A DNA stretch of 64,000 bases from an uncultured Porphyromonadaceae bacterium (lineage in GTDB: Bacteria; Bacteroidota; Bacteroidia; Bacteroidales; Muribaculaceae). The first letter of the stretch is position 1. The number at the start of each line of letters is the position of its first letter. Of this stretch, positions 1 through 64,000 are shown in pieces. The translations under genes were made by a program, and so were the position numbers. Under the pieces are notes generated by a model. The model did no database searches, was not told the origin of the DNA, and saw nothing but the letters and a program-made list of their open reading frames with translations. The stretch covers positions 830-64,829 of the forward strand of contig CALBWF010000043.1 in NCBI GenBank assembly GCA_937969265.1. Direction: 5' to 3'.

Positions 1-620
1 TTATGGAGCTCATGGACGCTGTTGACAACTGGATTCCCCTGCCTCCCCGCGACATCGACAAACCCTTCCTGATGCCTGTCGAGGACGTGTTCTCGATCAC
101 CGGCCGCGGCACCGTCGCTACCGGCCGTATCGAAACCGGTATCGTGAAGGTTGGTGACGAAGTTCAGATCATGGGTCTGGGCGCCGACATGAAGTCGACC
201 GTTACCGGCGTCGAGATGTTCCGCAAGCTCCTTGACCAGGGCGAAGCCGGCGACAACGTTGGTCTGCTTCTCCGCGGTATCGACAAGAAGGAAATCAAGC
301 GCGGTATGGTAATCTGCCACCCGGGTGTCGTTAAGCCCCACTCGAAGTTCAAGGCTTCCGTCTACATCCTGAAGAAGGAAGAGGGCGGCCGTCACACTCC
401 GTTCCACAACCACTACCGTCCCCAGTTCTACATCCGCACCCTCGACGTGACCGGTGAAATCACCCTCCCCGAAGGCGTAGAAATGGTAATGCCCGGCGAC
501 CACGTTGAGATCATCGTCGACCTCATCACTCCGGTAGCATGCGACCAGGGCCTGCGTTTCGCCATCCGTGAAGGCGGCCGCACCGTTGGTTCCGGTCAGA
601 TCACCGAAATCCTCGACTAA
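1..620 (+). CDS. tuf: Elongation factor Tu, C-terminal ~205 aa (5' end outside window)
   Basis: ORF open to the left edge. EF-Tu domain II/III motifs ([40 protein letters not shown]). Canonical tuf/tRNA-Trp/secE/nusG synteny. Confidence 0.97.
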
Positions 621-680
621 TCCTCAGAGATTAGGCGAAGGGGAGCGCGGCGCGAGCCGCCCGCCCCGATAAACCACAAA

Positions 681-718
681 AGCGCCGGCCCCGGATGCCG
701 GACAAGCCGGCGCTTTTA
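681..718 (+). terminator. Rho-independent terminator after tuf
   Basis: Stem AGCGCCGGC / GCCGGCGCT with a 16-nt loop, followed by TTTT. Confidence 0.6.
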
Positions 719-723
719 TCCAT

Positions 724-799
724 ACGGGTTTAGCTCAGTTGGTAGAGCACTGGTCTCCAAAACCAGGTGTCGGGAGTTCGAGTCTCTCAACCCGTGCCA
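724..799 (+). tRNA. tRNA-Trp (anticodon CCA), genomically encoded 3' CCA included
   Basis: Hand-folded cloverleaf. Acceptor ACGGGTT/AACCCGT, D arm GCTC..GAGC, anticodon stem CTGGT/ACCAG with loop CTCCAAA, T arm GGGAG TTCGAGT CTCTC, discriminator G. Expected position between tuf and secE. Confidence 0.93.
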
Positions 800-810
800 A
801 AAGAACACTG

Positions 811-1011
811 ATGAAAAAACTCAAATTACTCACGAACATAGAGGAGGCCTACGACGAGCTTCGTTACAAGACCTCCTGGCCCACAAGGACTCAGCTAATC
901 AAGAGCGCTTGCATCGTGATGCTTGCTTCCGTTATTATCGCCCTGATAATATTTATCATGGATCAAGTGGTCGACGCGCTGATGCACCTTATCTATAGTC
1001 TCGGAAACTAA
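811..1011 (+). CDS. secE: Preprotein translocase subunit SecE (66 aa)
   Basis: Internal ATG of ORF 739..1011, chosen because the upstream part overlaps the tRNA. Single C-terminal TM helix (ACIVMLASVIIALIIFIM). Position directly upstream of nusG. Confidence 0.88.
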   Translation: MKKLKLLTNIEEAYDELRYKTSWPTRTQLIKSACIVMLASVIIALIIFIMDQVVDALMHLIYSLGN

Positions 1012-1043
1012 CCCCGTTCGTAAGCGGAAGAAGCTAAAAAGAC

Positions 1044-1616
1044 ATGGCAGAAGAAATCGCAAAACATTCGGCTCCTCGTCGGGCCTGGTACGTCCTGCGT
1101 GCCATTTCCGGCAAGGAGGCAAAGGTTAAGGAACTCCTCGACGGTGCGATCAAGAACACCGACCTGGGGAACCACGTTTTCCAAGTCCTGATTCCGACCG
1201 AGAAAGTTCTGACTGTCAAGAACGGCAAGAAGGTAGTCAAGGAGAGAAACCTCTACTCCGGCTACGTTTTCGTCGAGGCAGAACTCGTGGGGGAAGTGGT
1301 TCACGAGCTCACAAACACCACCAACGTTATCGACTTCCTGAAAGGACGCGGCAAGGACGCCAAGCCCGAACCGCTGCGCGAGAGCGAGGTGATGCGCATG
1401 CTCGGTACCGCCGACGACATCAACGAGAGTCTTGAGGAAGGCACCAACGACTACCTGGTCGGAGAGACCGTCAAAGTCATCTCCGGGGCCTTCGCCGGGT
1501 TCAACGGCAAAATCAGCGAGGTCTTCCCTGAGAAGAAGAAGCTGAAGGTGACCGTCAAAATCTTCGGCAGAGAGACTCCGATGGAGCTCGAAAACTCACA
1601 GGTCGAGAGGGAATAA
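1044..1616 (+). CDS. nusG: Transcription termination/antitermination factor NusG
   Basis: NGN start WYVLRAISGKE and KOW motif GETVKVISGAFAGFNGKISEV. Synteny. Confidence 0.96.
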   Translation: MAEEIAKHSAPRRAWYVLRAISGKEAKVKELLDGAIKNTDLGNHVFQVLIPTEKVLTVKNGKKVVKERNLYSGYVFVEAELVGEVVHELTNTTNVIDFLKGRGKDAKPEPLRESEVMRMLGTADDINESLEEGTNDYLVGETVKVISGAFAGFNGKISEVFPEKKKLKVTVKIFGRETPMELENSQVERE

Positions 1617-1832
1617 TTCCGAAAGGAACGCTTCCCCGCCGGCAGGTGGGATTTTTTCGTTATGTTCGCTGGGTCGTTTGACCCGCTATGCGCTTTGCCG
1701 GAGGGCAGGGCCCGAAGTCACGGGAGTTTCCAGGCTCCCGGAGCGCTGAAGGCCCGCGGTCGGTTACGCGGCCGAAAAGACGCCCGCATCACGGATAGGC
1801 GCGTTTCGTTAATCAAATAAACTTTTGAAACA

Positions 1833-2276
1833 ATGGCAAAAGAAGTTGCTGGACAGATCAAATTGCAGATTAAGGGCGGTGCCGCGAACCCCTCGCCCCC
1901 AGTAGGACCCGCGCTGGGTTCCAAGGGCATCAACATCATGGAGTTCTGCAAGCAGTTTAACGCCCGTACCCAAGACAAAGCCGGTAAAGTTCTCCCTGTA
2001 ATAATCACTTATTACACCGACAAGAGCTTCGACTTCATCGTCAAGACTCCCCCGGTGGCCATCCAGTTGATGGAAGCGGCGAAAATCAAGAAAGGCTCGG
2101 CCCAGCCGAACCGTCAGAAAGTCGCCGAACTCACCTGGGACCAGGTTAAGACGATCGCTACCGACAAGATGCCCGATTTGAACTGCTTCACCGTTGAATC
2201 GGCCATGCGCATGGTGGCAGGTACCGCCCGCAGCATGGGTATCACCGTTAAAGGGGCTTTCCCCGAGAATGTCTAA
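1833..2276 (+). CDS. rplK: 50S ribosomal protein L11
   Basis: [29 protein letters not shown] signature. Synteny. Confidence 0.98.
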
Positions 2277-2295
2277 CCCGTAAACTTCAAGAACA

Positions 2296-2991
2296 ATGGC
2301 AAAACTGACAAAGAACCAGAAGTTAGCTTTATCCAAGATTGAAGTAGGGAAGGCATATCCCCTGCTGGAAGCCGCCGAGAAGGTCAAAGAGACAAACTAC
2401 GCCAAGTTCGACGCTTCGTTCGACATTGACGTACGCCTGGGTGTCGACCCCCGCAAGGCCAACCAGATGGTCCGCGGCGTCGTTACGCTCCCCCACGGAA
2501 CCGGCAAGCAGGTGCGCGTGCTGGTGCTCTGCACCGCCGACGCCGAGGCAGCCGCCAAGGCAGCCGGTGCCGACTATGTAGGTCTCGACGAGTACATCGA
2601 GAAGATCAAGGGCGGATGGACCGACATCGACGTCATCATCACCCAGCCCGCGATCATGGGTAAGATCGGTGCCCTGGGCCGTATCCTCGGTCCCCGCGGC
2701 CTGATGCCTAACCCCAAGAGCGGCACAGTGACCGTCGACGTCGCCAAGGCTGTCGAGGAGGTGAAGAAGGGTAAGATTGACTTCAAGGTCGACAAGAACG
2801 GTATCGTTCACACTTCGATCGGCAAGGTATCCTTCACTCCCCAGCAGATGAAAGAAAACGCCCGCGAGTTCATCAACACTCTGATCAAGCTGAAGCCCGC
2901 CACGGCCAAAGGCACCTACCTCAAGAGCATTTATCTTTCGTCCACCATGGGCCCCGGCATCAAGGTTGACTCCAAGACCATCGACGACTAA
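2296..2991 (+). CDS. rplA: 50S ribosomal protein L1
   Basis: L1 family sequence ([23 protein letters not shown]). Synteny. Confidence 0.98.
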
Positions 2992-3012
2992 CCCCTTTCA
3001 GACCGAACCACA

Positions 3013-3537
3013 ATGAAAAAGGAAGATAAAGCCCTAATCATCGAAAAAATAGCGGAGACCATCAAAGAGTACTCCTGCTTCTACCTCGTGGAAACCGCCG
3101 GCCTGAACGCTGAAAAGACCTCGCAGCTCCGCCGCGAGTGCTTCAACAGCGACATCAAACTGATGGTGGTCAAGAACACCCTTCTCCACAAGGCGCTCGA
3201 ACAGCTCGAGGGAGACTACTCCGAGCTCTACGGCGCCCTGAAGGAGTCGACTTCTCTGATGTGCTGCAACACGGGTAACGCTCCCGCCAAGCTCCTCAAG
3301 AAGTTCCGCCAGAAGGACGACGTTCTCCCCCGCCTCAAGGCCGCGTATGTAGAGGAAACCGTCTACATGGGTGAGGACCAGCTCGAAGTTCTCTCGAACA
3401 TCAAGAGCAAGAACGAGCTCATCGCCGACGTCGTGGCTCTCCTGCAGTCCCCCGCCAAGAACGTTATCAGCGCTCTGCAGAGCGGCGGCAACACCATCCA
3501 CGGCATCCTCGAGACCCTCTCCAAGAAGGAGGCGTAA
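3013..3537 (+). CDS. rplJ: 50S ribosomal protein L10
   Basis: 174-aa ORF between rplA and rplL with L10-like sequence. Confidence 0.95.
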   Translation: MKKEDKALIIEKIAETIKEYSCFYLVETAGLNAEKTSQLRRECFNSDIKLMVVKNTLLHKALEQLEGDYSELYGALKESTSLMCCNTGNAPAKLLKKFRQKDDVLPRLKAAYVEETVYMGEDQLEVLSNIKSKNELIADVVALLQSPAKNVISALQSGGNTIHGILETLSKKEA

Positions 3538-3612
3538 GCCCCCGGAGGAGACCCTCCCGCTCTCTCCCGATTCAACTCACCAAAACAAAAACAACTACAA
3601 ATTCATACTACA

Positions 3613-3987
3613 ATGGCAGACATCAAAGCTCTTGCAGAATCTTTAGTTAACCTCACCGTCAAGGAAGTAAACGAACTCGCTACCATCCTCAAAGAGGAGT
3701 ACGGCATCGAACCCGCCGCAGCCGCAGTCGCTGTAGCAGCAGGTCCCGCCGCTGGCGCACCCGCCGCAGAAGAGAAGACCGCCTTCGACGTAGTCCTCAA
3801 GAACGCCGGCGCTTCCAAGCTCCAGGTTGTCAAGCTCGTCAAGGAGCTGACCGGTCTTGGCCTGAAGGAAGCCAAGGAAATGGTTGACGGCGCGCCCAGC
3901 GTCCTCAAGGAAGGCGTTGCCAAGGCTGAGGCTGAGGATCTCAAGAAGAAGCTCGAAGAGCAGGGCGCTGAGGTAGAGCTGAAATAA
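3613..3987 (+). CDS. rplL: 50S ribosomal protein L7/L12
   Basis: Ala-rich hinge ([20 protein letters not shown]) and C-terminal domain [19 protein letters not shown]. Confidence 0.98.
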
Positions 3988-4030
3988 GCATCCCCTCGCC
4001 AGGCACCCTCTTCTGCTTTGAAGAGAAAAC

Positions 4031-4069
4031 GGTTAAGCGACCGGGCTTGTCCCGGACGCTTAACCTTTT
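4031..4069 (+). terminator. Attenuator-type hairpin between rplL and rpoB
   Basis: Stem GGTTAAGCG / CGCTTAACC enclosing a second stem CCGGG/CCCGG, followed by TTTT. Same position as the known partial terminator in the enterobacterial rplKAJL-rpoBC cluster. Confidence 0.55.
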
Positions 4070-4195
4070 CCGTTTATAAAGCGGGGCGTTAACAAAGTTT
4101 CCGCAACTTTCCGAAAGTTTAAGAAACTTTAACGGCGCTTAACGGCCCGCGCCCCGCCAGAACAAACCGATAGCTATCAACAATTCATTTTATTG

Positions 4196-8008
<3,813 letters not shown>

Positions 8009-8035
8009 AACGCCTTTTCCGACGTTATATATAAC

Positions 8036-8076
8036 CCGCGGCCCCCGGAGGCGCGAAAGCCCCCTCCGGTCCGCGG
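8036..8076 (+). other. GC-rich stem-loop in the rpoB-rpoC spacer (no U-tract)
   Basis: CCGCGG..CCGGAGG-loop-CCTCCGG..CCGCGG nested stems, read directly from the sequence. Confidence 0.5.
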
Positions 8077-8110
8077 AAATCCTTAACAAAAACATCGACC
8101 AAAACAACAT

Positions 8111-12421
<4,311 letters not shown>

Positions 12422-12444
12422 ACCCCTCAGCCATCCCGATAACG

Positions 12445-12480
12445 AGAGCCGCGTCCACCCCCGACGCGGCTCTTTTTCTT
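12445..12480 (+). terminator. Rho-independent terminator after rpoC
   Basis: 11-bp stem AGAGCCGCGTC / GACGCGGCTCT followed by TTTTCTT. Confidence 0.75.
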
Positions 12481-12604
12481 GTACTAACCTGCGCTTCGGG
12501 ACCGCCTCCCCGGCGCTTCTGAGTGTCAATAACGCCCCGCCAGGGAAAAATCGCGTTTTTTTGCAAATTATCGCTTAAAAATGTTGCGGTTACGGAATTT
12601 TTCC

Positions 12605-12612
12605 TAACTTTG
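12605..12612 (+). promoter_or_regulatory. Bacteroidota -7 promoter box TAACTTTG
   Basis: Exact match to the TAnnTTTG consensus, 62 nt upstream of the ATG at 12674. Confidence 0.5.
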
Positions 12613-12673
12613 CGATTAGGAAGAAATATCCAATCCTTTTAACACCATACACATACCAATAACACTCAAAGCA

Positions 12674-12850
12674 ATGAAAAACTTAGTTGAAAAAGTTGCC
12701 GAGCTGAATGCGGCCTTCATGAAAGAAGCAATGGCACAGTTGGAGAACGGTAACAAGGCTGCCGGCACCCGCGCACGCAAGGTTTCCCTCGAACTGGAAA
12801 AAGCTATGAAGGAGTTCCGCAAGCTCTCCCTCGAAGCCGCCAAGAAATAA
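12674..12850 (+). CDS. Histone H1-like small basic protein (58 aa, below the ORF-track cutoff)
   Basis: Hand translation MKNLVEKVAELNAAFMKEAMAQLENGNKAAGTRARKVSLELEKAMKEFRKLSLEAAKK. Ala/Lys-rich helical protein typical of Bacteroidota 'histone H1' annotations. Has its own promoter box and a downstream hairpin. Confidence 0.75.
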   Translation: MKNLVEKVAELNAAFMKEAMAQLENGNKAAGTRARKVSLELEKAMKEFRKLSLEAAKK

Positions 12851-12913
12851 GCGCCGCCTCTTCCAAGACACACCTTCGCCCTCTCTCTTCCCTTCAATCT
12901 CTAAGCGCATTGT

Positions 12914-12958
12914 CACGCCCTGTGCCCCCGGCTCCGCTGGGCCGCATAGGCGTGTTTT
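12914..12958 (+). terminator. Putative terminator after the histone-like gene
   Basis: Stem CACGCC / GGCGTG around a GC-rich loop, followed by TTTT. Confidence 0.4.
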
Positions 12959-13010
12959 GCGATAGTGCCAATCAGACAATCCGATTATCCGAAATATAGA
13001 AACACAGCTT

Positions 13011-14699
13011 ATGGGAAGACACATACTCCTCATCACCCTCCTCGCGGCCGCGGCCGCCGCTTCCGCCGGACCCCTCGACAATTACAGGCCGACTGAAACC
13101 CCGCCTCAGGCCCCGGGTGAGACCGCTAAAAAGTGGCTCGCGGGCAGACGCACGACCTTTAACAATACTCTCACGACGAGAAACTACACATTCAACGAGA
13201 CCGGCTGCCCCGTCGGCTACAGGCAAATGATTTCCAACAACGGGACTTTGCAGTCGCAGACAGAGGAGCAAGTATTAACTTGGGACACCCTGGGACGTTG
13301 CACGAGCCGCTCTTATGACACTACCCAGTTGCAAGAATATGGCTATGACGAGTACGGAAGGGTTACCTCATACAAGCTTACGACATATCAGAGTACGGAC
13401 GGGAGCAAGGAAATTTCCAATGTGAGAACGGCGGAATACGCATATGACGAAACAGGCAATACGACGCTTAATGCCTCAAAAGTCGAGCGTTTCTTACCTC
13501 GGTATTCCGTCTATGGTTCCAAATGGGAGAGGACTACCGAGACATCCGCCGACGGCGTTCCCGTCACCACTACGGTCAATTACTCTTGGGACGCGGAAAC
13601 CGGAGGCTGGGTCCCTACCGACAAGTCGACATCAACGACAGCTACTGACGGCGACGTCAGAACCGGTACCATGTATGGCTATCGGTGGAACGCCGCGACA
13701 AGCGCCTGGGTGTCTGCCGGCAAGACCGTGACCAGATACCAGTCAGGGCTGATTCCCGGGGTTGACATGACGCTTATGGTCGGAAGCACCACATATGAGC
13801 TTGATGCCGAGGGTGCTGAGGTAGCTGTGACCCAGTCGCACACCGTGACCTTTACCCCGAATACTCTGAAAAACGGAGAATACGAGTATTCTGTTCATTT
13901 CTCGGTATTCAGCCTTGACGCGGAGGGAAAACGGGTCGAGTCTTACTCAGAAGACACGGTCAATAATTATGAGACCTATACCGATGACGAAGGTACTCCC
14001 CGCGTGTTTATGAATTTCATCAGTTTGGTCCGTAAAAACCGCGACAACGAGTCCGGCCAGATGTTCGTGACCTACAAATCGGTTGAAAACTTTTGCCGCT
14101 ATGGGACTTTGAACCGAGAGACTATTTCCTACCAGGGAGGGGACATATCTTTCAAAGCCCGTTTTGAAAGTGTCTATGACGAACTGGGACGCCAGACCGA
14201 GTCTCATTCATATAACGCTATGGGAGAAGAGGAATACATAGAGGGGAACCGCACCCTGACGGCATACCTGGATGACACCCGGGCCGTAGCGTCGCGCAAG
14301 GTGTGGCGCCGCTACACGACATCGGCCGGCGATGGTGACCTCGAACTAAGTGAGGATGTGGCATATGAGTATGACACATCGGTCGCCGGTGACGAGGTTG
14401 TGGCGCTTCCGGGCCAGATCGCGGCTTCTGACAACGTCTTCATGCTCACAAAGTCTGTATCGAGCTATCAGGGTTCTCCCCGGGAGGTCGTGGAATATAC
14501 CTACTTTGACCGCTCAGAGATGGTAGGCGTGGAGAATGTCGCCGCTGACCGCGAAGAGGGCGATGCCTCCCTCCCCGCCGAAATCTACACCCTCGGCGGC
14601 GTGAAAGTCGGCGAGTTCGCCTCCCCGCGTGACGCGGGCCTCCCCTCCGGCCTATACATCGAGCGCCGCGGCTCCTCCGCCCGCAAAGTCCGCCTGTAA
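13011..14699 (+). CDS. Secreted YD/RHS-repeat-like protein with T9SS C-terminal sorting domain (562 aa)
   Basis: Signal peptide MGRHILLITLLAAAAAASAG. YD-type motifs (YGYDEYGRVTSY, YAYDETGNTT, YDELGRQTESHSY). C-terminus IYTLGGVKVGEF...GLYIERRGSSARKVRL typical of Por/T9SS CTDs. Confidence 0.8.
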   Translation: MGRHILLITLLAAAAAASAGPLDNYRPTETPPQAPGETAKKWLAGRRTTFNNTLTTRNYTFNETGCPVGYRQMISNNGTLQSQTEEQVLTWDTLGRCTSRSYDTTQLQEYGYDEYGRVTSYKLTTYQSTDGSKEISNVRTAEYAYDETGNTTLNASKVERFLPRYSVYGSKWERTTETSADGVPVTTTVNYSWDAETGGWVPTDKSTSTTATDGDVRTGTMYGYRWNAATSAWVSAGKTVTRYQSGLIPGVDMTLMVGSTTYELDAEGAEVAVTQSHTVTFTPNTLKNGEYEYSVHFSVFSLDAEGKRVESYSEDTVNNYETYTDDEGTPRVFMNFISLVRKNRDNESGQMFVTYKSVENFCRYGTLNRETISYQGGDISFKARFESVYDELGRQTESHSYNAMGEEEYIEGNRTLTAYLDDTRAVASRKVWRRYTTSAGDGDLELSEDVAYEYDTSVAGDEVVALPGQIAASDNVFMLTKSVSSYQGSPREVVEYTYFDRSEMVGVENVAADREEGDASLPAEIYTLGGVKVGEFASPRDAGLPSGLYIERRGSSARKVRL

Positions 14700-14718
14700 A
14701 CCTCTCCGACGTGTTAAG

Positions 14719-14753
14719 CAACGGCGGGATGTTTCGGCATCTCGCCGTTGTTT
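14719..14753 (+). terminator. Putative terminator after the YD-repeat gene
   Basis: 13-bp stem CAACGGCGGGATG / CATCTCGCCGTTG (one mismatch) followed by TTT. Confidence 0.5.
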
Positions 14754-14798
14754 CGCAAAAACCGGGGCGGGGAGGGGCGCTTTTTGGAGGGAATTTCG

Positions 14799-14806
14799 TA
14801 ACTTTG
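14799..14806 (+). promoter_or_regulatory. Bacteroidota -7 promoter box TAACTTTG
   Basis: Exact TAnnTTTG match, 35 nt upstream of the parE ATG. Confidence 0.5.
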
Positions 14807-14840
14807 CAATAGCCCGGCGGTGTCGGGCGTTTGACGCATT

Positions 14841-16838
14841 ATGCCAATGAGCGAGGAAACAAGACGCGACGACGACCTGCTGAGTGTCCGGGACGACGAG
14901 GACATGGAGCTGACGGAGCCGACCGGCTCCGCCGAATACGACGAGGAGGACATCAAGACCCTCTCGTGGAACGAGCATATACGCCTCCGCCCCGGTATGT
15001 ATATCGGTAAGTTAGGGGACGGTACTTACAACGATGACGGTATCTACGTGCTCCTCAAGGAGGTGCTCGACAACTCTATCGACGAATATATGATGGGGTT
15101 CGGCAACAAGATTACCGTCCAGGTCGAGGAAGGCACCGTCAGCGTGCGCGACTACGGCCGCGGCGTCCCCCTGGGAAAGATGATCGACGTCGCGTCGAAG
15201 ATGAACACCGGCGCTAAGTACGACAGCAAGGCGTTCAAGAAGTCGGTCGGCCTTAACGGCGTCGGTATCAAGGCCGTCAACGCCCTCAGCTCGCGGTTCG
15301 TGATCCAGAGCCACCGCGACGGGCTGACGCGCCGCGCCGAGTTCGCCCGCGGCGAGTTGGTCAGCGAGACGGAGGAGACGGCGACCGACGAGCCGAACGG
15401 CACGTTCGTAGAGTTCACGCCCGACAATACTGTTTTCCGCGACTACCGGTTCAATATGGAGTTCATCGTCACGCTCCTGAAGAACTACACCTACCTGAAC
15501 ACCGGGCTGGCGATCTATCTCAACGGAAAGCGCTACGTCTCGCGCAACGGTCTGCTCGACCTCCTGAAGGCCAACATGACCAAGGAACCGCTCTACGACA
15601 TAATCCATCTCAAGGGGGACGACATCGAAATCGCCCTGACCCACGCCAACCAGTACGGAGAGGAATACTACTCCTTCGTCAACGGCCAGCACACGACCCA
15701 GGGGGGCACCCACCTGGCGGCCTTCAAGGACTCCGTTTCAAGGACAATCAAGGAGTATTTCGCCAAGAATTTCGAATACACCGACATCCGCAACGGCATG
15801 ATCGCCGCGATCTCGATCAAGGTCGAGGAGCCGATTTTCGAATCGCAGACCAAAACGAAGCTCGGGTCGCGCGACATGGGGCCCGACGGCCCGACCGTCG
15901 CCAAGTTCATCAGCGACTTCCTCAAAAAGGAGCTTGACAACTACCTCCACAAAGACCTCGACACCGCCGAAATAATCCTGAAGAAAATCCAGGAGAGCGA
16001 GCGCGAGCGCAAGGCCATGGCGGGCGTGACGAAAATCGCCCGCGAGCGTGCCAAGAAGGTAAACCTCCACAACTCCAAACTCCGCGACTGCCGCATCCAC
16101 CTCAACGACCCCAAGGGGGACGAGGGGAAGAAGCTCGCCTCCTCGATTTTCATCACCGAGGGCGACTCCGCCTCCGGCTCCATAACGAAGATACGCGACG
16201 TCGAGACCCAGGCCGTCTTCTCCCTCCGCGGCAAGCCCCTCAACTCGTTCGGCCTCACCCGCAAGGTAGTCTACGAGAACGAGGAGTTCAACCTCCTCCA
16301 GGCAGCCCTCAACATCGAGGACGGCATCGACGGGCTGCGCTACAACAACGTCATTATCGCGACCGATGCCGATGTCGACGGCATGCACATACGTCTGCTG
16401 CTCCTTACCTTCTTCCTCCAGTTCTTCCCCGACCTGGTGAAGAAAGGGCACGTCTACGTCCTCCAGACCCCCCTCTTCCGCGTGCGCGACAAGAAGAGCA
16501 CCCGCCGCAAGGCCTCCGGCAAAGGGAAGAAAGCGGCCGAGGATGGAACCGACCAGCCCCGCGACGTCTACTACTGCTACAACGACCAGGAGCGCGTCGA
16601 TGCCATCGCCGCCTTCGGCGAGAACGCCGAGATAACCCGCTTCAAGGGCCTCGGAGAGATTTCGCCCGACGAGTTCCGCGGCTTCATCGGGCCCGATATG
16701 CGCCTCGACCGCGTCACCCTCCGCCGCGAGGACGCCGTCGGCGACCTCCTGGAGTTCTACATGGGCAAAAACACCGCCGACCGCCAGACCTTCATCATCG
16801 ACAACCTCGTCATCGAGGACGACTCCGAAATCAGTTGA
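14841..16838 (+). CDS. parE: DNA topoisomerase IV subunit B (type IIA topoisomerase ATPase/Toprim subunit)
   Basis: GHKL ATPase motifs ([23 protein letters not shown]) and Toprim motifs ([22 protein letters not shown]). The 665-aa length fits ParE rather than GyrB. Confidence 0.9.
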
Positions 16839-16841
16839 CCT

Positions 16842-17282
16842 ATGGGAGAATGCGCGTTTTTCGGGGGGTCGTTCGACCCGTTCACGGTGGCCCACAAGTC
16901 GGTGGTCGACAGGGCGCTGCCGATGTTCTCCAGAATTGTTATAGGTATCGGAGTCAACCGGGCGAAGCGCCCCTGGCAGCCGGTCGAGGAGCGTCTTGAG
17001 GCGATCCGTCGGGTGTATGCCGGGGAGCCGAAGGTCGAGGTTGTGGTCTATGAGGACCTGACGGTAGACGCTGCCCGCCGCCACGGCGCGCGGTTCCTGC
17101 TCCGCGGGGCGCGCACGGTCGCCGATTTCGAGTATGAGCGCTCGCTGGCCGACATCAACCGCAACCTTTCGGGGCTGGAATCTGTTTTAATTTATACATT
17201 GCCCGAACACGCGGCAATCAGCTCTTCAATGGTGCGCGAGCTGGCGGCTTTCGGCCGCGACATCTCCCCCTATATTCCCTAA
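16842..17282 (+). CDS. coaD: Phosphopantetheine adenylyltransferase
   Basis: FGGSFDPFTVAHKSVV nucleotidyltransferase motif, ISSSMVRE motif, 146 aa. Confidence 0.93.
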   Translation: MGECAFFGGSFDPFTVAHKSVVDRALPMFSRIVIGIGVNRAKRPWQPVEERLEAIRRVYAGEPKVEVVVYEDLTVDAARRHGARFLLRGARTVADFEYERSLADINRNLSGLESVLIYTLPEHAAISSSMVRELAAFGRDISPYIP

Positions 17283-17305
17283 CGCGACAAGACACACGCA
17301 CGACA

Positions 17306-18931
17306 ATGAGAAAATTCATCATAACGGCCTCCCTCCTTACCGCCGCGACCATGGCGTTCGGCCAGTTCTTTTCCAACCGCGGGAAACAGGAAATCCCGCA
17401 GATGCAGCCCGCCCAGAAGCTGGGTTACGCCGAAAAGATTATCGAGACATACTACGTCGATACGGTCGATGCCGACCGCCTGGTGCAGGACGCGATTGTC
17501 GCGATGCTGAAGAACCTCGACCCCCATTCCTCCTATTCCGACCCGGAGGAGACCAAGGAACTCACCCAGCCGCTCGAAGGGAACTTCTCGGGAATCGGGG
17601 TGCAGTTCAATATGCTGAATGACACGCTGTTCGTGATTCAGACCACCTCCGGCGGCCCGTCGGAGAAGGTCGGCATCCTGCCGGGCGACCGCATACTGCA
17701 GGCAGGCGACTCGGTGATTTCCGGTGTCAAGAGCCCCAACTCGCGAATCCTGAAGATACTCCGCGGCCCCAAGGGCACGCGGGTCAACCTCAAGGTGCTC
17801 CGCAAGGGGGTCGATGAGCCGATAATATTCTCCGTAGTGCGCGACGACATTCCCATCTATTCCGTCGATGCCGCGTATATGGCCGACCCGGAAACCGGTT
17901 ATATCCGCATCTCGCGCTTCGCCGAGGAAACGGCGGCCGAGTTCGACAAGGCTTTCTTCGACCTCAAGAAGCAGGGGATGAAGAACCTCATCCTCGACCT
18001 GGAGGATAACGGGGGCGGCTACCTCGGTGCGGCCCACGAGCTTGCCTCGCGCTTCCTCAAACGCGGCGACCTGGTAGTCTACACCGACGGCCCCCAGACC
18101 GGGACCCAGGTCTACGGAGCCGAGCGCGACGGCTATTTCCTCGACGGGCGGCTGGTAGTAACCGTCAACCAGTATTCCGCCTCCGCTTCGGAGATTACCG
18201 CCGGAGCGGTGCAGGACAACGACCGCGGCCTGGTCGTGGGGAGGCGCACGTTCGGCAAGGGACTGGTGCAGCGTCCCTTCCCGTTCCCCGACGGCTCGAT
18301 GATACGCCTTACGGTCTCGAAATACTATACCCCTTCCGGCCGCTGCATACAGAAGCCTTACACCCCCGGCGACGAGGATGAATACCGCGCCGACATGCTC
18401 CACCGCTACCAGGCGGGAGAGTTCTCCTCCGCCGATTCGATCCATTTCCCCGACTCCCTCCGCTTCGAGACCATCCGCAACCACCGGCCCGTCTACGCGG
18501 CCGGTGGCATCATGCCCGACCTGTTTGTCCCGATTGACACCACGGCTTATTCTGACTACTACCGCGACCTGGTGGCCAAGGGGATTCTCAACCGCTACTG
18601 CATCACATACGTCGACGACAACCGCAAGCAGCTCAAGAAAGAGTACCCGACCGAGCGCGACTTCCTCGACAACTTCCGCGTGAAGCCCGAGATGATGCGT
18701 TCCATAGTAGAGATGGGGGTAGCCGACAGCGTGAAGTATAATGACGAGGAGTTCAACCGCTCCCGCGGGATGATGGAGACCATCGTCAAGGGAATCATCG
18801 GCCGCGACCTGTTCGAGACCTCCACCTACTTCAAGGTCGTGAACCCCGTCCTCAGCCCGACCTACCGCCAGGCCCTCGACCTCATCAACGACCGCGAGCG
18901 CTACTCCCGCCTCCTCCGCGGCTCCAACTAA
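17306..18931 (+). CDS. S41 family C-terminal processing peptidase (Ctp/Prc-like)
   Basis: Signal peptide, PDZ region (GIGVQF...GGPSEKVGILPGDRIL), S41 core (LILDLEDNGGGYL, NQYSASASEI, GRRTFGKGLVQ). Confidence 0.92.
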   Translation: MRKFIITASLLTAATMAFGQFFSNRGKQEIPQMQPAQKLGYAEKIIETYYVDTVDADRLVQDAIVAMLKNLDPHSSYSDPEETKELTQPLEGNFSGIGVQFNMLNDTLFVIQTTSGGPSEKVGILPGDRILQAGDSVISGVKSPNSRILKILRGPKGTRVNLKVLRKGVDEPIIFSVVRDDIPIYSVDAAYMADPETGYIRISRFAEETAAEFDKAFFDLKKQGMKNLILDLEDNGGGYLGAAHELASRFLKRGDLVVYTDGPQTGTQVYGAERDGYFLDGRLVVTVNQYSASASEITAGAVQDNDRGLVVGRRTFGKGLVQRPFPFPDGSMIRLTVSKYYTPSGRCIQKPYTPGDEDEYRADMLHRYQAGEFSSADSIHFPDSLRFETIRNHRPVYAAGGIMPDLFVPIDTTAYSDYYRDLVAKGILNRYCITYVDDNRKQLKKEYPTERDFLDNFRVKPEMMRSIVEMGVADSVKYNDEEFNRSRGMMETIVKGIIGRDLFETSTYFKVVNPVLSPTYRQALDLINDRERYSRLLRGSN

Positions 18932-18946
18932 CAACCGTTATAAGAT

Positions 18947-19972
18947 ATGCGGCCCCGGCCTGTCGTTTTCCCTCGGACGCGGAAGAATCCTGATTTCTTG
19001 TCCCGTGCCCGCTGGCACGATTATCGCTCGCGATGCATATATATGGTGACCTTGTCGGCGGCGGAAGGCTCGCCCAGGTTTTCCGAAGTCATAGGCTGGG
19101 CCAATGCTGAGGGAATCTCAGCGGGTGTCAGGCTCCTGCCCGCAGGGGCATTGATTGAAAGGGAAATTGTTCGGTTGCCGGAACGCTACCCGGTCGTTAA
19201 GGTGCTGGCCCATTGCGTGATGTCGGACCATCTGCATATCGTTATATTCATCAAAGAACGGACAGAGACAAGTCTGCCCCGGATTGTCGCCGCCTTTGAG
19301 GCCGGGTGCACCAAAGCGTTTCGGGAAAGTTTCCCGGATTCGCGGTTGTCCCTGGCCGGAGGAAGCCTGTTTGCCAAAGGGTTCAACGACAGGATAGTGC
19401 GGGGCCGGGGAGAGGCAGATGCTTTCTGCCGGTATGTTGAGGATAATCCGAAGCGATATTATCTTCGGAAAAACCACCCCGAATATTTCGACCGCTGCCG
19501 GATTATAACGGTAAACGGTCGGGAACTGGCAGCATACGGGAATCTGTTGTTGCTCCGCCATTGTGTCAAGTGCGCGGTTAAAGTCAGCCGGTCGCTGACT
19601 CCCGAAGAGACAGTCGGCTGTGAAAGAGCCTGGAGCGAGACCATTAGGAGCAGGGGCGTGCTTGTGTCGCCGTTTATAAGTCAGGGGGAGAAAGAGGTAT
19701 TCCGCGAGGCAGTCGAAGGAGTGGCTGGCATAATCCATATTCTGCCCAATGGCTTTCCCGAGCGGTTCAAGCCTTCTGGCAGAGAGTTTGAACTTTGCGC
19801 GGCCGGGCGGTTGCTTTTAATCGCGCCTGTCGAATACGATACCAGGAGAGCAGTTGTCTCGCGGGAGCAATGCCTGGCGATGAACGAGCTGGCGGCGCTT
19901 GTCGCCGCCAACGGCCTGAGCCTGGCGGTCAGGCGGGAGCCGCGCTCTGGTTCAAACCGCGCCGCTCGCTAA
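18947..19972 (+). CDS. HUH/Y1 (IS200/IS605 TnpA / RayT-like) transposase-like protein with unassigned C-terminal extension (341 aa), copy Y1a
   Basis: HUH motif SDHLHIVIF and Tyr-helix motif FCRYVEDNPKRYY. Paralog of 30178..31167. Followed by a family palindrome. Confidence 0.8.
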   Translation: MRPRPVVFPRTRKNPDFLSRARWHDYRSRCIYMVTLSAAEGSPRFSEVIGWANAEGISAGVRLLPAGALIEREIVRLPERYPVVKVLAHCVMSDHLHIVIFIKERTETSLPRIVAAFEAGCTKAFRESFPDSRLSLAGGSLFAKGFNDRIVRGRGEADAFCRYVEDNPKRYYLRKNHPEYFDRCRIITVNGRELAAYGNLLLLRHCVKCAVKVSRSLTPEETVGCERAWSETIRSRGVLVSPFISQGEKEVFREAVEGVAGIIHILPNGFPERFKPSGREFELCAAGRLLLIAPVEYDTRRAVVSREQCLAMNELAALVAANGLSLAVRREPRSGSNRAAR

Positions 19973-19974
19973 AG
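19957..19974 (+). repeat. 18-nt partial copy of the palindrome arm (CCGCGCCGCTCGCTAAAG) covering the Y1a stop codon
   Basis: Identical to 20001..20018. Confidence 0.85.
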
Positions 19975-19999
19975 GGCAATGCTCGCCGCTAACAGCAAA

Positions 20000-20159
20000 C
20001 CCGCGCCGCTCGCTAAAGCTCGCTCCACCCGACAGGCTGCGCGTTCTTTATCCTCTTGTTTTCTCCCTCTCCCCTCCTTCTCTTCTTCTTTTTCCTCTTT
20101 CTCCTTAGCCTTTCGCGCGCAGCCTGTCGGGTGGAGCGAGCTTTAGCGAGCGGCGCGGG
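20000..20159. repeat. Foldback palindrome HP1: perfect 44-bp arms (20000-20043 / 20116-20159), 72-nt pyrimidine-rich loop
   Basis: The reverse complement of the left arm, checked base by base, equals the right arm. The loop is almost pure C/T on the + strand. Confidence 0.95.
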
Positions 20160-21453
20160 GGCGGTTGGCGGCGCGGGGGTAGAGGAGGGTCTGGAGGGCG
20201 CCGCGGGCGAAGAGGTAGGAGATGAAGGCGAGCCAGAGGGCGTGGTTGCCGAGGGAGGGGAAGAGGAGGTACTGGAGGAGGAAGAAGATGGCGGAGGCTC
20301 CGGCCATGCTGAGCAGGAGGGGGCGCGTCAGGGTCGCGCCGATGTAGACCCCGTCCCAGACGAAGGCCCCGAAGCCGCAAATGGGGATGCTGACGGCCCA
20401 CAGGGCGTATTCGCGGCTCGCGGCGAGCACGTCCCGGTCGGAGCTTAGGATGCCGAGAAACGATTCTCCGCCGAGAAAATATATGGCTGTGAAGACCAGT
20501 GCCAGGGCGAGGCCCCAGCGCATCGTGGCCTTTATCATCGCGTCGAGGCTGCGGCGGTCACGGGCCCCGGTGAAACGCCCGGCGAGGGCTTCGGCGGCGA
20601 AGGCGAAGCCGTCCATGACATAGGAAAAGAGGAGGAAGAGCTGCATCAGCAGGGTATTGACTGCGAGAATCACGGAGCCTTGCGAGGCTCCGGCGCGGGT
20701 GAACCACATCGTGACGGCCATAAGGCATACCGTGCGCAGCATCACGTCGAAGTTCACTTTGAAGAAGCGCCGCAGTTCCTCCCATCGCGCGATTTCCCTC
20801 CATCCGCACCGTTGCAGCCGGTAGCGCCGCAGAAACAGCAGTGAGACGGCCAGCCCGACCCATTGCGCTGTCAGCGTGCCGCACGCTATCCCCGGAATCC
20901 CCATCCGCAGGGCGTAGACGAGCGTCAGGCTCGCGGCGATGTTCGACAGGTTTACTGCCAGGGATGTCCACATCAGCACCCGCGAGTTCTGCATGCCGAG
21001 AAACCAGCCGGAGAGGGCGTAGGTCCCCAGCATCGCCGGCGCGCCGTAAATCAGAATCCTGAAATACTGCCTCGCGAGCGCCTCGGCTCCCGCGTCGGGC
21101 GACGCGAGCCACAGCAGCCCGTATTCCAGCGGCCGTTGGAGAAGGATAAGCGCCACGCCCGCTCCGAAGGCTACCAGCAGCGAGCGCCGCAGAATCAGCG
21201 ACTGGGCGCGGGTGTCGGCGGCTCCGCAAGCCTGCCCCGCGAGGCCCGAGGTCCCGGCGCGGAGGAAGGAGAAGAACCAGTAGACCATGTTGAACATGAC
21301 GCTCCCCACGGCGATTGCGGCAAGAAACACGGCGCTCCCCATATGCCCCGCGATGGCCGTGTCGACCAGCCCCAGGAGGGGCGTGGTGATGTTGGCCGCG
21401 ATGGAGGGTATGGCGAGCGCCAGTATTTTCCGGTTAAGGCCGGAGAGTTTCAT
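20143..21453 (-). CDS. MATE family efflux transporter (436 aa)
   Basis: N-terminus KILALAIPSIAANITTPLLGLVDTAIAGHMG and 12-TM-like hydrophobic profile. The last codons lie in the HP1 right arm. Confidence 0.9.
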   Translation of the reverse strand: MKLSGLNRKILALAIPSIAANITTPLLGLVDTAIAGHMGSAVFLAAIAVGSVMFNMVYWFFSFLRAGTSGLAGQACGAADTRAQSLILRRSLLVAFGAGVALILLQRPLEYGLLWLASPDAGAEALARQYFRILIYGAPAMLGTYALSGWFLGMQNSRVLMWTSLAVNLSNIAASLTLVYALRMGIPGIACGTLTAQWVGLAVSLLFLRRYRLQRCGWREIARWEELRRFFKVNFDVMLRTVCLMAVTMWFTRAGASQGSVILAVNTLLMQLFLLFSYVMDGFAFAAEALAGRFTGARDRRSLDAMIKATMRWGLALALVFTAIYFLGGESFLGILSSDRDVLAASREYALWAVSIPICGFGAFVWDGVYIGATLTRPLLLSMAGASAIFFLLQYLLFPSLGNHALWLAFISYLFARGALQTLLYPRAANRPRAAR

Positions 21454-23456
21454 CAGAGTTTTTTTGCTTTGAGGCTGTCGGAGTAGAGGTAGGCGATCAG
21501 CAGGGCGTAAGCTACGACGCCGAGAATCTGGAGGGTCGTTACGTCAAGGCCGCATACATATTCGAAGCCGAAGAAGCGGGTAAGGGCGGCGAACACGCCG
21601 AAGAGCGCTCCGCCCGCGATCAGCCCGGAGGAAATCAGGGTACCGCGGTCGCGGCGGGCGTTGTTGACCGCCTCCTCCTTGGAACTGTGGCTTACGAAAT
21701 AGGCCACGGCACCCCCGACGAGCAGGGGCACGTTGAGCGACAGGGGGATGAACATGCCCAGGCAGAAGGCCAGGGCCGGAACGCCGAGCCAGTTGAGCAG
21801 CAGGGCGAGCACGACGCCGGTCATATAGAGAATCCAGGGGGTCTCGCCTCCCATCATCAGCGGCTCGATAACCTTCGCCATAGCGTTAGCCTGCGGGGCG
21901 ACGAGGGCGTTGGGACCCGAGAAGCCGTAAACGTCGTTAAGCACCAGGATCACGCCTCCGACGGTGGCGGCGGAAACCAGTGTGCCGAGGAATTTCCACT
22001 GCTCCTGCTTCTTAGGGGTGGTGCCGAGCCAGTAGCCTACCTTGAGGTCGGTAACGAAGCCTCCGGCCATGGAGAGCGCCGTGCAGACAACGCCGCCGAT
22101 TACCATCGAGGCCACGATGCCGGAGGTCCCTTTGAGGCCGATTGCGACGAAAATCGCGGAGGCCACGATGAGGGTCATCAGCGTCATGCCCGAAACCGGG
22201 TTGGAGCCTACAATCGCGATCGCGTTGGCCGCCACGGTTGTGAACAGGAAGGCGATGAAGACAACGACAACCCACGCGACGAGCGCCTGCCACCAGTTAT
22301 GGATCACGCCGAACCAGAAGAAGCAGAGAACGGCAACCAGGGCGATGGCGATGAAGAACACGATATGCTTCATTGATATGTCGAGCTGCCAGCGCAGGGG
22401 CTTCTCGGCGGTAGCGGCGCCCCCCTTGAACTCCCTGCCGGCGAGGCCGACGGCCTGGCGGATGATAGGCCAGGACTTCACGATGCCGATCACGCCGGCC
22501 ATGGCGATGCCGCCGATGCCGATCATACGGGCGTAGTTGCTGAAAATCTCCTGCGAGGAGAGCGCCGCCAGTTCGGCGTTGCCGTAGGTGCCGAGCAGGG
22601 GGATGATTACCCACCACACGAAGAGCGATCCGGCGGTTATGATGAAGGCGTAGCGCAGTCCGATGATGTATCCCAGGCCGAGCACTGCGGCGCCGGTGTT
22701 GCAGCTCAGTACCAGGCGGGTCTTCTCCTCGATGGCCGCACCCCAGGAAGTGAGGGTCGTGTTGAGGGTACCGGCCCAGAATCCGAAGGTCTCGACGATG
22801 TAGTCGTAGAGGCCGCCGATGAGCGACGCGATAACGAGGGTCTTGGCCTGACCGCCGTTCTCAGCCTTGGAGGAGGCTCCGGAAGCGAGCACCTGGGTGG
22901 TCGCTGTTGCTTCGGGGAAGGGGTACTTGCCGTGCATGTCCTTCACGAAATATTTTCGGAAGGGGATGAAGAACAGTATGCCGAGAACGCCGCCCAACAG
23001 GGAGCTGAGGAAAATCTGGAAGAAGTTGACGGTGATTTCGGGGTAGGTGTCCTGGAGGATGTAGAGCGCCGGAAGGGTGAAGATGGCTCCCGCAACAATC
23101 ACGCCCGAGCATGCGCCGATCGACTGGATGATGACGTTCTGCCCCAGGGCGTTTTTCTTGCCGAGCGCGCCGGAGAGGCCGACGGCGATGATGGCGATAG
23201 GAATCGCGGCCTCGAACACCTGGCCTACCTTTAGGCCGAGATACGCGGCGGCGGCGGAGAAAATCACGCAGAGTACCAGGCCCATGATCACGGAGTAGGG
23301 GGTCACTTCGGCATATTCGCGCGCCGGATGCATCATCGGGCGGAACTGCTCGTCGGCTCCGAGTTCCCGGAACGCGTTTTCCGGGAGTTCGGCGGGGTCG
23401 GCGTCCTGCCAGACACCCTCGACCTTCGAGGTCGGAATCTTGTTGTCTTTTTCCAT
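21453..23456 (-). CDS. OPT family oligopeptide transporter (667 aa)
   Basis: Long polytopic membrane protein with OPT-like sequence. Its stop overlaps the MATE start by 1 nt. Confidence 0.88.
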   Translation of the reverse strand: MEKDNKIPTSKVEGVWQDADPAELPENAFRELGADEQFRPMMHPAREYAEVTPYSVIMGLVLCVIFSAAAAYLGLKVGQVFEAAIPIAIIAVGLSGALGKKNALGQNVIIQSIGACSGVIVAGAIFTLPALYILQDTYPEITVNFFQIFLSSLLGGVLGILFFIPFRKYFVKDMHGKYPFPEATATTQVLASGASSKAENGGQAKTLVIASLIGGLYDYIVETFGFWAGTLNTTLTSWGAAIEEKTRLVLSCNTGAAVLGLGYIIGLRYAFIITAGSLFVWWVIIPLLGTYGNAELAALSSQEIFSNYARMIGIGGIAMAGVIGIVKSWPIIRQAVGLAGREFKGGAATAEKPLRWQLDISMKHIVFFIAIALVAVLCFFWFGVIHNWWQALVAWVVVVFIAFLFTTVAANAIAIVGSNPVSGMTLMTLIVASAIFVAIGLKGTSGIVASMVIGGVVCTALSMAGGFVTDLKVGYWLGTTPKKQEQWKFLGTLVSAATVGGVILVLNDVYGFSGPNALVAPQANAMAKVIEPLMMGGETPWILYMTGVVLALLLNWLGVPALAFCLGMFIPLSLNVPLLVGGAVAYFVSHSSKEEAVNNARRDRGTLISSGLIAGGALFGVFAALTRFFGFEYVCGLDVTTLQILGVVAYALLIAYLYSDSLKAKKL

Positions 23457-23531
23457 TTATCGGTTGGTTTTGTTTGTTGCGGGGTTGGTTTTACGCCCGA
23501 GGGAGCTCGGCTTACGCCTCGCCGCGGCAGC

Positions 23532-23885
23532 TCAGGCGCCGGGCGCCCCGGCGCGGGGGCGGGAGAGGATGTCGAAGGTATCGACGTAGATTTCGGTAAC
23601 CTGGTGCTTGATTGTGTTGCGGTCCTCCCATACCCGGGTGCGGAGTTTCCCTTCGACGTAGAGCTTCGTGCCGCGGGAGATATAGCGCTCGGCGGTCTCC
23701 GCGGCGGGACCCCACATCACTATGCGGTGCCACTCGACGCGCTCCGGGCCGCGGCTTCCGTCGGGAAGGAGCGCCCCCGGTTCGTTGGTGGCCAGCGAGA
23801 ATGTCGCCAGCGGGCGGGAGTCGATGTAGGAAATCTGCGGGTCGCTCCCGACGTTTCCCACGAGTATCACTTTGTTGACCGACAT
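23532..23885 (-). CDS. ssb: Single-stranded DNA-binding protein, short form (117 aa)
   Basis: OB-fold start MSVNKVILVGNVGSDPQ, then WHRIVMWG and KLYVEGKLRTRVWED. ATG at 23885 preferred over the TTG at 23891. Confidence 0.88.
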   Translation of the reverse strand: MSVNKVILVGNVGSDPQISYIDSRPLATFSLATNEPGALLPDGSRGPERVEWHRIVMWGPAAETAERYISRGTKLYVEGKLRTRVWEDRNTIKHQVTEIYVDTFDILSRPRAGAPGA

Positions 23886-23927
23886 AAGCAACAGTTTGAA
23901 CTGGTTATCAGGCGATTGTCCTTAAAC

Positions 23928-23965
23928 GACTACAAGCAATCAGCCGGGGCTGACTGCTTGTAGTC
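23928..23965 (-). terminator. Hairpin downstream of tRNA-Gly
   Basis: Long stem GACTACAAGCA(A)TCAGC / GCTGA(C)TGCTTGTAGTC, immediately 3' of the tRNA on the minus strand. Confidence 0.5.
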
Positions 23966-23972
23966 AATTTTG

Positions 23973-24045
23973 AGCGGTAAACGAGGCTCGAACTCGCGAC
24001 CCTCAGCTTGGGAAGCTGATGCTCTACCAACTGAGCTATTACCGC
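23973..24045 (-). tRNA. tRNA-Gly (anticodon CCC)
   Basis: Hand fold of the reverse complement GCGGTAATAGCTCAGTTGGTAGAGCATCAGCTTCCCAAGCTGAGGGTCGCGAGTTCGAGCCTCGTTTACCGCT. Anticodon loop TTCCCAA, discriminator U. Confidence 0.92.
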
Positions 24046-24065
24046 GTTCTTGCAGAATGTTGACG

Positions 24066-24073
24066 CAAAGTTA
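24066..24073 (-). promoter_or_regulatory. Bacteroidota -7 promoter box TAACTTTG (minus strand)
   Basis: Exact consensus about 20 nt upstream of the tRNA-Gly 5' end. Confidence 0.5.
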
Positions 24074-24171
24074 CAGAATCTTTTCGATTCGGCAAATTTT
24101 TGGCCTTAAAATATGCGCCCTTGGTTTTCGGAGACGATACCTCCGGGGTTCGGGGCGGATATTTTGGTCGG

Positions 24172-24252
24172 TGCGCAAGGGGGGACTCGAACCCCCACGC
24201 CTTTCGGCACCAGATCCTAAGTCTGGCGCGGCTGCCATTACGCCACTTGCGC
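24172..24252 (-). tRNA. tRNA-Leu (anticodon TAG), long variable arm
   Basis: Hand fold. Acceptor GCGCAAG/CTTGCGC, anticodon stem CCAGA/TCTGG with loop CTTAGGA, variable arm TGCCGAAAGGCGT, T arm GGGGG TTCGAGT CCCCC. Confidence 0.9.
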
Positions 24253-24301
24253 TTGCGGGGCGGGTCCGATGTGGGGCCGGACCGCTGCCGCCGGTAGGTT
24301 T

Positions 24302-25489
24302 TTATTTTATCAGACCGTGTTTGCGGAACACTTTCTGGAACTTGTCGAGGGCGAATTCGACCTGCTCCTTGGTGTGGGTGGCCATGAGCGAGAAGCGGAT
24401 GAGCGTGTCCTGCGGAGCTACCGCGGGGGATACCACGGGGTTCACGAAGAGCCCCTCGTCGAAGAGCTCGCGGGTGATATGGTAGGTCTTGTAGTCGTCG
24501 CGGATGAAGAGGGGGATGATTGGGGTGCAGGTCTTGCCGATTTCGCATCCCATGTCGCGGAATCCCTCGAGGGCGAAGTTGGTTATCTCCCAGAGGTGTT
24601 CCTGGCGCTCCGGCTCCTGCTCCATTATGTCGATTGCCTTGAGGGCGGCGGCGGTGGAGGCGGGAGTGATCGATGCGGTGAAGATATAGGAGCGGGAATG
24701 GTGGCGGAGGAAGTTGGTGATTTCCTTGTCGGTGGCGATGAAGCCGCCGAGGGAAGCGAACGACTTGGAGAAGGTTCCCATGACGAGGTCGACATCCTTG
24801 GTCACTCCGAAGTGGTCGCAGGTGCCGCGGCCCCCTTTGCCGAAGACGCCGATGCCGTGGGCCTCGTCGACCATTACCGACGCGTTGTATTTCTTCGCCA
24901 GGCGCACGATTTCGGGGAGGTTGGCTACGTCCCCTTCCATCGAGAACACGCCGTCGGTGACGATGAGCTTCACCTTGTCCGGCTCGCAACGCTGGAGCTG
25001 CTTTTCGAGGCTCTCCATGTCGTTGTGCTTGTATTTCAGGGTGGTCGAGAAGCTGAGGCGCTTTCCCTCGATGATGGAGGCGTGGTCCTGCTCGTCGAAG
25101 AGGATGTAGTCCTCGCGGCCTGTCAGGCAGGATACTACGCCGAGGTTCACTTCGAAGCCTGTGGAGTAAATCATCACATCCTCCTTGCCGATATACTCGG
25201 CGATGCGGCGTTCGAGTTTCTTATGCAGGTCGAGGGTTCCGTTTAGGAAGGGGGAGCCGGCGCATCCTGTTCCGTATTTGCGGGTCGCTTCGATCGCGGC
25301 CTCCTTGATGCGAGGGTCGCTGACCAGCCCCGAATAGCAGTTGCTGCCGAACATCAGGACCTTGCGGCCGTTAATGATTACTTCTGGTTCCTGCTCGCTT
25401 TCGATAGCGCGGAAGTAGGGGTAGACCCCTGCGGCTTTCGCCTCTTGCGGCGCGGTGTACTTGGCGAGTTTCTCTTGGAGTAGCTTCAT
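24302..25489 (-). CDS. spt: Serine palmitoyltransferase / alpha-oxoamine synthase (395 aa)
   Basis: Close resemblance to Bacteroides SPT (LLQEKLAKY, GVYPYFR, SRFLNGTLDLH-like, PLP-lysine motif GTFSKS, LMATHTKEQ). Confidence 0.88.
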   Translation of the reverse strand: MKLLQEKLAKYTAPQEAKAAGVYPYFRAIESEQEPEVIINGRKVLMFGSNCYSGLVSDPRIKEAAIEATRKYGTGCAGSPFLNGTLDLHKKLERRIAEYIGKEDVMIYSTGFEVNLGVVSCLTGREDYILFDEQDHASIIEGKRLSFSTTLKYKHNDMESLEKQLQRCEPDKVKLIVTDGVFSMEGDVANLPEIVRLAKKYNASVMVDEAHGIGVFGKGGRGTCDHFGVTKDVDLVMGTFSKSFASLGGFIATDKEITNFLRHHSRSYIFTASITPASTAAALKAIDIMEQEPERQEHLWEITNFALEGFRDMGCEIGKTCTPIIPLFIRDDYKTYHITRELFDEGLFVNPVVSPAVAPQDTLIRFSLMATHTKEQVEFALDKFQKVFRKHGLIK

Positions 25490-25573
25490 TGCGTGAGATG
25501 TTGTCGATTGGTTGTCAGGGAGTAACGGCTGGCTGGAGCCGTGTTTCCTCCCTGTCCGCTAAAATCAAGGCTA

Positions 25574-25581
25574 CAAAGGTA
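25574..25581 (-). promoter_or_regulatory. Bacteroidota -7 promoter box TACCTTTG (minus strand)
   Basis: TAnnTTTG match about 85 nt upstream of the spt ATG. Confidence 0.45.
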
Positions 25582-25625
25582 GCGATTTTTTCCAAAACCA
25601 GCGTACTTTTCTCCAAAAATTCCGC

Positions 25626-28600
25626 TTAAAATGGCCAGAGGAAGCGGCCGAGGTTGTCGAAGTCGCGGCGGAAGATGATGCCGACTCCCTGCGTGGTCGG
25701 GGAGGTGCGGAGATAGTAGTTCTGGTCGTTATAACGGTTGTAGGCCTTCAGGCGCAGGTTGCCTGAGCGGTTCAGCAGGTATTCGAGGTCGAAATCCCCT
25801 ACGAACTGCGAGGTGTTGAGTGTCTTGTCGCGGTAGCCGAAGTTGCCGTTGAAGAGCAGCCGGTTGTTGAGGAGGCGGGAGGATAGCGCCAGGTCGACCT
25901 CCACGTCGGAAAAGTCGCCGCGGTCGGAGCGGAACGAGGGCGCGATGTTCCAGTTGTCGGAAATCTGGCCCAGCAGCGAGCTGAGCTGCGAGGATATTGT
26001 CGACGAAGCGACCGATACCAGCTCGTTCCCCTTGGTGGTGGAAGCCATATAGTCGGGGGTATAGAAGCGGTTGAGCGCCAGCAGGTAGATAATCTGGCGG
26101 TTCATCATGTCGTCGGTCGACACGATCGACCTCACCTTGCGATAGACGTCGGAGGTGAGCGTCGGGAACTCCAGGTCGAAGGTGACGTCGGGTTGCCGCA
26201 TGTCGCCGGTGACGTTCATAAGGGCGTTGACCGGCACGGAGGTGCGGTTTAGGTCCTTGTCTTCAAGGAACGATTCGTCGAGGTCGGAAAGGTTGGCGTT
26301 TAGCTGGTAGGCGGCCTTTATGTCGAGCTGCGCCGAGTAGGGGTCCCCCTGGAAGGAGATCTTGCTCCCCTGCTTGATGGTGAAGTCCTTTATTATTATG
26401 TTCTGGAGGGTAAAGTTGTAGTCCCCCCGGTCGAGGGTATAGGTGCCGTACATCTTGAGGTCGTTGTTGGCCGAACCGTAGTCGAACTGGAGCTGGCCGG
26501 AGCCGCGGGCGCGTATGCGGTCACCCCCGACGGGGTCCATCACCAGCACGAGCTGTGCCTGGGGAGTGACGTTCATAACAAGCGAGATGTTGTAGTCCGA
26601 CGTGCTTGCCGAATCGGCGGCGATTTTGCGCCGGAGGCTGTTCACAAGCTCCATCTGCTGGTCGCGGCGGACGATGAGGGTGTCGGTTTCCGAGGCCCGC
26701 GGGGTGCGGTCGCGGAAGGTGAGGAAGGAGTATTCTTCGGCGACCTGCCGGTCGGAGAGCACGAAGGTGAAGGTCGTGTTGGAGGCGGTAGTCATATCGA
26801 CCTTGATGTTGACGATGCCCGGCTCGCCGTTGATTGACGCGGAACCGTTGCCGAACACGCGCCCGTACCATACCGGGCTTCGGGCTGCCGTCTCGTCGTA
26901 GCATAGGAAGTCGCGGGCCTTTGTGATCGCGAAGTTGAAGGTCGGCTCCTTGAAGAATTTGTGGCGCACCCAGCCGTCGAGTTTCGCGGTGTGTCCTCTC
27001 GCATCCTTGATTGTTATCCCGTTGAGGTCGATGAGGCCGGGGCGGAAGTGGACGGAGTCGGAGGTAGAGTAGACGGTGTTGGTGAAGTTGACCCTCATTT
27101 TCAGGTCGCGGGCCTTCACGTCCCCCTCCAGGTCGATGTATTTGAAGTTGCCCCAGAGGCGCGCGCGCCCCGAAGCCTCGCCGGTAATGTCGGAGGCGAA
27201 GGCGGCCATGTAGGGCTGCATGAATTTTACCGGGATGCGGTCGGCCAGGAACGTGAGGTCGAGTGAGTCGGCCATCGGGAAGATTCCGCCGTGGACCTCC
27301 GACAGGCGGTCGTCGCGGGTTATGGAGGCATCGATGGTGACGGCGTTCCGTTCCGTGTCCCACCGCGAACGCACCATCGCGTCGCCGAACACCGCCTTGT
27401 TGTAGCTTATGTCCTTGACGCTCAGGCCGGGGGTGAGCAGGGCCGGGCGCTTGGTGTACAGGCCGGAAGCGTGAAAGGTGCCGGTAGCGGAGCCGCCGAG
27501 GGCCACGTTGTCTATTCCGAGCGTCTCGAAGAGGTAGTCGAGGCTGAAGTCGCGCACGTCGACCGTCAGCGCCGAGAGGGGGTCGTCGCTGACTTCGCCG
27601 TCGATTTTCACGAACTGGCGCCCGTGGTGTACGTTAATCCCGTCGACCCGCACGGTGCGGCCGTCAAGGGTTACCGCCGCCGGATTTACCGTCCAGGTGG
27701 AGTCGTTGAATGTCAGCGCGCTGCGGTGGATGTCGAACACGGCCCGCAGCCTGTCGTGGCCCGGGGATCCGTCGGTGGGGGCGCCTGTGCGCGAAAGGGT
27801 TGTCGAAAGGCCGATCGCGCCTTCGTAGGCGTTGCGGCGGTCGATATGCCAGGAGAGGTCGGTCCGCACCTTGTCGGGGATGCCGTTGCTGTCGAGGCGC
27901 AGGGTCATCGGGCCGTTTTTCGTGGGCATCGTTGTCGCGAGGTTGAGGCTGTTGGTGCCCGCTGTGCCTGACATGCGGAATGTTACCGACGAGTTCTCGA
28001 CTAATTTGTTACCCTGGCGGAGGTACGGGGCATCGACTGCCAGGGAGCCTTCCCTCGCCTCCGAGTCGAACTCCCCGGTGATTGTCGCGGGATAAATCAC
28101 GCTTACCGGGAGTTTCACCAGCCCCGCGAGTTCTTCTGTCGATTTTATCTCGAGTTTCAGCTTGAAGGCGTTCCGGGTAGCGAAGGGGTCGGAGCCAGTC
28201 GGCGTTTCGGGAATGAGGGATGGTAGCGACGCGGCGAGAACGCTCTTCATCTGCGCCGGGAGTGTCTTGAAATCGAAGTCGCCGCGCAGCGAGCCGTTCA
28301 GATAGTCCGAGAGGATAACCGCCTCGACGCTCCCGTCGGCCGCGTTACGGCAGGTCAGGGTGAAGTCCTTCATGAGGAACGGCTCCCCGTCGGCCGGGGA
28401 GAAGGAGAGGTTCCCGATCCGGGCATGCCCCTCGGGGTGGTTCCAGTCCTCGCCCCGGAGGTTTACGTCGATATTCCCCGCCAGGAGCGCGCCGGGAAAT
28501 TTCTGCCAGAGGCCGAGGGCCTGCGGATAGCAGCGGGCTATTTCCCCCTTTACGGCGAGCGACCGGGCCTCCCCCTTCGGCGCTCCTGAGTACTTCCCTT

Positions 28601-30128
28601 CAATCCATAGCTGGAGGTCGGGGTCGTCGATTGTAAGATGGCCGGCGGCGTCCTCCCCGTCGAGTGAGGCTTCCGCGGCGAGGTCGTGGTAGGTCTCTCC
28701 CCGGAAATCTACCTGCGGGATGGAGGCTGAAATGCTCCCCGAACCGATTTTACCTTTGGAAATCACGGCGTTGGCGGTTATGTCGCAGTCGATATTCCCC
28801 ATTCCGGAGCGGGGCAGCAGCGCCGCGAGGTTCAGGCGAGAGTCGGTCAGCGCGTGGGCTTCGAGCGAGTACCTGTCGGCTGTCAGCCGTTTCGCGCTCC
28901 CTTCGAGCGAGACGGAGCCTACGGCAGTCGCGACTTCGGCTGTGATGTTCCCGCCCGGAGCGCCCCAGGAGCCGGTCGCGTCAAGCCTGGTGTCGCCGAT
29001 GACGGCGAGCAGCTCACCGGCCTTCGCACCGAGAGGCACGAAGGCTTGTATGACCTCCGCCGCGGAGCTTCCCGAAGTTGTTACCGACAACCGCTCGACT
29101 TCCACCGAGCGCTCCTCCGACGCGAGGCGGCTCCCCTCGGCCGTCAGGCTGACTGCGAGATGGTCCCCGACGGCCATCGCGACGCGGGCCGACGCCCGGT
29201 CGGCGCTCCCGTTGACAGACAGCTCGTCGATTACCGCGGCCATCGGAAGGCGCGAGAACTGCGGCGCGAACGCCATCAGGTCGGGAAGCCAAATGGCGCT
29301 TCCCGGAGATACCGACAGCCGGGCGTTTGCCCCTTTTAGCTGCCCTCCGAGGTCTTTTAGCCCGCGCAGAGGGACGGCGGTCGGTTCAATGCCGATTTTC
29401 GTGTCCGGCAGCTCGACTTCGAGGTGGCTGACGCGCAGCTCCTTACTATTCAGCGAGGCGGTCAGCGCCAGGTTGCGCAGAGAGAAGCCGGAACGCTCGT
29501 CGAATCCCAGACGCTTAACTTCCACTGCGAAATCGTCGTTGCGCACCCGCGGGGCCACAATATCGGCCCGCAGCCCGTTGACCCCGACGTGGTTCTTGTC
29601 AAATCCCGGTTTCGTAGGCTCGGAGAGCACGTCGTAGCTGAACGAGCAGGAACGGAGGATGACCGTAGGGATCCGCAGGGAGAATTTCGTCGGGGGGCGG
29701 TTCTTCTCTTTCGGGCTGAGCGCGTCGATTGTACGCTGGATGTTAAGTTCGCCGTCGGGGGTCTCGCGGTAGAGTTTTCCCTGCAGCCCGCTGATCGCCA
29801 CATAGTTTACCGTCCAGGTGTCGGAACGGAGCGCTCCGATGAGGTCTACTCCCGCTCCGATGCTGCGGGCCGCCAGGGCGGTGTCGCCCGGGGCGGTTTC
29901 CACAGCGACGTTGGTAAGCACCACGCGGTTGAAGGGTATTATGTTGAGCCCTCCGATTGTGACCCTGGCATCGAGGAGCTTCGACAGCTCCCGTTCCGCG
30001 GTATCGGCAACCCGCCGTTGCACCCCGCTAAGCGACAGAGCCACATAAAGCCCTGCCGGCACGACGAACACCAAAACGATGGCCGTCACCAGCAAACTCC
30101 TGAAAACTCTGTATATCCACTTCGACAT
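25626..30128 (-). CDS. tamB: Translocation and assembly module protein TamB (AsmA-like, 1500 aa)
   Basis: N-terminal TM anchor, very long beta-rich body, C-terminal DUF490-like region (LSSRLLNNRLLFNGNFGYR). Size typical of Bacteroidota TamB. Confidence 0.88.
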   Translation of the reverse strand: MSKWIYRVFRSLLVTAIVLVFVVPAGLYVALSLSGVQRRVADTAERELSKLLDARVTIGGLNIIPFNRVVLTNVAVETAPGDTALAARSIGAGVDLIGALRSDTWTVNYVAISGLQGKLYRETPDGELNIQRTIDALSPKEKNRPPTKFSLRIPTVILRSCSFSYDVLSEPTKPGFDKNHVGVNGLRADIVAPRVRNDDFAVEVKRLGFDERSGFSLRNLALTASLNSKELRVSHLEVELPDTKIGIEPTAVPLRGLKDLGGQLKGANARLSVSPGSAIWLPDLMAFAPQFSRLPMAAVIDELSVNGSADRASARVAMAVGDHLAVSLTAEGSRLASEERSVEVERLSVTTSGSSAAEVIQAFVPLGAKAGELLAVIGDTRLDATGSWGAPGGNITAEVATAVGSVSLEGSAKRLTADRYSLEAHALTDSRLNLAALLPRSGMGNIDCDITANAVISKGKIGSGSISASIPQVDFRGETYHDLAAEASLDGEDAAGHLTIDDPDLQLWIEGKYSGAPKGEARSLAVKGEIARCYPQALGLWQKFPGALLAGNIDVNLRGEDWNHPEGHARIGNLSFSPADGEPFLMKDFTLTCRNAADGSVEAVILSDYLNGSLRGDFDFKTLPAQMKSVLAASLPSLIPETPTGSDPFATRNAFKLKLEIKSTEELAGLVKLPVSVIYPATITGEFDSEAREGSLAVDAPYLRQGNKLVENSSVTFRMSGTAGTNSLNLATTMPTKNGPMTLRLDSNGIPDKVRTDLSWHIDRRNAYEGAIGLSTTLSRTGAPTDGSPGHDRLRAVFDIHRSALTFNDSTWTVNPAAVTLDGRTVRVDGINVHHGRQFVKIDGEVSDDPLSALTVDVRDFSLDYLFETLGIDNVALGGSATGTFHASGLYTKRPALLTPGLSVKDISYNKAVFGDAMVRSRWDTERNAVTIDASITRDDRLSEVHGGIFPMADSLDLTFLADRIPVKFMQPYMAAFASDITGEASGRARLWGNFKYIDLEGDVKARDLKMRVNFTNTVYSTSDSVHFRPGLIDLNGITIKDARGHTAKLDGWVRHKFFKEPTFNFAITKARDFLCYDETAARSPVWYGRVFGNGSASINGEPGIVNIKVDMTTASNTTFTFVLSDRQVAEEYSFLTFRDRTPRASETDTLIVRRDQQMELVNSLRRKIAADSASTSDYNISLVMNVTPQAQLVLVMDPVGGDRIRARGSGQLQFDYGSANNDLKMYGTYTLDRGDYNFTLQNIIIKDFTIKQGSKISFQGDPYSAQLDIKAAYQLNANLSDLDESFLEDKDLNRTSVPVNALMNVTGDMRQPDVTFDLEFPTLTSDVYRKVRSIVSTDDMMNRQIIYLLALNRFYTPDYMASTTKGNELVSVASSTISSQLSSLLGQISDNWNIAPSFRSDRGDFSDVEVDLALSSRLLNNRLLFNGNFGYRDKTLNTSQFVGDFDLEYLLNRSGNLRLKAYNRYNDQNYYLRTSPTTQGVGIIFRRDFDNLGRFLWPF

Positions 30129-30156
30129 AGCGGCTCCTTCTCTCTCTGATTCTCTG

Positions 30157-30164
30157 CAAAGTTA
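30157..30164 (-). promoter_or_regulatory. Bacteroidota -7 promoter box TAACTTTG (minus strand)
   Basis: Exact consensus 29 nt upstream of the tamB ATG. Confidence 0.45.
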
Positions 30165-30177
30165 CGCTTTTTTCCCG

Positions 30178-31167
30178 TTATAACGCCGCTCCGCGTACCG
30201 AAAGTGCCAGCTCTCCGGCGGCAATCTCCTCCGCGAGCCGGTTCATCGCAAGGCACGTTTCCCTCGAAACGGTCTGTCGGCGGCAGCTTGTCACGGTTGG
30301 CGAGACAATCAGAAGCCTCCCCTCGGCGCATAGGTCGAAGTCGCGGCCCGAGGGCTTGAACCGCTCCGGGAAGCCGTCAGGCACGATATGGATAACGCTC
30401 GCTCCGGCTTCCAACCCCTTGTCGCGCACGGCTTTCTCCGGTTTGCTGATGAAAGGGGAAACGATAACGCCACGCCCGCGCATAACCTCTTCCCATTCGC
30501 TGTACCGGCGCCGCGTTTCCTCTTCGGAGAATGTGCGGCTGAGCCTTACGGCGCTTGTCAGGCAGTGGCGCAGAAGGAGGAAGTTGCCGAAGGCGTTATA
30601 TTCCTTGCCGTTGATTAGCAGCGTTATGCGCCTATTGAAAAATTCCGGGCGAGTCTGTTTGAGGTAGAGCCTTCGGGGATTGTCGGCGACATAGCGGTTG
30701 AAGTTGTTGAGCTGCCCCTCTTTGTAGACAATGCGGTCGTTGAACCCCTTGGTGAAAACAGAGCCGGATTCCCGCAAAACCGGCAGGTCGGGGAAAGCCT
30801 TCTGTATCTCTTTGTCGCAAAGCTGTTTGAGGGAGCCGACGATGTGGCCGAGGTCGATGTTCGTCTTCTCCTTTACGAAGATTACGAAATGGATATGGTC
30901 CGGCATCACTACGCTGCTGAGAATGTCGGCGAACGGGTAGCGGACATGCAGTGCTGAGACGCGGGAAGCGATGATTTCTCCAACCGGGGTAGGAACAGCC
31001 CTCGCTTCCGCTCCCTGAGGCCCGATATTCCCTTCGATTCTTGAAAAGCGGGGAGCTCCCTTCGCCGCGGTAATGGTAAACATGTATATCCGGCGGCCGT
31101 AATAGTCGTTCCAGGACGCCCGCGCCAGGAAATCCGGATTTTTGCGGCTGAGGTAGGGAGAGGGCAT
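30178..31167 (-). CDS. HUH/Y1 (IS200/IS605 TnpA / RayT-like) transposase-like protein with unassigned C-terminal extension (329 aa), copy Y1b
   Basis: HUH motif PDHIHFVIF and Tyr-helix motif FNRYVADNPRRLY. Collinear with Y1a over its full length (RKNPDFL, KGFNDRIV, LLLRHC, VSPFIS, GFPERFKPSGR, CLAMN). Confidence 0.8.
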   Translation of the reverse strand: MPSPYLSRKNPDFLARASWNDYYGRRIYMFTITAAKGAPRFSRIEGNIGPQGAEARAVPTPVGEIIASRVSALHVRYPFADILSSVVMPDHIHFVIFVKEKTNIDLGHIVGSLKQLCDKEIQKAFPDLPVLRESGSVFTKGFNDRIVYKEGQLNNFNRYVADNPRRLYLKQTRPEFFNRRITLLINGKEYNAFGNFLLLRHCLTSAVRLSRTFSEEETRRRYSEWEEVMRGRGVIVSPFISKPEKAVRDKGLEAGASVIHIVPDGFPERFKPSGRDFDLCAEGRLLIVSPTVTSCRRQTVSRETCLAMNRLAEEIAAGELALSVRGAAL

Positions 31168-31237
31168 TAGAGGAGAAAATTAATGGTTTATAAGGGATTT
31201 TGGGAGATTATCGGAGGGAATTTTTCCGGGGAAGCTT

Positions 31238-31386
31238 GGAAGCCGCTCGCCTTCGGCTCGCTCCACCCGACATTCGGGGACAGGAGTTACGGGAGCCTGG
31301 CGAATAGGCAAGGAAGAGAAAGGGAGAAGGAAGGGGAACAGGCGTATTGGATGTTGGGTGGAGCGAGCCGAAGGCGAGCGGCTTCC
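31238..31386. repeat. Foldback palindrome HP2: 36-bp arms (31238-31273 / 31351-31386, 35/36 paired), 77-nt loop purine-rich on + strand
   Basis: Reverse-complement check done by hand. Shares GCCGCTCGC and GCTCGCTCCACCCGACA with the HP1 arms. Confidence 0.95.
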
Positions 31387-31440
31387 TATTGCCGTGCTTC
31401 CTATTGCCGTGCTTCCTATTGCCGTGCTTCCTATTGTTGT
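31381..31440 (+). repeat. 15-bp tandem repeat GCTTCCTATTGCCGT, 3 perfect copies plus 1 degenerate
   Basis: Read directly. The first unit overlaps the end of the HP2 right arm. Confidence 0.95.
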
Positions 31441-31448
31441 CGGGCTTC

Positions 31449-32381
31449 TCAGATTGCGGAATCGGAGGCGGGGAGGGAGACGCGGCGTTTCCAGCGCTTG
31501 TGGGTCCAGAGCCAGAGGGAGGGGTTGGCGGCGATGTCGGCTTCCAGTAGGCGGGCGTAGGCTTCGGTAAGGGTGTCGACGGTGGTTTCGGCGGCGTCGG
31601 GGGTGACCAGGCGGATCGCGACGCGGTAGTGGCCGCGGGAGGGCTTGGTCATCTGCCAGTAGAGCACGGGGGTGCGCATGCGGGTGGCGACTGTCGCGGT
31701 GCCGGTGATGAATGCGGTCGGATGGTTGAGGAACATCGTTCTGTGGCCCGGGTCGCCGTGGCTCGGTTTCTGGTCGCTCATGAAGCCGGTGATTGTCGCC
31801 TTCCCCTGTTTGCGCAGGCGCAGCAAGTCGAGGAACGCGATTTGCTTGGGGAGCGACTTCGCTCCGAAGCGGGAGCGGAGCCGGAGCATCAGGCGGTCAA
31901 ACCACTGGTTGCGCAGCGGCCTGTAAATCTGGCAGAAAGCGACGCTGTCGCTGTCGCGGAGCGCGCTCCACAGGGGGAAGGATGAGGCCCATTCCCAGTT
32001 GCCCATATGGGAGAAATATGCCACTATCGACTGCCCTTTGCTGAGATATTCGTCGGCGATTTCAACCCCCTCGAACACCATGCGGCGGCGCATCTCCGCG
32101 TCGCTGATATGCAGCAGCTTGACTGTCTCGACGATGTAGTCGGCGAAATTGCGGTAGAAACGGCGCTCGATGCTCCGCAGTTCCTTGGCGCTCTTCTCCG
32201 GGAAGGACTCGGCAAGGTTCTTGCGCACGACCTTGCGGCGGTAGCCCGTAAGGAGAATCAGGAGGAACAGGAGGTCGCTGAAACGGTAAAGCACCCACAG
32301 GGGCATGAGCGCCACGAGGTGTAGCGCGCCCATCGCGGCTCCCTGCCATACGCTGTCGAATATCTCGCGTGGTTTCTTCAT
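31449..32381 (-). CDS. Lipid A biosynthesis (LpxL/HtrB-type) lysophospholipid acyltransferase family protein
   Basis: N-terminal TM segment and acyltransferase HX4(D/E) box FSHMGNWEWAS. 310 aa. Confidence 0.82.
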   Translation of the reverse strand: MKKPREIFDSVWQGAAMGALHLVALMPLWVLYRFSDLLFLLILLTGYRRKVVRKNLAESFPEKSAKELRSIERRFYRNFADYIVETVKLLHISDAEMRRRMVFEGVEIADEYLSKGQSIVAYFSHMGNWEWASSFPLWSALRDSDSVAFCQIYRPLRNQWFDRLMLRLRSRFGAKSLPKQIAFLDLLRLRKQGKATITGFMSDQKPSHGDPGHRTMFLNHPTAFITGTATVATRMRTPVLYWQMTKPSRGHYRVAIRLVTPDAAETTVDTLTEAYARLLEADIAANPSLWLWTHKRWKRRVSLPASDSAI

Positions 32382-32383
32382 CG

Positions 32384-33739
32384 TCAGAAGACTATGCGGC
32401 CGTTAAATTCGGGCTCTCCCCCGCTGCCGGTGACAATCTCCTCCAGCAGGACGGGCACTATGCGGTTGTCGAGTTCCGGGGTGGCTCCGGCGACGTTGAC
32501 TCTCAGGTAGTTGTCGGTGAATCCGGCCATCGGGTGCCCCGGCTTCGAATGTTCGAGGAGCACGGGGCGCGTCTGGCCGAGGAAGCGCCCGGAGAACTCC
32601 CCTAATTTCCGCTCCGACAGGCGCATAAGGGCTGCCACGCGCCGCTGTTTCTCCTCCCGGCTGACCTGGTGGGGGATCTCCAGGGCCTTTGTTCCGGGGC
32701 GTTCGGAGTAGGGGAACACGTGGAGGCGCGTTATGTCGAGCGATTCGACGAACCGCAGGGAGCGCTCAAACTCCTCTTCGGTCTCTCCTCGCGCTCCGGC
32801 GATTATGTCGATTCCGATAAACGCGTGGGGCATCGCGGCGCGTATCCGGGCGATTTTCTCGGCGAAAAGGTCGGTGCCGTAGCGGCGGCGCATCAGCTTC
32901 AACACCGCGTCGGAGCCGCATTGCAACGGGATATGGAAGTGGGGCATGAAGGCCCGCGAGGATGCCACGAAGTCGATTATTTCGTCGGTCAGCAGGTCCG
33001 GCTCTATAGAGGAGATGCGGTAGCGCTCGATGCCAGAGACGCTGTCAAGCGCCATTACCAGCCCTAAGAAGTCTTCACGGTTTTCCGCGGGGAGGCCGTC
33101 GGGACCCCGTTTGCCGAAGTCGCCGATGTTCACGCCGGTAATTACGATTTCGCGCCCACCCTCGGCGGCGGCTTTCTCGGCCTGCCCTACGAGCTGGCTG
33201 ATTGTAGCGGAACGGGAACGCCCGCGGGCCGCGGGGATTGTGCAGTAGGTACACCAGCAGTCGCAACCATCCTGTACCTTAAGGAAATAGCGGGTGCGGT
33301 CGCCCCGGGAGCAGGAGGGGGTGAAGTGGCGTATCTCCTTCGCGGGGATTACCTCCCGGCGCGGGGCGCGGTCGGCCAGCCAGCGGTCGAGGTATTCGAG
33401 AATCAGCCCCTTCCTGTCGTTCCCGGCGACCACGGCGACCCCTTCGAGGGAGGCCGCTTCCTCCGGTTTGAGCTGCGCGTAGCATCCGGTGAGGATAATC
33501 GCGGCTTCGGGGTGGCGGCGGTGGAGCGAGCGGACGGTCTGCCGGCATTTCTTGTCGGCTTCTTCCGTCACGCTGCATGAGTTGATGAGGATTATGTCGG
33601 GGCTTACCCCCTCCCCGGCACGCACGATTCCGCGGGATGCGAACTCGGCGGCGATCGCCGAGGTCTCGGCGAAGTTGAGCTTGCACCCGAAGGTATGGTA
33701 CATGGCTGTCAGCGAGCCGAATGTGGAGTTGTCTGTCAT
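32384..33739 (-). CDS. mtaB: tRNA t6A37 methylthiotransferase MtaB (radical SAM)
   Basis: UPF0004 N-domain FGCKLNFAE, radical-SAM cluster GCDCWCTYC, C-terminal TRAM-like region. Confidence 0.88.
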   Translation of the reverse strand: MTDNSTFGSLTAMYHTFGCKLNFAETSAIAAEFASRGIVRAGEGVSPDIILINSCSVTEEADKKCRQTVRSLHRRHPEAAIILTGCYAQLKPEEAASLEGVAVVAGNDRKGLILEYLDRWLADRAPRREVIPAKEIRHFTPSCSRGDRTRYFLKVQDGCDCWCTYCTIPAARGRSRSATISQLVGQAEKAAAEGGREIVITGVNIGDFGKRGPDGLPAENREDFLGLVMALDSVSGIERYRISSIEPDLLTDEIIDFVASSRAFMPHFHIPLQCGSDAVLKLMRRRYGTDLFAEKIARIRAAMPHAFIGIDIIAGARGETEEEFERSLRFVESLDITRLHVFPYSERPGTKALEIPHQVSREEKQRRVAALMRLSERKLGEFSGRFLGQTRPVLLEHSKPGHPMAGFTDNYLRVNVAGATPELDNRIVPVLLEEIVTGSGGEPEFNGRIVF

Positions 33740-33754
33740 CGGTCCGCGGAGGGT

Positions 33755-34987
33755 TTACTTTGTCTCTGAGATATATGAGTCCTTGAAGCCGAGGAAATAG
33801 AGTACGCCGTCGATGCCGATTGTCGAAATCGACTGCTTGGCGGTGGCCTTTACTTTCGGCTTGGCGTGGAAGGCGATTCCGAGTCCGGCGGCGGAGAGCA
33901 TCGGGAGGTCGTTGGCCCCGTCGCCGACGGCGATTGTCTGCGCGATGTTGACGTTCTCGACCTGCGCGATCAGGCGGAGCAGCTCGGCCTTGCGCTTGCC
34001 GTCGACCACGTCGCCGACATAGCGCCCCGTCAGCTTTCCGTCCTCGATTTCAAGCTCGTTGGCATAAACGTAGTCGAAGCCGTATTTCTGCTTGAGGTAG
34101 TCGCCGAAGAAGGTGAATCCGCCCGACAGAATCGCGGTTTTGAATCCAGCGCGCTTCAGAACCGACATCATGCGCTCTACCCCCTCGGTAACCGGGAGCT
34201 GTTCGGCGATCTCGCGCATCACTGACGCGTCGAGCCCTTTGAGGAGCGCCACGCGCTCGCGGAAACTCTCTATGAAGTCAATCTCGCCGCGCATAGCCCG
34301 CTCGGTAATCGCGGCTACCTGGTCGCCGACCCCGGCGCGGGCTGCGAGCTGGTCGATACATTCGGTCTGGATCAGCGTCGAATCCATATCGAAGCATATC
34401 AGGCGGCGGCAGCGGCGGAACATCGTGTCCTCTTGCAAGGAGACGTCGAACCCTTCGGCGGCCGATATGTCGATAAAGCGGCTCTGCATTTCGGAGCGGT
34501 TGGCCGGGGTGCCGCGCACGGAGAACTCGATGCACGCCTTGGTCTGCGGCAGTGTCCCCTCTCCGAGGGGCTGCCGGCCTGTGAGGCGCTGTATGGCGTC
34601 GATGTTCAGTCCCTGCGTCGCGATTACCTCCGCGACGAGGGAGATATGGCGGGCGGTGAGCTGTCTTCCGAGCAGGGTGATAATCCAGCGGTTCTTCCCC
34701 TGCCGGCCGACCCATTGCTCGTATTCCTCCACCGTGATCGGGGTGAAGCGGATTTTTACCTGTAGGTCGTATGCCTTGAAGAGAAGGTCCTTCATTATGT
34801 CGCCGGAGCGTTCCGGGGTAGTCTGGAAGAGGATTCCGAGCGAGAGGGTGTGGTGGATGTCGGCCTGGCCGATGTCGAGCACCATCGCGTCGTAGCGCGC
34901 CAGTATTTCGGTCAGCGCGGCGGTAACGCCGGGGCGGTCGTGGCCAGATATGTTGATGAGGATAAGTTCCGGATTTTCCATATACAT
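33755..34987 (-). CDS. serB: Phosphoserine phosphatase SerB with N-terminal ACT domains
   Basis: HAD motifs ICFDMDSTLI and GDGANDLPM. Two ACT-like repeats at the N-terminus. Confidence 0.9.
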   Translation of the reverse strand: MYMENPELILINISGHDRPGVTAALTEILARYDAMVLDIGQADIHHTLSLGILFQTTPERSGDIMKDLLFKAYDLQVKIRFTPITVEEYEQWVGRQGKNRWIITLLGRQLTARHISLVAEVIATQGLNIDAIQRLTGRQPLGEGTLPQTKACIEFSVRGTPANRSEMQSRFIDISAAEGFDVSLQEDTMFRRCRRLICFDMDSTLIQTECIDQLAARAGVGDQVAAITERAMRGEIDFIESFRERVALLKGLDASVMREIAEQLPVTEGVERMMSVLKRAGFKTAILSGGFTFFGDYLKQKYGFDYVYANELEIEDGKLTGRYVGDVVDGKRKAELLRLIAQVENVNIAQTIAVGDGANDLPMLSAAGLGIAFHAKPKVKATAKQSISTIGIDGVLYFLGFKDSYISETK

Positions 34988-35015
34988 AGTTCCGCGGACT
35001 GTTCCGCGGACTGGG

Positions 35016-36875
35016 TTATTTCAGTTTCAGCTTCTGCCCGGGCTGGATTTTGGAGTTCTTTTTCAGCCCGTTGGCTTTCAGAAGGGCGTCGACGGTCGTG
35101 CCGTTCTTTTTGGCGATAGACCAGAGGGTGTCGCCGTGGCGGACCTTGTAGGTGCTTTGCTTTTTCTCTTTCTTGGTCTGCTTGGGGGTCTCCTTGCGGG
35201 GCTGCTCCTTTTTGGCGGGGGCTGCTTTCGGAGCCTCCTTGGCGGTCTCTGCCTTGGCGGGGGTTGCGGTCTTGACGGGAGCGGCTCCGACAACGGAGCC
35301 GAGGCTCAGGTTTTCAGAGTCGGCATTGTCGGACGGTTCAGACGAGTCGGACTGGTCGGACAGGTCTGACTTGTCAGAAATGTCCGACGGAGCAGCCTGT
35401 TCCGAGTTGGTTTCGGCCATCGCCATATCGGTCGAGGCTGCTGCCTCAGGTTCGGCGGCGGGGCTGGGAACCAGGAGGTTGTCCCCATCCGGCGGAGTGC
35501 TGGCCGCTATTTCCTCCTGGGGCCGCGGCTGCCATACGCGCTCGGTGGTCACGATTCTGAGGCGCGTTCCCCGCTTTGGCTTGCGCACGCCGCCGTTGGC
35601 GTTGCGCAGCGAGCGGAGGGAGACTCCGTATTTTTTCGCGATGGAGGCCATCGTCTCGCCGCGGCGAACCTTGTGGTACTTGACGGTTTCGGAAATCACC
35701 CAGTCGCCGTCCTTCCCGGCGACACCCCCTGCGGGGCCGTCGCCGGCAGGCTCGACAGCGTCGCGGCGGGCATACTGCAACGCGTCGTGTGCCGCGATCG
35801 CGTCCTCGCTCATGATGAAGGCGTAGACCTGCTGTGCGGGGAGCACCAGGGAGTATTCCCGTATGTCGCCGGGGATAATCTGCTGGCGGTACTGGGGGTT
35901 GAGGATTTTCAGCTCGTCAACCGGGATGTTGAGCACGTCGGCGATCTGCTGGAAATGGATGCGTTTCTTGACGTGGACCGAGTCGGTCAGAATCGGGCGC
36001 TTAGCGAGTGCGGGGGAGATGTTGTGCTTGTCGTAATGGTTCATCACATAGGTGGCAGCGATGAAGCAGGGGACGTAGCCGCGGGTCTCCTTCGGGAGGT
36101 AGGGGTATATGGCCCAGAAATCTTTTTTCGGGGTGTCGGTCTGCGCTGTGCCGTCAGGGAGCGAGGGTGTCGCGGCCTGGGCGCGGCGGAGCGCCTTGTT
36201 GACGTTGCCGGGGCCGCAGTTGTATGCGGCGATGGCGAGCGACCAGTCGCTGTAAATGTCGTAGAGCTGTTGGAGGTAGGTTGTTGCGGCCTGGGAGGAG
36301 CGTACCGGGTCGCGGCGCTCGTCGACGAGGGTGTTGACCTCCATTCCGAGGCCGCGGGCGGTCGGGAGCATAAGCTGCCACAGGCCGGTGGCTCCCGCGC
36401 GGGAGACTGCGTCCGGGTCGAGGGCGCTCTCGATAATCGGCAGGTATTTCAGCTCGTTTGGAAGCCCCTTGCTTTCAAGCTCCTGCTCGAAAATCGGCAT
36501 ATAATATAGGCTCATTCCGAGCATGCTCTCGACGAGGGAACGCTTTTTGGAGGTGTACATCTCGATGTACGCCCGGACTATGGAGTTGAACGGCAGTTCG
36601 ATTATCGTCGGGATGGATTGCAGGCGGTCGATCAGCTCCTGGTCGGAGACTTCGACGTCGGGGCGCTGGTCAACGTCGCGGTCGAGGGCCGTGTAGGTGG
36701 TCAGGTACCAGTTTTCCATCAGCCGGCGGGTGTCAGTCTCGACGCTTTCGGGATAGACGATTGTCGAGTCCGGCTCGTGGCTCCCCAGGGAGAGTACTGT
36801 CGGCCTGGCCCAGGAGGGGAGCGCTGTCGCCGCCGCGAGGCAGACCGGGATTAATATTTTCCTTGCAAGATTCAT
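35016..36875 (-). CDS. mltD: Membrane-bound lytic murein transglycosylase D-like (SLT domain plus LysM repeats)
   Basis: SLT motif IIESALDPDAVSRAGATGLWQLM. LysM repeats (HKVRRGETMASIAKKYGV, YKVRHGDTLWSIAKKNG). Low-complexity S/D- and K-rich linker. Confidence 0.88.
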   Translation of the reverse strand: MNLARKILIPVCLAAATALPSWARPTVLSLGSHEPDSTIVYPESVETDTRRLMENWYLTTYTALDRDVDQRPDVEVSDQELIDRLQSIPTIIELPFNSIVRAYIEMYTSKKRSLVESMLGMSLYYMPIFEQELESKGLPNELKYLPIIESALDPDAVSRAGATGLWQLMLPTARGLGMEVNTLVDERRDPVRSSQAATTYLQQLYDIYSDWSLAIAAYNCGPGNVNKALRRAQAATPSLPDGTAQTDTPKKDFWAIYPYLPKETRGYVPCFIAATYVMNHYDKHNISPALAKRPILTDSVHVKKRIHFQQIADVLNIPVDELKILNPQYRQQIIPGDIREYSLVLPAQQVYAFIMSEDAIAAHDALQYARRDAVEPAGDGPAGGVAGKDGDWVISETVKYHKVRRGETMASIAKKYGVSLRSLRNANGGVRKPKRGTRLRIVTTERVWQPRPQEEIAASTPPDGDNLLVPSPAAEPEAAASTDMAMAETNSEQAAPSDISDKSDLSDQSDSSEPSDNADSENLSLGSVVGAAPVKTATPAKAETAKEAPKAAPAKKEQPRKETPKQTKKEKKQSTYKVRHGDTLWSIAKKNGTTVDALLKANGLKKNSKIQPGQKLKLK

Positions 36876-36879
36876 CGGT

Positions 36880-37800
36880 TCAGAAGTTTAAGGCCCATAC
36901 AAGGCCGACGGAGGGGTAGCGTTGTCGCCCGTCCTGAAGGAGGGCTGGCTGCACGTCCATCGACAGGTCGGGGGAGATGTCGAAGTGCGACAGGGAGGCG
37001 TCGACGTAGGCGTCGACCATCGCCAGGAGATATACCCCGACCATGCATATAATGCACAGGTCGCGGTTGCGCCGGAAATAGTTCTTTTTCGAGCGCAGCA
37101 CTCTCTGCAGCCAGTCTTTATCGATATCCTCCTCCTTGACGTTGGGGGCGAAGAGGTCCATGTAGCTTTTCGACGATGGGTCGTTGTCGAGCAGGTCGGC
37201 GTAGGCGCGGGTGTAGTCGGTCAGCATGGTGTTGTTCCAGCTCACGGCGTACCCGAGGCCCATATATCCGCCGACGATAATCGGGAGCTTCCAGTAGCGC
37301 CGGTTGTAAATCTGCCCCAGGCCGGGGAAGAGGGCCGAGAGCCAGACGGCGCGGGTGGGGTTGGGGGTGAACTCGACCTCGCGGCGCACCCATTCGTCGG
37401 GCTTTGTCTTGGCGGCCGCGGCCACGGAGTCGGCGGCCATGGCCTCGCCGGGGGTGAGGTCGGGAATCGGTTCCGGCATGAGGTCGGCAACCGGGATTGT
37501 GTCGGCGGCGACGGTCTGCAGCGAGTCGCCTACGGAACGTATCTCGTCGGTCACCACCTCCGAGCCTTCCGGCACCGGCGCGCCGACATAAATCGAGTCG
37601 GGGAGAGCGGCGGCTGGAATCTGCTGCTGCGGGCGACGAGCGACCCCGTGCTGGCCGCCGTTACTCTGGGCGGCGGGCTCGCGTCGCGCCTCGGGAATCG
37701 CCTGCTGGGCAGACGCGCTTAGCGTTCCTCCCGACGGGAGAAGGGCGGCGACCCATACCGCGGCCGTCAATAATTTATTTCTCAGTTGGCTGAACCTCAT
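36880..37800 (-). CDS. DUF5683 domain-containing membrane protein
   Basis: Motif LSALFPGLGQIYNRRYWKLPIIVGGY. Start set at MRFSQLRNKLLTAAVWVAALL (signal-like). The ORF is open up to 37866. Confidence 0.8.
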   Translation of the reverse strand: MRFSQLRNKLLTAAVWVAALLPSGGTLSASAQQAIPEARREPAAQSNGGQHGVARRPQQQIPAAALPDSIYVGAPVPEGSEVVTDEIRSVGDSLQTVAADTIPVADLMPEPIPDLTPGEAMAADSVAAAAKTKPDEWVRREVEFTPNPTRAVWLSALFPGLGQIYNRRYWKLPIIVGGYMGLGYAVSWNNTMLTDYTRAYADLLDNDPSSKSYMDLFAPNVKEEDIDKDWLQRVLRSKKNYFRRNRDLCIICMVGVYLLAMVDAYVDASLSHFDISPDLSMDVQPALLQDGRQRYPSVGLVWALNF

Positions 37801-37922
37801 AATCCTTAGAGGACGTATCATAACGGCCCATTTGGGTCGTCGCTTGAAGGGTTCGTCCTCGGTCACAATCTTAAGATTGCTCCCATCGGCCTCACCTCCA
37901 AGCTCCTACCATCTGGACCATT

Positions 37923-37978
37923 CTGATAGCGCCCTCCCATCCGGGTACTAACGCAGAGCGTATCAGAATTTTGATACA
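37923..37978 (+). repeat. Intergenic element E, copy 1 (CTGATAGCGCCCTCCCATCCGGGTAC ... GTATCAGAATTTTGATACA)
   Basis: Matches 57747..57816 (25/26 nt block plus an 18-nt palindromic block). Confidence 0.85.
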
Positions 37979-37992
37979 ATCTCAACAAAGCG

Positions 37993-38000
37993 CAAATTTA
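37993..38000 (-). promoter_or_regulatory. Bacteroidota -7 promoter box TAAATTTG (minus strand)
   Basis: Exact TAnnTTTG match upstream of the DUF5683-mltD-serB-mtaB-lpxL-like gene string. Confidence 0.45.
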
Positions 38001-38151
38001 GCCATTTTTGCCAAGTCTGCCAAATCCGCCTCCCCCTTTAACGCTCGTTAGCCGACCGACGGGCAAAAAACAAGCGCATTCGGAAAATTTTTGATTGCGC
38101 GGTGCAACAGTTTGAGTTAAATTCGCGTCATAGTATCAGAGTTTTTAATCG

Positions 38152-39813
38152 ATGTTTATGAGAGAACTGTTTTTTGCCGCTGTCGCGGCGGTTGGAATCG
38201 CCGCCCCCGGAGCGGGAGCGGAAGAGATAAAGAGTGGTGCCGGGATGCCGGTGCTTCGAACGGCAAACGACCGGGTGTCGTTCTGGTATGACGGTAGGAA
38301 GAAGAAGGCCGACTGGTGGACTCTCGACCCGTCCGCGCGCCCCGACGTGCTCGAGACTACCGCCGCGACGGTTACGTTCGCGTCGGAGCGCGACACGCTG
38401 ACCGTCACCCCCAAGGTATGGGAAAGCGCCGACCTGGTAATTGTTACCGAGAAGGGGGATTCGGCGTTTACCCGCGTCACCCGCCAGGCCGCCAATCCGT
38501 TCGAGAACCCGTCCCCCGCGATGCGGAAAATCGCCCCGTCGGGGCTGCTCAGCCGGGAACAGGCTGAGTTTGACATCCGCACTCTGGTTTACTCCCTGAG
38601 CGAGATTCACCCCGACATATATTCGATGTGCGACCAGGAGGCTTTCCACCGGGCAGTCAACAAGGCAATCCGGGAGCTCCCCGATTCGGTATCCATACCG
38701 CGGCTCTACCTGGCCGCCGCGCCCCTGGTGGCGATGATCGGCGACGGGCACACCAACCTCGGCTTCCCTTTCAACGATGTGTTTACGGAGGAGCTTCCGC
38801 GCCGCCCTTACACGGTTGATATTACCGGCGACGGCAGGATGGTCTGTTCCTGGTCGATTGACGGGCGGATTCCCGAAGGCTCCGAAATCCTGGCCGTCAA
38901 CGGTATGAGCCGCGACTCGATTCTGAACTCCATGCTCCCGTATGTCGCCGGGGAGCGCCGGCATTTCCGCCTGGCCCGCCTCGCCGGGGTCTATTCCGGG
39001 CTTGACTACCTGCTCTATCCCGCCGACAGCTACACTGTCGAGTTCCGCGCTCCTGGAAAGAAGAAAACGGAAACCGTAACTTACCAGCCCATCACCTGGG
39101 CCGAGCTGAATGAGCGCCTCCCCCGCAAGGAGGAGAGCAAGCGGCCCCCTTATTCCTACACGGTCAACGAGAAGGATAATGTGGCCATAATGGACTTCAA
39201 CTCGTTCAGCGACCAGGAGAGGATGGGGCAGTTTGCCGACTCGATGTTCCGCGACCTGCGCGAACGGAACATCGGCAACCTCATAATCGACCTGCGCCAA
39301 AACGGGGGCGGCAACAGCAATGTCGGCGACACGCTGCTGCGCTATATCTCCCCGATTCCGTTTGGCCAGTTCGACAAGTCGCTCGTGCGCATAACGCCCC
39401 TGTCGGCAAAGATGATGGGTGGCGGGAACGCCACCCCCGGCCTCTACTTCTTCGAGACAGACACGGCGGACTACATCCAGCCCCGCACTTCCGAAGAGGG
39501 ACACTACGCCGGCCGCGTCTACCTCCTGACCTCCAACTATACCTTCTCCTCGGCATCCGCCTTCTCCTGGACGTTCAAGGAGGCCGGATGCGGCACGGTT
39601 GTCGGCGAAGAGACGGGCGGGATGAACGTGGCCTATGGCGACATACTCTCTTACCGCATGCCCGTATCGCGCCTCCGCGCCTCTGTCTCCTTCAAGCGCT
39701 TCTGGCAGTTCCGGGCCAACGAGAACGACATCCACGGCACCCTCCCCGATGTCGCTGTGCCCTCCTCAGCCGCCCTCGACGAGGCCCTCCGCCTCGTCCG
39801 CAAGCGCCGGTAG
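38152..39813 (+). CDS. S41 family peptidase (553 aa), secreted
   Basis: Signal peptide. S41 core motifs LIIDLRQNGGGNS and LLTSNYTFSSASAFSWTFKEAG. Confidence 0.88.
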   Translation: MFMRELFFAAVAAVGIAAPGAGAEEIKSGAGMPVLRTANDRVSFWYDGRKKKADWWTLDPSARPDVLETTAATVTFASERDTLTVTPKVWESADLVIVTEKGDSAFTRVTRQAANPFENPSPAMRKIAPSGLLSREQAEFDIRTLVYSLSEIHPDIYSMCDQEAFHRAVNKAIRELPDSVSIPRLYLAAAPLVAMIGDGHTNLGFPFNDVFTEELPRRPYTVDITGDGRMVCSWSIDGRIPEGSEILAVNGMSRDSILNSMLPYVAGERRHFRLARLAGVYSGLDYLLYPADSYTVEFRAPGKKKTETVTYQPITWAELNERLPRKEESKRPPYSYTVNEKDNVAIMDFNSFSDQERMGQFADSMFRDLRERNIGNLIIDLRQNGGGNSNVGDTLLRYISPIPFGQFDKSLVRITPLSAKMMGGGNATPGLYFFETDTADYIQPRTSEEGHYAGRVYLLTSNYTFSSASAFSWTFKEAGCGTVVGEETGGMNVAYGDILSYRMPVSRLRASVSFKRFWQFRANENDIHGTLPDVAVPSSAALDEALRLVRKRR

Positions 39814-39888
39814 CCCGGCCCAACTCCTGTATCGCGAAATTACGTCCTGTCGGCCTTTCCCAGGTTGCGATAATGCAACTTTCGCAGC

Positions 39889-39910
39889 AAAAAACGCCCC
39901 TCAGGAGGCG
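39889..39910 (-). terminator. Rho-independent terminator for the 113-aa gene (minus strand)
   Basis: Minus-strand RNA CGCCUC-CUGA-GGGGCG followed by UUUUUU. Confidence 0.55.
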
Positions 39911-39941
39911 GCACCGGGACAAAAGCCCTCCGGCGCGGTAT

Positions 39942-39983
39942 CTTCTTCACCTTTCACCCTTCACTCTCTCTTCACCCTTCACC
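39942..39983 (-). repeat. Degenerate heptad array GTGAANN (about 5 units, minus-strand reading)
   Basis: Plus strand CTTCTTCACCTTTCACCCTTCACTCTCTCTTCACCCTTCACC. Shares an 18-mer with 45574..45654. Confidence 0.85.
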
Positions 39984-39993
39984 AAATATCGCC

Positions 39994-40335
39994 TTACGGG
40001 CGATATTTTTCGGCGATTGCTTCGATCGCGGCGGGGTCGGGCGACTGCTTGCCGTCGGGGCGCGTGAAGACCAGCTCGCGGACGGAATAGAAGTCGGGGT
40101 CCTGGGCGACCTGGTAGTCGTCCTTTTCCTCGTCCGCGGCGCCGTCGACCGCCGCGGCTCCTTCGAGCATCTCGTCGTAATCCTCCAGCTCGGCGAACAT
40201 CTCCTTGGCGGTCACCACCCCGATGCCGAGCGTTACCGGGTTGATGCGTATCTGCGGATCGATCAGCGCCCTCTCGTTGTCGATATACTCTCTGACGATA
40301 CCCGTCAGCTTCTCGTTCAGTTCTTTTCGTGTCAT
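39994..40335 (-). CDS. Hypothetical acidic protein (113 aa)
   Basis: Clean ORF with a downstream terminator. No motif recognised. Confidence 0.6.
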   Translation of the reverse strand: MTRKELNEKLTGIVREYIDNERALIDPQIRINPVTLGIGVVTAKEMFAELEDYDEMLEGAAAVDGAADEEKDDYQVAQDPDFYSVRELVFTRPDGKQSPDPAAIEAIAEKYRP

Positions 40336-40382
40336 AGCGGAGCCATTTACAGTTTACTCCATATAAACGCCCCCGCTGCCCC

Positions 40383-40450
40383 GAACGTTCGCCCCGCTCC
40401 TTCCAACGGAACGTTCATCCTCCGCCCCTCCGCTCCGAGCGTTCGTCCCC
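40383..40450 (+). repeat. Three direct repeats containing (G/A)(A/G)CGTTC(G/A)(C/T)CC at 26-28 nt spacing
   Basis: GAACGTTCGCCCC, GAACGTTCATCC and GAGCGTTCGTCCCC, read directly. Confidence 0.7.
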
Positions 40451-40464
40451 ATCACCTCCGCTAA

Positions 40465-40580
40465 CGGAGCGGCGGAGCCGCGGTGTAATTGTAGCCCCAG
40501 GTCGAGCGACCTTAGGGAGCGATGGCCTGGGGTTTGGTCGGCCGCAATGTAGCGGCTTCGGAGAAGTCGTATAATAAAAG
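40465..40580 (+). repeat. Structured repeat X, copy A
   Basis: Homologous to the reverse complement of 45195..45310 (CGGAGCGGCGGAGCCGCGGTGTAATTGTAGC ... TCGAGCG ... CGGCTTCGGAGAAGTCG.TAATAAAA). Confidence 0.8.
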
Positions 40581-40595
40581 GATATAAAGGAGTTA

Positions 40596-40724
40596 CACAC
40601 AGATTTTTATGGTCGCTTCGCTCCCCACGGATGCGACGGATAAACACGGATTTTTGGGAATGATGTTTTTCTACCACGGGCCCGCACCCTATGCGCTCCA
40701 TGCGGATGCGGCGGATTGGTGCGG
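40596..40724 (+). repeat. Repeat R1, copy A (two ACGGAT/GCGGAT triplet modules)
   Basis: Identical 21-mer and 27-mer blocks shared with 45337..45553. Confidence 0.9.
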
Positions 40725-40728
40725 TTAT

Positions 40729-40755
40729 AAAAAAACGGCCCATTGGGCCGTTTTT
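40729..40755. terminator. Bidirectional terminator hairpin downstream of the large LRR gene
   Basis: AAAAAA-ACGGCCC-ATT-GGGCCGT-TTTTT. Confidence 0.75.
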
Positions 40756-40819
40756 GGTGGTGTTGAAGTCGGATATTCCGAGGTGGGTGGACTTGTCCGA
40801 CGGAGATATTAATCGGCTA

Positions 40820-43800
40820 TCAGAAGCGGACTTTCCAGGCGCGGTTGGCGGCGCGGACGATGTAGAGCCCGGCGGGGAGGGCGATTTCCTCCTCGGTGTA
40901 GGAGGGAGCGAGGTAAACCATCCTGCCGTCGGCGGAATAGACTTCTATGCGCGCCCCGCAAGCGTTCCTTACGATATAGCCGTCCGGGGTCTTGACAAGA
41001 GTGTAAGCCGAAGGAGCGTTGACGGTATCGATACCGCTCATGTCCTTGACGGTAAGGACGCAGGTCGCTTCCGCGTTGCCGTCGGCGCTGCGGACAGTGA
41101 TGGTCGCGGTGCCCTCTTTCAGGCCGGTTACCAGGCCATCGCCGTCAACATCAGCCACGCTGACATCCGAGCTTTCCCAAACCAGCGCCTGATTGGTGGC
41201 GTTCGCGGGGAGTATGGTCGCCGACAGTTGCAGCGTTGAGCCGACATTCACCTCAGCTTCGGTGGCATTCAACTCTATCGCGGCAACCAATACGGCTGAC
41301 ATCTCCTCAACGAAGAAGAAATCCTTCCATTGCGGAGCGGCTCTATATTCGTCGCTGCTCTCTGCGGGAACATAAAGCGCACATTCCCACTTGTTTATGT
41401 CATCGAGCGCCTGGTTGCCGCAGACAGGAGGAACGATGGAATAGGAATAATACTTGGTAAGCCCGGTGCAGTCGGAGAACGCCTCGTCGCCGATGCTCTC
41501 TACGTTATAGCCTGCCGAGAAATAGTCAAGCGAAGAGCAGCCCGAGAAAGCCCATTTGCCAATCTTCTTGACCCCGTTGCCGATTTTCAGCGAGTTAAGA
41601 CCCGAGCAGCCGTAAAATTCGTTATCGTAAATCTCGGTTTCCGCATCCGTTATCTCCACTGTCCGCAGCGAGGTGTTGCGGTAGAACGGCGAATAACCAT
41701 AATTGGAACCAGTCTTATATGACAGCTTGCGACCGATATACACCTCGTCAAGCGGGCAGTCGGCAAACAGCGGGCTTGAGCCGTTGGAACCCAATGTTAT
41801 ATAAGCGGTATTAATAGATGAAGCTCCTTTTAGCCAAATATCGGAGACGACAACCCGGTCTTGCCCGGAATTACTTGACGAATCTTTGGTGTAAGAGAGG
41901 TACAAGGTTATTTGGCCGGCCTCGGAGAATTGATAACGAAAACTGTCTGATTTCTTGCCGCTTGCCTTTATTGCCTCCGAGCCATTGATTTTCGCAATGA
42001 AGAAATCATATCCGGATTCACTATCTACCGAATAATTGAATGTTAGAACGGCTCCAGCTTTCGCATCAAGCAGGTATTCCTGATGTGATTCAGAATTGTC
42101 TGCGTGGTTTGATGACGTCCAATCGGGATATTGTATGTTTGTCGGTTCTTCGATTTCGGGTGCTTCCTTATCATCGTCTTCAATAGAGATGTCGGAGAGC
42201 GACGAGCAACCCTCAAATGCGTAATCTGAGATGGAGGTTACATTGTTCGGTATCGAAATTGATTCAAGCGAGGAGCATCCCGAAAAGACTTTTGTAGGCA
42301 GCGAGGGGAAGCCTGCCCCGAGAGTGGCGCTTTTCAACGCGCTACACCCCTGGAATGCTGAAGCGCCCAAAGAAGTTACGGAATTAGGAATAACGATTTC
42401 GGGAATTGCTGAGCATCCGTAAAATGCGTTTTCGGAGATTCCGGTAACCTCATTTCCAAGTTTTACTTGGTTCAGCGCTTTATCATTGTAAAACGCGCAT
42501 TCTCCGATATTTCCCTTGTTCTCGATAGTTGCGGTTTGCAATGAAGTGCATCCGTAGAAAGAAGAGTTTCCTATATTTCCTGTGTTTTTGATGGTAGCCG
42601 TCTGCAAGGCGGTACAACCATAGAAAGCGGAGCTGCCGATACTTCCATTATTTGCAAGAGTGACAGTTTGCAGACTTTCGCATCCTTGGAAAACATCCTC
42701 TCCGATATTACCATTGTTGGAAACATTAGCAGTCAGAATCTTGCTGCAATTACGAAAAGCATCATTGCCAATATCCCCTTTGTTTGAAGCTGTTAGCGAT
42801 GTTAAATGCCCGCAATTATAGAAAGCGTAACTTCCTACGAAGCCAATATTAGAAAGGGTTAGCGATTCAATGTTGCTGTTGTTGTAAAATGAGTATTGTC
42901 GGATATTATTTACCGTCATCTCAATGCCTTTGTTGGTAACTTTATCAGAAATGACTGGTGTGGTATAAGTGGGGTTATAAAGGCAGTCTACGACATCGCA
43001 AGTGCGCTCCGAAGGGCTGACGGGGACATAAATTGTTCCATCAACTGTGAATTTGGAGCTGAGGAACTGATATTTGATTTGATTGTTCAGGTTGTATTGG
43101 TCATTAGACACATAGTTTACATATGCGTTAACTTCTCCATAACCGGATGGAGGGGTATTCCCTAACCAAAAAGCCTTGGCGATTCGATGGTTATTGCTTG
43201 TAAAGGCGTATGATCCGATAGAAAGAAGTCCTGAGCCGAATGTAACAGATTTTAATCTATTTTCATAAAAGGAGCGTTCACCGATAGAGGTGACGGAGTT
43301 GGGGATTGTTAGACCCTGAATCTTGCTGCCGTTGTACAGGAAGTAATCGGGAATCTTGGTGACATTGTCGCCAATCGTCAGGGAAGAGATAGACGAGGGG
43401 AAAGCGGGATAATAAGAAGAGCCGCAAGTTGCGCAGTTTGTAGCATTGAAAGCGAGGGATTCGAGGGAGGAGCAGTCCCTAAAAGCGTAGCCCCCGATGG
43501 AGGTTACGGCGTTGGGGATTACGACGGATGTCAGGGAGGAGCATCCGTCGAAAGCGTAGTCGCCGATGGAGGTTACGGCGTTGGGGATTTCGACGGAGGC
43601 CAGAGAGAAACAGCCGAGGAAAGCGCTTTTGCCGATGGAGGTTACGGCGTTGGGAATTACGACGGAGGCCAGGGAGGTGCAGTGGGCGAAAGCGCCGAAG
43701 CCGATGGAGGTTATTGTGTTTGGTATAGTATAGCCATCCGAAAGGGTCATTGGAGCGTAATATACCTTTGTGATGTCTTTATCATAAATTACCCCTGCTT

Positions 43801-44647
43801 CATCTATAAGGCAATCAGAGGGGTATGCGATTTTGAAACCAGAACTGAATGGGTTACTTATTGAAGAAGGATATGCGCTCTTTTTAAGGCCGCTACAGCC
43901 GTAGAAAGCGTCGTCGCCGATGGAGGTTACGGAGTTGGGGATTACGACGGATGCCAGGGAGGAGCAGCCGTAGAAAGCGTCGTTGCCGATGGATGTTACG
44001 GAGTTGGGGATTTCTACGGAGGCCAGGGAGGCGCAGTTACGGAAAGCGTAGGAGCCGATGGAGGTGACAGAGTTAGGGATTGAGAGATTCTGAATCTTGC
44101 AGCCGTTGTACAGGAAGTAATCGGGAATCTTGGTGACATTGTCGCCAATCGTCAGGGAAGAGATAGACGAGGGGAAAGCGGGATAATAAGAAGAGCCGCA
44201 AGTTGCGCAGTTTGTAGCATTGAAAGCGAGGGATTCGAGGGAGGAGCAGCCGTAGAAAGCGTAGTTGCCGATGGATGTTACGGAGTTGGGGATTTCTACG
44301 GATGTGAGGGATGAGCAGTAGTAGAAAGCGTCGTTGCCGATGGATGTCACGGAGTTGGGGATTACGACGGAGGCCAGGGAGGCGCAGTATCTGAAAGCGT
44401 CGTGGCCGATGAAGGTTACGGCGTAGGTTTTGCCGTTATATTCAACTGAAGATGGGATTATGACAGAGCCGCTATATTCATTTGAGTATGAGTTATAAGA
44501 GCTGCCGCGAAAAGTTACGGCGGCGGTGTTGTCGGATGAGGAGGTGATGTCGTAGTAGATGCCGTCGACTTCGAAGTCGTGGGGGGAGGCGGCGAGGGTG
44601 GCGGTGAGGGCGAAGGGGAGGAGGAGTTTTCGCAAGAGGGGTGACAT
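40820..44647 (-). CDS. BspA-type leucine-rich-repeat surface protein with Big_2-like domain and T9SS C-terminal sorting domain (1275 aa)
   Basis: Start set at MSPLLRKLLLPFALTATLAASP (signal peptide). Dozens of IPNSVTSIG..AF..C.SL repeats. Big_2-like LNATEAEVNVGSTLQLSATILPANATNQALVWESSDVSVADV. CTD ending LYIVRAANRAWKVRF. Confidence 0.88.
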   Translation of the reverse strand: MSPLLRKLLLPFALTATLAASPHDFEVDGIYYDITSSSDNTAAVTFRGSSYNSYSNEYSGSVIIPSSVEYNGKTYAVTFIGHDAFRYCASLASVVIPNSVTSIGNDAFYYCSSLTSVEIPNSVTSIGNYAFYGCSSLESLAFNATNCATCGSSYYPAFPSSISSLTIGDNVTKIPDYFLYNGCKIQNLSIPNSVTSIGSYAFRNCASLASVEIPNSVTSIGNDAFYGCSSLASVVIPNSVTSIGDDAFYGCSGLKKSAYPSSISNPFSSGFKIAYPSDCLIDEAGVIYDKDITKVYYAPMTLSDGYTIPNTITSIGFGAFAHCTSLASVVIPNAVTSIGKSAFLGCFSLASVEIPNAVTSIGDYAFDGCSSLTSVVIPNAVTSIGGYAFRDCSSLESLAFNATNCATCGSSYYPAFPSSISSLTIGDNVTKIPDYFLYNGSKIQGLTIPNSVTSIGERSFYENRLKSVTFGSGLLSIGSYAFTSNNHRIAKAFWLGNTPPSGYGEVNAYVNYVSNDQYNLNNQIKYQFLSSKFTVDGTIYVPVSPSERTCDVVDCLYNPTYTTPVISDKVTNKGIEMTVNNIRQYSFYNNSNIESLTLSNIGFVGSYAFYNCGHLTSLTASNKGDIGNDAFRNCSKILTANVSNNGNIGEDVFQGCESLQTVTLANNGSIGSSAFYGCTALQTATIKNTGNIGNSSFYGCTSLQTATIENKGNIGECAFYNDKALNQVKLGNEVTGISENAFYGCSAIPEIVIPNSVTSLGASAFQGCSALKSATLGAGFPSLPTKVFSGCSSLESISIPNNVTSISDYAFEGCSSLSDISIEDDDKEAPEIEEPTNIQYPDWTSSNHADNSESHQEYLLDAKAGAVLTFNYSVDSESGYDFFIAKINGSEAIKASGKKSDSFRYQFSEAGQITLYLSYTKDSSSNSGQDRVVVSDIWLKGASSINTAYITLGSNGSSPLFADCPLDEVYIGRKLSYKTGSNYGYSPFYRNTSLRTVEITDAETEIYDNEFYGCSGLNSLKIGNGVKKIGKWAFSGCSSLDYFSAGYNVESIGDEAFSDCTGLTKYYSYSIVPPVCGNQALDDINKWECALYVPAESSDEYRAAPQWKDFFFVEEMSAVLVAAIELNATEAEVNVGSTLQLSATILPANATNQALVWESSDVSVADVDGDGLVTGLKEGTATITVRSADGNAEATCVLTVKDMSGIDTVNAPSAYTLVKTPDGYIVRNACGARIEVYSADGRMVYLAPSYTEEEIALPAGLYIVRAANRAWKVRF
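43316..43475 (-). repeat. Intragenic ~159-bp direct repeat, copy 2
   Basis: Differs from 44090..44249 at a single position. Confidence 0.9.
44090..44249 (-). repeat. Intragenic ~159-bp direct repeat, copy 1
   Basis: See 43316..43475. The offset of 774 bp is in frame. Confidence 0.9.
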
Positions 44648-45057
44648 TGGGTTGGTTCGGTGCCGCGGGACTCCTCTCGTTGGCGTTGGGGGTTGGAGAC
44701 GGAAAGACGTGGGAGTCTGTACTGCTGCCGTCCCACCGTCAGAGGCTTCTCGCATTGCCTATACCCGTCGGACGGCAACGCCAGAAGCCCACGCCAGTAT
44801 ATGCAACGGACGCTTGCGGCGGGTTCCTCACGAAACGGGCCGCGGCGGATGTTACACACCAACGGGCATCTACCGTTGCTCAATCCTTGACGGGCTGGGA
44901 AATTTTGCGAGAATTTCTGACGGTCAAGAACTAAGCGTTAGTAACGCCTTTCATATTTGCCGCGGCGGGGGCGCAGGGCCTCCGGGCGGTTGTCGCATCC
45001 CTCCCGCTCGCCCACACCGAACTAACTGGCGCGGGGCGGCGTTGCGGTCTGCGTCGG

Positions 45058-45065
45058 CAAAGTTA
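45058..45065 (-). promoter_or_regulatory. Bacteroidota -7 promoter box TAACTTTG (minus strand)
   Basis: The only exact TAnnTTTG match I found upstream of the LRR gene. Implies a ~400-nt leader. Confidence 0.4.
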
Positions 45066-45130
45066 ATAATTCTGAATGACTTATCCAAATGCGTGTTGGT
45101 CATTACAACGGAACCGAATCCATCTTTTAT

Positions 45131-45190
45131 GTAATCCGTGTTAATCTGTCGCATCCGTGGGGAGCTTGCGACCATAAAAATCTGTGTGTC
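45131..45190 (-). repeat. Repeat R1, truncated inverted copy B'
   Basis: The reverse complement equals the first 43 nt of copy B exactly, then continues imperfectly. Confidence 0.9.
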
Positions 45191-45194
45191 AACC

Positions 45195-45310
45195 ATTTTT
45201 ATTACGCGACCTCTCCGAGGCCGTTTTCATCCACGACCAACAAACACCGCACCTTCGCGGCTTCGCCGCTCGATACGGTGCTACAATTACGCCGCGGCTT
45301 CGCCGCTCCG
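45195..45310 (-). repeat. Structured repeat X, copy B (inverted relative to copy A)
   Basis: Block-wise homology to 40465..40580 after reverse complementing. Confidence 0.8.
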
Positions 45311-45336
45311 AAATATAGGGGATTGGATGCGTCTGA

Positions 45337-45553
45337 CACACAGATTTTTATGGTCGCAAGCTCCCCACGGATGCGACGGATAAACACTGATCTTTGAGAG
45401 GGATGCTTTCTACCACGGTCCCGCACCCTACGGGCGCTCCTCTCTGGGTCTGCCACTTCCACCGCGCCTCGCCTCTCCGAGGCTCGACACGGTGTTACTC
45501 ACGGACACGCACCCTCCGGGCGCTCCATACGGATGCGGCAGATATACACGGAT
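45337..45553 (+). repeat. Repeat R1, copy B (with internal ~85-nt duplication/insertion)
   Basis: CACACAGATTTTTATGGTCGC and CTCCCCACGGATGCGACGGATAAACAC are identical to copy A. GCACCCT(A/C)CGGGCGCTCC occurs twice. Confidence 0.9.
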
Positions 45554-45573
45554 TTAGGGAGGCTGCACCTCCA

Positions 45574-45654
45574 TCTTTCACATTCTCCTTCACTCTTCAC
45601 TCTTCACCCTTCATTATTCACTATTCACTTCACCTTTCACCCTTCACTTTTCAC
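45574..45654 (-). repeat. Degenerate heptad array GTGAANN (about 11 units, minus-strand reading)
   Basis: Minus strand GTGAAAAGTGAAGGGTGAAAGGTGAAGTGAATAGTGAATAATGAAGGGTGAAGAGTGAAGAGTGAAGG... Confidence 0.9.
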
Positions 45655-45676
45655 GGCATGACTGACGCGGGACGCG

Positions 45677-46594
45677 TCAGTTGTGGCGGGTGAGGATGCC
45701 GTCTTCGAAGATGAGGTAGCGGCCGTCGGGGTAGGACCAGCGCTCGTAGGCGGTGGAGTGGGAGCGGCCGCGGTCGATTTCGGAAGTGGGGCCGAGGGCG
45801 AGGCGCGCCTCGGTGCGGGTCATGCCGTTCGTGATTCGCGAATCGCAAATCAGGGCCCAGTGCTCGTCGGAGATTTCGGGATAGCGGCGGCGCGGGTCGG
45901 TGAAGGAGAATAGGGAGTCGAAGCTGCGGGAGGTCGCGGCGCCTGGGCTCATCAGCAGCTCGCCCCGCTCTCCGTCGGCCGCGGCGAAACGAACGCGGAG
46001 GGGGTGGGTGGCGTTGCCGGGGAGGACGGCCTCGATTGTGACGGGGATGAATTTGCGGCCGCGGGTATATGACTCTTCCGCGGGGTTGTTCCATAGGTTT
46101 GTGCGGAGGTAGACGCGGCGTCCGGCGAGGGCTTTGTCGACGTTGTCGACAAACCGGGAATCAATAAGAAAGGGGATTTCGGGGGGCGCGGGGCGCTCGA
46201 GGAGCGTCGGCAGGGGGATGGAGGAGGTGTTGACGAGGGTGTCACCCGCGGGGTTCGCGAAGAGGAATTCCGCGACCGAGTCGCCGAGGACCCACACGCG
46301 TTCCCTCGCGCCGAGGTAGCGCAGTTCCGTTCCCGAGGCTATTGTCGGGGAGCCGGCGAACCCTTTCCCGGCCTGCGGACCGGCGGCGGTGAAGAGGTCG
46401 CCCGGATGCCACTGCCGCAGGGGCCTGGGTGCGAATGTTTCGGCGAGGCGCTGTTCCTCCGAGACCGCGGCGTTCTGCTTCTCGACCTCTTTATAGGTGA
46501 TTTTCGGGGTCGATTCAACGCCGGTAAAGCACCCGGCGAGGAGTATCGCGGGCGCGGCGAGGATGAGTATATGTCTGAGGAAGCGCTTTGTCAT
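45677..46594 (-). CDS. Hypothetical lipoprotein (305 aa)
   Basis: Start set at MTKRFLRHILILAAPAILLAGC (lipobox). ATGA overlap with the upstream small gene. Confidence 0.75.
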   Translation of the reverse strand: MTKRFLRHILILAAPAILLAGCFTGVESTPKITYKEVEKQNAAVSEEQRLAETFAPRPLRQWHPGDLFTAAGPQAGKGFAGSPTIASGTELRYLGARERVWVLGDSVAEFLFANPAGDTLVNTSSIPLPTLLERPAPPEIPFLIDSRFVDNVDKALAGRRVYLRTNLWNNPAEESYTRGRKFIPVTIEAVLPGNATHPLRVRFAAADGERGELLMSPGAATSRSFDSLFSFTDPRRRYPEISDEHWALICDSRITNGMTRTEARLALGPTSEIDRGRSHSTAYERWSYPDGRYLIFEDGILTRHN

Positions 46595-46800
46595 TTCTTT
46601 TCGCGGCGGCGCTGCGCGCGGAGGAGGTTGAGGCGCAGAAGCCAGATGCAGAGCAGGGTTACGGCTATCCCGCCGAAATAGAGGGTCGCGGAGATGCCTC
46701 CGGCGCGGTAGTTGGTCCATCCGAGGACGGCCATCACCACGAGGTAGATCAGGAGGAGGGCCGGGATGATTACCGGGCGTGTCAGAAATCGGTTTTTCAT
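46591..46800 (-). CDS. Small two-TM membrane protein (69 aa)
   Basis: Two hydrophobic helices and a basic tail. ATGA overlaps on both sides suggest translational coupling. Confidence 0.6.
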   Translation of the reverse strand: MKNRFLTRPVIIPALLLIYLVVMAVLGWTNYRAGGISATLYFGGIAVTLLCIWLLRLNLLRAQRRREKK

Positions 46801-47645
46801 ACGGCTGCGGGTTCCTGGTTTTCTCCTTCCGCCTTGTCGTTCCCCTTTTTCCGGGGGCGGCGTGCCGCGGGTCTGCGGGGGGAGGTTTTGCGGGGCTTAC
46901 GGGCGGCTTTCTTTTTCTCCGGGGCGGGTTTCGGCGCTTTCGGGCGGGGCGGGTTTTCTTCGACCGTCACGGAGCCGTCGTCGTGGGTCTCGACGTGTAT
47001 CCCGACGCTACGCTGGAGCGCTTCGGCGGTCTCGTCGTCGATGCTGTAAGGGCACTCGTCGGGGTTGAATCCCCCGGCCACGAGGTGGTTATAGAGCTTC
47101 AGGCAGGCCCAGGCGTCGAGGGCGGCGTAGCTCTGCTGCGAGGGGGTAAGGGTCGGAGCTTCCCAGTTGGTGAGCCTCTGCGACTTGGAGATTTTCTCGT
47201 TGAAGACGAGGCCGTAGATTTTCTGGAGGCTGTTGTCGGCAATCCGGAACTGCTTTACGAAAGTCTGCAGTTCGACGAATCCCCGCGGGTTGAACCCCTT
47301 GAACTCCGGGAGCCGGGCGAGGGAGTGGAAGTCGTCCTTAACGGAGAGTCCGATTTTCTGTATCGCGGGATTCTCGAACAGCTCGACAAGCCCCTGGAGC
47401 GAACCCAACTGCTTGAGGCGGAAGAGGAAACACTCGTCGAAGGTCGAGAGCTGCACGAGCGAGACCTTGTAGCGCTGGTCTTTGCGGAAGCTGGGACGCG
47501 TCTCCGTGTCGAAGCCGATCTGGGTCAGCTTGTTCAGGTAGATGAGGGCGTCGCGGGCCTTTGCCGCGGAATCGACAAGCACCACCTTCCCCGGGAAACG
47601 TATCTCGGGGAACTCGGCGAGCTGTTCTTTTGAAATTCCTAACAT
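46797..47645 (-). CDS. 3'-5' exonuclease domain protein (RNase D/DEDDy-like) with basic C-terminal tail
   Basis: ExoI motif IGFDTETRP, further DEDD-family blocks, and a Lys/Arg/Pro-rich tail. Confidence 0.85.
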   Translation of the reverse strand: MLGISKEQLAEFPEIRFPGKVVLVDSAAKARDALIYLNKLTQIGFDTETRPSFRKDQRYKVSLVQLSTFDECFLFRLKQLGSLQGLVELFENPAIQKIGLSVKDDFHSLARLPEFKGFNPRGFVELQTFVKQFRIADNSLQKIYGLVFNEKISKSQRLTNWEAPTLTPSQQSYAALDAWACLKLYNHLVAGGFNPDECPYSIDDETAEALQRSVGIHVETHDDGSVTVEENPPRPKAPKPAPEKKKAARKPRKTSPRRPAARRPRKKGNDKAEGENQEPAAV

Positions 47646-47671
47646 AGGCGCGAAATTACGAATTTTTTCTC

Positions 47672-47679
47672 TAAATTTG
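47672..47679 (+). promoter_or_regulatory. Bacteroidota -7 promoter box TAAATTTG
   Basis: Exact consensus 21 nt upstream of the tcdA ATG. Confidence 0.5.
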
Positions 47680-47699
47680 TCTGTAAGTTAGTCAACATT

Positions 47700-48476
47700 A
47701 TGAAAGAAGTATTAGACCGGGGGGAGATATTCAACCGCACGGAGCGGCTGCTCGGCGGCGAGGCGCTGTCGCGGCTGCGGGAGGCCCGCGTCGCCGTGTT
47801 CGGAATCGGCGGGGTAGGGAGCTGGGCCGCCGAGGCGCTGGCGCGCACGGGGGTCGGGGCGATGACGCTTGTCGACGCCGACCGCGTGAGCGTTACCAAT
47901 ATCAACCGCCAGGCTCCGGCTACGACCGCAACCGTAGGGATGCCGAAGGTGGAGGTCATGGGGCGCCGACTGCTGGAAATAAATCCGTCGCTTAAGCTCG
48001 AGCTTGTCGACGGGCGCTATACGGCTGAGACCGCCGACGGCTTCGACCTCGGCGCGTACGATGCGGTTATCGACGCGATTGATTCCCTGGCGGACAAGGC
48101 GCTGCTGATTCTGCGGGCCACGGAGGCCGCCGCCCGCAGCGAAGAGCGTCCTCGGAGGCCGCTGTTCGTCAGCTCGATGGGGGCGGCTCTGAAGCTCGAC
48201 CCGACGAAGATTTCGGTTGCGGAGTTCTGGAAGGTCAGCGGGTGCCCGCTTGCCGCGGCGCTGCGGCGCAGGTTCAAAAAGAGCGGCGCGATGCCGGCCC
48301 GTAAGTTCCAGTGCGTCTACTCCCCGGAGCTGCTCTCCAACCGGGGGAAGGCGTTGGCCGACGACCCCTCCATGAGCTACGGAAAGGTTGCTGTCAACGG
48401 CTCCCTCTGTCATATCACCGCCATCTTCGGGATGATACTGGCGGGGCTGGTCATTGAAGGGCTTATTAAGGATTGA
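47700..48476 (+). CDS. tcdA: tRNA cyclic t6A37 synthase (threonylcarbamoyladenosine dehydratase) TcdA, ThiF family
   Basis: Rossmann motif VAVFGIGGVGSWAAEALARTGVG, then LVDADRVSVTNINRQ. Confidence 0.88.
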   Translation: MKEVLDRGEIFNRTERLLGGEALSRLREARVAVFGIGGVGSWAAEALARTGVGAMTLVDADRVSVTNINRQAPATTATVGMPKVEVMGRRLLEINPSLKLELVDGRYTAETADGFDLGAYDAVIDAIDSLADKALLILRATEAAARSEERPRRPLFVSSMGAALKLDPTKISVAEFWKVSGCPLAAALRRRFKKSGAMPARKFQCVYSPELLSNRGKALADDPSMSYGKVAVNGSLCHITAIFGMILAGLVIEGLIKD

Positions 48477-48607
48477 CAGGGGATTTGCCCGGCTTACGCC
48501 TCGCCACAGTCAGGACTGCTGTATTGTAGCTGATATGATTGAAGCTATGCTAATTGTTAAGGATTAAGGGGGGGGTGACGGAAGAAATATTTTTAATCCG
48601 TTGTGAA

Positions 48608-48615
48608 TAAATTTG
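48608..48615 (+). promoter_or_regulatory. Bacteroidota -7 promoter box TAAATTTG
   Basis: Exact consensus 93 nt upstream of the ATG at 48708. Confidence 0.45.
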
Positions 48616-48707
48616 CATTTGTCAAATCGAGGCGCTATATTCGCGGATGAAAGGCAACAGCCCTTATATCAAACAACCGAAATTGATAATGTAATCTATA
48701 TAGGTTT

Positions 48708-50177
48708 ATGAAATTCATCGCTGTATTTATGCTCGGCCTGGCCGCTTTGGTGGCGCGGGGAGAGGAGCCGCGAGCCGTAGTGGCGCGGGTCGCGGAGGCG
48801 GGGACGCTTGCCGAAGCTGTCGGCGACAGGCTCGGCAGTCTGGACTCCCTGGTTGTAGAGGGGCCGGTGAACGGAGCGGACTTCGACACGATGTGGCGCC
48901 TCGCTATGGAGGGTAAGATTGTGGCGCTCAATCTTGAAAAGGCTGTCGTGGAGGGTGGCAAGGTGCCTGACAGGGCATTCCGTCGTTCCGAGCAGACGAT
49001 TGACGGGGTGTTCCATATTCTCCCCATTCGGTCGGTGGTGCTGGGCGAGAGCGTTGAGGAGATAGGTGATTTCGCTTTCGCTGAAAATTATGATTTGAAA
49101 TACCTGACGCTCCCGGCTTCGTTGCGCAAGCTCGGCAACAGCTCGTTTTGCTACACTATGATTCGGCGGTTGGAGCTGCCGGAGGGTGTTAAAGAGATTC
49201 CTGAATGGTGTTTTGGCGGTTGCTCGATGCTTACGGAGGCGCGGCTTCCCGAGTCGCTCGAAAAAATCGGTCGGTGCGCGTTTCAGGGAGATGTCCGTCT
49301 GACGACTGTCGAGATACCCGACGGGCTTGTCGAAATGGGCGACGGCGCTTTTTTCGATTGCCGCCTGTCGAGTGTGGAGCTACCGGCGGGATGCGCCGGG
49401 ATTTTCGGCGAGTATGTGTTTCGGTCGAATTTCGAGCTGACGCGGCTCGTTTTGCCGGAGGGGATGCGCGTTGTTCCCGCGGAGACAGCATATAGCGCCA
49501 TAAGTCTTTCTGAGCTGACATTGCCCGCGAGCGTGTCGAATATCGAAAAGGAAGCGTTCTGGGGTTGCCAGTCCCTCAGACGCATTGAATTTCCCGAGGG
49601 GTTGGAGGCGGTCCAGGAGGCTGCTTTCGCGGGGTGTATCGGTATGGATGAGATTGTTTTTCCGTCTACCACCAAATACCTCGGCCAGCGCAGTTTCTTC
49701 AATCTCCAGTCACTTAAACGAATTTATTGCAAGGCGGTAACGCCTCCGTGGGGCGCTCCCGACTATGTAAATGGCGCGGATGTCGTTCCCGGATCTCAGA
49801 CGGAGGGCGTTTTCGGCCTGGCGTCCGGGAGCGGTTCATCTACGCCGAGGAATGTCGAGATATTTGTCCCCATAGGGAGCGCAGACGCGTATCGTTCGGC
49901 CTGGGGTTGGAACTACTTCACCAACTTTATTGAGACGGATTTCGACCCGGCGGGTGTTGAGCCGGTTAGCGGCGGGAGCGGCAGAACTATCGCCAGGGTT
50001 GACGGCAATACAATCGTCATTGAGGCGGAGGGCGCTTCGGAGTATTGCGTTTATTCCGCTGACGGCGCTTTCGTGGTTGCCGGAAAGGTTTCCGATGAGG
50101 CTGTAAGAATCACTGTCACGGCAGGAGTGTATATTGTCCGGGCGGGGATATCGGTTTCTAAGTTGATAATGCCTTAA
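48708..50177 (+). CDS. BspA-type leucine-rich-repeat protein with T9SS C-terminal sorting domain (489 aa)
   Basis: Signal peptide. Repeats of the type IGDFAF..C..L..L.LP. CTD ending VYIVRAGISVSKLIMP. Confidence 0.85.
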   Translation: MKFIAVFMLGLAALVARGEEPRAVVARVAEAGTLAEAVGDRLGSLDSLVVEGPVNGADFDTMWRLAMEGKIVALNLEKAVVEGGKVPDRAFRRSEQTIDGVFHILPIRSVVLGESVEEIGDFAFAENYDLKYLTLPASLRKLGNSSFCYTMIRRLELPEGVKEIPEWCFGGCSMLTEARLPESLEKIGRCAFQGDVRLTTVEIPDGLVEMGDGAFFDCRLSSVELPAGCAGIFGEYVFRSNFELTRLVLPEGMRVVPAETAYSAISLSELTLPASVSNIEKEAFWGCQSLRRIEFPEGLEAVQEAAFAGCIGMDEIVFPSTTKYLGQRSFFNLQSLKRIYCKAVTPPWGAPDYVNGADVVPGSQTEGVFGLASGSGSSTPRNVEIFVPIGSADAYRSAWGWNYFTNFIETDFDPAGVEPVSGGSGRTIARVDGNTIVIEAEGASEYCVYSADGAFVVAGKVSDEAVRITVTAGVYIVRAGISVSKLIMP

Positions 50178-50204
50178 CGCTTAGGAGTATACATGGAAAA
50201 GGCA

Positions 50205-50240
50205 GGTGGCGCGCCGACGGATCTGTCGGCGCGCCACCTT
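50205..50240. terminator. Bidirectional terminator between convergent genes
   Basis: Perfect 15-bp stem AGGTGGCGCGCCGAC / GTCGGCGCGCCACCT followed by TTT. Confidence 0.7.
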
Positions 50241-50265
50241 TGTAATTTCGATTCAGGGGCGGGGT

Positions 50266-50481
50266 TCAGCCCTGGACGAGGGTGAAGAGGAACTCTTTCT
50301 CGTCGTCGGGGTTGGTCTGGATGGAGACTTTGCCTTCGCGGGCGAGCCAGCCGATAGCTGCGAACACTTCCTTGTCTTTGAGCTTTGTTTCTTTCTTGAG
50401 CTGTTTGAGGCCGAGCACGTCAGCGGTCGAAAGCGCGTTCCATACGAGGCCGGCCCATTCGCCGATTGTTTCTACGTTCAT
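50266..50481 (-). CDS. Small winged-helix domain protein (DUF2582-like, 71 aa)
   Basis: Sequence IGEWAGLVWNAL....LGLKQLKKETKLKDKEVFAAIGWLAREGKV typical of this small wHTH family. Confidence 0.75.
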   Translation of the reverse strand: MNVETIGEWAGLVWNALSTADVLGLKQLKKETKLKDKEVFAAIGWLAREGKVSIQTNPDDEKEFLFTLVQG

Positions 50482-50561
50482 AGTCGAGATATTGATTAAT
50501 AGTTAGACATTTCAAAAAAATTGGAGTCTGTCAAAAAACTTATCCAACGCTTATTCGTCTG

Positions 50562-50569
50562 CAAAGATA
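50562..50569 (-). promoter_or_regulatory. Bacteroidota -7 promoter box TATCTTTG (minus strand)
   Basis: TAnnTTTG match about 80 nt upstream of the wHTH gene. Confidence 0.4.
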
Positions 50570-50758
50570 GTTAAAATTTTGATATTTGCGCAACTAAGCC
50601 GCGTTTTCCGCATTTTCTTCACGCTCCTTATACCGTAAAACAAAGGACAATAAGCTGGGGTTCAAAGAATTAACAAAAATTTGCAAAACCAACTTTTTCT
50701 TCCCGGTGTTTTGGAGGAAACACCCTAAAAGTCGTAACTTTACGCCAAATTACCTGAA

Positions 50759-51757
50759 ATGGCCAAGAAACAGAGCCGAAAAAACGCCGCCGCGCCGGAG
50801 ATAGGGCGCTTCAAGGGCCTGGTTGTCAAAAACACCGGGGCCTGGTACACCGTGCTCCCCGACGGCGAGGAGCACGGCTCTCCGACTGTCAACTGCAAAA
50901 TCAAGGGGGCCTTCCGCCTCAGGGGAATCCGGACCACGAACCCCGTCGCGGTCGGCGACCGCGTCGCGGTTGCCCGCGCGGCGGACGGTAGCGCCTGGGT
51001 GACAGACATCGAACAGCGCTCCAATTATATAATACGCCGGGCCTCGAACCTCTCCAAGGAGGCGAGCATCCTGGCGGCGAACCTCGACCAGGCGGTGCTG
51101 GTCGCGACCCTGCTGCATCCTACAACCTCCACTACCTTCATCGACCGCTTCCTGGCGACGGCCGAGGCGTACCGGGTGCCGGCAATCCTGGCGCTCAACA
51201 AGGTAGACCTGTTGGAGTCGGAGGAGGACCGGGAGCTGCTGGAGGGTGTCGAAAACCTCTATACTTCGATAGGCTATCGGGTAATCCCTCTGTCGGCCCG
51301 CACGGGAGAGGGGCTTGACGCGCTCCGCGAAGCGCTCGCGGGAAAGATTTCCCTTTTCAGTGGCAATTCGGGTGTCGGAAAGTCAACCCTCATAAACGAG
51401 CTGATTCCGGGGCTCGACCTGCGCACGGCGGAAATATCCGACATCCACGACCAGGGGATGCATACGACAACCTTTTCCGAAATGTTTCCGCTACCGGGCG
51501 GAGGATGGATTATCGACACCCCCGGGGTGCGCGGCTTCGGCACGATCGAGATGAACCCTAAGGAGGTAAGCCACTACTTCCCGGAGATATTCGCGGCCTC
51601 GGCGGGATGCCGCTACGGCGACTGCTCCCATACGATCGAACCCGGGTGCGCCGTGCTCGAAGCGCTACGCGACCACCGGATTGCCCATTCGCGCTACGCG
51701 TCGTACATGAGTATCCTGGCCGACGCCGCCCCCGACAAATACAGAAAACCATTCTAA
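50759..51757 (+). CDS. rsgA: Ribosome small-subunit-dependent GTPase A
   Basis: Circularly permuted GTPase (LNKVDLL before [12 protein letters not shown]) and Zn knuckle [16 protein letters not shown]. Confidence 0.93.
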
Positions 51758-51776
51758 CCAACACCCCCCTGCCGTT

Positions 51777-52760
51777 ATGACCAACAACACCGACAACAGC
51801 CGGCGAGCGATGCTGATTATAAACCCCATTTCCGGTACCGGCTCGAAAGAGGGGGTCGAGGAACTCGCGCGCAAGCGCCTGGGGGAGGTCGGAATCGAGG
51901 TCGAGACGCGGTTCACCGGGGCGCGGGGCGACGCGACGCGCATCGCGTCGGAGGCCACGACCCGCGGCTTCCGGTCGGTGCTTGCCTGCGGGGGTGACGG
52001 AACTATCAACGAGACGGCGCGGGCCCTCTGCGGAACCCAGACGATTCTCGGAATCCTCCCCGCCGGGTCGGGCAACGGGCTGGCGCGGCATGTCGGGGTG
52101 CCGGTCGACATCGCGAAGGCGCTCGACATTATCGCCGATGGGAACGTGATGCAGGCCGACTACGGCACGACGAACGGCAATCCCTTCTTCTGCACTTTCG
52201 GCCTCGGTTTCGACGCCGCAGTCTCCCACCGGTTCGCTCGCCAGAGCCGCCGAGGAGTGCTGAGCTACATCAAAAGCACCCTTGAGGAATACCTGCGCTT
52301 CCGCCCGCAGACCTATACCATCTCTGCCAACGGCAAACTGCTGACCGAGAAAGCCTTCCTGATCGCGGTATGCAACGCCTCGCAGTGGGGCAACAACGCG
52401 TATATCGCCCCGGACGCGAGCATAACTGACGGATTGCTCGACATCGTTGTCGTCCATTCGGGCACGCCGATTGACGCCGCCGTGATGGGGATGGACATTT
52501 TTACGGGGTTTATCAGCAAGAACACGATGGTGCGCGCCTTCCGTGCCCCGGCCGCGGTAATCTACCGCAACGCTCCGGGTGAGGCGCATATCGACGGGGA
52601 GCCGGTGTCGATGGGTGACATACTCGACGTGAAATGCCACCGCCGGGCGCTGCGCATCTTCGCGCCGCACGACCGGGGTCACTTCCGCCCGTTGATTACC
52701 CCCGTCAGCGAGATGGTGCGCGACCTGCGCCTCCACTTCAACCACCGCTTCCGCGGGTGA
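51777..52760 (+). CDS. Diacylglycerol/lipid kinase family protein (YegS/BmrU-like)
   Basis: DAGK catalytic motif VLACGGDGTINE. 327 aa. Confidence 0.85.
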   Translation: MTNNTDNSRRAMLIINPISGTGSKEGVEELARKRLGEVGIEVETRFTGARGDATRIASEATTRGFRSVLACGGDGTINETARALCGTQTILGILPAGSGNGLARHVGVPVDIAKALDIIADGNVMQADYGTTNGNPFFCTFGLGFDAAVSHRFARQSRRGVLSYIKSTLEEYLRFRPQTYTISANGKLLTEKAFLIAVCNASQWGNNAYIAPDASITDGLLDIVVVHSGTPIDAAVMGMDIFTGFISKNTMVRAFRAPAAVIYRNAPGEAHIDGEPVSMGDILDVKCHRRALRIFAPHDRGHFRPLITPVSEMVRDLRLHFNHRFRG

Positions 52761-52860
52761 AAACCATCGAATTACCGGGTCTATAACAAAGTTTAATGTT
52801 TACCCCCCACGATGGTAGCGATTCTCAATATTTGTTGAGGGAAATGTTGGGGAAATGTGT

Positions 52861-52868
52861 TAACTTTG
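52861..52868 (+). promoter_or_regulatory. Bacteroidota -7 promoter box TAACTTTG
   Basis: Exact consensus 76 nt upstream of the small ORF at 52944. Confidence 0.45.
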
Positions 52869-52943
52869 CGGCGGAATCAATACAATGGTAAATAACCATC
52901 GGGTATTGACATTAACCGTCCACACCTAATTCACCGATACGTT

Positions 52944-53027
52944 ATGCTAAGAGGAGTTATAGCTTTCGTCAAGGCAGTGCTCGCGCTCGTGGCGTCGCTG
53001 CTCGGCGCGACCGTACAGTTCGTATAA
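52944..53027 (+). CDS. Candidate 27-aa hydrophobic peptide (MLRGVIAFVKAVLALVASLLGATVQFV)
   Basis: Hand translation. Bracketed by a consensus promoter box and a terminator. Coding status unproven. Confidence 0.3.
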   Translation: MLRGVIAFVKAVLALVASLLGATVQFV

Positions 53028-53050
53028 CCAATCATACACTTTTGCTTGGA

Positions 53051-53089
53051 CCCACCCCTCGCAGCGACTGCCGGGGGGTGTGTTTTTTT
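53051..53089 (+). terminator. Rho-independent terminator of the mini-transcript
   Basis: Stem CACCCC / GGGGTG around a GC-rich loop, followed by a T7 run. Confidence 0.6.
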
Positions 53090-53241
53090 ATCGTGTTTAC
53101 GGGGTAAATTTGACTATCGGCGTTTTTTTGAGAGAGGAAACGCAATGTTTTAGGGATTAATGTGTTAAATTCGCCGCATGGAAAACCCATACATCGGAAT
53201 CCTTAATTTATAATACCAAACTACCAATCTATTTCACACCT

Positions 53242-56200
53242 ATGACAAGGACTTTTATGAAAGTTGTCCTGGTACTTGCGTGCCTGCTGGGAATCCCGGT
53301 GGCCCGTGCCGAGTTCCGGGATATCAGGATTGACCTGACCAACGGCAATCTTCTCGAGAGCGCCGAAAAGCCTGCGGAGAACAGCCCGATGGTTTCGTTC
53401 GGGGTCGCCGTGGCGGCTGACGGTTCCGTCAGCCGTGTAGCCGCGGACGACGCGTCCGCGGCGATTGTGCTTAACGGCCAGTACCATTCCAATGAACACG
53501 GCTGGGGCAATTTCAGCTCTACCGTCAAGGTCGACGGACCCGTCAGAATCTCCATGGGCACCTGCGCCTGGGGCGGCGACGTGACCGTCAAGAACGCCGC
53601 CGGAGAGACGGTAGCTACCTTCAACACCAACACCGGTGTCTGCTACCATCAGAACAAGGCGGAAAACATCGCGTCGACCATCTACAAGGGTGACGCCGCG
53701 ACGCTGACAATCAGCGGCGGCTCATATACCCCGTATGTCGCGGTCGAGGCGGTAGATCCCTCGGAGCTTGTAGAGGATGTGACCGTCAGCTATTCTCTCG
53801 GCGAGAGTGGCGCGGTCGCTACCCTTCTGCCCGCTGACGAGACCGTCGAAAAGGGCGCTACGGTCACTATCCCGGCCAACAAGACTGTCTATCTCGCAGG
53901 CAAGACGCTTACGGGCTGGACCGACGGGACGAACACCTATCCTGTCGGCTCGACCGTGACGGCAAGCGAGAATCTCACACTCACGCCGGTTTTCGCCGAC
54001 AACACCGTTTCGCTGGCCGACCGCACGGAGGCGCTGACCCTTCGCTGGGACTTCCAGCGCTGCAACGGCGCGCCCTCTACCGGCGGCATCCAGAACAAGG
54101 ACGGGCTCGTATGGGTGACCCAGGCTGTGATCGGGGGTGAGACAATCGACGTCGCGCTCCCCTTCTCGACAACCAACGGGGGCAAGTTCGCCAACGCGAG
54201 CTGGACCGACTGGGCGCAGCTCAACGCCGGAACCGTCTTCCAGGTACCCTCCTGCAAGGGCGCCGTGGTTTCCCTCGAGTCTTACAGCCCGACCACTACC
54301 ACCACTATCGACGGCCAGGTAATCAACCAGGGGCTGAACACCGCCACGTTTACCTGCGCCTCGGCAACCGACCCCGTGGAGGTTGTGATCGGCGACGGCA
54401 GCTACTTCCGCTATATCCAGGTGATGCTGCCTGTCGTGGCGGCTCCCAATCCCGGCGGCGAGACCTTCACCGACGCTCCGGCATCGGTAGTCTGGGCGTT
54501 CAACTCCGCCAATTATATGGAGGATGTTACAGCCACCCCCGAGAATGGCTTCTCTGTCAAGGCTTTCGACCTGGGCAACTGCGCGTTCAAGGGTGTTGAC
54601 CACACGACTATGTGTCCCGACATCAATTTCGTGCGCATCAAGTCGACCACAGGCGAGAGCGACATTGTCACCTGGAGCGTGAAGCCGGCCAAAGGCCTGA
54701 CGTTCACCCCGACCGCTGTCAGCTTCTATATCGCCCGCAACGGTACTGACGGCGTTGAAAACGCTGTTACCGTAAGGGCCAACGTTACCGGGGGCGAGTC
54801 GGTGACCTTCGGATCCATCACCCCGCACCGCAACAACAAGACCCAGGCTGACGACAAGTTCGGCTCGAAGCCTTCATATACCACTAAATATGAGTACACC
54901 CTGACGGAGGCCCAGCAACAGGCCCTGACTTCGGGCGAAGGGTTCAACCTCGTGCTCAACAACGGTTATGGCCCGACGAAGGACTGCATGTACTCCGACG
55001 TTCAGATTCATGGCAAACTCAACGGCACGGCGCAGTCTGTCGAAATGTACACGCTCGAACTTGCCGCCAACCCTGCCGAGGGAGGAACAGTCTCTGTTTA
55101 TCCCAACGCCGCCGAGTTCGAGGCGGGAACAGAGGTCAAGCTGACCGCGGCGAAGAACTTCGGTTACGAGTTCGTCAACTGGACCGACGCGTCGGGAGCG
55201 GAGGTTTCCGCCGACGCGGAGTTCACTTACGCTGTTACCGCGAACGCTTCCCTGACGGCCAACTTCAACAAGCTGACGACCTACGAGCTTACGTTAGGGG
55301 TTTCCGGCGGAGCCAATGACTACCAGGTACAGCCCGTTCCGGAAGGAACGATGGTCGACGGCCACCGCATGTACGAGGCTGGCACGCAGGTCACCGTTAC
55401 GGCTTCCTCCAACCCCGTAGTTACCTTCGCAAGCTGGGACGACGGGCAGACCTCGAGCGAAATCCGCGTCACGATGGATTCCGACAAGGCGCTGACGGCC
55501 AACTACGACGCTAAGGACTATATCGTCGGATGGGACTTCATGCGCGCCGGGAACAACGGCCGCGTCGCCGACTTCTGCTCGGCCGACAATGACGCCGCCG
55601 CTCTCAACCTGCGCAACGCCGCTGGCGACATCCAGGGGTGGCTCGACAAGAGCCAGTTCGGAGCCGGCGGATATGAAGGACGCCCCGCCGCGGTCAACTG
55701 GCGCACCACCGGCCTTGGCGAGTATTACTGGCAGACGATGGTCAACGCCGAGGCGTTCACCGGAATCAAGGTCATCACGGCCATGGCGCTGAACTACAAC
55801 GCATATTCCCGCCAGAACGTCGAGTACTCCCTTGACGGCGAGACCTGGACAAAGGCCGGTACCGTGAACATTCAGGGCACCAAGAACTGGGCCGACGCGA
55901 CAATCTCCCTCCCCGCAGCCGCCGACAACCAGCCGACCCTCTACATACGCTGGATTTCCGACAAGACTTCCGACGTCGTAGGCACGATCTCCAACAACGA
56001 CGGTATCGCCCTCGGCGCGTCGTTCATCGTAGGCACCTCCCGCCCCGTTGACGACGGCGTGGCTCCCGTGCTCGTGTCGCAGGTACCCGAGGAAGGCTCC
56101 AACACCGCTTCCATCAACGGCAAGGTTGTGCTCACCTTTGACGAGAAGGTGAAGGTAGCCGAAGGAACCAAGGCCACTCTCGGCACCCTCGAGCTGACCC

Positions 56201-57750
56201 CCTCCGTGACCGGCAAGACGGTTATGTTTGATTACAAGAACCTCACCTACGGCACCGACTATACCTTCCGCCTCCCCGCGGGAAGCGTTTCCGACCTGGC
56301 CGGCAACGCGATGGCTACCGCTATCGAAATCAACTTCACGACCAAGACGCGTCCGGCAGTGGCCAAGGCGCTTTACGACGTGACGGTGAACACCGTCGAT
56401 GAGCTTGTGGCCGCTATCAACCAGGCTAACACCCGCACCGACAAGAGCGCCCGCTTCCGCATCTTCATCCACAACGGAGAGTACAAGCTCCCCGCGAGCG
56501 CTACCCTCACGAAGACCGGCACCGACGGAGTGGCTTATCCCGACCCCACGACTTACATCACAGCGCCCAACATCTCGTTCATCGGCGAGAGCCGCGACGG
56601 CGTGGTAATCACCAACACGGTTCCGACCAACAATGTTGCCGGCCAGAACGAGGCTTCGGCCAACCCGCTGGAAGGCATCGGCAAGGGTGACGTGCTCCGC
56701 ATTGAGAAGGACGCTGCCAACTGCTACTTCCAGAACCTGACAATCAAGAGTTCGATGGGCGACAAGAAGGGCCGCGACATCGAGGTTAACGACAATTCCG
56801 ACAAGACCGTCATGAAGGACGTATGCCTCTGGGGCTACCAGGACACATATGTCTCCAACAACCAGAAGGGCCGCTTCTACTTCGAGGGTGGCGTTCTCCG
56901 CGGCCGCACCGACTTCCTCTGCGGCAAGGGTGACGTGTTCTACAACGGAGTTACCCTCCAGATGGTTGGCGCCGGATACCTCGCCGTTCCGTCGCAGCCC
57001 AAGCAGTACGGCTACATCTTCAAGGACTGCGATATTGTCGGAGAGATTGACAAGGCCGACGGCAACACTGACCCCGACGGCAAGTATAAGCTGGGCCGCC
57101 CCTGGGGCAACGGAACGCCTATCGCCCTGTTCATCGACACGAAGATGACCGTCCGTCCCTCGGCAGTGGGATGGAACGAGATGGGCGACGGATGGCCCGC
57201 GCGCTTCGCCGAATACAACTCGGTAACCGCCTCCGGCACCGTGATTGACCTTAAGGACCGCAAGACCGACTTCAAGGGCCACGCCAACAATCCGGCCCTC
57301 ACCAAGGCCGAGGCTGAGGCACACTCGCTGGCCGTAGTGATGGGTGGCGACGATGACTGGGATCCCGCGTCGCTTGCCGAGCAGGCTCCGATACCGACCA
57401 CTGTCGTGATTGATAACGGCATCCTGACCTGGGACGACAACGCGTACGCTTCCCTCTGGGCAGTATGCGCCGACGGCAAGGTAATCGGTTTCACTACCGA
57501 GAACACCTACATGATAGAGCTGGTTGTCGGCCGCGCCACTGTCGTTTATTCCGTCCGCGCCGCCAATGAGATGGGCGGTCTGGGCGAGGCAGTTGTGGCT
57601 TCGGCTCCTTCCGACGTGATCAGCGTTGAGGCTGAGGGCATCGATGCCGCCGTCTACTACAACATGCAGGGAATCCGCGTCGAGAATCCCGCTCCGGGTG
57701 TCTACATCCGCCAGCAGGGAGGCGTGGCTACCAAGGTCGTAATCCGCTGA
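53242..57750 (+). CDS. Multidomain secreted pectinesterase (CE8) fusion protein with T9SS C-terminal sorting domain (1502 aa)
   Basis: CE8 motifs WGYQDTYV, GRTDFLCGKGDVFY and KLGRPWG in the C-terminal third. Listeria-Bacteroides-type repeats (LTGWTDGTNTYPVGSTVTASENLTLTPVF, FVNWTDASGAEVS). Ig-like SbsA-type segment. CTD VYYNMQGIRVENPAPGVYIRQQGGVATKVVIR. Confidence 0.88.
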   Translation: MTRTFMKVVLVLACLLGIPVARAEFRDIRIDLTNGNLLESAEKPAENSPMVSFGVAVAADGSVSRVAADDASAAIVLNGQYHSNEHGWGNFSSTVKVDGPVRISMGTCAWGGDVTVKNAAGETVATFNTNTGVCYHQNKAENIASTIYKGDAATLTISGGSYTPYVAVEAVDPSELVEDVTVSYSLGESGAVATLLPADETVEKGATVTIPANKTVYLAGKTLTGWTDGTNTYPVGSTVTASENLTLTPVFADNTVSLADRTEALTLRWDFQRCNGAPSTGGIQNKDGLVWVTQAVIGGETIDVALPFSTTNGGKFANASWTDWAQLNAGTVFQVPSCKGAVVSLESYSPTTTTTIDGQVINQGLNTATFTCASATDPVEVVIGDGSYFRYIQVMLPVVAAPNPGGETFTDAPASVVWAFNSANYMEDVTATPENGFSVKAFDLGNCAFKGVDHTTMCPDINFVRIKSTTGESDIVTWSVKPAKGLTFTPTAVSFYIARNGTDGVENAVTVRANVTGGESVTFGSITPHRNNKTQADDKFGSKPSYTTKYEYTLTEAQQQALTSGEGFNLVLNNGYGPTKDCMYSDVQIHGKLNGTAQSVEMYTLELAANPAEGGTVSVYPNAAEFEAGTEVKLTAAKNFGYEFVNWTDASGAEVSADAEFTYAVTANASLTANFNKLTTYELTLGVSGGANDYQVQPVPEGTMVDGHRMYEAGTQVTVTASSNPVVTFASWDDGQTSSEIRVTMDSDKALTANYDAKDYIVGWDFMRAGNNGRVADFCSADNDAAALNLRNAAGDIQGWLDKSQFGAGGYEGRPAAVNWRTTGLGEYYWQTMVNAEAFTGIKVITAMALNYNAYSRQNVEYSLDGETWTKAGTVNIQGTKNWADATISLPAAADNQPTLYIRWISDKTSDVVGTISNNDGIALGASFIVGTSRPVDDGVAPVLVSQVPEEGSNTASINGKVVLTFDEKVKVAEGTKATLGTLELTPSVTGKTVMFDYKNLTYGTDYTFRLPAGSVSDLAGNAMATAIEINFTTKTRPAVAKALYDVTVNTVDELVAAINQANTRTDKSARFRIFIHNGEYKLPASATLTKTGTDGVAYPDPTTYITAPNISFIGESRDGVVITNTVPTNNVAGQNEASANPLEGIGKGDVLRIEKDAANCYFQNLTIKSSMGDKKGRDIEVNDNSDKTVMKDVCLWGYQDTYVSNNQKGRFYFEGGVLRGRTDFLCGKGDVFYNGVTLQMVGAGYLAVPSQPKQYGYIFKDCDIVGEIDKADGNTDPDGKYKLGRPWGNGTPIALFIDTKMTVRPSAVGWNEMGDGWPARFAEYNSVTASGTVIDLKDRKTDFKGHANNPALTKAEAEAHSLAVVMGGDDDWDPASLAEQAPIPTTVVIDNGILTWDDNAYASLWAVCADGKVIGFTTENTYMIELVVGRATVVYSVRAANEMGGLGEAVVASAPSDVISVEAEGIDAAVYYNMQGIRVENPAPGVYIRQQGGVATKVVIR

Positions 57751-57816
57751 TAGCGCCCTCCCGTCCGGGTACAAAATATCCGGGTACAAAATAAGGGTGT
57801 ATCAGAATTTGATACA
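57747..57816 (+). repeat. Intergenic element E, copy 2 (starts on the stop codon, contains a 15-bp tandem duplication TCCGGGTACAAAATA x2)
   Basis: Matches 37923..37978. Confidence 0.85.
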
Positions 57817-57862
57817 TCCTCATCCTGCCCAGGAAACTATCTATAAGAAACCATCTATAATA

Positions 57863-57897
57863 GGTGGTGTGCCAGTCAAGGCACACCACCTTTTTTT
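57863..57897 (+). terminator. Rho-independent terminator after the pectinesterase gene
   Basis: 11-bp stem GGTGGTGTGCC / GGCACACCACC followed by T7. Confidence 0.8.
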
Positions 57898-58145
57898 GCT
57901 CTTCGCGGGGGGAGGAATATGCGTTTTTGAATGTATATACACTTATAATTATTCGTTATATCAGGGCTGGCGGATAGGAATGGTTTGTCGTTTTTTGGTT
58001 TTTGGTTTTGCTATTTAATGAAAAATTGCTAACTTGCGCCCGATTTCCGTCCGGCACGTGTAGCGGGCGTAACCGCGGCCTCTGCTGAGAGAGGGCCGTA
58101 GTCTTTCAATATCTATCGAATCAAAATAACCAAACTGACCATTTT

Positions 58146-60275
58146 ATGAGAAAAGTTTACTCTTTGCTGCTTTTGGCGGCGACGGGCTTTGCCGGTTTTA
58201 CCGGGGAGGCCAAGACTTTCACAATCAGTGTCGATAACCCCGACGCTGTCGTTGTGCGCGATCCCTCCAACGGCTACAACCCTATTGATTTCAGCGCAGG
58301 GAACAGCCAGACAATCACAGTTGACGATTCTGCTTATTCCCTTCCTGTTTCAGCCAACAGCGGCTTCCTGATTTCCTCGGTAAAGGACGCCGCGGGGACG
58401 AGCGTCGTCGACAGCTATCCGACCCTTCCGGCCGACAACGCCCAGATCGTGGTGTCGATGGTGAGCGACGGGACTACCGTGACCATCGCGACGGAGGAGA
58501 AGAAGGCGAAGGTTTTCACATTTATCGGGAATCCCGAGCATGTGAGAATCAATATGGACTATTCCGACCTGACGGCTGTCGACGGCCAATGGGTCATTAC
58601 CCCCGGCGACTATTCCTATATCAATATTTACGCCAACACCGGGTACATCCTGCGCGGCATTACCGATGAGGGAGGGAACTTCACCCCGGCCTACGGAGGC
58701 AACCTCCAGATTTACGCCGGAAGCTATACGGCGAGCCAGACCTTCACAATCAACTCCTGCTCCGAGGCGGAGGTGCGCACTGCCGGCTTCACTGTCGAGG
58801 TCGAGGGGAATCCCGGCGATGTCTCGCTGCAGCGCAATTCCGACAACGCTCAGATTTCTCTTTCCGAAGCATCAACCCGGATAGCTTTCGACCCGGCGAA
58901 CGAGACGCAGTGGACTCTTACCCACGCTGTTTACGGGAAAGTGCTCTGTTCTGTCTCGGTCGGTGAGACTCCGGCGGTGCTGGAAGGGAACCGCTACTCT
59001 GTAACCGTCAGCGACGGCGCGGTAGTAAAGGTGAAGACCGATTTTCCCGACAAGAATGTGCCGGTAAACATCTCGTTCACCAACCCCGGTACCGAGGGAG
59101 TGGTTTCCGGCGTCCGGGTCAATGGTTCCAATGTCAGCGGCTGGAATGAGAGCGGTTTCTCGGTGAAGCTCGGCTCCAGCCTGTCAATCGAGGCGAATAT
59201 GACTGATTTCGAGAATGTCAGCGCGACCCTTAACGGCCAGCCTCTCGGCTATCCCTCCTATTCGGCAACAGTGACTTCGGAAGAGGCCCTTAACTTCGTG
59301 TTCACCGCGACAAAGGCGGCTCCCATGCATCTGACGGTCGAGGCCGTGAACCCCCAGGGAATCCGGGTCGAGAAGGGCTACACCGGAGAGGCGTACGAGC
59401 TTACCGGCGAGCTTACCGAGCTTGAGATTCCGAAGAGCCAGCCCTACGTGCTTGTAAAGGCCGTCGACGGCTACCTCATTTCCGCGATCGAGGATGCCAA
59501 CGGCAATACCTATTCCTCGAATTACGGCATCTATGTTACCGACGGCATGACGCTGACAATCGTCGCCGAGGAGTTCAACCGCGACAACAAGCTGACCCTC
59601 TACGTCGGCGACGACTCCTGGCAGTACCGCAGCTTCACCCTCTCCGACGGCAAGGAGACCCGCGTACTGTATTCCGACAGCCAGCTTCCCGTCGGTTACA
59701 GCGAGCTTGCCTTCTCCGCCCTGGACCTCCCGTTCAAGATGAGCGGCTACCCGGCTCTCTACGCGTACCATAACGGCGAAAAGGTCGAGGCTCCCATGTA
59801 CAGCGAGCCGGCAATCAATAGTGCCGCAGACGGGGATGTCGTCAAGTTGTTCGCGTCAGAGCCGGAGACTTACAGCGTCACCTATACTATCGCCGACGGA
59901 GTGGAGGTAGAGGTGCGCCACGACCGCACCCTGGTCATAGAGAATCCTTCGGTAAATACCGTCGTCGGCCCTACTGAGGTGCATATCGTGCCCGCCGCAG
60001 CGGCCACACGCGCGGCGGGTGTGCCCCTGGTTGTCAAGGTCAACGAGCTGGCGCTGGAGGCCGACGAGGATGGGAAGTATGTAGCCACCATCACCGGCGA
60101 TTCGACTGTCAAGGTAGACATTGACACTACTTCCGGTATCGACGCGGGCGCCGCGGACTCTCAGGAAGCTGCCCGCGTCTATAACCTGCAGGGAATCAGC
60201 GTCGGCACTTCCGGCGACGGACGCCAGCTTCCCGCCGGAGTCTATATCGTCGGAGGCAAGAAGGTGCGTCTCTGA
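58146..60275 (+). CDS. Hypothetical secreted protein with T9SS C-terminal sorting domain (709 aa)
   Basis: Signal peptide MRKVYSLLLLAATGFAGF. CTD ARVYNLQGISVGTSGDGRQLPAGVYIVGGKKVRL. No catalytic motif recognised. Confidence 0.8.
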   Translation: MRKVYSLLLLAATGFAGFTGEAKTFTISVDNPDAVVVRDPSNGYNPIDFSAGNSQTITVDDSAYSLPVSANSGFLISSVKDAAGTSVVDSYPTLPADNAQIVVSMVSDGTTVTIATEEKKAKVFTFIGNPEHVRINMDYSDLTAVDGQWVITPGDYSYINIYANTGYILRGITDEGGNFTPAYGGNLQIYAGSYTASQTFTINSCSEAEVRTAGFTVEVEGNPGDVSLQRNSDNAQISLSEASTRIAFDPANETQWTLTHAVYGKVLCSVSVGETPAVLEGNRYSVTVSDGAVVKVKTDFPDKNVPVNISFTNPGTEGVVSGVRVNGSNVSGWNESGFSVKLGSSLSIEANMTDFENVSATLNGQPLGYPSYSATVTSEEALNFVFTATKAAPMHLTVEAVNPQGIRVEKGYTGEAYELTGELTELEIPKSQPYVLVKAVDGYLISAIEDANGNTYSSNYGIYVTDGMTLTIVAEEFNRDNKLTLYVGDDSWQYRSFTLSDGKETRVLYSDSQLPVGYSELAFSALDLPFKMSGYPALYAYHNGEKVEAPMYSEPAINSAADGDVVKLFASEPETYSVTYTIADGVEVEVRHDRTLVIENPSVNTVVGPTEVHIVPAAAATRAAGVPLVVKVNELALEADEDGKYVATITGDSTVKVDIDTTSGIDAGAADSQEAARVYNLQGISVGTSGDGRQLPAGVYIVGGKKVRL

Positions 60276-60309
60276 CCCGCGTAAGGAATAGAACCGAAGA
60301 GAATCAGAT

Positions 60310-62592
60310 ATGAGAAAAGCGACATTATTCATCATTGCCTCCGGGCTCGCGCTAAGCGTCCAGGGGGCAAAGACCGACCTCGGGAGCCGCGCGATGCTGC
60401 GCGGCTGCCCGGTGCCGGCCGAGCTTTTGCCCGCTGGAGAGAGCCGCGCCGCGTCGCGTTCGCGGCAAGGGGAGCGCGTGCTCCGCGCCTTCGTGACCCT
60501 TTCGGAGGGAGCGGACGCCTCGGCGCTGGAGAGCGCCGGGGCCGCCGTCCGTTCCTGCCGCGGCACCATCGCGCTGGCAGAATTTCCCGAAAGCCTGTTG
60601 GAGGCGCTGGAAGCGCTTCCCGAAGTCGAGCGCGTGAGCCTCGAGCGTCCCCTGGCGCAGAAACTCAACCTGGCGCGGGCCGCGACGGGGATTGACAAAA
60701 TCCACGCCGGGACCGACCTCCCGCAGGCATACACCGGCAAGGGGGTAATCACGGGAATAGTCGACGGGGGATTCGACCCCAACCATATAAATTTCAAGAA
60801 CGCCGACGGCACCTCCCGCATCGGGCGCTTTACCTATTACCGGGCCACGCAGAGCGGCGACTACGTGGAGGAAATCCACGGCAGGGACTATATCCCCCAG
60901 ATTGACACAGAGAGCGACGAGACCTACCACGGAACCCATACTCTCGGCATCATGGCCGGCGGCTACCGCGGTCCCGTGACCGCCGCCGTCAGAACCGGCG
61001 AGACTTCCGGGGAGATAGTCGAGACGGAAAACCCTTATTACGGAATCGCGACCGACGCCGACATCGCGGTCGCCGGGGGCGCGCTGACCGACTACCATAT
61101 CGCGTTGGGGGTTGAAAGCATCCTGAATTACGCCTACGACGAGGGGAAGCCGGCAGTCGTGAACCTGTCGCTCGGCTCGAATGTCGGGCCACACGACGGT
61201 TCGAGCACGATTTGCCAGTATCTCGACCTGGCCTCGACGAACGACCATGTCGTTTTCTGCCTCTCCGCCGGAAACGAGGGTGAGCAGCCGATCGCGCTCC
61301 ACAAGCGGTTCGCCGACGGGGACCTGACGCTGCAAAGCTGCCTGCGGCCCGCGGTCGATGTCCCGAACCTCGCGAATGTGCGCTACGGCCACACGTATAT
61401 TTACAGTGACACCCCGGAACAGTTCGAGGTCCAGGCACTGGTTGTCAACCTCAAGCGCGGGGTGGCGGCGATGCGTATGCCGCTCCCTCCGACCGAGGGC
61501 GCGAGCAAGTACTGGGTTAGTTCGGCCGACTACCAGTCGGACGACGCGGACATAATCTCGCCGCAGCTCGCCCGCTATTTCGCCGGATATGTAGGGGTGG
61601 GGGCGGAGTTTGACTCCAACACAGGGCGTTATTACGCCGTGCTTGACTATATGGTATGGGACAACACGGAGACTAACGCCGATGGCAACTATATCCTCGG
61701 GTTCCAGGTTACGGGGAGCGCCGGACAGCGCGTCGACGTGTTCTGCGACGGGGTTTACAACGACCTCGACGACTACGGGCTGGCAGGATTCTCCAAGGGG
61801 ATGACCGACGGCACGGTTTCCGACGTCGCCTGCGGCAACAACTACGTTGTTGTCGGGAGCTACAACACGCGTCCCGACTGGCTGTCGCTCGACGGCTCCA
61901 TCTACGGCTACCCGCTCGAGATGCCGGTAGGGCAGATGTCGCGCTACACGAGCTACGGAGAGCTTTACGACGGACGCCAGCGCCCGACAGTGTGCGCTCC
62001 TGGAGCGGCGATCATATCCTCATCCAACGAATACTATCTTGACGCGTACATGGCGGGGGACGAAAGCCGCCAGGCATCCTTCAACGACGGCTCGCGCCGT
62101 TATTCCTGGCACCAGAGTGCCGGAACCTCTATGGCGACCCCGGTTGTCGCCGGCTCGATCGCTCTCTGGCTGGAGGCTGACCCGACCCTGCGCTACGACG
62201 ATGTCCTGGAGATCATCAAGGCTACCGCCGTCAGGGACAAAGACACGGAGACTTCCGGCAACCCGTTACAGTGGGGTGCCGGTAAATTCGATGCCTATGC
62301 CGGGCTGAAAGAGGTGCTCCGCCGCAAGGAGGCATCCCTGGGAAGCGTCGCGGCTGACCCCGACCGGCGGATGGTAGTGAAGGCCGAGGGTGACCGCCTG
62401 TTCCGCGTATGCTACGGGGGAACGGACGCTTTCTCAGCAAGTCTCTATTCCGCGTCGGGATGCCGGATGCTGACCGCCGCCGGGGCCTCCGGCGAGGCGG
62501 TGCTTGATGCCTCGTCGGTTCCTGCGGGATTCTATATTCTGGCAGTCGACGGCGCTCCCGCCGCCACGGCCACGCGACTGATAATAAAATAA
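60310..62592 (+). CDS. S8 family (subtilisin-like) serine peptidase with T9SS C-terminal sorting domain (760 aa)
   Basis: Catalytic triad contexts GIVDGGFD (Asp), HGTHTLGIMAG (His) and GTSMATPVVAGSIALW (Ser). CTD ending GFYILAVDGAPAATATRLIIK. Confidence 0.92.
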   Translation: MRKATLFIIASGLALSVQGAKTDLGSRAMLRGCPVPAELLPAGESRAASRSRQGERVLRAFVTLSEGADASALESAGAAVRSCRGTIALAEFPESLLEALEALPEVERVSLERPLAQKLNLARAATGIDKIHAGTDLPQAYTGKGVITGIVDGGFDPNHINFKNADGTSRIGRFTYYRATQSGDYVEEIHGRDYIPQIDTESDETYHGTHTLGIMAGGYRGPVTAAVRTGETSGEIVETENPYYGIATDADIAVAGGALTDYHIALGVESILNYAYDEGKPAVVNLSLGSNVGPHDGSSTICQYLDLASTNDHVVFCLSAGNEGEQPIALHKRFADGDLTLQSCLRPAVDVPNLANVRYGHTYIYSDTPEQFEVQALVVNLKRGVAAMRMPLPPTEGASKYWVSSADYQSDDADIISPQLARYFAGYVGVGAEFDSNTGRYYAVLDYMVWDNTETNADGNYILGFQVTGSAGQRVDVFCDGVYNDLDDYGLAGFSKGMTDGTVSDVACGNNYVVVGSYNTRPDWLSLDGSIYGYPLEMPVGQMSRYTSYGELYDGRQRPTVCAPGAAIISSSNEYYLDAYMAGDESRQASFNDGSRRYSWHQSAGTSMATPVVAGSIALWLEADPTLRYDDVLEIIKATAVRDKDTETSGNPLQWGAGKFDAYAGLKEVLRRKEASLGSVAADPDRRMVVKAEGDRLFRVCYGGTDAFSASLYSASGCRMLTAAGASGEAVLDASSVPAGFYILAVDGAPAATATRLIIK

Positions 62593-62614
62593 GTAACAGA
62601 AAGCAACTATATTT

Positions 62615-64000
62615 ATGAACAAGACGATACGCGGTTTCCTCGCCATGGCGCTCGCGGCGGCCGGGACGGCGCTCTCCGCTCCGGCGCAGACCCCGGCGGG
62701 AGAGCCGATTATTGAGTTCCAGACCACTCTGTACGAGGATATGGCGGCAGCCAACGCCTTCCATTTCGTAATCGGCGCGAAAGCCGATACCTATATAGAT
62801 GTAGACTGCGGCTACGGCTCGGTCGAAGTCGAGGTCGGGCCGGCAGTGTTCGACCCGGAGACCCAGGCTATTACGGGCACAACGGTTACCGGCTCGGTCA
62901 GCAGCGAGGGAAAAGTAAGGATTTACGGCGACGCGTCGCTGATTGACTATCTTGACCTCGAAGGGTGCTATATAACGGACATATCTTTCCCGGCCTTGAC
63001 CGAGGTCGCGATTCTAAATCTCAACCATAACCTGCTGAAACGCCTCGACCTCAGCCATATGGCGAACCTGGAGGCGCTGTATATCAGCGACAACCCATTC
63101 GGAGAGTCTCCGCTGGTTGTAGGCCCCGGGAAGCCTAAACTGACGATTATCGACATGAGCCTTCTCGGGGGTCTCGACGAGTCGTTCAATTTCAGCGACT
63201 ATCCGGCGCTGGTGTCGGCCCAGGTATGGAGCGTCCCGACGCTGCGGCGAGCCGACACGTCGAAATGCCCCGAGCTTATGCAGTTGTCGATTGACGCGAC
63301 GAATGTCGAGAGCGTCGACCTCAGCAAGAATCCCAAACTGCTCATCCTCAACGTGGGGGACACCCGCGTAAACAACCTCGACCTGAGCCATAACCCGTAT
63401 CTTACGGAACTATACTGCGGCCATAACGGGTCGATGAACAGCGGATACAAGTTCGAGACGCTTGATTTGTCGGCCAATACCGCCCTCCGGCGTCTAAACT
63501 GCGCCGGCAACGCCCTGACTCAGCTCGACATTTCGATGCTCCCGAACCTCACAGACCTTAGCTGCCAGCACAACAGGCTGACCTCCATTAACATCGACAG
63601 CAATCCGGCTCTCGTCAGCGTGGATATTTCCATGAACTATATGGATTTCGCCACCATTCCGGCCGTAAGGGAGACGTTCAGCGAGTATTTTTATTATCAG
63701 AACGCGATTAGTACCGCCCGGCAGCACGCGGTAGGGACTGAAATCGACCTGGCGGCGAAAGTGCTGCGTCCCGAAACCTCGACAGCGGCTGTGCTCTATT
63801 CCGTCAACCGCGAGCATCCTTCCGACGCGACGGTTGTAGAGGATGAGTATTACAGCTATGCCGACGGGAAAGTGACCTTCCTTAAAGCCTACCCCGACAG
63901 CGTTTATGTCGGTTTCAGCAATTCCGCTCTTCCCGACGCGCAGCTTGCGACGGAACTGTTTATGATCAAGGAACCGGCTGATATAGGGAAACCGTCGGTC
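62615..64000 (+). CDS. Leucine-rich-repeat protein, N-terminal 462 aa (3' end outside window, absent from the ORF track)
   Basis: Hand translation from the ATG at 62615 shows no stop up to the window edge. Signal peptide MNKTIRGFLAMALAAAGTALSAPAQ. Classical LRRs (LNLNHNLLKRLDLSHMANLEALYISDN, LDLSHNPYLTELYCGHN, LDISMLPNLTDLSCQHNRLTSINI). Confidence 0.8.
   Translation, partial: MNKTIRGFLAMALAAAGTALSAPAQTPAGEPIIEFQTTLYEDMAAANAFHFVIGAKADTYIDVDCGYGSVEVEVGPAVFDPETQAITGTTVTGSVSSEGKVRIYGDASLIDYLDLEGCYITDISFPALTEVAILNLNHNLLKRLDLSHMANLEALYISDNPFGESPLVVGPGKPKLTIIDMSLLGGLDESFNFSDYPALVSAQVWSVPTLRRADTSKCPELMQLSIDATNVESVDLSKNPKLLILNVGDTRVNNLDLSHNPYLTELYCGHNGSMNSGYKFETLDLSANTALRRLNCAGNALTQLDISMLPNLTDLSCQHNRLTSINIDSNPALVSVDISMNYMDFATIPAVRETFSEYFYYQNAISTARQHAVGTEIDLAAKVLRPETSTAAVLYSVNREHPSDATVVEDEYYSYADGKVTFLKAYPDSVYVGFSNSALPDAQLATELFMIKEPADIGKPSV

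Follow-up and report, generated by a model that had tools for sequence, protein, structure and literature searches.

Genes and repeats at the locus

The window, i.e., the whole 64-kb stretch of DNA analysed here, contains a gene for a two-domain protein, Y1a, which is followed by a long perfect palindrome (foldback 1) and a convergent MatE gene. A paralogous gene, Y1b, is found 10 kb from Y1a next to a palindrome of its own (foldback 2), and both diverged paralogs lie within 12 kb. The features are listed below with their coordinates, strand where applicable, and the basis of each entry in parentheses.

18947..19972, plus strand: Y1a, 341 aa, HUH/Y1 nuclease domain plus predicted DprA-like domain (ORF, Pfam Y1_Tnp, AF2 model)
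19034..19489, plus strand: Y1/HUH catalytic domain, aa ~30-181 (invariant residues, Foldseek)
19229-19231, 19235-19237 and 19433-19435, plus strand: Y1a codons for His95, His97 and the catalytic Tyr163, respectively (read from sequence)
19493..19936, plus strand: predicted DprA-like Rossmann domain, aa ~183-330 (domain-only model, Foldseek)
19957..19974, plus strand: solo partial arm (CCGCGCCGCTCGCTAAAG), coding for the final codons (AAR) and stop of Y1a (inverted-repeat and copy search)
20000..20043: left arm of foldback 1 (pairs with the right arm at 44/44 positions; core in alignment A4)
20044..20115: loop of foldback 1, 72 nt, pyrimidine-rich on the Y1a sense strand (sequence)
20116..20159: right arm of foldback 1, in which the convergent MatE gene ends, with its final codons and stop (PRAAR*) (sequence)
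20143-21453, minus strand: MatE gene, convergent with Y1a (ORF)
30178..31167, minus strand: Y1b paralog, 329 aa, with the two-domain architecture of Y1a (tblastn, query residues 1-329; BLASTP)
31238..31386: foldback 2, 36-nt arms (31238-31273 and 31351-31386, 1 mismatch) around a 77-nt loop
31381..31436: 15-nt perfect tandem repeat, 3.7 copies, beginning inside the outer end of the right arm of foldback 2

The 341-aa reading frame reported in a preliminary description of this DNA, with the HUH motif SDHLHIVIF and the tyrosine helix FCRYVEDNPKRYY, is present with both elements exactly as described there. The same holds for the perfect 44-nt inverted repeat around a 72-nt loop that begins 27 nt past the Y1a stop codon, the arms being 100% complementary and the distances exact. 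Calculated as single-stranded DNA, foldback 1 folds with -69.4 kcal/mol (z = -12.9 from 200 shuffles). An extra copy of the outer 18 nt of its arm (19957-19974) overlaps the stop codon of Y1a, and this outer segment is duplicated in the window as well as in the related contig L001. The loop is not kept in two other related loci (L202 and L002), while the 90%-identical copy in L001 has a similar loop start; the MatE tail of the window diverges from its ortholog in L002 after LYPR. Contig L001 ends within the foldback loop, an example of how such long palindromes break assemblies. A search of the window with Rfam at gathering thresholds returned three tRNAs and nothing at the foldbacks, and the GC skew over the window tracks gene orientation, giving no usable signal for the direction of replication.

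The N-terminal half of Y1a is an HUH/Y1 nuclease domain

Residues 84-167 of Y1a match Pfam PF01797 (Y1_Tnp) with 32.6 bits at a gathering score of 23. A profile of the family recovered ISDra2 TnpA (E 4e-5) and the TnpAREP structure 4er8 (E 4e-3) among the PDB sequences, and the N-terminal domain of the predicted model aligned in Foldseek with ISDra2, IS608, IS200, and TnpAREP (E 1e-5 to 6e-4, probability 1.0, TMt 0.58-0.73), with the lowest rmsd for 4er8 (3.3 Å over 155 columns). Pfam, family profile, and structural comparison agree, and the assignment of this half to the HUH/Y1 fold, which had been put forward beforehand as a refutable claim, is upheld. The AF2 model of the whole protein is of high confidence (pLDDT 93, pTM 0.86) and places Y163 on a helix formed by residues 156-176. 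An alignment of 118 Y1a relatives shows H95, H97, D148, Y163, N167, and the NP motif to be invariant. The tyrosine motif of Y1a reads RYVEDNP rather than Y-x-x-x-Q, and the family is characterised by the motif pair DH[LVI]H and RY[IV]xDNP, with GFND in place of the tryptophan motif. The best NCBIfam match of Y1a is NF047646 (REP_Tyr_transpos), whose 38.8 bits are well under the 80-bit cutoff, and NF033573 (transpos_IS200) stays below its cutoff of 55 as well, with 12.7 bits.

Full-length homologs of Y1a number about 389 after clustering at 90% identity, each of these clusters being found on one or two contigs, and the family of Y1-DprA proteins comprises 1,052 representatives at 50% clustering (E<=1e-30), i.e., at least 1,000 clusters. 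It is essentially unannotated, the best labels being "transposase" or "hypothetical protein".

The C-terminal half resembles DprA

A C-terminal extension of about 150 aa had been recognised in the preliminary description and left without a domain assignment; the extension is confirmed, and structure prediction now supplies the assignment. The domain-only model (pLDDT 93.5) has DprA or ShosA proteins as all of its top 14 Foldseek matches in the PDB (probability 0.99-1.0, TMq 0.47-0.52), among them ShosA (8zva, E 2.7e-4, TMq 0.52), HpDprA, SpDprA, and RpDprA, followed by a sharp drop to E 0.16 and probability 0.15 for the next match. Judged from the predicted structure, with a TM value of about 0.5 and 18-20% identity, the C-terminal half of Y1a is a DprA-like Rossmann domain. 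The corresponding sequence signal is weak: the family profile matches residues 25-74 of HpDprA with E 0.1-0.5 in searches of PDB sequences, and Pfam, including PF02481, gave no match here for the C-terminal half of Y1a or for 25 family members. DprA proteins bind single-stranded DNA (ssDNA) via two motifs, G-S/T/A-R and F/L/Y-x-x-R-N/D (PMC3950713). One of the two could be aligned, in that a V-S/H-R element of the family with a mostly conserved arginine corresponds to motif 1 (G-S/T-R) in the weak sequence match, while motif 2 could not be placed.

We could not find such a fusion of a Y1 nuclease with a DprA-like domain described in the literature. A profile of the C-terminal domain also retrieved many proteins of 130-280 aa; the single one inspected (P0193, 190 aa) proved to be a truncated call of a full-length gene, and we do not claim a free-standing form of the domain.

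A second gene-foldback pair in the window

Y1b shares 50% identity with Y1a (159 of 319 positions in BLASTP, E 2e-116) and has its own orthogroup (P0011, P0014, and P0007). A gene-position index lists Y1b on another contig of this organism, 63 kb in length, and does not contain the exact Y1a protein. Foldback 2 precedes the Y1b start by 68-70 nt, and its loop is pyrimidine-rich on the Y1b sense strand. Both foldbacks have the arm core CCGCTCGC-N4-5-GCTCGCTCCACCCGACA in common, and the 17-mer GCTCGCTCCACCCGACA occurs four times in the window with up to three mismatches, compared with 0.39 expected occurrences. The 15-nt array at foldback 2 is also present in an independent assembly (L203), and similar tandem duplications adjoin the REP units of two distant loci (L205 and L028).

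Distribution of the repeats in other genomes

The proposal that the palindrome family recurs near homologs of the protein was borne out by the 50%-identical paralog in the window and, outside it, by genomes whose homologs are 85%, 72%, and 49% identical. A core of about 28 nt is common to 12 arms from six genomes, the adjoining proteins being merely 49-90% identical (alignment A4). Each arm contains two direct GCTCGCT repeats, and the arms share a ..AC-CCGACA tail, while the GTAG/CGTC tags of classical REPs are absent. Foldbacks of this kind adjoin Y1a, Y1b, P0003, P0005, and P0010, the last of these at a non-syntenic locus. Taking all long inverted repeats in 54 loci (662 kb), 9 of 18 lie within 200 nt of Y1 genes, a zone making up 3.9% of the sequence (p ~1e-8 in a crude test).

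Repeats of their own beside the gene were found twice in the window and in L202, L002, L003, L006, L011, L013, L016, L025/L028, L205, and L211. Among these are unrelated loci of distant homologs (30-44% identical), which carry differing REP-like hairpins on both sides of the gene (L011, L013, L016, L025/L028, and L205). No adjacent repeat was detected at about 40 of 53 distant-homolog loci, including those of the 48-50%-identical P0012 and P0013; distant family members possess either different hairpins or none. A universal flanking motif for the family was sought and rejected, since 8-mer enrichment and a relaxed core regular expression recovered the close lineage and L211 only. Single arms also differ in behaviour: folding was seen for those of L016 (z -4.3) and L205 (z -3.5), but not for those from the window, L002, and L003, whose z values range from -1.1 to +1.3.

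The position of the repeats relative to the gene is variable. The foldback is located downstream of the gene in the window and in L202, and upstream in L002, whose 3' end also retains a truncated copy consisting of an arm and 17 nt of loop; an arm overlaps the Y1 stop codon in the orthologs of L202 and L002, too. L028 and L205 contain a few extra copies at 3-8 kb from the gene with compensatory changes in the stems. Throughout the 64-kb window and the 20-kb flanks searched in L002, L003, and L016, the arm core was confined to the vicinity of Y1 genes. A scan of 185,579 species genomes with the loose pattern CTCGC-N4-5-GCTCGCTCCAC yielded, among the matches listed, mostly chance occurrences in high-GC genomes; the only relevant one is an intergenic solo arm from a Muribaculaceae genome (L149), and none of those loci encodes a homolog. 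In the 8-kb locus of L149, which on one side of the arm reaches only about 0.86 kb, no Y1 gene was detected. Two exact matches of the 17-mer in viral contigs were regarded as chance because of the missing arm context.

The preliminary description had considered the palindrome atypically long compared with REP hairpins. Set against REPINs, which consist of two inverted REPs flanking a spacer (PMC3116915, PMC3337134), it is not odd for the class.

Synteny and selection

The gene order S41 peptidase-Y1-MatE is retained in Muribaculaceae-like genomes with orthologs of 90%, 85%, and 72% identity, and further syntenic ortholog pairs are found in L013/L016 and L025/L028. The organism itself more probably belongs to the Muribaculaceae than to the Rikenellaceae, the family named in the preliminary description. 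Comparison of Y1a with its orthologs gives dN/dS values of 0.08-0.13 at dS values of 0.45-1.6. Y1a is therefore a resident, vertically inherited host gene under purifying selection. The earlier statement that this is not a canonical IS200/IS605 element is substantiated by the synteny across species, the purifying selection, and the lack of a TnpB gene. Gene and repeat are found together repeatedly and in a lineage-specific manner, and repeat copies have been rearranged between orthologous loci.

Proposed function of the Y1-DprA proteins and their foldbacks

We consider it fairly probable (roughly 60%) that Y1a and Y1b are domesticated RayT-type HUH/Y1 nuclease-ligases with an attached DprA-like domain and that the foldback represents their cognate equivalent of a REPIN, rather than part of an IS200/IS605 element. 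The foldback would consist of two inverted recognition sequences of about 28-40 nt around a freely evolving spacer. Whenever the region becomes single-stranded, e.g., in the lagging-strand template, the arms could pair to a long hairpin, whose arm core GCCGCTCGCT-N3-GCTCGCTCCAC-CCGACAGG would be recognised by the Y1 domain. Tyr163 and the HUH-bound metal may then cut at or near the foot of the hairpin and rejoin the strands, with the outcome that the foldback is copied, moved, or truncated, chiefly close to the gene. The DprA-like domain may hold the flanking ssDNA, dimerise the enzyme, and/or recruit RecA.

An extended version of this mechanism, which we regard as rather improbable, would have the Y1-DprA proteins couple hairpin-specific HUH nicking to DprA-style ssDNA capture and RecA loading, starting site-directed recombination or gene conversion at the foldbacks instead of cut-and-paste transposition. 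Such a role as recombination initiator would explain why the 44-nt arms are perfectly homogenised, why hairpin feet carry tandem duplications, and why repeats are shuffled around the gene. If true, the at least 1,000 clusters in gut Bacteroidales would form a class of their own, so far overlooked, of proteins that initiate recombination guided by DNA structure.

Alternative explanations

The foldback may instead be an ordinary structural element, such as a bidirectional terminator or an mRNA-stabilising hairpin, or an autoregulatory operator, which the protein neither cuts nor moves. This is unlikely, although foldback 1 is extremely stable and sits precisely where Y1a and MatE converge, spanning both stop regions, and although copies of the window lineage were seen only beside Y1 genes in the DNA examined. 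The two GCTCGCT repeats per arm might also serve as a binding site in duplex DNA, and REPs elsewhere are thought to influence termination and mRNA stability (PMC3733652). However, neither stem side of foldback 1 leads into a T-run, and both foldback 2 and the L002 copy are located upstream of the gene and not at its 3' end. The invariant HUH and tyrosine residues and the purifying selection on the nuclease domain would be unneeded in a pure repressor; moreover, copy number and position shift between orthologous loci, arms are truncated or duplicated, and the solo arm of L149 occurs without a detected Y1 gene in its 8-kb locus (only about 0.86 kb on one side).

Alternatively, the protein may be a host factor for ssDNA processing or genetic conflict, whose substrates, as for DprA or ShosA, would be ssDNA that is incoming, conjugative, or of phage origin, with a secondary link to hairpins, e.g., by substrate mimicry. 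ShosA, the DprA-like component of the anti-phage system ShosTA (PMC12961424), is the best structural match of the C-terminal domain, ahead of the DprA proteins, the family is large, conservation of the gene is that of a host gene, and many members have no detectable flanking repeat. We still judge this quite improbable: neither paralog matches a PADLOC defence model, neighbourhoods differ between non-orthologous Y1-DprA loci without any conserved partner such as a ShosT-like toxin, and lineage-specific flanking repeats are a signature of the RayT type (PMC6006769).

Little credence is given to the idea that the gene and its flanking hairpins form an autonomous IS200-like insertion sequence with the foldback or arms as subterminal end structures. 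It would accommodate the Y1_Tnp domain, the repeats on both sides of the gene in L002, L013, L016, L011, L025/L028, and L205, and the overlap of an arm with the 3' end of the reading frame in all Y1a orthologs. Against it, one and the same chromosomal site between S41 peptidase and MatE is occupied in spite of dS values of 0.45-1.6, the 90% clusters occur on one or two contigs each and not on many, and Y1a and Y1b, the copies in the window, share 50% identity instead of being nearly identical. The protein is also twice as large as IS200 TnpA, and its transpos_IS200 score of 12.7 bits compares with a cutoff of 55. As noted previously, Y1a in the window lacks a pair of left and right subterminal hairpins (some relatives have copies on both sides); no structure exists upstream, where the gap to the preceding gene is 15 nt.

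Finally, an unrelated DDE transposase might have moved the foldback as a MITE, its place beside Y1 genes being a coincidence. A length of about 150-160 bp and the long terminal inverted repeats fit this notion, but it deserves hardly any consideration, because neither foldback 1 nor foldback 2 has a target-site duplication at its ends, as expected of Y1 rather than DDE chemistry, because the adjacency to homologs recurs with a common core whether or not the loci are syntenic, and because in orthologs the stop codon of the gene is overlapped by solo arms and by fragments made up of an arm and part of the loop.

Significance

How a transposase and its miniature repeats persist as long-term vertical residents of a genome has been studied best in RayT/REPIN systems. 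To our knowledge, these are known almost solely from Proteobacteria and Cyanobacteria, with small single-domain enzymes. Y1a and Y1b suggest that the same logic operates in Bacteroidales of the gut and rumen, where the enzyme carries an acquired DprA-like module. The fusion suggests that the nicking of DNA hairpins by HUH enzymes may be mechanistically linked to the functions of recombination mediators, which is directly testable because the protein is small, its model is confident, and the candidate substrate is narrowed to a core of about 28 nt. In addition, our results should help to annotate the long palindromes and the hundreds of adjoining genes that so far lack annotation.

Comparison with known systems

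Y1a shares the catalytic fold and the HUH and tyrosine residues with the TnpA proteins of IS200/IS605 elements (IS608, ISDra2), and probably also the recognition of ssDNA hairpins, but differs from them in not being a multi-copy mobile gene, in lacking the Y-x-x-x-Q motif and TnpB, and in its extra domain.

The C-terminal 150 aa are predicted to adopt the fold of DprA/Smf and ShosA (probability 1.0, TMq about 0.5), i.e., of SLOG-type Rossmann recombination mediators that bind ssDNA. Their N-terminal stretch, G-x-x-x-L-L-x-x-P-x-K-x-x-V/I-x-x-S/T-R, aligns with DprA and includes the equivalent of Arg52 in motif 1. Unlike DprA, the domain measures about 150 instead of about 205 aa, does not match PF02481, has no identifiable motif 2 (F-x-x-R-N), shows conserved motifs of its own (SPFIS-x-x-EK, ER-x-KP-x-G, and C-L-x-M-N), and has a nuclease as its fusion partner in place of SAM or winged-helix domains.

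Among the TnpAY1 proteins classified by Quentin et al. (2018; PMC6006769), Y1a fits none of the 12 tabulated subclasses in its combination of HuH and Y motifs and length. Subclass 2.6 resembles it in occurring in Bacteroidetes and in being flanked by "atypical secondary structures", of which copies elsewhere are possible, but has the motifs NH[LIV]H and YIH[QN]NP and a median length of 179 aa. Subclass 2.3 is of comparable length (325 aa) and has a conserved, large C-terminal extension, but differs in its NHYH and YVDLNP motifs, its core insertions, and its hosts (Chromatiales/Alteromonadales), and is devoid of REPs. Neither subclass is reported to contain a DprA-like domain, and PMC6006769 mentions neither DprA nor Rossmann folds.

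The RAYT/TnpAREP proteins with their REPs and REPINs ("REPtrons", e.g., E. coli 4er8 and the Pseudomonas RAYTs) differ from Y1a in being about half as long, for want of the DprA-like C-terminal domain, in having the tryptophan motif that is replaced by GFND in the Y1a family, and in their proteobacterial hosts, as opposed to Bacteroidales. The window also has two diverged paralogs within 12 kb and no gene-distal repeats in its 64 kb, and arms of its lineage, unlike classical REPs, are not hairpins themselves and lack GTAG/CGTC. In common with RAYT/TnpAREP, Y1a is a Y1 HUH protein encoded at a single locus and inherited vertically, with a class-2-like tyrosine motif (Y-x-x-x-N-P) and lineage-specific palindromic repeats beside its gene, which are free of target-site duplications, and the foldbacks, with two inverted units around a spacer, have the layout of a REPIN.

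Genes and repeats of the window

The window contains two genes coding for Y1-type transposase-like proteins, Y1a and its paralog Y1b, together with the following associated features:

18947-19972, + strand: Y1a, 341-aa ORF with HUH motif SDHLHIVIF and tyrosine motif FCRYVEDNPKRYY
19957-19974: copy of the outer 18 nt of the foldback 1 arm, overlapping the Y1a stop codon
20000-20043 / 20116-20159: arms of foldback 1, 44 nt, 100% complementary, around a 72-nt pyrimidine-rich loop
20143-21453, convergent to Y1a: MatE gene, whose final codons and stop come from the right arm of foldback 1
30178-31167, - strand: Y1b, 329 aa
31238-31386: foldback 2, arms of 36 nt and loop of 77 nt, 70 nt 5' of the Y1b start
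31381-31436: perfect tandem duplication, 15 nt x 3.7 copies, abutting the foot of foldback 2

Both motifs of Y1a were already recognized in the preliminary description, and the perfect 44-bp inverted repeat with its 72-nt loop, reported there as starting 27 nt past the stop codon, was confirmed to begin there. Folded as ssDNA, foldback 1 reaches -69.4 kcal/mol (z = -12.9). The arms encode the C-termini of both convergent genes (Y1a ...NRAAR*, 19957-19972; MatE ...NRPRAAR*, 20143-20159), and the MatE tail departs from that of the ortholog in locus L002 immediately past LYPR, so both of these host genes have had their 3' ends rewritten by the repeat.

Y1b was detected by tblastn of Y1a against the window as a second full-length homolog, sharing 50% identity across 319 residues, and the two proteins fall into separate orthogroups. 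The arm core GCTCGCTCCACCCGACA recurs at 31256 and 31352 inside foldback 2, which adjoins Y1b, and thus both foldbacks are gene-adjacent. Their loops are rich in pyrimidines when read along the adjoining gene's sense strand, and no arm copies distant from a Y1 gene were found in the 64-kb window. A further long inverted repeat occupies 45134-45391 (ATCCGTGTTAATCTGTCGCATCCGTGGGGAGCTTGCGACC...), its 58-nt arms being 95% complementary and separated by 142 nt; it has no sequence relationship to the Y1 foldbacks and appears to lie between two large ORFs (40820-44755 and 45677-46720, both - strand).

Domain architecture of the Y1-DprA proteins

Y1a exceeds the threshold of the Pfam model Y1_Tnp (32.6 bits, threshold 23), while its top NCBIfam model, REP_Tyr_transpos, gives 38.8 bits and does not reach the 80-bit cutoff; the NCBIfam IS200 model gives 12.7 bits. 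A search among 5.8 billion proteins yielded 389 relatives, nearly all of 290-380 aa with about 90% query coverage, of which the few that are named are listed as "transposase" or "hypothetical protein" from MAGs of Muribaculaceae, Duncaniella and Bacteroides. When 1.84 billion representatives at 50% identity were searched exhaustively with an HMM, 1,052 proteins were retrieved at E<=1e-30. Aligning 118 of the relatives showed no variation at H95, H97, D148, Y163 and N167 and also revealed a separate set of strongly conserved motifs in the C-terminal half. As judged from Foldseek searches against the PDB, the AlphaFold2 model built on this alignment (pLDDT 93, pTM 0.86) resembles IS200/IS605 TnpA and E. 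coli TnpAREP (4er8, rmsd 3.3 A) in its N-terminal half (E ~1e-5) and DprA proteins in its C-terminal half.

The C-terminal extension had previously been regarded as not assignable to a domain, which still holds for Pfam, where this half finds no match, but not at the level of the modeled structure. Structure prediction, as proposed in the preliminary description, was applied to residues 181-341 by themselves (pLDDT 93.5); the top 14 matches of the resulting model are all DprA-family proteins, including ShosA (8zva) and DprA of H. pylori, S. pneumoniae and R. palustris (prob 0.99-1.0, TMq 0.47-0.52), after which the scores drop sharply. The sole non-transposase PDB match of the family profile is to residues 25-74 of HpDprA (E 0.1-0.5), and in this alignment the V-S/H-R motif of the family falls on the DprA motif G-S/T-R, which binds ssDNA and includes Arg52 (PMC3950713). 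Because of these structure matches and the profile alignment, the extension is predicted to be a divergent DprA-like Rossmann domain, an assignment at the fold level and not one of PF02481 membership. Many database entries of 130-280 aa (among P0121-P0240) match the DprA-like half only and may be truncated gene calls. At L211 (3647-4573), a full-length gene is shortened to 190 aa because an ORF called on the minus strand competes with it; just 5' of the gene lies a mini inverted repeat of 12 nt with the same arm core (TCGCTGAAGCTC / GAGCTTTAGCGA).

Residence and selection

Homologs of 90% (L001), 85% (L202, a Muribaculaceae MAG) and 72% (L002) identity share the S41-peptidase / Y1 / MatE / OPT context of Y1a, with dN/dS values of 0.12, 0.08 and 0.13 at dS values of 0.45, 1.1 and 1.6, respectively (Nei-Gojobori); the DprA-like half is under stronger constraint than the Y1 half. 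Further syntenic ortholog pairs are L013/L016 and L025/L028. Y1a thus belongs to the resident genes of its host and is not mobile. No conserved partner gene was found among the non-orthologous members, whose neighborhoods are unrelated, and PADLOC defense models gave no match.

Repeats in related genomes

The association of palindromes with homologs in related genomes, which had been suggested for checking, is indeed seen in L202, L002 and L003. The foldback of L202 is placed exactly like that of the window, yet is imperfect, with five arm mismatches as compared to the perfect 44 nt, and has an unrelated loop. L002 carries a complete foldback 5' of the gene and a truncated copy, consisting of an arm and the first 17 nt of the complete copy's loop, that overlaps the stop codon. 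L001 shares with the window a duplication of the arm's outer 18 nt. In L003, which represents a different locus with a homolog of 49% identity (P0010), a foldback with 47-nt arms lies 37 nt 3' of the stop codon. Among 12 aligned arms from six genomes, 16 columns are invariant and the shared core reads GCCGCTCG-CT-NNN-GCTCGCT-CC-AC-CC-GAC-AGG. Another Muribaculaceae genome (L149) has a solo arm between genes, with no Y1 gene detected in the 8-kb locus, which reaches only ~0.86 kb on one side of the arm.

More distant homologs (30-44% identical) bear different REP-like hairpin units with a short tail on both sides:

L011: GTTATCGGCCGAGCTCGGCCGATAAC, then CCGAC
L013/L016: GCGAGCC-AGA-GGCTCGC, then AATACCYCGACA
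L025/L028: CAAGCGAT-GGA-ATCGCTTG, then GAACGG
L205: GCGCC-TGTTA-GGCGC, then TCCAC

Both L028 and L205 have extra hairpin copies at a distance of 3-8 kb from the gene, those of L028 showing compensatory stem substitutions. Nine of 18 long inverted repeats lie within 200 nt of these genes, a zone comprising 3.9% of the sequence (662 kb, 54 distinct loci); the binomial p of ~1e-8 is crude, and a fairer estimate against an intergenic-only background is p ~0.004. No flanking repeat was detectable at ~40 of 53 loci, including those of P0012 and P0013 (48-50% identical).

Tandem duplications, perfect or nearly so, adjoin one foot of the hairpin in each of three independent lineages, namely the window, L205 (9860-9940, 17 nt x 5) and L028 (9760-9805, ~20 nt x 2), the unit always being the sequence directly next to the foot.

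Some other repeats were encountered. L003 contains a perfect inverted pair with 33-nt arms of the classical GTAG-type REP CCAAATTGTAGGGACGCACGGCTCGTGCGTCCG (2489-2584), located 7.5 kb from the P0010 gene, so that this genome may harbor two different repeat systems side by side. Among the matches listed for the loose pattern CTCGC-N4-5-GCTCGCTCCAC are several contigs of two Acidobacteriota MAGs (OFTM223: L091, L093, L122; OFTM268: L130-L132, L164), one contig being matched twice, which hints at an unrelated repeat family in those MAGs.

Interpretation

We regard Y1a and Y1b with their foldbacks as a RayT/REPIN-like system of Bacteroidales, consisting of two paralogous gene-foldback units with a Y1-DprA fusion enzyme (probability about 0.6). 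The REP/RayT-like unit proposed in the preliminary description thereby gains support from the Y1 center, vertical inheritance, gene-linked repeats and copy turnover. The foldback would extrude as a hairpin in ssDNA, and the Y1 domain would bind the conserved arm core, nicking and rejoining it via Tyr163; the DprA-like domain might bind adjoining ssDNA, dimerize the enzyme or recruit RecA. Cycles of cleavage and rejoining, or else slippage at the hairpin, may have left the tandem duplications as their footprint. Together with the arm perfection and the 18-nt duplication, these tandem duplications are consistent with repeated local cut-and-rejoin events or templated repair, but do not prove them.

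The foldback may act from day to day as a terminator or operator, but that it is a mere terminator or operator is unlikely and leaves the conserved catalytic residues and the copy turnover without explanation. Still less probable is a defense or uptake factor like ShosA or DprA, for which the fold resemblance is the only point in favor. Synteny, divergence and copy number argue strongly against the gene and hairpins forming an autonomous IS200-like element and agree with the previous statement that this is not a canonical IS200/IS605. A DDE-type MITE is hardly conceivable, given the absent target-site duplication and the association of foldback and gene.

Comparison with known systems

At a length of ~320 aa, the combination of DH[LVI]H, RY[IV]xDNP and GFND motifs has no counterpart among the 12 TnpAY1 subclasses tabulated by Quentin et al., whose survey does not mention DprA (PMC6006769). 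A full-text literature search of incomplete coverage returned no description of a Y1/HUH transposase fused to DprA/SLOG, which is absence of evidence only; as far as this coverage goes, the Y1-DprA fusion is new relative to known RayT systems. In contrast to those systems, single arms of the window lineage are not hairpins and contain two direct GCTCGCT repeats; unlike classical REPs, they lack GTAG/CGTC tags. Dispersal of the repeat across the genome is putative here, another difference from known RayT systems.

Within the Y1-DprA coding regions of L028 (10283-10301) and L025 (1208-1226), just past the HUH motif, lies a copy of the locus's own REP-like hairpin CAAGCGATGRAATCGCTTG, resembling the REP-in-tnpAREP insertions of subclass 2.4 (PMC6006769); these genes are 50-90 codons longer. 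Eight short metagenome matches (L056, L057, L063, L065, L066, L068, L077, L078) cover the Y1 half only (~150-170 residues) and contain GTAG-tagged hairpin pairs (e.g., TGTAGGGGCGG...CCGCCC) ~145-156 nt apart within the protein-aligned region, and probably belong to subclass 2.4 of Quentin et al. (PMC6006769).

RayT/TnpAREP-REP systems ("REPtrons") are defined by a signature of gene and repeat (PMC6006769, PMC3116915, PMC3337134), which is found here: the Y1 catalytic center is intact, the gene is inherited vertically and closely flanked by palindromic repeats specific to its lineage, repeat copies turn over between orthologous loci, and target-site duplications are absent. The palindrome had been described as much longer than classical REP hairpins, but its 160 bp correspond to the layout of a REPIN, in which a spacer separates two repeat units in inverted orientation, and such a length is thus nothing unusual for the RayT class.

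Follow-up and report, generated by a model that had tools for sequence, protein, structure and literature searches.

A conserved Y1 HUH protein with a predicted DprA-like domain, adjoined by a doublet of its probable repeat unit, in gut Bacteroidales

The window analysed here, that is, the whole 64-kb stretch of DNA, carries two genes for Y1-type HUH proteins, Y1a and Y1b, each accompanied by a long palindrome (Table 1). Y1b is flanked by a gene for an LpxL-like acyltransferase on one side and by TamB on the other, and the AF2 model of its product has a pLDDT of 90.6. The two proteins are 49.8% identical over 319 aa (tblastn, E=4.7e-105) and collinear from RKNPDFL to CLAMN. The HUH motif reads MPDHIHFVIF in Y1b and MSDHLHIVIF in Y1a and the Tyr motif FNRYVADNPRRLY and FCRYVEDNPKRYY, respectively, while 27 family members share D90, H91, H93, Y159, N163, P164, and R166 without exception. 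A sequence-only reading of this DNA had described collinear paralogs on opposite strands with about half of their positions identical and with HUH and Tyr motifs intact in both, a foldback of 36-bp arms and a 77-nt loop lying 70 nt upstream of Y1b together with a 15-bp tandem array, and a second foldback 3' of Y1a; all of these were recovered by the searches listed in Table 1.

Table 1. Positions of the two Y1 genes, their domains, and the associated repeats in the 64-kb window
Feature	Position	Strand	Details	Source
Y1b gene	30178..31167	minus	329 aa, ATG start; two-domain protein, Y1 (HUH/Tyr) and predicted DprA-like	ORF
Y1 HUH/Tyr domain, Y1b N-terminal	30643..31110	minus	residues ~20-175; His91, His93, Tyr159	Foldseek, motifs
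Predicted DprA-like (SLOG/Rossmann-like) domain, Y1b C-terminal	30193..30642	minus	residues ~176-325	domain-only AF2 model
Spacer, palindrome to Y1b start codon	31168..31237	minus	70 nt	sequence
Y1b inverted repeat	arms 31238-31273, 31351-31386		36-nt arms, 97% complementary, 77 nt apart, 70 nt from ATG	
Gene-proximal arm	31238..31273		one repeat unit (GGAAGCCGCTCGCCTTCGGCTCGCTCCACCCGACAT)	inverted-repeat search
Loop	31274..31350		77 nt, low complexity, CT-rich on the Y1b sense strand	sequence
Gene-distal arm	31351..31386		unit copy inverted, one A/G mismatch	inverted-repeat search
Tandem array	31381..31436		period 15, GCTTCCTATTGCCGT x3.7, 100% matches	tandem-repeat search
Y1a gene	18947..19972	plus	341 aa, two-domain architecture like Y1b	ORF, tblastn
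Y1a palindrome	20000-20043 / 20116-20159		44-nt arms, 100% complementary; 72-nt CT-rich loop	
Partial copy of Y1a arm	19957..19974		outer 18 nt of the arm, holding the Y1a stop codon	inverted repeat I2

Both proteins belong to the Y1 HUH transposase superfamily by Pfam score (Y1_Tnp, PF01797; 27.6 bits for Y1b and 32.6 bits for Y1a, cut-off 23), by possession of H91, H93, and Y159, and by their TnpA fold, the N-terminal domain matching IS608, ISDra2, and IS200 TnpA and the RAYT structure 4er8 with a Foldseek probability of 1.0. The best NCBIfam model was REP_Tyr_transpos (NF047646), at 47.9 (Y1b) and 38.8 bits, which is below the 80-bit cut-off of this RAYT equivalog; the IS200 model (NF033573), which has a cut-off of 55, reached 18.2 bits. 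With its Y[VI]xDNPRR sequence, the Tyr motif falls into the class-2 (RAYT-like) YIxxNP type, unlike the Y..Q of IS200, and the combination of DH[IVL]H, Y[VI]xDNPRR, and a length of ~330 aa is absent from all 12 TnpAY1 subclasses in the same classification (PMC6006769). By these sequence measures, the N-terminal HUH/Tyr domain is nearer to RAYTs than to IS200 TnpA. The family is large, with 964 clusters at 50% identity having E<=1e-30, of which the best 150 were full length; full-length relatives are numerous and Bacteroidales predominate.

Both palindromes are doublets in which two copies of a ~40-nt unit, with GCTCGC-N3-5-GCTCGCTCCAC as its core, stand head to head. Inverted repeats whose arms reach 20 nt or more number only three in the 64 kb, and a 17-mer shared by both palindromes (GCTCGCTCCACCCGACA) has four matches in the window (0.39 expected), these being the four arms, which are also the sole matches of a unit HMM there. 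As single-stranded DNA the Y1b palindrome folds at -52.8 and -46.9 kcal/mol on its two strands (z = -10.9 and -11.3 versus shuffles). These features are more than chance would produce. Hairpins form from doublets only; single units have none (fold z +0.5 to +1.5 versus shuffles), and no GTAG head was present in the units. Comparison with the sister lineage L212 revealed 0/72 changes in the Y1b arms, where even the distal-arm mismatch is kept, 19/77 changed positions in the loop, the length of which is retained, and 34/330 differences at third-codon positions of the gene. The spacer is probably the promoter/5' UTR region; its part closest to the ATG is conserved in L003 and L212, and both also display an indel of 23 nt. 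No sigma-70-type promoter was matched in the spacer and no credible site was seen in either palindrome, using a consensus that does not cover Bacteroidota; credible intrinsic terminators were likewise absent from both palindromes. At Y1a, the convergent MATE gene takes its stop codon from the right arm of the palindrome, and conservation extends to the left arm in L209 and to both arms in L210.

In the 15-bp array, the outermost 5-6 nt of the distal arm recur at the beginning of every repeat. Such arrays are typical of DNA around the units, and the copy number of this one varies between strains, from 3.7 in the window to ~2 in L212-214 and L216 and ~1 in L215. Neither this variability nor the doublet nature of the palindromes had been remarked upon in the sequence-only reading. 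A known structured RNA was considered for the palindrome and rejected: Rfam at gathering thresholds returned tRNAs only, and the sub-threshold miRNA-precursor matches that were the sole product of its E-value mode are such as any long hairpin would give.

In the 6-9-kb loci of close-clade homologs, the unit HMM found units only adjoining the gene. Their arrangement differs: Y1c genes, members of a third clade, have a doublet on the downstream side and, upstream, a unit in inverted orientation, and among orthologous Y1a genes the doublet is downstream in the window and in L210 and upstream in L222, where the arrangement of units also brackets the gene in TIRtron-like fashion. The sequence of the unit co-varies with the protein clade. 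The units beside Y1b are probably the repeat that its product recognises.

The units are also dispersed. An arm-core scan matched at least 120 loci; among the matches listed, ~30 lie on eight contigs (~1.7 Mb, coverage 16-19x) of assembly ERZ808035, and both the Y1a arm and the arm from L004 have exact copies among these. Dispersed units in L132, L139, and L146 match the Y1a arm at 100% identity over 43 nt, and L138 and L178 carry 96-98% copies of the gene-proximal Y1b arm at other sites. Many contigs of related gut Bacteroidales carry dispersed units, both as single copies and within mosaics, and no Y1 genes were found near these units in the 120 loci listed (tblastn and family HMM). It is in these related metagenome assemblies that dispersal is seen, the window's own 64 kb holding two doublets only. 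The core motif is also found in repeats of unrelated phyla, and in the form GCTCGC-N4-GCTCGCTCCAC it reappears in repeat families from environmental genomes, Acidobacteria-like ones included; no Y1-DprA gene was present in the loci fetched. Among distant family members, an inverted repeat of at least 14 nt occurs in the gene flanks at 27/64 loci, some resembling ordinary terminators, a 6.5-fold enrichment that is counted as weak because the control includes coding DNA.

The Y1a, Y1b, and Y1c clades each contain orthologs from several species. Overall dN/dS is 0.08-0.12 (0.09-0.11 for Y1b against its orthologs and 0.08-0.12 for Y1a orthologs), and synonymous sites between Y1a and Y1b are saturated (pS 0.75). 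Chromosomal positions are fixed across species, Y1a following an S41 peptidase gene and facing MatE/OPT and Y1b lying between the acyltransferase and TamB genes; synteny is likewise conserved for Y1c. An old duplication and a maintained function rather than decay had been proposed from the sequence, with conservation of the gene-palindrome adjacency as the corollary. Separate multi-species clades with saturated synonymous sites bear out the first; intact orthologs, low dN/dS, and fixed positions uphold the second; and units adjoin every close-clade gene with enough flanking sequence. Few diverged copies, vertical inheritance, and purifying selection constitute a RAYT-like pattern. A clean empty site for Y1b was sought among relatives with a ~80%-identical acyltransferase and rejected, since they carry tRNA and type I R-M genes at that position.

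These data bear on whether gene and flanking units form an insertion sequence (IS200/IS605-like, or else a mobile TIRtron) that is autonomous or was active recently and of which the window would contain two insertions. IS200/IS605 elements are characteristically near-identical and multi-copy, with left-end and right-end subterminal hairpins and often tnpB. Their TnpA proteins (IS608, ISDra2) are the best fold matches of the N-terminal domain and the same HUH/Tyr chemistry on single-stranded DNA would be expected; the Pfam assignment, the annotation of homologs as 'transposase' in source databases, the inverted units that bracket Y1c genes, and the lack of Y1b and palindrome at the site in relatives with a ~80%-identical acyltransferase all fit such an element. 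We nevertheless regard it as very unlikely. Y1a and Y1b are only 50% identical with saturated synonymous sites, each copy is syntenic across species with dN/dS of ~0.1, both carry units on one side only, and near-identical copies in other contexts were not found in the contigs looked up. Y1b is not multi-copy, has neither a left-end/right-end hairpin pair nor tnpB, scores far below the IS200 equivalog cut-off, and differs in its Tyr motif and in possessing an extra C-terminal domain.

The C-terminal ~150 aa, modelled alone (AF2), gave a pLDDT of 90.8, and the best 14 PDB matches of the fold were all DprA or ShosA (probability 0.89-1.0, TMq 0.49-0.58, ~130 aligned columns), after which matches dropped to probabilities of <=0.2. 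Identification from sequence alone failed, and fold comparison was the sole route to the DprA-like assignment: 23 C-terminal domains scanned against Pfam, including PF02481 (DNA_processg_A), gave no match, and the best match among PDB sequences, DprA 3uqz, was not significant (E=0.55), its weak alignment covering the GN..LL ... VS....E region of the DprA Rossmann core. According to the structural models, the C-terminal half is a separate domain of DprA-type Rossmann-like fold. DprA is a single-stranded DNA-binding RecA loader (3uqz, 4ljr); Y1b shares with DprA and ShosA the fold of this region but lacks significant sequence similarity, a PF02481 match, and the other DprA domains, and its DprA-like part is fused to an HUH enzyme. 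Literature searches found no HUH/RAYT-DprA fusion. The sequence-only reading had overlooked this separate half.

The resemblance to ShosA (8zva, TMq 0.58) raises the idea of an anti-phage or anti-plasmid defence protein, in which a DprA-like sensor, as in Shosta ShosA, would be joined to an HUH nuclease effector and the repeats would be incidental. This appears exceedingly improbable, given neighbours that are housekeeping genes (TamB, LpxL-like acyltransferase, S41 peptidase) with no defence island or conserved partner gene, and strict vertical synteny, unlike that of defence islands. Known defence or phage families were rejected in searches of PADLOC (0 families at E<=1) and PHROGs, neither of which gave meaningful matches.

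A DprA-like fold also suggests single-stranded DNA and RecA biology, and the palindromes could serve chiefly as structural or regulatory elements in DNA or RNA, such as barriers to transcription, hairpins that stabilise mRNA, or protein-binding sites, rather than as enzyme substrates, with Y1-DprA serving other single-stranded DNA metabolism such as repair, recombination, or replication restart. Their hairpins are very stable, they are intergenic between co-directional genes at Y1b or overlap 3' ends of convergent genes at Y1a, where the arms give both stop codons, and the core is present in other phyla without a Y1-DprA gene in the fetched loci. However, the palindromes have no T-tract and therefore are not canonical intrinsic terminators; the arm sequence itself is conserved, mismatch included, and not merely its pairing; unit sequence co-varies with protein clade; and units adjoin the gene in three clades at differing positions, which regulation alone hardly explains. 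We consider a mainly structural or regulatory role unlikely.

REP-associated tyrosine transposases (RAYTs) with flanking REP or REPIN sequences make up REPtrons, exemplified by E. coli TnpA-REP (4er8) and Pseudomonas REPIN-RAYT, and their cognate REPs are imperfect hairpins of 20-40 nt with a conserved 5' tetranucleotide, GTAG. The Y1-DprA system resembles them in its HUH/Tyr Y1 domain with a class-2 Y..NP Tyr motif, in having few strongly diverged paralogs per genome that are vertically inherited under purifying selection, in a short repeat that flanks the gene and is dispersed elsewhere (here in related assemblies), often as inverted REPIN-like doublets, and in the possession by each paralog clade of its own unit variant. 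It differs in a protein about twice as long, owing to the predicted DprA-like C-terminal domain, that scores below the NCBIfam RAYT cut-off, and in its hosts, which are gut Bacteroidales (Muribaculaceae-type MAGs). Unlike RAYT and IS200-family substrates, the unit has no short hairpin and no GTAG head, its core being two direct GCTCGC half-sites, and the doublets have 36-44-nt arms and 50-124-nt low-complexity loops. In related genomes units share with enterobacterial BIMEs their occurrence in intergenic mosaics with several other short repeat types and short tandem arrays; unit sequences and organisms differ.

TIRYTs, as described by Di Nocera et al. (2013, PMC3733652), are RAYT-like genes between long inverted repeats unrelated to GTAG REPs; some of these TIRs form repeat families of moderate abundance whose members are single, dimeric, or grouped, and a GGGGWSAS motif is reported for several types of TIR. 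The likeness of TIRtrons to the present system lies in long non-REP repeats that flank the gene (inverted on both sides at Y1c), in units that are single, dimeric, or grouped at moderate copy number, and in repeats that may extend over either the 5' or the 3' end of the gene; the differences are the absence of GGGGWSAS from the Y1-DprA units, the one-sided doublets of Y1a and Y1b, and their predicted DprA-like domain, the like of which is not mentioned for TIRYTs in the consulted sections of PMC3733652.

Y1b is intact, conserved, and located beside a paired copy of the unit, which argues for a maintained host system and against a decaying jumping gene, and the identity of the palindrome as a doublet of a unit dispersed in related genomes points to a REP/RAYT-type or TIR/TIRYT-type system. 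On balance, Y1b and Y1a are probably vertically inherited, domesticated Y1 HUH proteins of the RAYT/TIRYT kind fused to a DprA-like domain, with gene and cognate doublet forming a REPtron- or TIRtron-like entity. The fusion and the non-hairpin units make this a departure from known REPtron and TIRtron systems.

We infer DNA binding, cleavage, unit mobilisation, and a role for the DprA-like domain as follows. The Y1b protein would recognise the unit, comprising the core and then a lineage-specific tail, in single-stranded DNA, such as that of the lagging-strand template or of a doublet extruded as a hairpin, and a metal bound by HUH together with Tyr159 would cut and rejoin the DNA. The DprA-like domain may hold single-stranded DNA and/or recruit RecA, and occasional copying or moving of units by Y1b would keep the unit population going. 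Transcription running on from the acyltransferase gene into Y1b is probably also limited by the long hairpin that separates the two genes, and the 15-bp array may be slippage-prone by-product DNA at the arm boundary. A broader reading, which we advance tentatively and consider rather doubtful, is that proteins with the Y1-DprA-like fusion make up a large class of domesticated HUH enzymes, as yet undescribed, in Bacteroidales and PVC-group bacteria, acting on non-hairpin units built on the tandem GCTCGC-N4-GCTCGCTCCAC core, with the DprA-like domain coupling cleavage to single-stranded DNA capture or RecA-dependent recombination; if true, repeats would be maintained here by a mechanism different from that of classical REP/RAYT transposition.

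Among long-lived 'replicators' that are inherited vertically in bacterial genomes, REPIN/RAYT systems are the principal example, known mostly from Proteobacteria and Cyanobacteria. The present system would carry the principle into gut Bacteroidales, which are abundant, through a protein with an additional domain predicted to be of DprA-like, single-stranded DNA-binding type, an addition that offers a testable handle on the finding of single-stranded substrates and on RecA involvement. For annotation, hundreds of genes labelled 'transposase' or 'RayT' would be two-domain proteins at fixed chromosomal positions. The palindromes themselves give neighbouring genes their stop codons and break short-read assemblies. 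Several of the contigs examined end inside palindromes.

Within the window, Y1b (a gene with a Y1, or HUH/Tyr transposase, domain) and its paralog Y1a are collinear in alignment from RKNPDFL to CLAMN and share 49.8% identity across 319 aa (E=4.7e-105). The details given by the sequence-only reading for the ORF, paralog, collinearity, palindromes and 15-bp tandem array are all accurate. The features of the two loci exceed chance: a 17-mer shared by the palindrome arms, GCTCGCTCCACCCGACA, has four matches in the window, which are the four arms, against 0.39 expected; just three inverted repeats in the whole 64 kb have arms of 20 nt or more; and the Y1b palindrome element, folded as single-stranded DNA (ssDNA), reaches about -50 kcal/mol (z about -11). 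The proteins of Y1a and of a convergent MATE gene both end RAAR*, with both stop codons lying within arm sequence, that of Y1a in an extra partial arm copy.

Features at the Y1b and Y1a loci and elsewhere in the window
Feature	Position	Strand	Size	Details
Y1b ORF	30178..31167	minus	329 aa	
Y1b inverted repeat	arms 31238-31273 and 31351-31386		36-nt arms, 77-nt loop	97% complementarity; ends 70 nt before ATG
15-bp array	31381-31436		3.7 perfect copies	starts inside outer end of distal arm
Y1a ORF	18947..19972		341 aa	sole Y1b relative within window
Y1a HUH motif	19208-19225			MSDHLH
Arm sequence holding Y1a and MATE stops	19957-20159			
Partial arm copy	19957-19974		18 nt	carries Y1a stop
Y1a palindrome	20000-20159		44-nt arms, 72-nt loop	perfect; just downstream of Y1a
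Non-coding element	37808-37948		~140 bp	
ORF with 69-bp repeats	40820..44755	minus	1311 aa	probably a repeat-containing surface protein
Three arrays in that ORF	43464-44411		69-bp period	2.6-3.6 copies, 81-84% matches
MITE-like element	45134-45391		58-nt terminal inverted repeats around 142 nt	inverted repeats 95%

Both proteins lie just over the Pfam Y1_Tnp threshold. The top NCBIfam model for Y1b is REP-associated tyrosine transposase (RAYT; 47.9 bits, under the cut-off of 80), and the IS200 model scores 18 bits. The HUH and Tyr motifs had been described as intact in both copies, and an alignment of 27 diverse homologs shows no variation at D90, H91 and H93 (HUH), Y159, N163, P164 and R166. 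In the classification of PMC6006769 the Tyr motif, Y[VI]xDNPRR, belongs to the YIxxNP kind (class 2, RAYT-like) and not to the Y..Q kind of IS200. At its HUH motif Y1a has MSDH, unlike 26 of 27 family members, its own orthologs among them, which read MPDH; its HUH histidines are unaffected.

In the AlphaFold2 model of Y1b (pLDDT 90.6), the first ~175 residues match TnpA of IS608, ISDra2 and IS200 and the RAYT structure 4er8, while the last ~150 form a separate domain, overlooked in the sequence-only reading, with invariant motifs of its own (YGN..LL, VSPFIS..E, ERFKPSG and LC..GRLL). Modelled alone (pLDDT 90.8), this domain has as its 14 top PDB fold matches only DprA, from H. pylori, S. pneumoniae and R. 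palustris, or DprA-like ShosA (prob 0.89-1.0, TMq 0.49-0.58; all later matches prob <=0.2). A Pfam scan of the domain gave no match, and its best hit in a PDB sequence search was DprA at E=0.55. Because fold matches are present while sequence methods see no relationship, the domain is predicted to be DprA-like in fold, not a member of the DprA family. A defence role, for which the ShosA match is the one supporting observation, is extremely improbable.

Searching 1.84 billion representatives with a profile returned 964 clusters at E<=1e-30, the best 150 of which match across the full two-domain length. Genome matches come chiefly from MAGs of Bacteroidales, Muribaculaceae-type and others. The full-length form extends to Kiritimatiellia, Lentisphaerota and Verrucomicrobiota, while Clostridia and others have relatives of the N-terminal part only. 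Source annotations, where the protein is named, read 'transposase' or 'RayT'. A literature search for a HUH/RAYT-DprA fusion found no description, and the protein fits into none of the 12 TnpAY1 subclasses in Quentin et al. (2018; PMC6006769).

The sequence-only reading had proposed an old duplication, not a recent IS copy, and a maintained, perhaps domesticated, function. In a neighbour-joining tree Y1b and Y1a form sister clades that each unite orthologs of several species, and a third clade, Y1c, adjoins them. Each has its own conserved neighbourhood: SerB - MtaB - LpxL-like acyltransferase - [array + palindrome] - Y1b - TamB; S41 peptidase - Y1a - convergent MatE - OPT; and FdtA - FdtA - Na/H exchanger - Y1c. 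Y1a and Y1b have reached saturation at synonymous sites, and the duplication is therefore old. By the Nei-Gojobori method, dN/dS spans 0.081-0.118: 0.090 (dS 0.18) and 0.109 (dS 2.19) for Y1b against its 96% and 70% orthologs, and 0.118 (dS 0.45) and 0.081 (dS 1.10) for Y1a against its 90% and 85% orthologs. Both proposals are thus supported, the two genes being intact and constrained, the opposite of decaying IS remnants; that Y1b is an active IS is very unlikely. At four loci with an acyltransferase ~80% identical (L218-L221), other genes stand in the place of Y1b and TamB: a tRNA gene in L218, type I restriction-modification genes in L219-L221. The junction that follows the acyltransferase gene is a hotspot of rearrangement or integration.

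Every arm consists of a single ~40-nt unit, with a core of two direct GCTCGC half-sites ~10 nt apart, then TCCAC and a variable tail. The variants are GCTCGCT-AAA-GCTCGCTCCAC-CCGACAGG at Y1a, GCTCGCC-TTCG-GCTCGCTCCAC-CCGACAT at Y1b and GCTCGCT-TAC-GCTCGCTCCAC followed by a variable tail at Y1c. A unit HMM found the four arms and nothing else over the 64-kb window; at all close-clade homologs, over loci of 6-9 kb, it placed units solely beside the gene. Y1c genes have units on both sides, inverted and single upstream, as a doublet (head-to-head pair) downstream; among orthologous Y1a genes the doublet lies downstream in the window and L210 and upstream in L222, where a single unit overlaps the 3' end. 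Thus gene-palindrome adjacency is conserved, but the exact arrangement changes between species. More distant family members have other palindromes with a recognisably related box, e.g. GGCTCACCTTCGGCTCGCCAC (L011) and GCGAGCGTTGCTCGCTCAAC (L223); the evidence from 64 distant loci is weaker, with inverted repeats of at least 14 nt in the flanks of only 27 and an imperfect control.

A metagenome scan for CCGCTCGC-N4-GCTCGCTCCAC, a pattern unable to match Y1b-type arms (their spacer is 5 nt), gave at least 120 loci. About 30 of the matches listed lie on eight contigs (~1.7 Mb, coverage 16-19x) of one assembly, ERZ808035. Among these ~30, the Y1a arm (43/43) and the arm beside the Y1c gene of L004 both recur as exact copies, and Y1b-type arms (96-98% identity) are present at other sites within the scanned loci. 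None of the 120 listed unit loci encodes a Y1 homolog; units therefore greatly outnumber genes, as REPs outnumber RAYT genes. Dispersed units are mostly single, with some A-then-B tandems, some B with inverted A and an occasional true doublet. They share purine-rich intergenic mosaics with several further kinds of short repeat, an organisation like that of BIMEs. The same mosaics (L089, L111, L126, L132, L138, L146, L163, L167 and others) hold further units, for example CTTCGCTCGGCTTACGCCTCGCGCACCAAG, CTTCGGGGCCGCGGCCCCTCACACCGGGA and a GTAG-headed palindrome, GTAGGGACGCGGCGTGCCGCGTAT. At five loci (L003, L205, L209, L217, L224) short-read contigs end inside the arm or loop beside a Y1 gene. 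Palindromes break assemblies and will be hidden in many MAGs.

Between the window and a sister lineage (L212-216; acyltransferase 97% and Y1b ~96% identical), the arms differ at 0 of 72 positions, the equally long loop at 19 of 77 and third-codon positions of Y1b at 34 of 330; at the third-position rate, the probability of unchanged arms is about 4e-4. A single A/G mismatch is kept in both lineages, which favours selection on each arm's sequence over simple arm-to-arm conversion. The array has ~2 copies in L212-214 and L216 and ~1 in L215; each 15-mer begins with GGAAGC, the arm's outer end. Of 77 dispersed units, 21 have a short array no more than 60 bp away, versus 4.7 for random positions. 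Since copy number varies and short arrays are common near dispersed units, the array is typical, unstable companion DNA, not a separate functional element. The hairpin upstream of Y1b probably also limits read-through into the gene; that the palindromes are purely regulatory or structural, the protein having another ssDNA-metabolic role, is rather unlikely.

We consider it moderately likely that Y1b is a REPtron/TIRtron-like domesticated Y1 system with a DprA-like fusion, a reading that supports and sharpens the earlier interpretation. Y1b would recognise its unit in ssDNA, HUH/Tyr159 chemistry would cut and rejoin it, and the DprA-like domain may supply ssDNA binding or a link to RecA. Among known systems it comes closest to RAYT/REPtron and to TIRYT/TIRtron (Di Nocera et al., 2013; PMC3733652), in which long inverted repeats of non-REP type flank RAYT-like genes and can form single, dimeric or grouped families. 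Three features set it apart from the known kinds: the DprA-like fusion itself; single units that do not fold as hairpins (z +0.5 to +1.5) and lack a GTAG head; and the recurrence of the unit core elsewhere.

This 19-nt core is shared with repeat families from soil and peat metagenomes, in which it forms the loop of a covarying 8-bp stem. Unrelated-looking repeat families of soil, peat and freshwater metagenomes carry CCGCTCGC-N4-GCTCGCTCCAC (L092, L096, L102, L110, L112, L113, L119, L149, L158 and the low-GC loci L087, L093, L129, L160), often as the loop of such a stem; two of these loci (L096, L113) also have Acido-Lenti-1 RNA matches. Of the other repeats in the window, the ~140-bp element matched no Rfam family and could be a small RNA or mobile element; other Bacteroidales loci carry it at six places (L188 twice, L090, L155, L159, L138) with 86-94% identity. 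The MITE-like element has copies in L155 and L188 (83% and 77%) and is therefore another dispersed repeat of the lineage.

What the first reader, a model, noticed from the sequence alone, without database searches (positions are those of the whole stretch)
31238..31386. The two foldbacks are one sequence family and keep the same strand polarity relative to their Y1 gene
Both left arms read GCCGCTCGC-(4-6 nt)-GCTCGCTCCACCCGACA. The outer parts of the arms and the loops differ. In both cases the loop is pyrimidine-rich on the coding strand of the adjacent Y1 gene (+ for HP1, - for HP2), although one element is 3' and the other 5' of its gene. A fixed strand polarity is what one expects for substrates of single-strand-specific HUH enzymes. 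It is not expected for simple terminators.
Basis: seen in the sequence. Interest (0 to 1): 0.65.

Follow-up and report, generated by a model that had tools for sequence, protein, structure and literature searches.

The report
REP-type foldbacks beside RAYT-like genes
The two foldbacks are inverted pairs of a short repeat scattered through the genomes of a group of rodent-gut Bacteroidales, each sitting next to its own tyrosine (HUH) single-strand DNA nuclease gene; this is a variant of the known REP/RAYT "domesticated transposase" arrangement rather than a new kind of element.

Summary
HP1 (20000-20159) and HP2 (31238-31386) are near-perfect foldbacks. They share the core GCCGCTCGC-N4/5-GCTCGCTCCACCCGACA, and each loop is pyrimidine-rich on the coding strand of the adjacent Y1 gene.

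They are not a private pair. The same core is a dispersed intergenic repeat in related gut MAGs and is 10-60x over-represented in rodent-gut assemblies. The Y1 genes are 50%-identical paralogues of a large family (more than 1000 clusters at 50% identity). Each protein has an IS200/RAYT-type HUH domain with an intact HUH motif and catalytic tyrosine, fused to a C-terminal domain whose predicted fold resembles DprA, a single-strand DNA binder.

The genes keep their chromosomal neighbours across species. Three Y1 clades each carry their own repeat subtype, and more distant homologues carry unrelated foldbacks. This is the REPtron/REPIN pattern.

The polarity argument is weaker. Both strands of an inverted pair carry both arms. 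Among relatives, loops lean pyrimidine-rich (9 of 13) but one is clearly purine-rich, and the wider family shows no bias.

Verdict: a new variant of the REP/RAYT kind, of moderate interest. An unexpected extra is that the 20-nt core is identical in GTAG-tagged REPs of Planctomycetota, Acidobacteriota and Verrucomicrobiota, where it flanks a different, short Y1 gene.

The parts
18947..19972 (+). Y1-1 gene, 341 aa. It is a long-form RAYT-like HUH tyrosine nuclease with an N-terminal IS200/RAYT fold and a C-terminal domain whose predicted fold resembles DprA.
   Evidence: Pfam Y1_Tnp 32.6 bits (cut-off 23). NCBIfam REP_Tyr_transpos 38.8 bits, below the cut-off of 80. HUH motif (DHLH) and catalytic Tyr (RYVEDNP) are invariant columns in alignment A2. 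Orthologues at 65-96% identity keep the neighbours S41 peptidase - Y1 - MatE - OPT.
19957..19996 (+). Degenerate single copy of the repeat (C-rich strand) that overlaps the Y1-1 stop codon. The protein ends ..GCC GCT CGC TAA = AAR*.
   Evidence: The first 18 nt, CCGCGCCGCTCGCTAAAG, repeat exactly at 20001-20018 (pair I7). In orthologues L199 and L208 a full repeat copy overlaps the stop codon in the same way.
20000..20043 (+). HP1 left arm (C-rich strand of the repeat; the GACA tag faces the loop).
20044..20115 (+). HP1 loop, 72 nt, low-complexity, 93% pyrimidine on the + strand.
   Evidence: The loop sequence differs in orthologues: it diverges from about nt 11 in L002, and L208 has an unrelated loop (about 70% pyrimidine).
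20116..20159 (+). HP1 right arm (G-rich strand of the repeat). It contains the stop codon (20143-20145, - strand) of the convergent MatE-like gene 20143-21453.
   Evidence: The MatE assignment comes from the orthologous loci L199, L204 and L208 (PF01554).
30178..31167 (-). Y1-2 gene, 329 aa, a paralogue of Y1-1 (50% identity) with the same two-domain architecture.
   Evidence: Pfam Y1_Tnp 27.6 bits; BLASTP. AF2 model pLDDT 88; the N-terminal half matches ISDra2/IS608 TnpA and RAYT 4er8. C-terminal domain model pLDDT 91; its top 12 PDB matches are all DprA. The 96% orthologue in L001 has the same TamB-like neighbour.
31238..31273 (+). HP2 arm nearest the Y1-2 gene (C-rich strand on +, so the G-rich strand lies on the Y1-2 coding strand).
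31274..31350 (+). HP2 loop, 77 nt, purine-rich on + and pyrimidine-rich on the Y1-2 coding strand.
   Evidence: Some copies in metagenome contigs carry a 24-nt loop instead (joint 31272->31352).
31351..31386 (+). HP2 arm farthest from the gene. It has one mismatch (A for G) in the core.
31382..31441 (+). 15-nt tandem repeat CTTCCTATTGCCGTG, about 4 copies, starting inside the end of the HP2 arm. Copy number varies between samples.
   Evidence: (joint 31407->31441, skipping 33 nt, in two runs).

Best explanation
HP1 and HP2 are inverted doublets (REPIN/BIME-like) of a REP-type repeat. This repeat is the cognate single-strand DNA partner of the adjacent long-form RAYT-like Y1 genes.

The repeat unit, read on the G-rich strand, is [C/T]GTC-GGGTGGA-(GC..triloop..GC mini-hairpin)-GAGCGG. 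A single unit folds weakly. Two inverted units give a very stable cruciform or foldback whenever the DNA is single-stranded.

Inferred mechanism, by analogy with E. coli TnpA-REP and IS608/ISDra2 TnpA: the enzyme binds the unit on single-stranded DNA through its HUH domain, helped by the DprA-like C-terminal domain. It then cuts and rejoins next to the unit, which spreads and maintains the copies. The genes themselves stay at fixed chromosomal sites and are inherited vertically.

Shown here: repeat family membership, dispersal, gene-repeat co-variation, conserved neighbours, intact catalytic motifs, and the predicted folds.

Inferred: binding, cleavage, mobility, and any role for the pyrimidine-rich loops. 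I regard the loops as fast-evolving low-complexity spacers.
For: 1. Same core in all four arms; chance is excluded.

2. The core is a dispersed intergenic repeat in related gut MAGs: at least 7 sites in MGBC128759, 4 in MGBC112435, 3 copies at 2 loci in MGBC158299, and 2 in a MAG labelled Alistipes. Arm regions have word depth 100-700 against about 10 for the flanks in rodent-gut assemblies. Contigs of close relatives break inside the arms.

3. Y1 clade and repeat subtype co-vary:
- Clade A (Y1-1, P0010, P0015, P0006, P0009) goes with GCGCCGCTCGC-TAAA/TGAA-...GACAGG.
- Clade B (Y1-2, P0001) goes with GGAAGCCGCTCGC-CTTCG-...
- Clade C (P0005, P0012) goes with GGGAAGCC.CTCGC-TTAC-...GACGG.
- P0016 and P0025 have more diverged units of the same layout.

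4. More distant homologues are flanked by unrelated foldbacks or palindromes, sometimes on both sides (L118, L119, L122, L126, L130).

5. Neighbouring genes are conserved across orthologues of 65-96% identity.

6. HUH motif and catalytic Tyr are invariant. The fold matches IS200/IS605 TnpA and RAYT 4er8. The C-terminal domain's top PDB matches are DprA, TM 0.50-0.52 normalised to the query.

7. The variable centre of the unit keeps a mini-hairpin. First and last bases pair in 30 of 31 family copies (11 of 12 distinct variants) against 5 of 21 in chance hits.

8. No terminator T-run. I saw no direct repeats at the outer ends of the arms that would mark a target-site duplication (read).
Against: - No biochemical or mobility evidence exists.
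- Single arms do not fold better than shuffled sequence (z -1.3 to +1.1), and the tag is [C/T]GTC rather than the GTAG of classical REPs.
- Both proteins score below NCBIfam's RAYT cut-off.
- In the window each gene has repeat copies on one side only.
- Dispersed copies in relatives are mostly single units.
- The copy number in the window's own genome is unknown.
- The same 20-nt core also flanks a different, short Y1 gene in other phyla, so the enzyme-repeat assignment is not unique in principle.
Confidence: 0.72

Rival explanations
1. The foldbacks are mainly RNA-level elements: transcription terminators, insulators, or mRNA-stabilising 3' hairpins for the flanking genes. Their closeness to Y1 genes would be incidental or regulatory.
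For: HP1 lies between convergent genes and overlaps both 3' ends. HP2 lies between two genes on the same strand. Classical REPs are known to act in this way (PMC3733652).
Against: No T-run follows either arm on either strand. The 72-77-nt loops and 36-44-nt perfect arms are unlike intrinsic terminators. This reading does not explain why repeat subtype tracks Y1 clade, or why unrelated foldbacks flank distant Y1 homologues. RNA contigs were uninformative. This role could still coexist with the main explanation.
Confidence: 0.1
2. Each Y1 gene plus its hairpin is an autonomous IS200/IS605-type insertion sequence, and the foldback is its end.
For: The N-terminal domain has the IS200/IS605 TnpA fold. 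IS200/IS605 ends are subterminal hairpins.
Against: The genes keep the same neighbours across orthologues of 65-96% identity. The two copies in the window are only 50% identical. A hairpin is present on one side only. No tnpB gene is adjacent. The repeat is dispersed without the gene (1 of more than 110 repeat loci carries a Y1 homologue).
Confidence: 0.04
3. The dispersed repeat is serviced by another factor, either a short subclass-1.2-type Y1 enzyme as in Planctomycetota or a host DNA-binding protein. The long-form Y1 genes would merely be frequent landing sites.
For: The identical 20-nt core flanks 148-aa Y1 genes carrying the YIKRQEEHH motif in L038, L027 and L065. The window also holds a GTAG-tagged REP of that style at 40491-40532.
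Against: No short Y1 gene is present in the window or in any gut locus fetched. Repeat subtypes co-vary with long-form Y1 clades, and the repeat overlaps their stop codons in several orthologues.
Confidence: 0.1
4. The shared loop polarity reflects strand-specific processing. The foldback would be used only when the Y1 coding strand is the single-stranded lagging-strand template.
For: Five of six strongly biased loops next to close homologues are pyrimidine-rich on the coding strand: HP1, HP2, L200, L118 and L130, against L054. L204/205 and L213 also have pyrimidine tracts 5' of the gene.
Against: L054 is clearly opposite (0.21), and four loops are neutral. There is no bias across the wider family. 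Both strands of a doublet carry both arms (PMC3333891). Replication direction cannot be read from the window, because GC skew follows gene strand.
Confidence: 0.15

Closest known systems
REPIN-RAYT systems (Bertels & Rainey 2011, PMC3116915) and E. coli REPtrons/BIMEs with TnpA-REP (Ton-Hoang et al. 2012, PMC3333891; structure 4er8)
   Same: A Y1 HUH gene that keeps its chromosomal position (one gene per clade at each locus examined) is flanked by copies of a short repeat. The repeat is dispersed through the genome and often paired in inverted orientation into a long hairpin. Gene clade and repeat type co-vary. No target-site duplication was noted at the arm ends.
   Different: The protein is about 330 aa, with an extra C-terminal domain of about 150 aa whose predicted fold resembles DprA, and it scores below NCBIfam's RAYT cut-off. 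The unit has a [C/T]GTC tag instead of GTAG and only a 2-4-bp mini-hairpin, so a single unit is not a stable palindrome. Doublets have the tags facing the loop, with 30-125-nt low-complexity spacers. Several paralogous gene/repeat pairs occur in one lineage.
TIRtrons / TIRYTs (Di Nocera et al. 2013, PMC3733652)
   Same: RAYT-like genes are flanked by long inverted repeats unrelated to GTAG REPs. These repeats form moderately abundant families and are often arranged as dimers.
   Different: Those proteins and repeats were described in Proteobacteria and Acidobacteria. In the text I read there is no C-terminal DprA-like domain, and no sequence relation was tested. In the window the repeat is present on one side of each gene only.
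IS200/IS605 family (IS608, ISDra2 TnpA)
   Same: The catalytic domain has the same fold (Foldseek E 6e-6), and the DNA partner is hairpin-forming.
   Different: The window's unit is not mobile as a whole, has no tnpB, has no left and right ends on one strand, and has fixed genomic neighbours.
TnpA-Y1 subclasses with large C-terminal domains (Quentin et al. 2018, PMC6006769: subclasses 2.1 and 2.3) and the Bacteroidetes subclass 2.6
   Same: These are class-2-type Y1 proteins (Y..NP motif). Some are long, and subclass 2.6 is flanked by atypical secondary structures in Bacteroidetes.
   Different: The motif signatures differ. Here they are DH[IL]H and YV.DNP at about 330 aa. Subclass 2.3 has NHYH / YVDLNP with no REP, and subclass 2.6 has NH[LIV]H / YIH[QN]NP at 179 aa. 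I compared only the signatures printed in the paper's table, not its HMMs.

Membership tests
REPIN/RAYT (REPtron) | Adjacent gene encodes a Y1 HUH enzyme with an HUH motif, a catalytic Tyr and the RAYT-type Y..NP motif. | tested here: met
   Pfam Y1_Tnp above its cut-off. H90/H92, Y158, N162 and P163 are invariant in A2. Fold matches to 2xm3, 2vjv and 4er8.
REPIN/RAYT (REPtron) | Protein passes the curated NCBIfam equivalog model REP_Tyr_transpos. | tested here: not met
   38.8 and 47.9 bits against a cut-off of 80. The protein is a relative, not an equivalog.
REPIN/RAYT (REPtron) | Gene is flanked by copies of its repeat. | tested here: met
   Window: on one side of each gene. Relatives: on both sides in L054, L199 and L209; on one side in L197, L200 and L208.
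REPIN/RAYT (REPtron) | Repeat is dispersed in many copies in the same genome. | tested here: inconclusive
   Multi-copy in related MAGs and 10-60x depth in metagenome assemblies. The window's own genome could not be scanned, and the 64-kb window holds only the two foldbacks.
REPIN/RAYT (REPtron) | The repeat unit is itself a short imperfect palindrome with a 5' GTAG tag. | tested here: not met
   Single arms fold no better than shuffles. The tag is [C/T]GTC. Only a 2-4-bp mini-hairpin is conserved.
REPIN/RAYT (REPtron) | Gene is single-copy per type and vertically inherited at a fixed locus. | tested here: met
   Neighbours are conserved for Y1-1 orthologues (L002, L199, L204, L208) and the Y1-2 orthologue (L001).
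REPIN/RAYT (REPtron) | Enzyme binds and cleaves the single-stranded repeat. | not testable with these tools
   Needs purified protein and oligonucleotides.
IS200/IS605 insertion sequence | Gene plus both hairpin ends moves as a unit and occurs in several near-identical copies, often with tnpB. | tested here: not met
   The paralogues are 50% identical. Neighbours are fixed. A hairpin is on one side only. The neighbouring genes are S41 peptidase, MatE and TamB, not tnpB.
Intrinsic terminator | Short G+C-rich stem with a small loop, followed by a T-run. | tested here: not met
   The terminator scan reports nothing at either foldback. Loops are 72-77 nt.
Quentin et al. 2018 TnpA-Y1 subclasses 2.3 / 2.6 | Subclass HuH and Y-motif signatures and length. 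| tested here: not met
   DH[IL]H / YV.DNP / about 330 aa here, against NHYH / YVDLNP (2.3) and NH[LIV]H / YIH[QN]NP / 179 aa (2.6), as printed in the paper's Table 1. Only signatures were compared.
DprA (C-terminal domain only) | DprA Rossmann-like single-strand DNA-binding fold; membership of Pfam DNA_processg_A. | tested here: inconclusive
   Fold: the top 12 PDB matches are DprA, with probability 0.98-1.0, TM 0.50-0.52 (normalised to the query) and E 4e-3 to 6e-2. Sequence: no Pfam hit. A profile search finds 1518 clusters, and the 150 best listed nearly all share this protein's architecture; DprA-length proteins do not stand out among them.

The most novel reading that the evidence does not exclude
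The repeat core (GGGTGGAGCGAGC-N3-8-GCGAGCG) is an ancient, exchangeable single-strand DNA module. It is identical over 20 nt in gut Bacteroidales, where it flanks a Y1-DprA-like fusion, and in GTAG-tagged REPs of Planctomycetota, Acidobacteriota and Verrucomicrobiota, where it flanks an unrelated 148-aa Y1 enzyme. If so, two different Y1 lineages, or a shared host factor, recognise the same module. The fusion enzyme would load on it strand-specifically at replication forks, which would also explain the pyrimidine-rich loops on the coding strand.
Probability: 0.15. Interest if true: 0.7.

Novelty: new variant of a known kind. Interest (0 to 1): 0.45.

Why it matters
REP/RAYT systems are known and studied almost only in Proteobacteria. 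This finding points to a large, unannotated family (more than 1000 clusters at 50% identity) of RAYT-like enzymes fused to a predicted DprA-like single-strand DNA-binding domain. Members seen here come mainly from gut and other metagenomes, and those closest to the window are labelled Bacteroidales. Each clade has its own foldback repeat.

Three consequences follow:
- It explains why assemblies of these abundant rodent-gut bacteria break at such sites.
- It offers several paralogous enzyme/repeat pairs in one lineage for testing how Y1 enzymes read their DNA.
- It raises the question of why a 20-nt repeat core is conserved across four phyla.

It does not reveal a new kind of element.

Tried and rejected
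- Rfam scan of the whole window: only three tRNAs, nothing at the foldbacks.
- Promoter and terminator scans: nothing at either foldback.
- Search of the window for further or degenerate core copies, and for the two other repeat families seen in relatives: none.
- RNA evidence: only assembled contigs were available. They showed arm copies in other contexts and could not show transcript ends.
- Raw reads to test loop inversion or excision: none were available. Contigs show only that the arms are multi-copy and that some copies carry a 24-nt loop.
- Replication direction from GC skew: rejected, because the skew flips with gene strand at about 20, 38 and 52 kb.
- Gene-proximal arm orientation as an independent polarity test: rejected. 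A doublet with tags facing the loop reads the same on both strands, so only single copies count, and 4 of 5 of those fit the REPtron pattern.
- CGTC-tagged REP families of Di Nocera et al.: rejected as a match, because those have 8-9-bp stems with 4-5-nt loops.
- Sequence-level link of the C-terminal domain to DprA: not found.
- Literature searches for DprA with RAYT, and for REPs in Muribaculaceae: no papers.

Full report
**1. The observation**

Two long foldbacks exist exactly as described.
- HP1 has 44-nt arms at 20000-20043 and 20116-20159, perfectly complementary, with a 72-nt loop.
- HP2 has 36-nt arms at 31238-31273 and 31351-31386, 97% complementary, with a 77-nt loop.

As single-stranded DNA they fold far better than shuffled sequence, with z = -12.9 and -9.4. 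The arms share GCCGCTCGC, then 4 nt (TAAA) or 5 nt (CTTCG), then GCTCGCTCCACCCGACA. The 17-mer core occurs four times in the window against 0.39 expected. Outer arm parts and loops differ.

The loops are the two largest purine/pyrimidine-biased tracts in the window. Each is pyrimidine-rich on the coding strand of its neighbouring gene, at 0.93 and 0.79.

The neighbouring genes are 18947-19972 (+) and 30178-31167 (-). Both pass Pfam's Y1_Tnp cut-off and are 50% identical over their full length.

**2. The arms belong to a dispersed repeat family**

I scanned one genome per species with CGCTCGC-N3-8-GCTCGCTCCACCC. The hits fall into two classes.

Class (a) has the window's form, GCCGCTCGC-N4-6-GCTCGCTCCACCCGAC[AG]. 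It occurs in four gut MAGs, three labelled Muribaculaceae and one labelled Alistipes:
- at least 7 sites in MGBC128759;
- 4 sites in MGBC112435;
- 3 copies at 2 loci in MGBC158299;
- 2 sites in the Alistipes-labelled MAG.

These copies are intergenic. Most are single units rather than foldbacks, and only one locus (L054) carries a Y1 homologue.

Sequencing runs that hold the region are rat and mouse gut metagenomes. In their assemblies the arm segments have summed word depth of 100-700 against about 10 for the unique flanks. Many contigs end in the arms, and some copies have a 24-nt loop. Contigs carrying the closest orthologues of both Y1 genes also break inside the foldbacks.

**3. The genes**

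Both proteins have an intact HUH motif (DHLH / DHIH) and the tyrosine motif RYV.DNP. These residues are invariant in a 16-member alignment.

A confident AlphaFold model (pLDDT 88) matches ISDra2 and IS608 transposases and the E. coli REP-associated transposase 4er8 over the N-terminal half. The C-terminal 150 residues have no Pfam hit. A model of that domain alone (pLDDT 91) has DprA as its twelve best PDB matches, with probability 0.98-1.0, TM 0.50-0.52 and 19-21% identity. Nothing else comes close. DprA is a single-strand DNA-binding protein. The resemblance is structural only, and I treat it as moderately supported.

A profile of the domain finds 1518 clusters (at 50% identity) among 1.8 billion representatives. 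Nearly all of the 150 best listed are proteins of about 300-350 aa with the domain at the C-terminus. The proteins score below NCBIfam's RAYT cut-off. Their motif signatures fit none of the subclasses printed in Quentin et al. 2018.

**4. Gene-repeat linkage**

By pairwise identity the closest homologues fall into clades.
- Clade A is Y1-1 with P0008, P0010, P0015, P0007, P0006 and P0009.
- Clade B is Y1-2 with P0001, P0002 and P0003.
- Clade C is P0004, P0005, P0011 and P0012.

Clade A genes keep the neighbours S41 peptidase - Y1 - MatE - OPT in L002, L199, L204/205 and L208. The clade B orthologue keeps its TamB-like neighbour. These genes are therefore resident, not hopping.

Each clade carries its own repeat subtype.
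- Clade A has ..GCGCCGCTCGC-TAAA/TGAA-..CCCGACAGG.
- Clade B has GGAAGCCGCTCGC-CTTCG-...
- Clade C has GGGAAGCC.CTCGC-TTAC-..GACGG.

P0016 and P0025 have more diverged units with the same layout: a left flank, a mini-hairpin, TC..AC.C, then a GAC/TAC tag. More distant homologues from a metagenome scan are flanked by unrelated foldbacks or palindromes. Examples are L118 (47-nt arms), L119 (one family on both sides), L122/L142, L126 and L130.

The position of the repeat around orthologous clade A genes varies.
- In the window it is 3' (a degenerate single copy plus a doublet).
- In L208 it is 3' (a doublet).
- In L199 it is a 5' doublet plus a 3' single copy.
- In L204/205 it is a 5' single copy plus a pyrimidine tract.

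This variation shows turnover. In the window, L199 and L208 the repeat supplies the stop codon of the Y1 gene. In the window and L208 it also supplies the stop codon of the convergent MatE gene.

All of this is the REPtron/REPIN pattern described for RAYTs (PMC3116915, PMC3333891, PMC3733652).

**5. Anatomy of the unit**

The variable centre between the two GCGAGC motifs behaves as a mini-hairpin. Where it is 5 nt or longer, its first and last bases pair in 30 of 31 family copies (11 of 12 distinct variants, with both C-G and G-C closures). In chance hits to the same pattern they pair in 5 of 21.

Single arms are nevertheless not stable hairpins (z -1.3 to +1.1). The strong structure needs the doublet. 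All doublets of this family have the [C/T]GTC/GAC[AG] tags facing the loop. I saw no direct repeats at the outer ends of the arms that would mark a target-site duplication (read). There is no T-run after either arm.

**6. Polarity**

Thirteen foldbacks lie next to Y1 homologues. On the coding strand, the loop pyrimidine fractions are as follows.

| Foldback | Pyrimidine fraction of loop |
|---|---|
| HP1 | 0.93 |
| L200 | 0.81 |
| HP2 | 0.79 |
| L130 | 0.77 |
| L118 | 0.71 |
| L208 | 0.67 |
| L197 | 0.62 |
| L209 | 0.62 |
| L126 | 0.59 |
| L199 | 0.47 |
| L119 (5') | 0.46 |
| L119 (3') | 0.45 |
| L054 | 0.21 |

That is 9 against 4, with one clear exception, and HP1 and L208 are orthologous so they are not independent. 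In the wider family, strongly biased 40-nt tracts within 300 nt of the gene are pyrimidine-rich 8 times and purine-rich 12 times.

Dispersed single copies tend to sit on the purine-rich strand of their surroundings.

Mechanistically, an inverted doublet carries a unit and its complement on each strand. E. coli TnpA-REP cleaves BIMEs on both strands (PMC3333891). Enzyme strand specificity therefore does not predict a fixed loop orientation. Replication direction cannot be inferred from the window, because GC skew follows gene strand.

I conclude that the polarity is a trend among close relatives whose cause is unknown.

**7. An unexpected relative**

Class (b) hits of the genome scan are GTAG-tagged REPs of the form G(G/T)TAG-CCAGGGG-TGGAGCGAGC-N3-5-GCGAGCG(C/G)AA-CCCCTGG. 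They occur in Gemmataceae and other Planctomycetota, in Pyrinomonadaceae/Blastocatellia, and in Verrucomicrobiota. They share all 20 specified bases with the window's arms, including identical centre variants such as CGAAG, and they fold significantly (z -3.2).

In L038, L027 and L065 they flank a 148-aa Y1 gene with the motif YIKRQEEHH, which is the signature of Quentin's subclass 1.2. That protein is not detectably similar to the long-form proteins by BLASTP (E about 0.5). Identity over 20 nt cannot be chance. Whether it reflects common descent, exchange, or a shared constraint is open. The window itself holds one GTAG-tagged REP of this style at 40491-40532.

**8. Verdict**

The foldbacks are REP-type inverted doublets. 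They are cognate to long-form RAYT-like Y1 genes in a rodent-gut Bacteroidales lineage, probably Muribaculaceae (inferred from the labels of the closest relatives).

- Family membership, dispersal, co-variation, conserved neighbours and folds are shown.
- Binding, cleavage and mobility are inferred by analogy.

This is a new variant of a known kind. Its interest is moderate and rests mainly on the uncharacterised fusion enzyme family and the cross-phylum repeat core.

Noticed in passing
window 45134-45191 / 45334-45391; half copy at 40604-40637: A third, unrelated foldback has 58-nt arms (95% complementary) and a 142-nt spacer, in a long intergenic region. One arm recurs as a single copy 4.5 kb upstream, so this is a second repeat family in the window.
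   Followed up: partly
window 40491-40532: GTAG-CCCCAGG-(24 nt: TCGAGCGACCTTAGGGAGCGATGG)-CCTGGGG is a GTAG-tagged REP. It is built like the Planctomycetota/Acidobacteriota REPs that share the foldback core.
   Followed up: partly
L038 1566-2260; L027 3019-3542; L065 1427-2127 (also L075, L082, L090): GTAG-tagged REPs in Planctomycetota, Acidobacteriota and Verrucomicrobiota share 20 nt with the window's arms. They flank 148-aa Y1 genes with the YIKRQEEHH motif. Quentin et al. 2018 list that subclass (1.2) as having no REPs.
   Followed up: partly
window 39938-39984 and 45566-45650: Pyrimidine-rich low-complexity tracts built from TTCACC-like units lie in intergenic regions. The same kind of tract follows other arm copies in metagenome contigs and in L022.
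   Followed up: no
window 43379-43422 and 44153-44196: An identical 44-nt purine-rich segment occurs twice inside the 1311-aa ORF 40820-44755. This marks an internal repeat in a large protein, within a low-GC stretch (0.46 at 42-44 kb).
   Followed up: no
window 31382-31441: A 15-nt tandem repeat (CTTCCTATTGCCGTG, about 4 copies) starts inside the end of the HP2 arm. Two rodent-gut metagenome assemblies carry a version 33 nt shorter.
   Followed up: partly
window 19970-19972 and 20143-20145: The stop codons of Y1-1 and of the convergent MatE-like gene both lie in the TAAA centre of a repeat copy, so both proteins end in AAR. Compared with the L204 orthologue, the MatE C-terminus is about 9 residues longer and reads into the element.
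   Followed up: partly
L078, L080, L102, L107; L118 3747-3871: A second repeat family, CTTCGCTCGGCTTACGCCTCGCGCACC, often follows HP1-type units in related MAGs, giving a mosaic, BIME-like arrangement. It also forms the 47-nt arms of the foldback 5' of a different Y1 homologue (L118). It is absent from the window.
   Followed up: partly
L085 1882-1908 and 3637-3663: The cultured Xylanibacter ruminicola D31d has two intergenic copies of CCCCGCTCGCT(A/G)GAGCGCTCGCTCCACCCACCCTCGC flanking a 526-aa ORF. This may be a related repeat in an organism that can be grown.
   Followed up: no
window 1-64000: GC and AT skew switch sign with gene-strand blocks (at about 20, 38 and 52 kb) rather than showing one replication-related trend. 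Coding strands are C- and A-rich.
   Followed up: no
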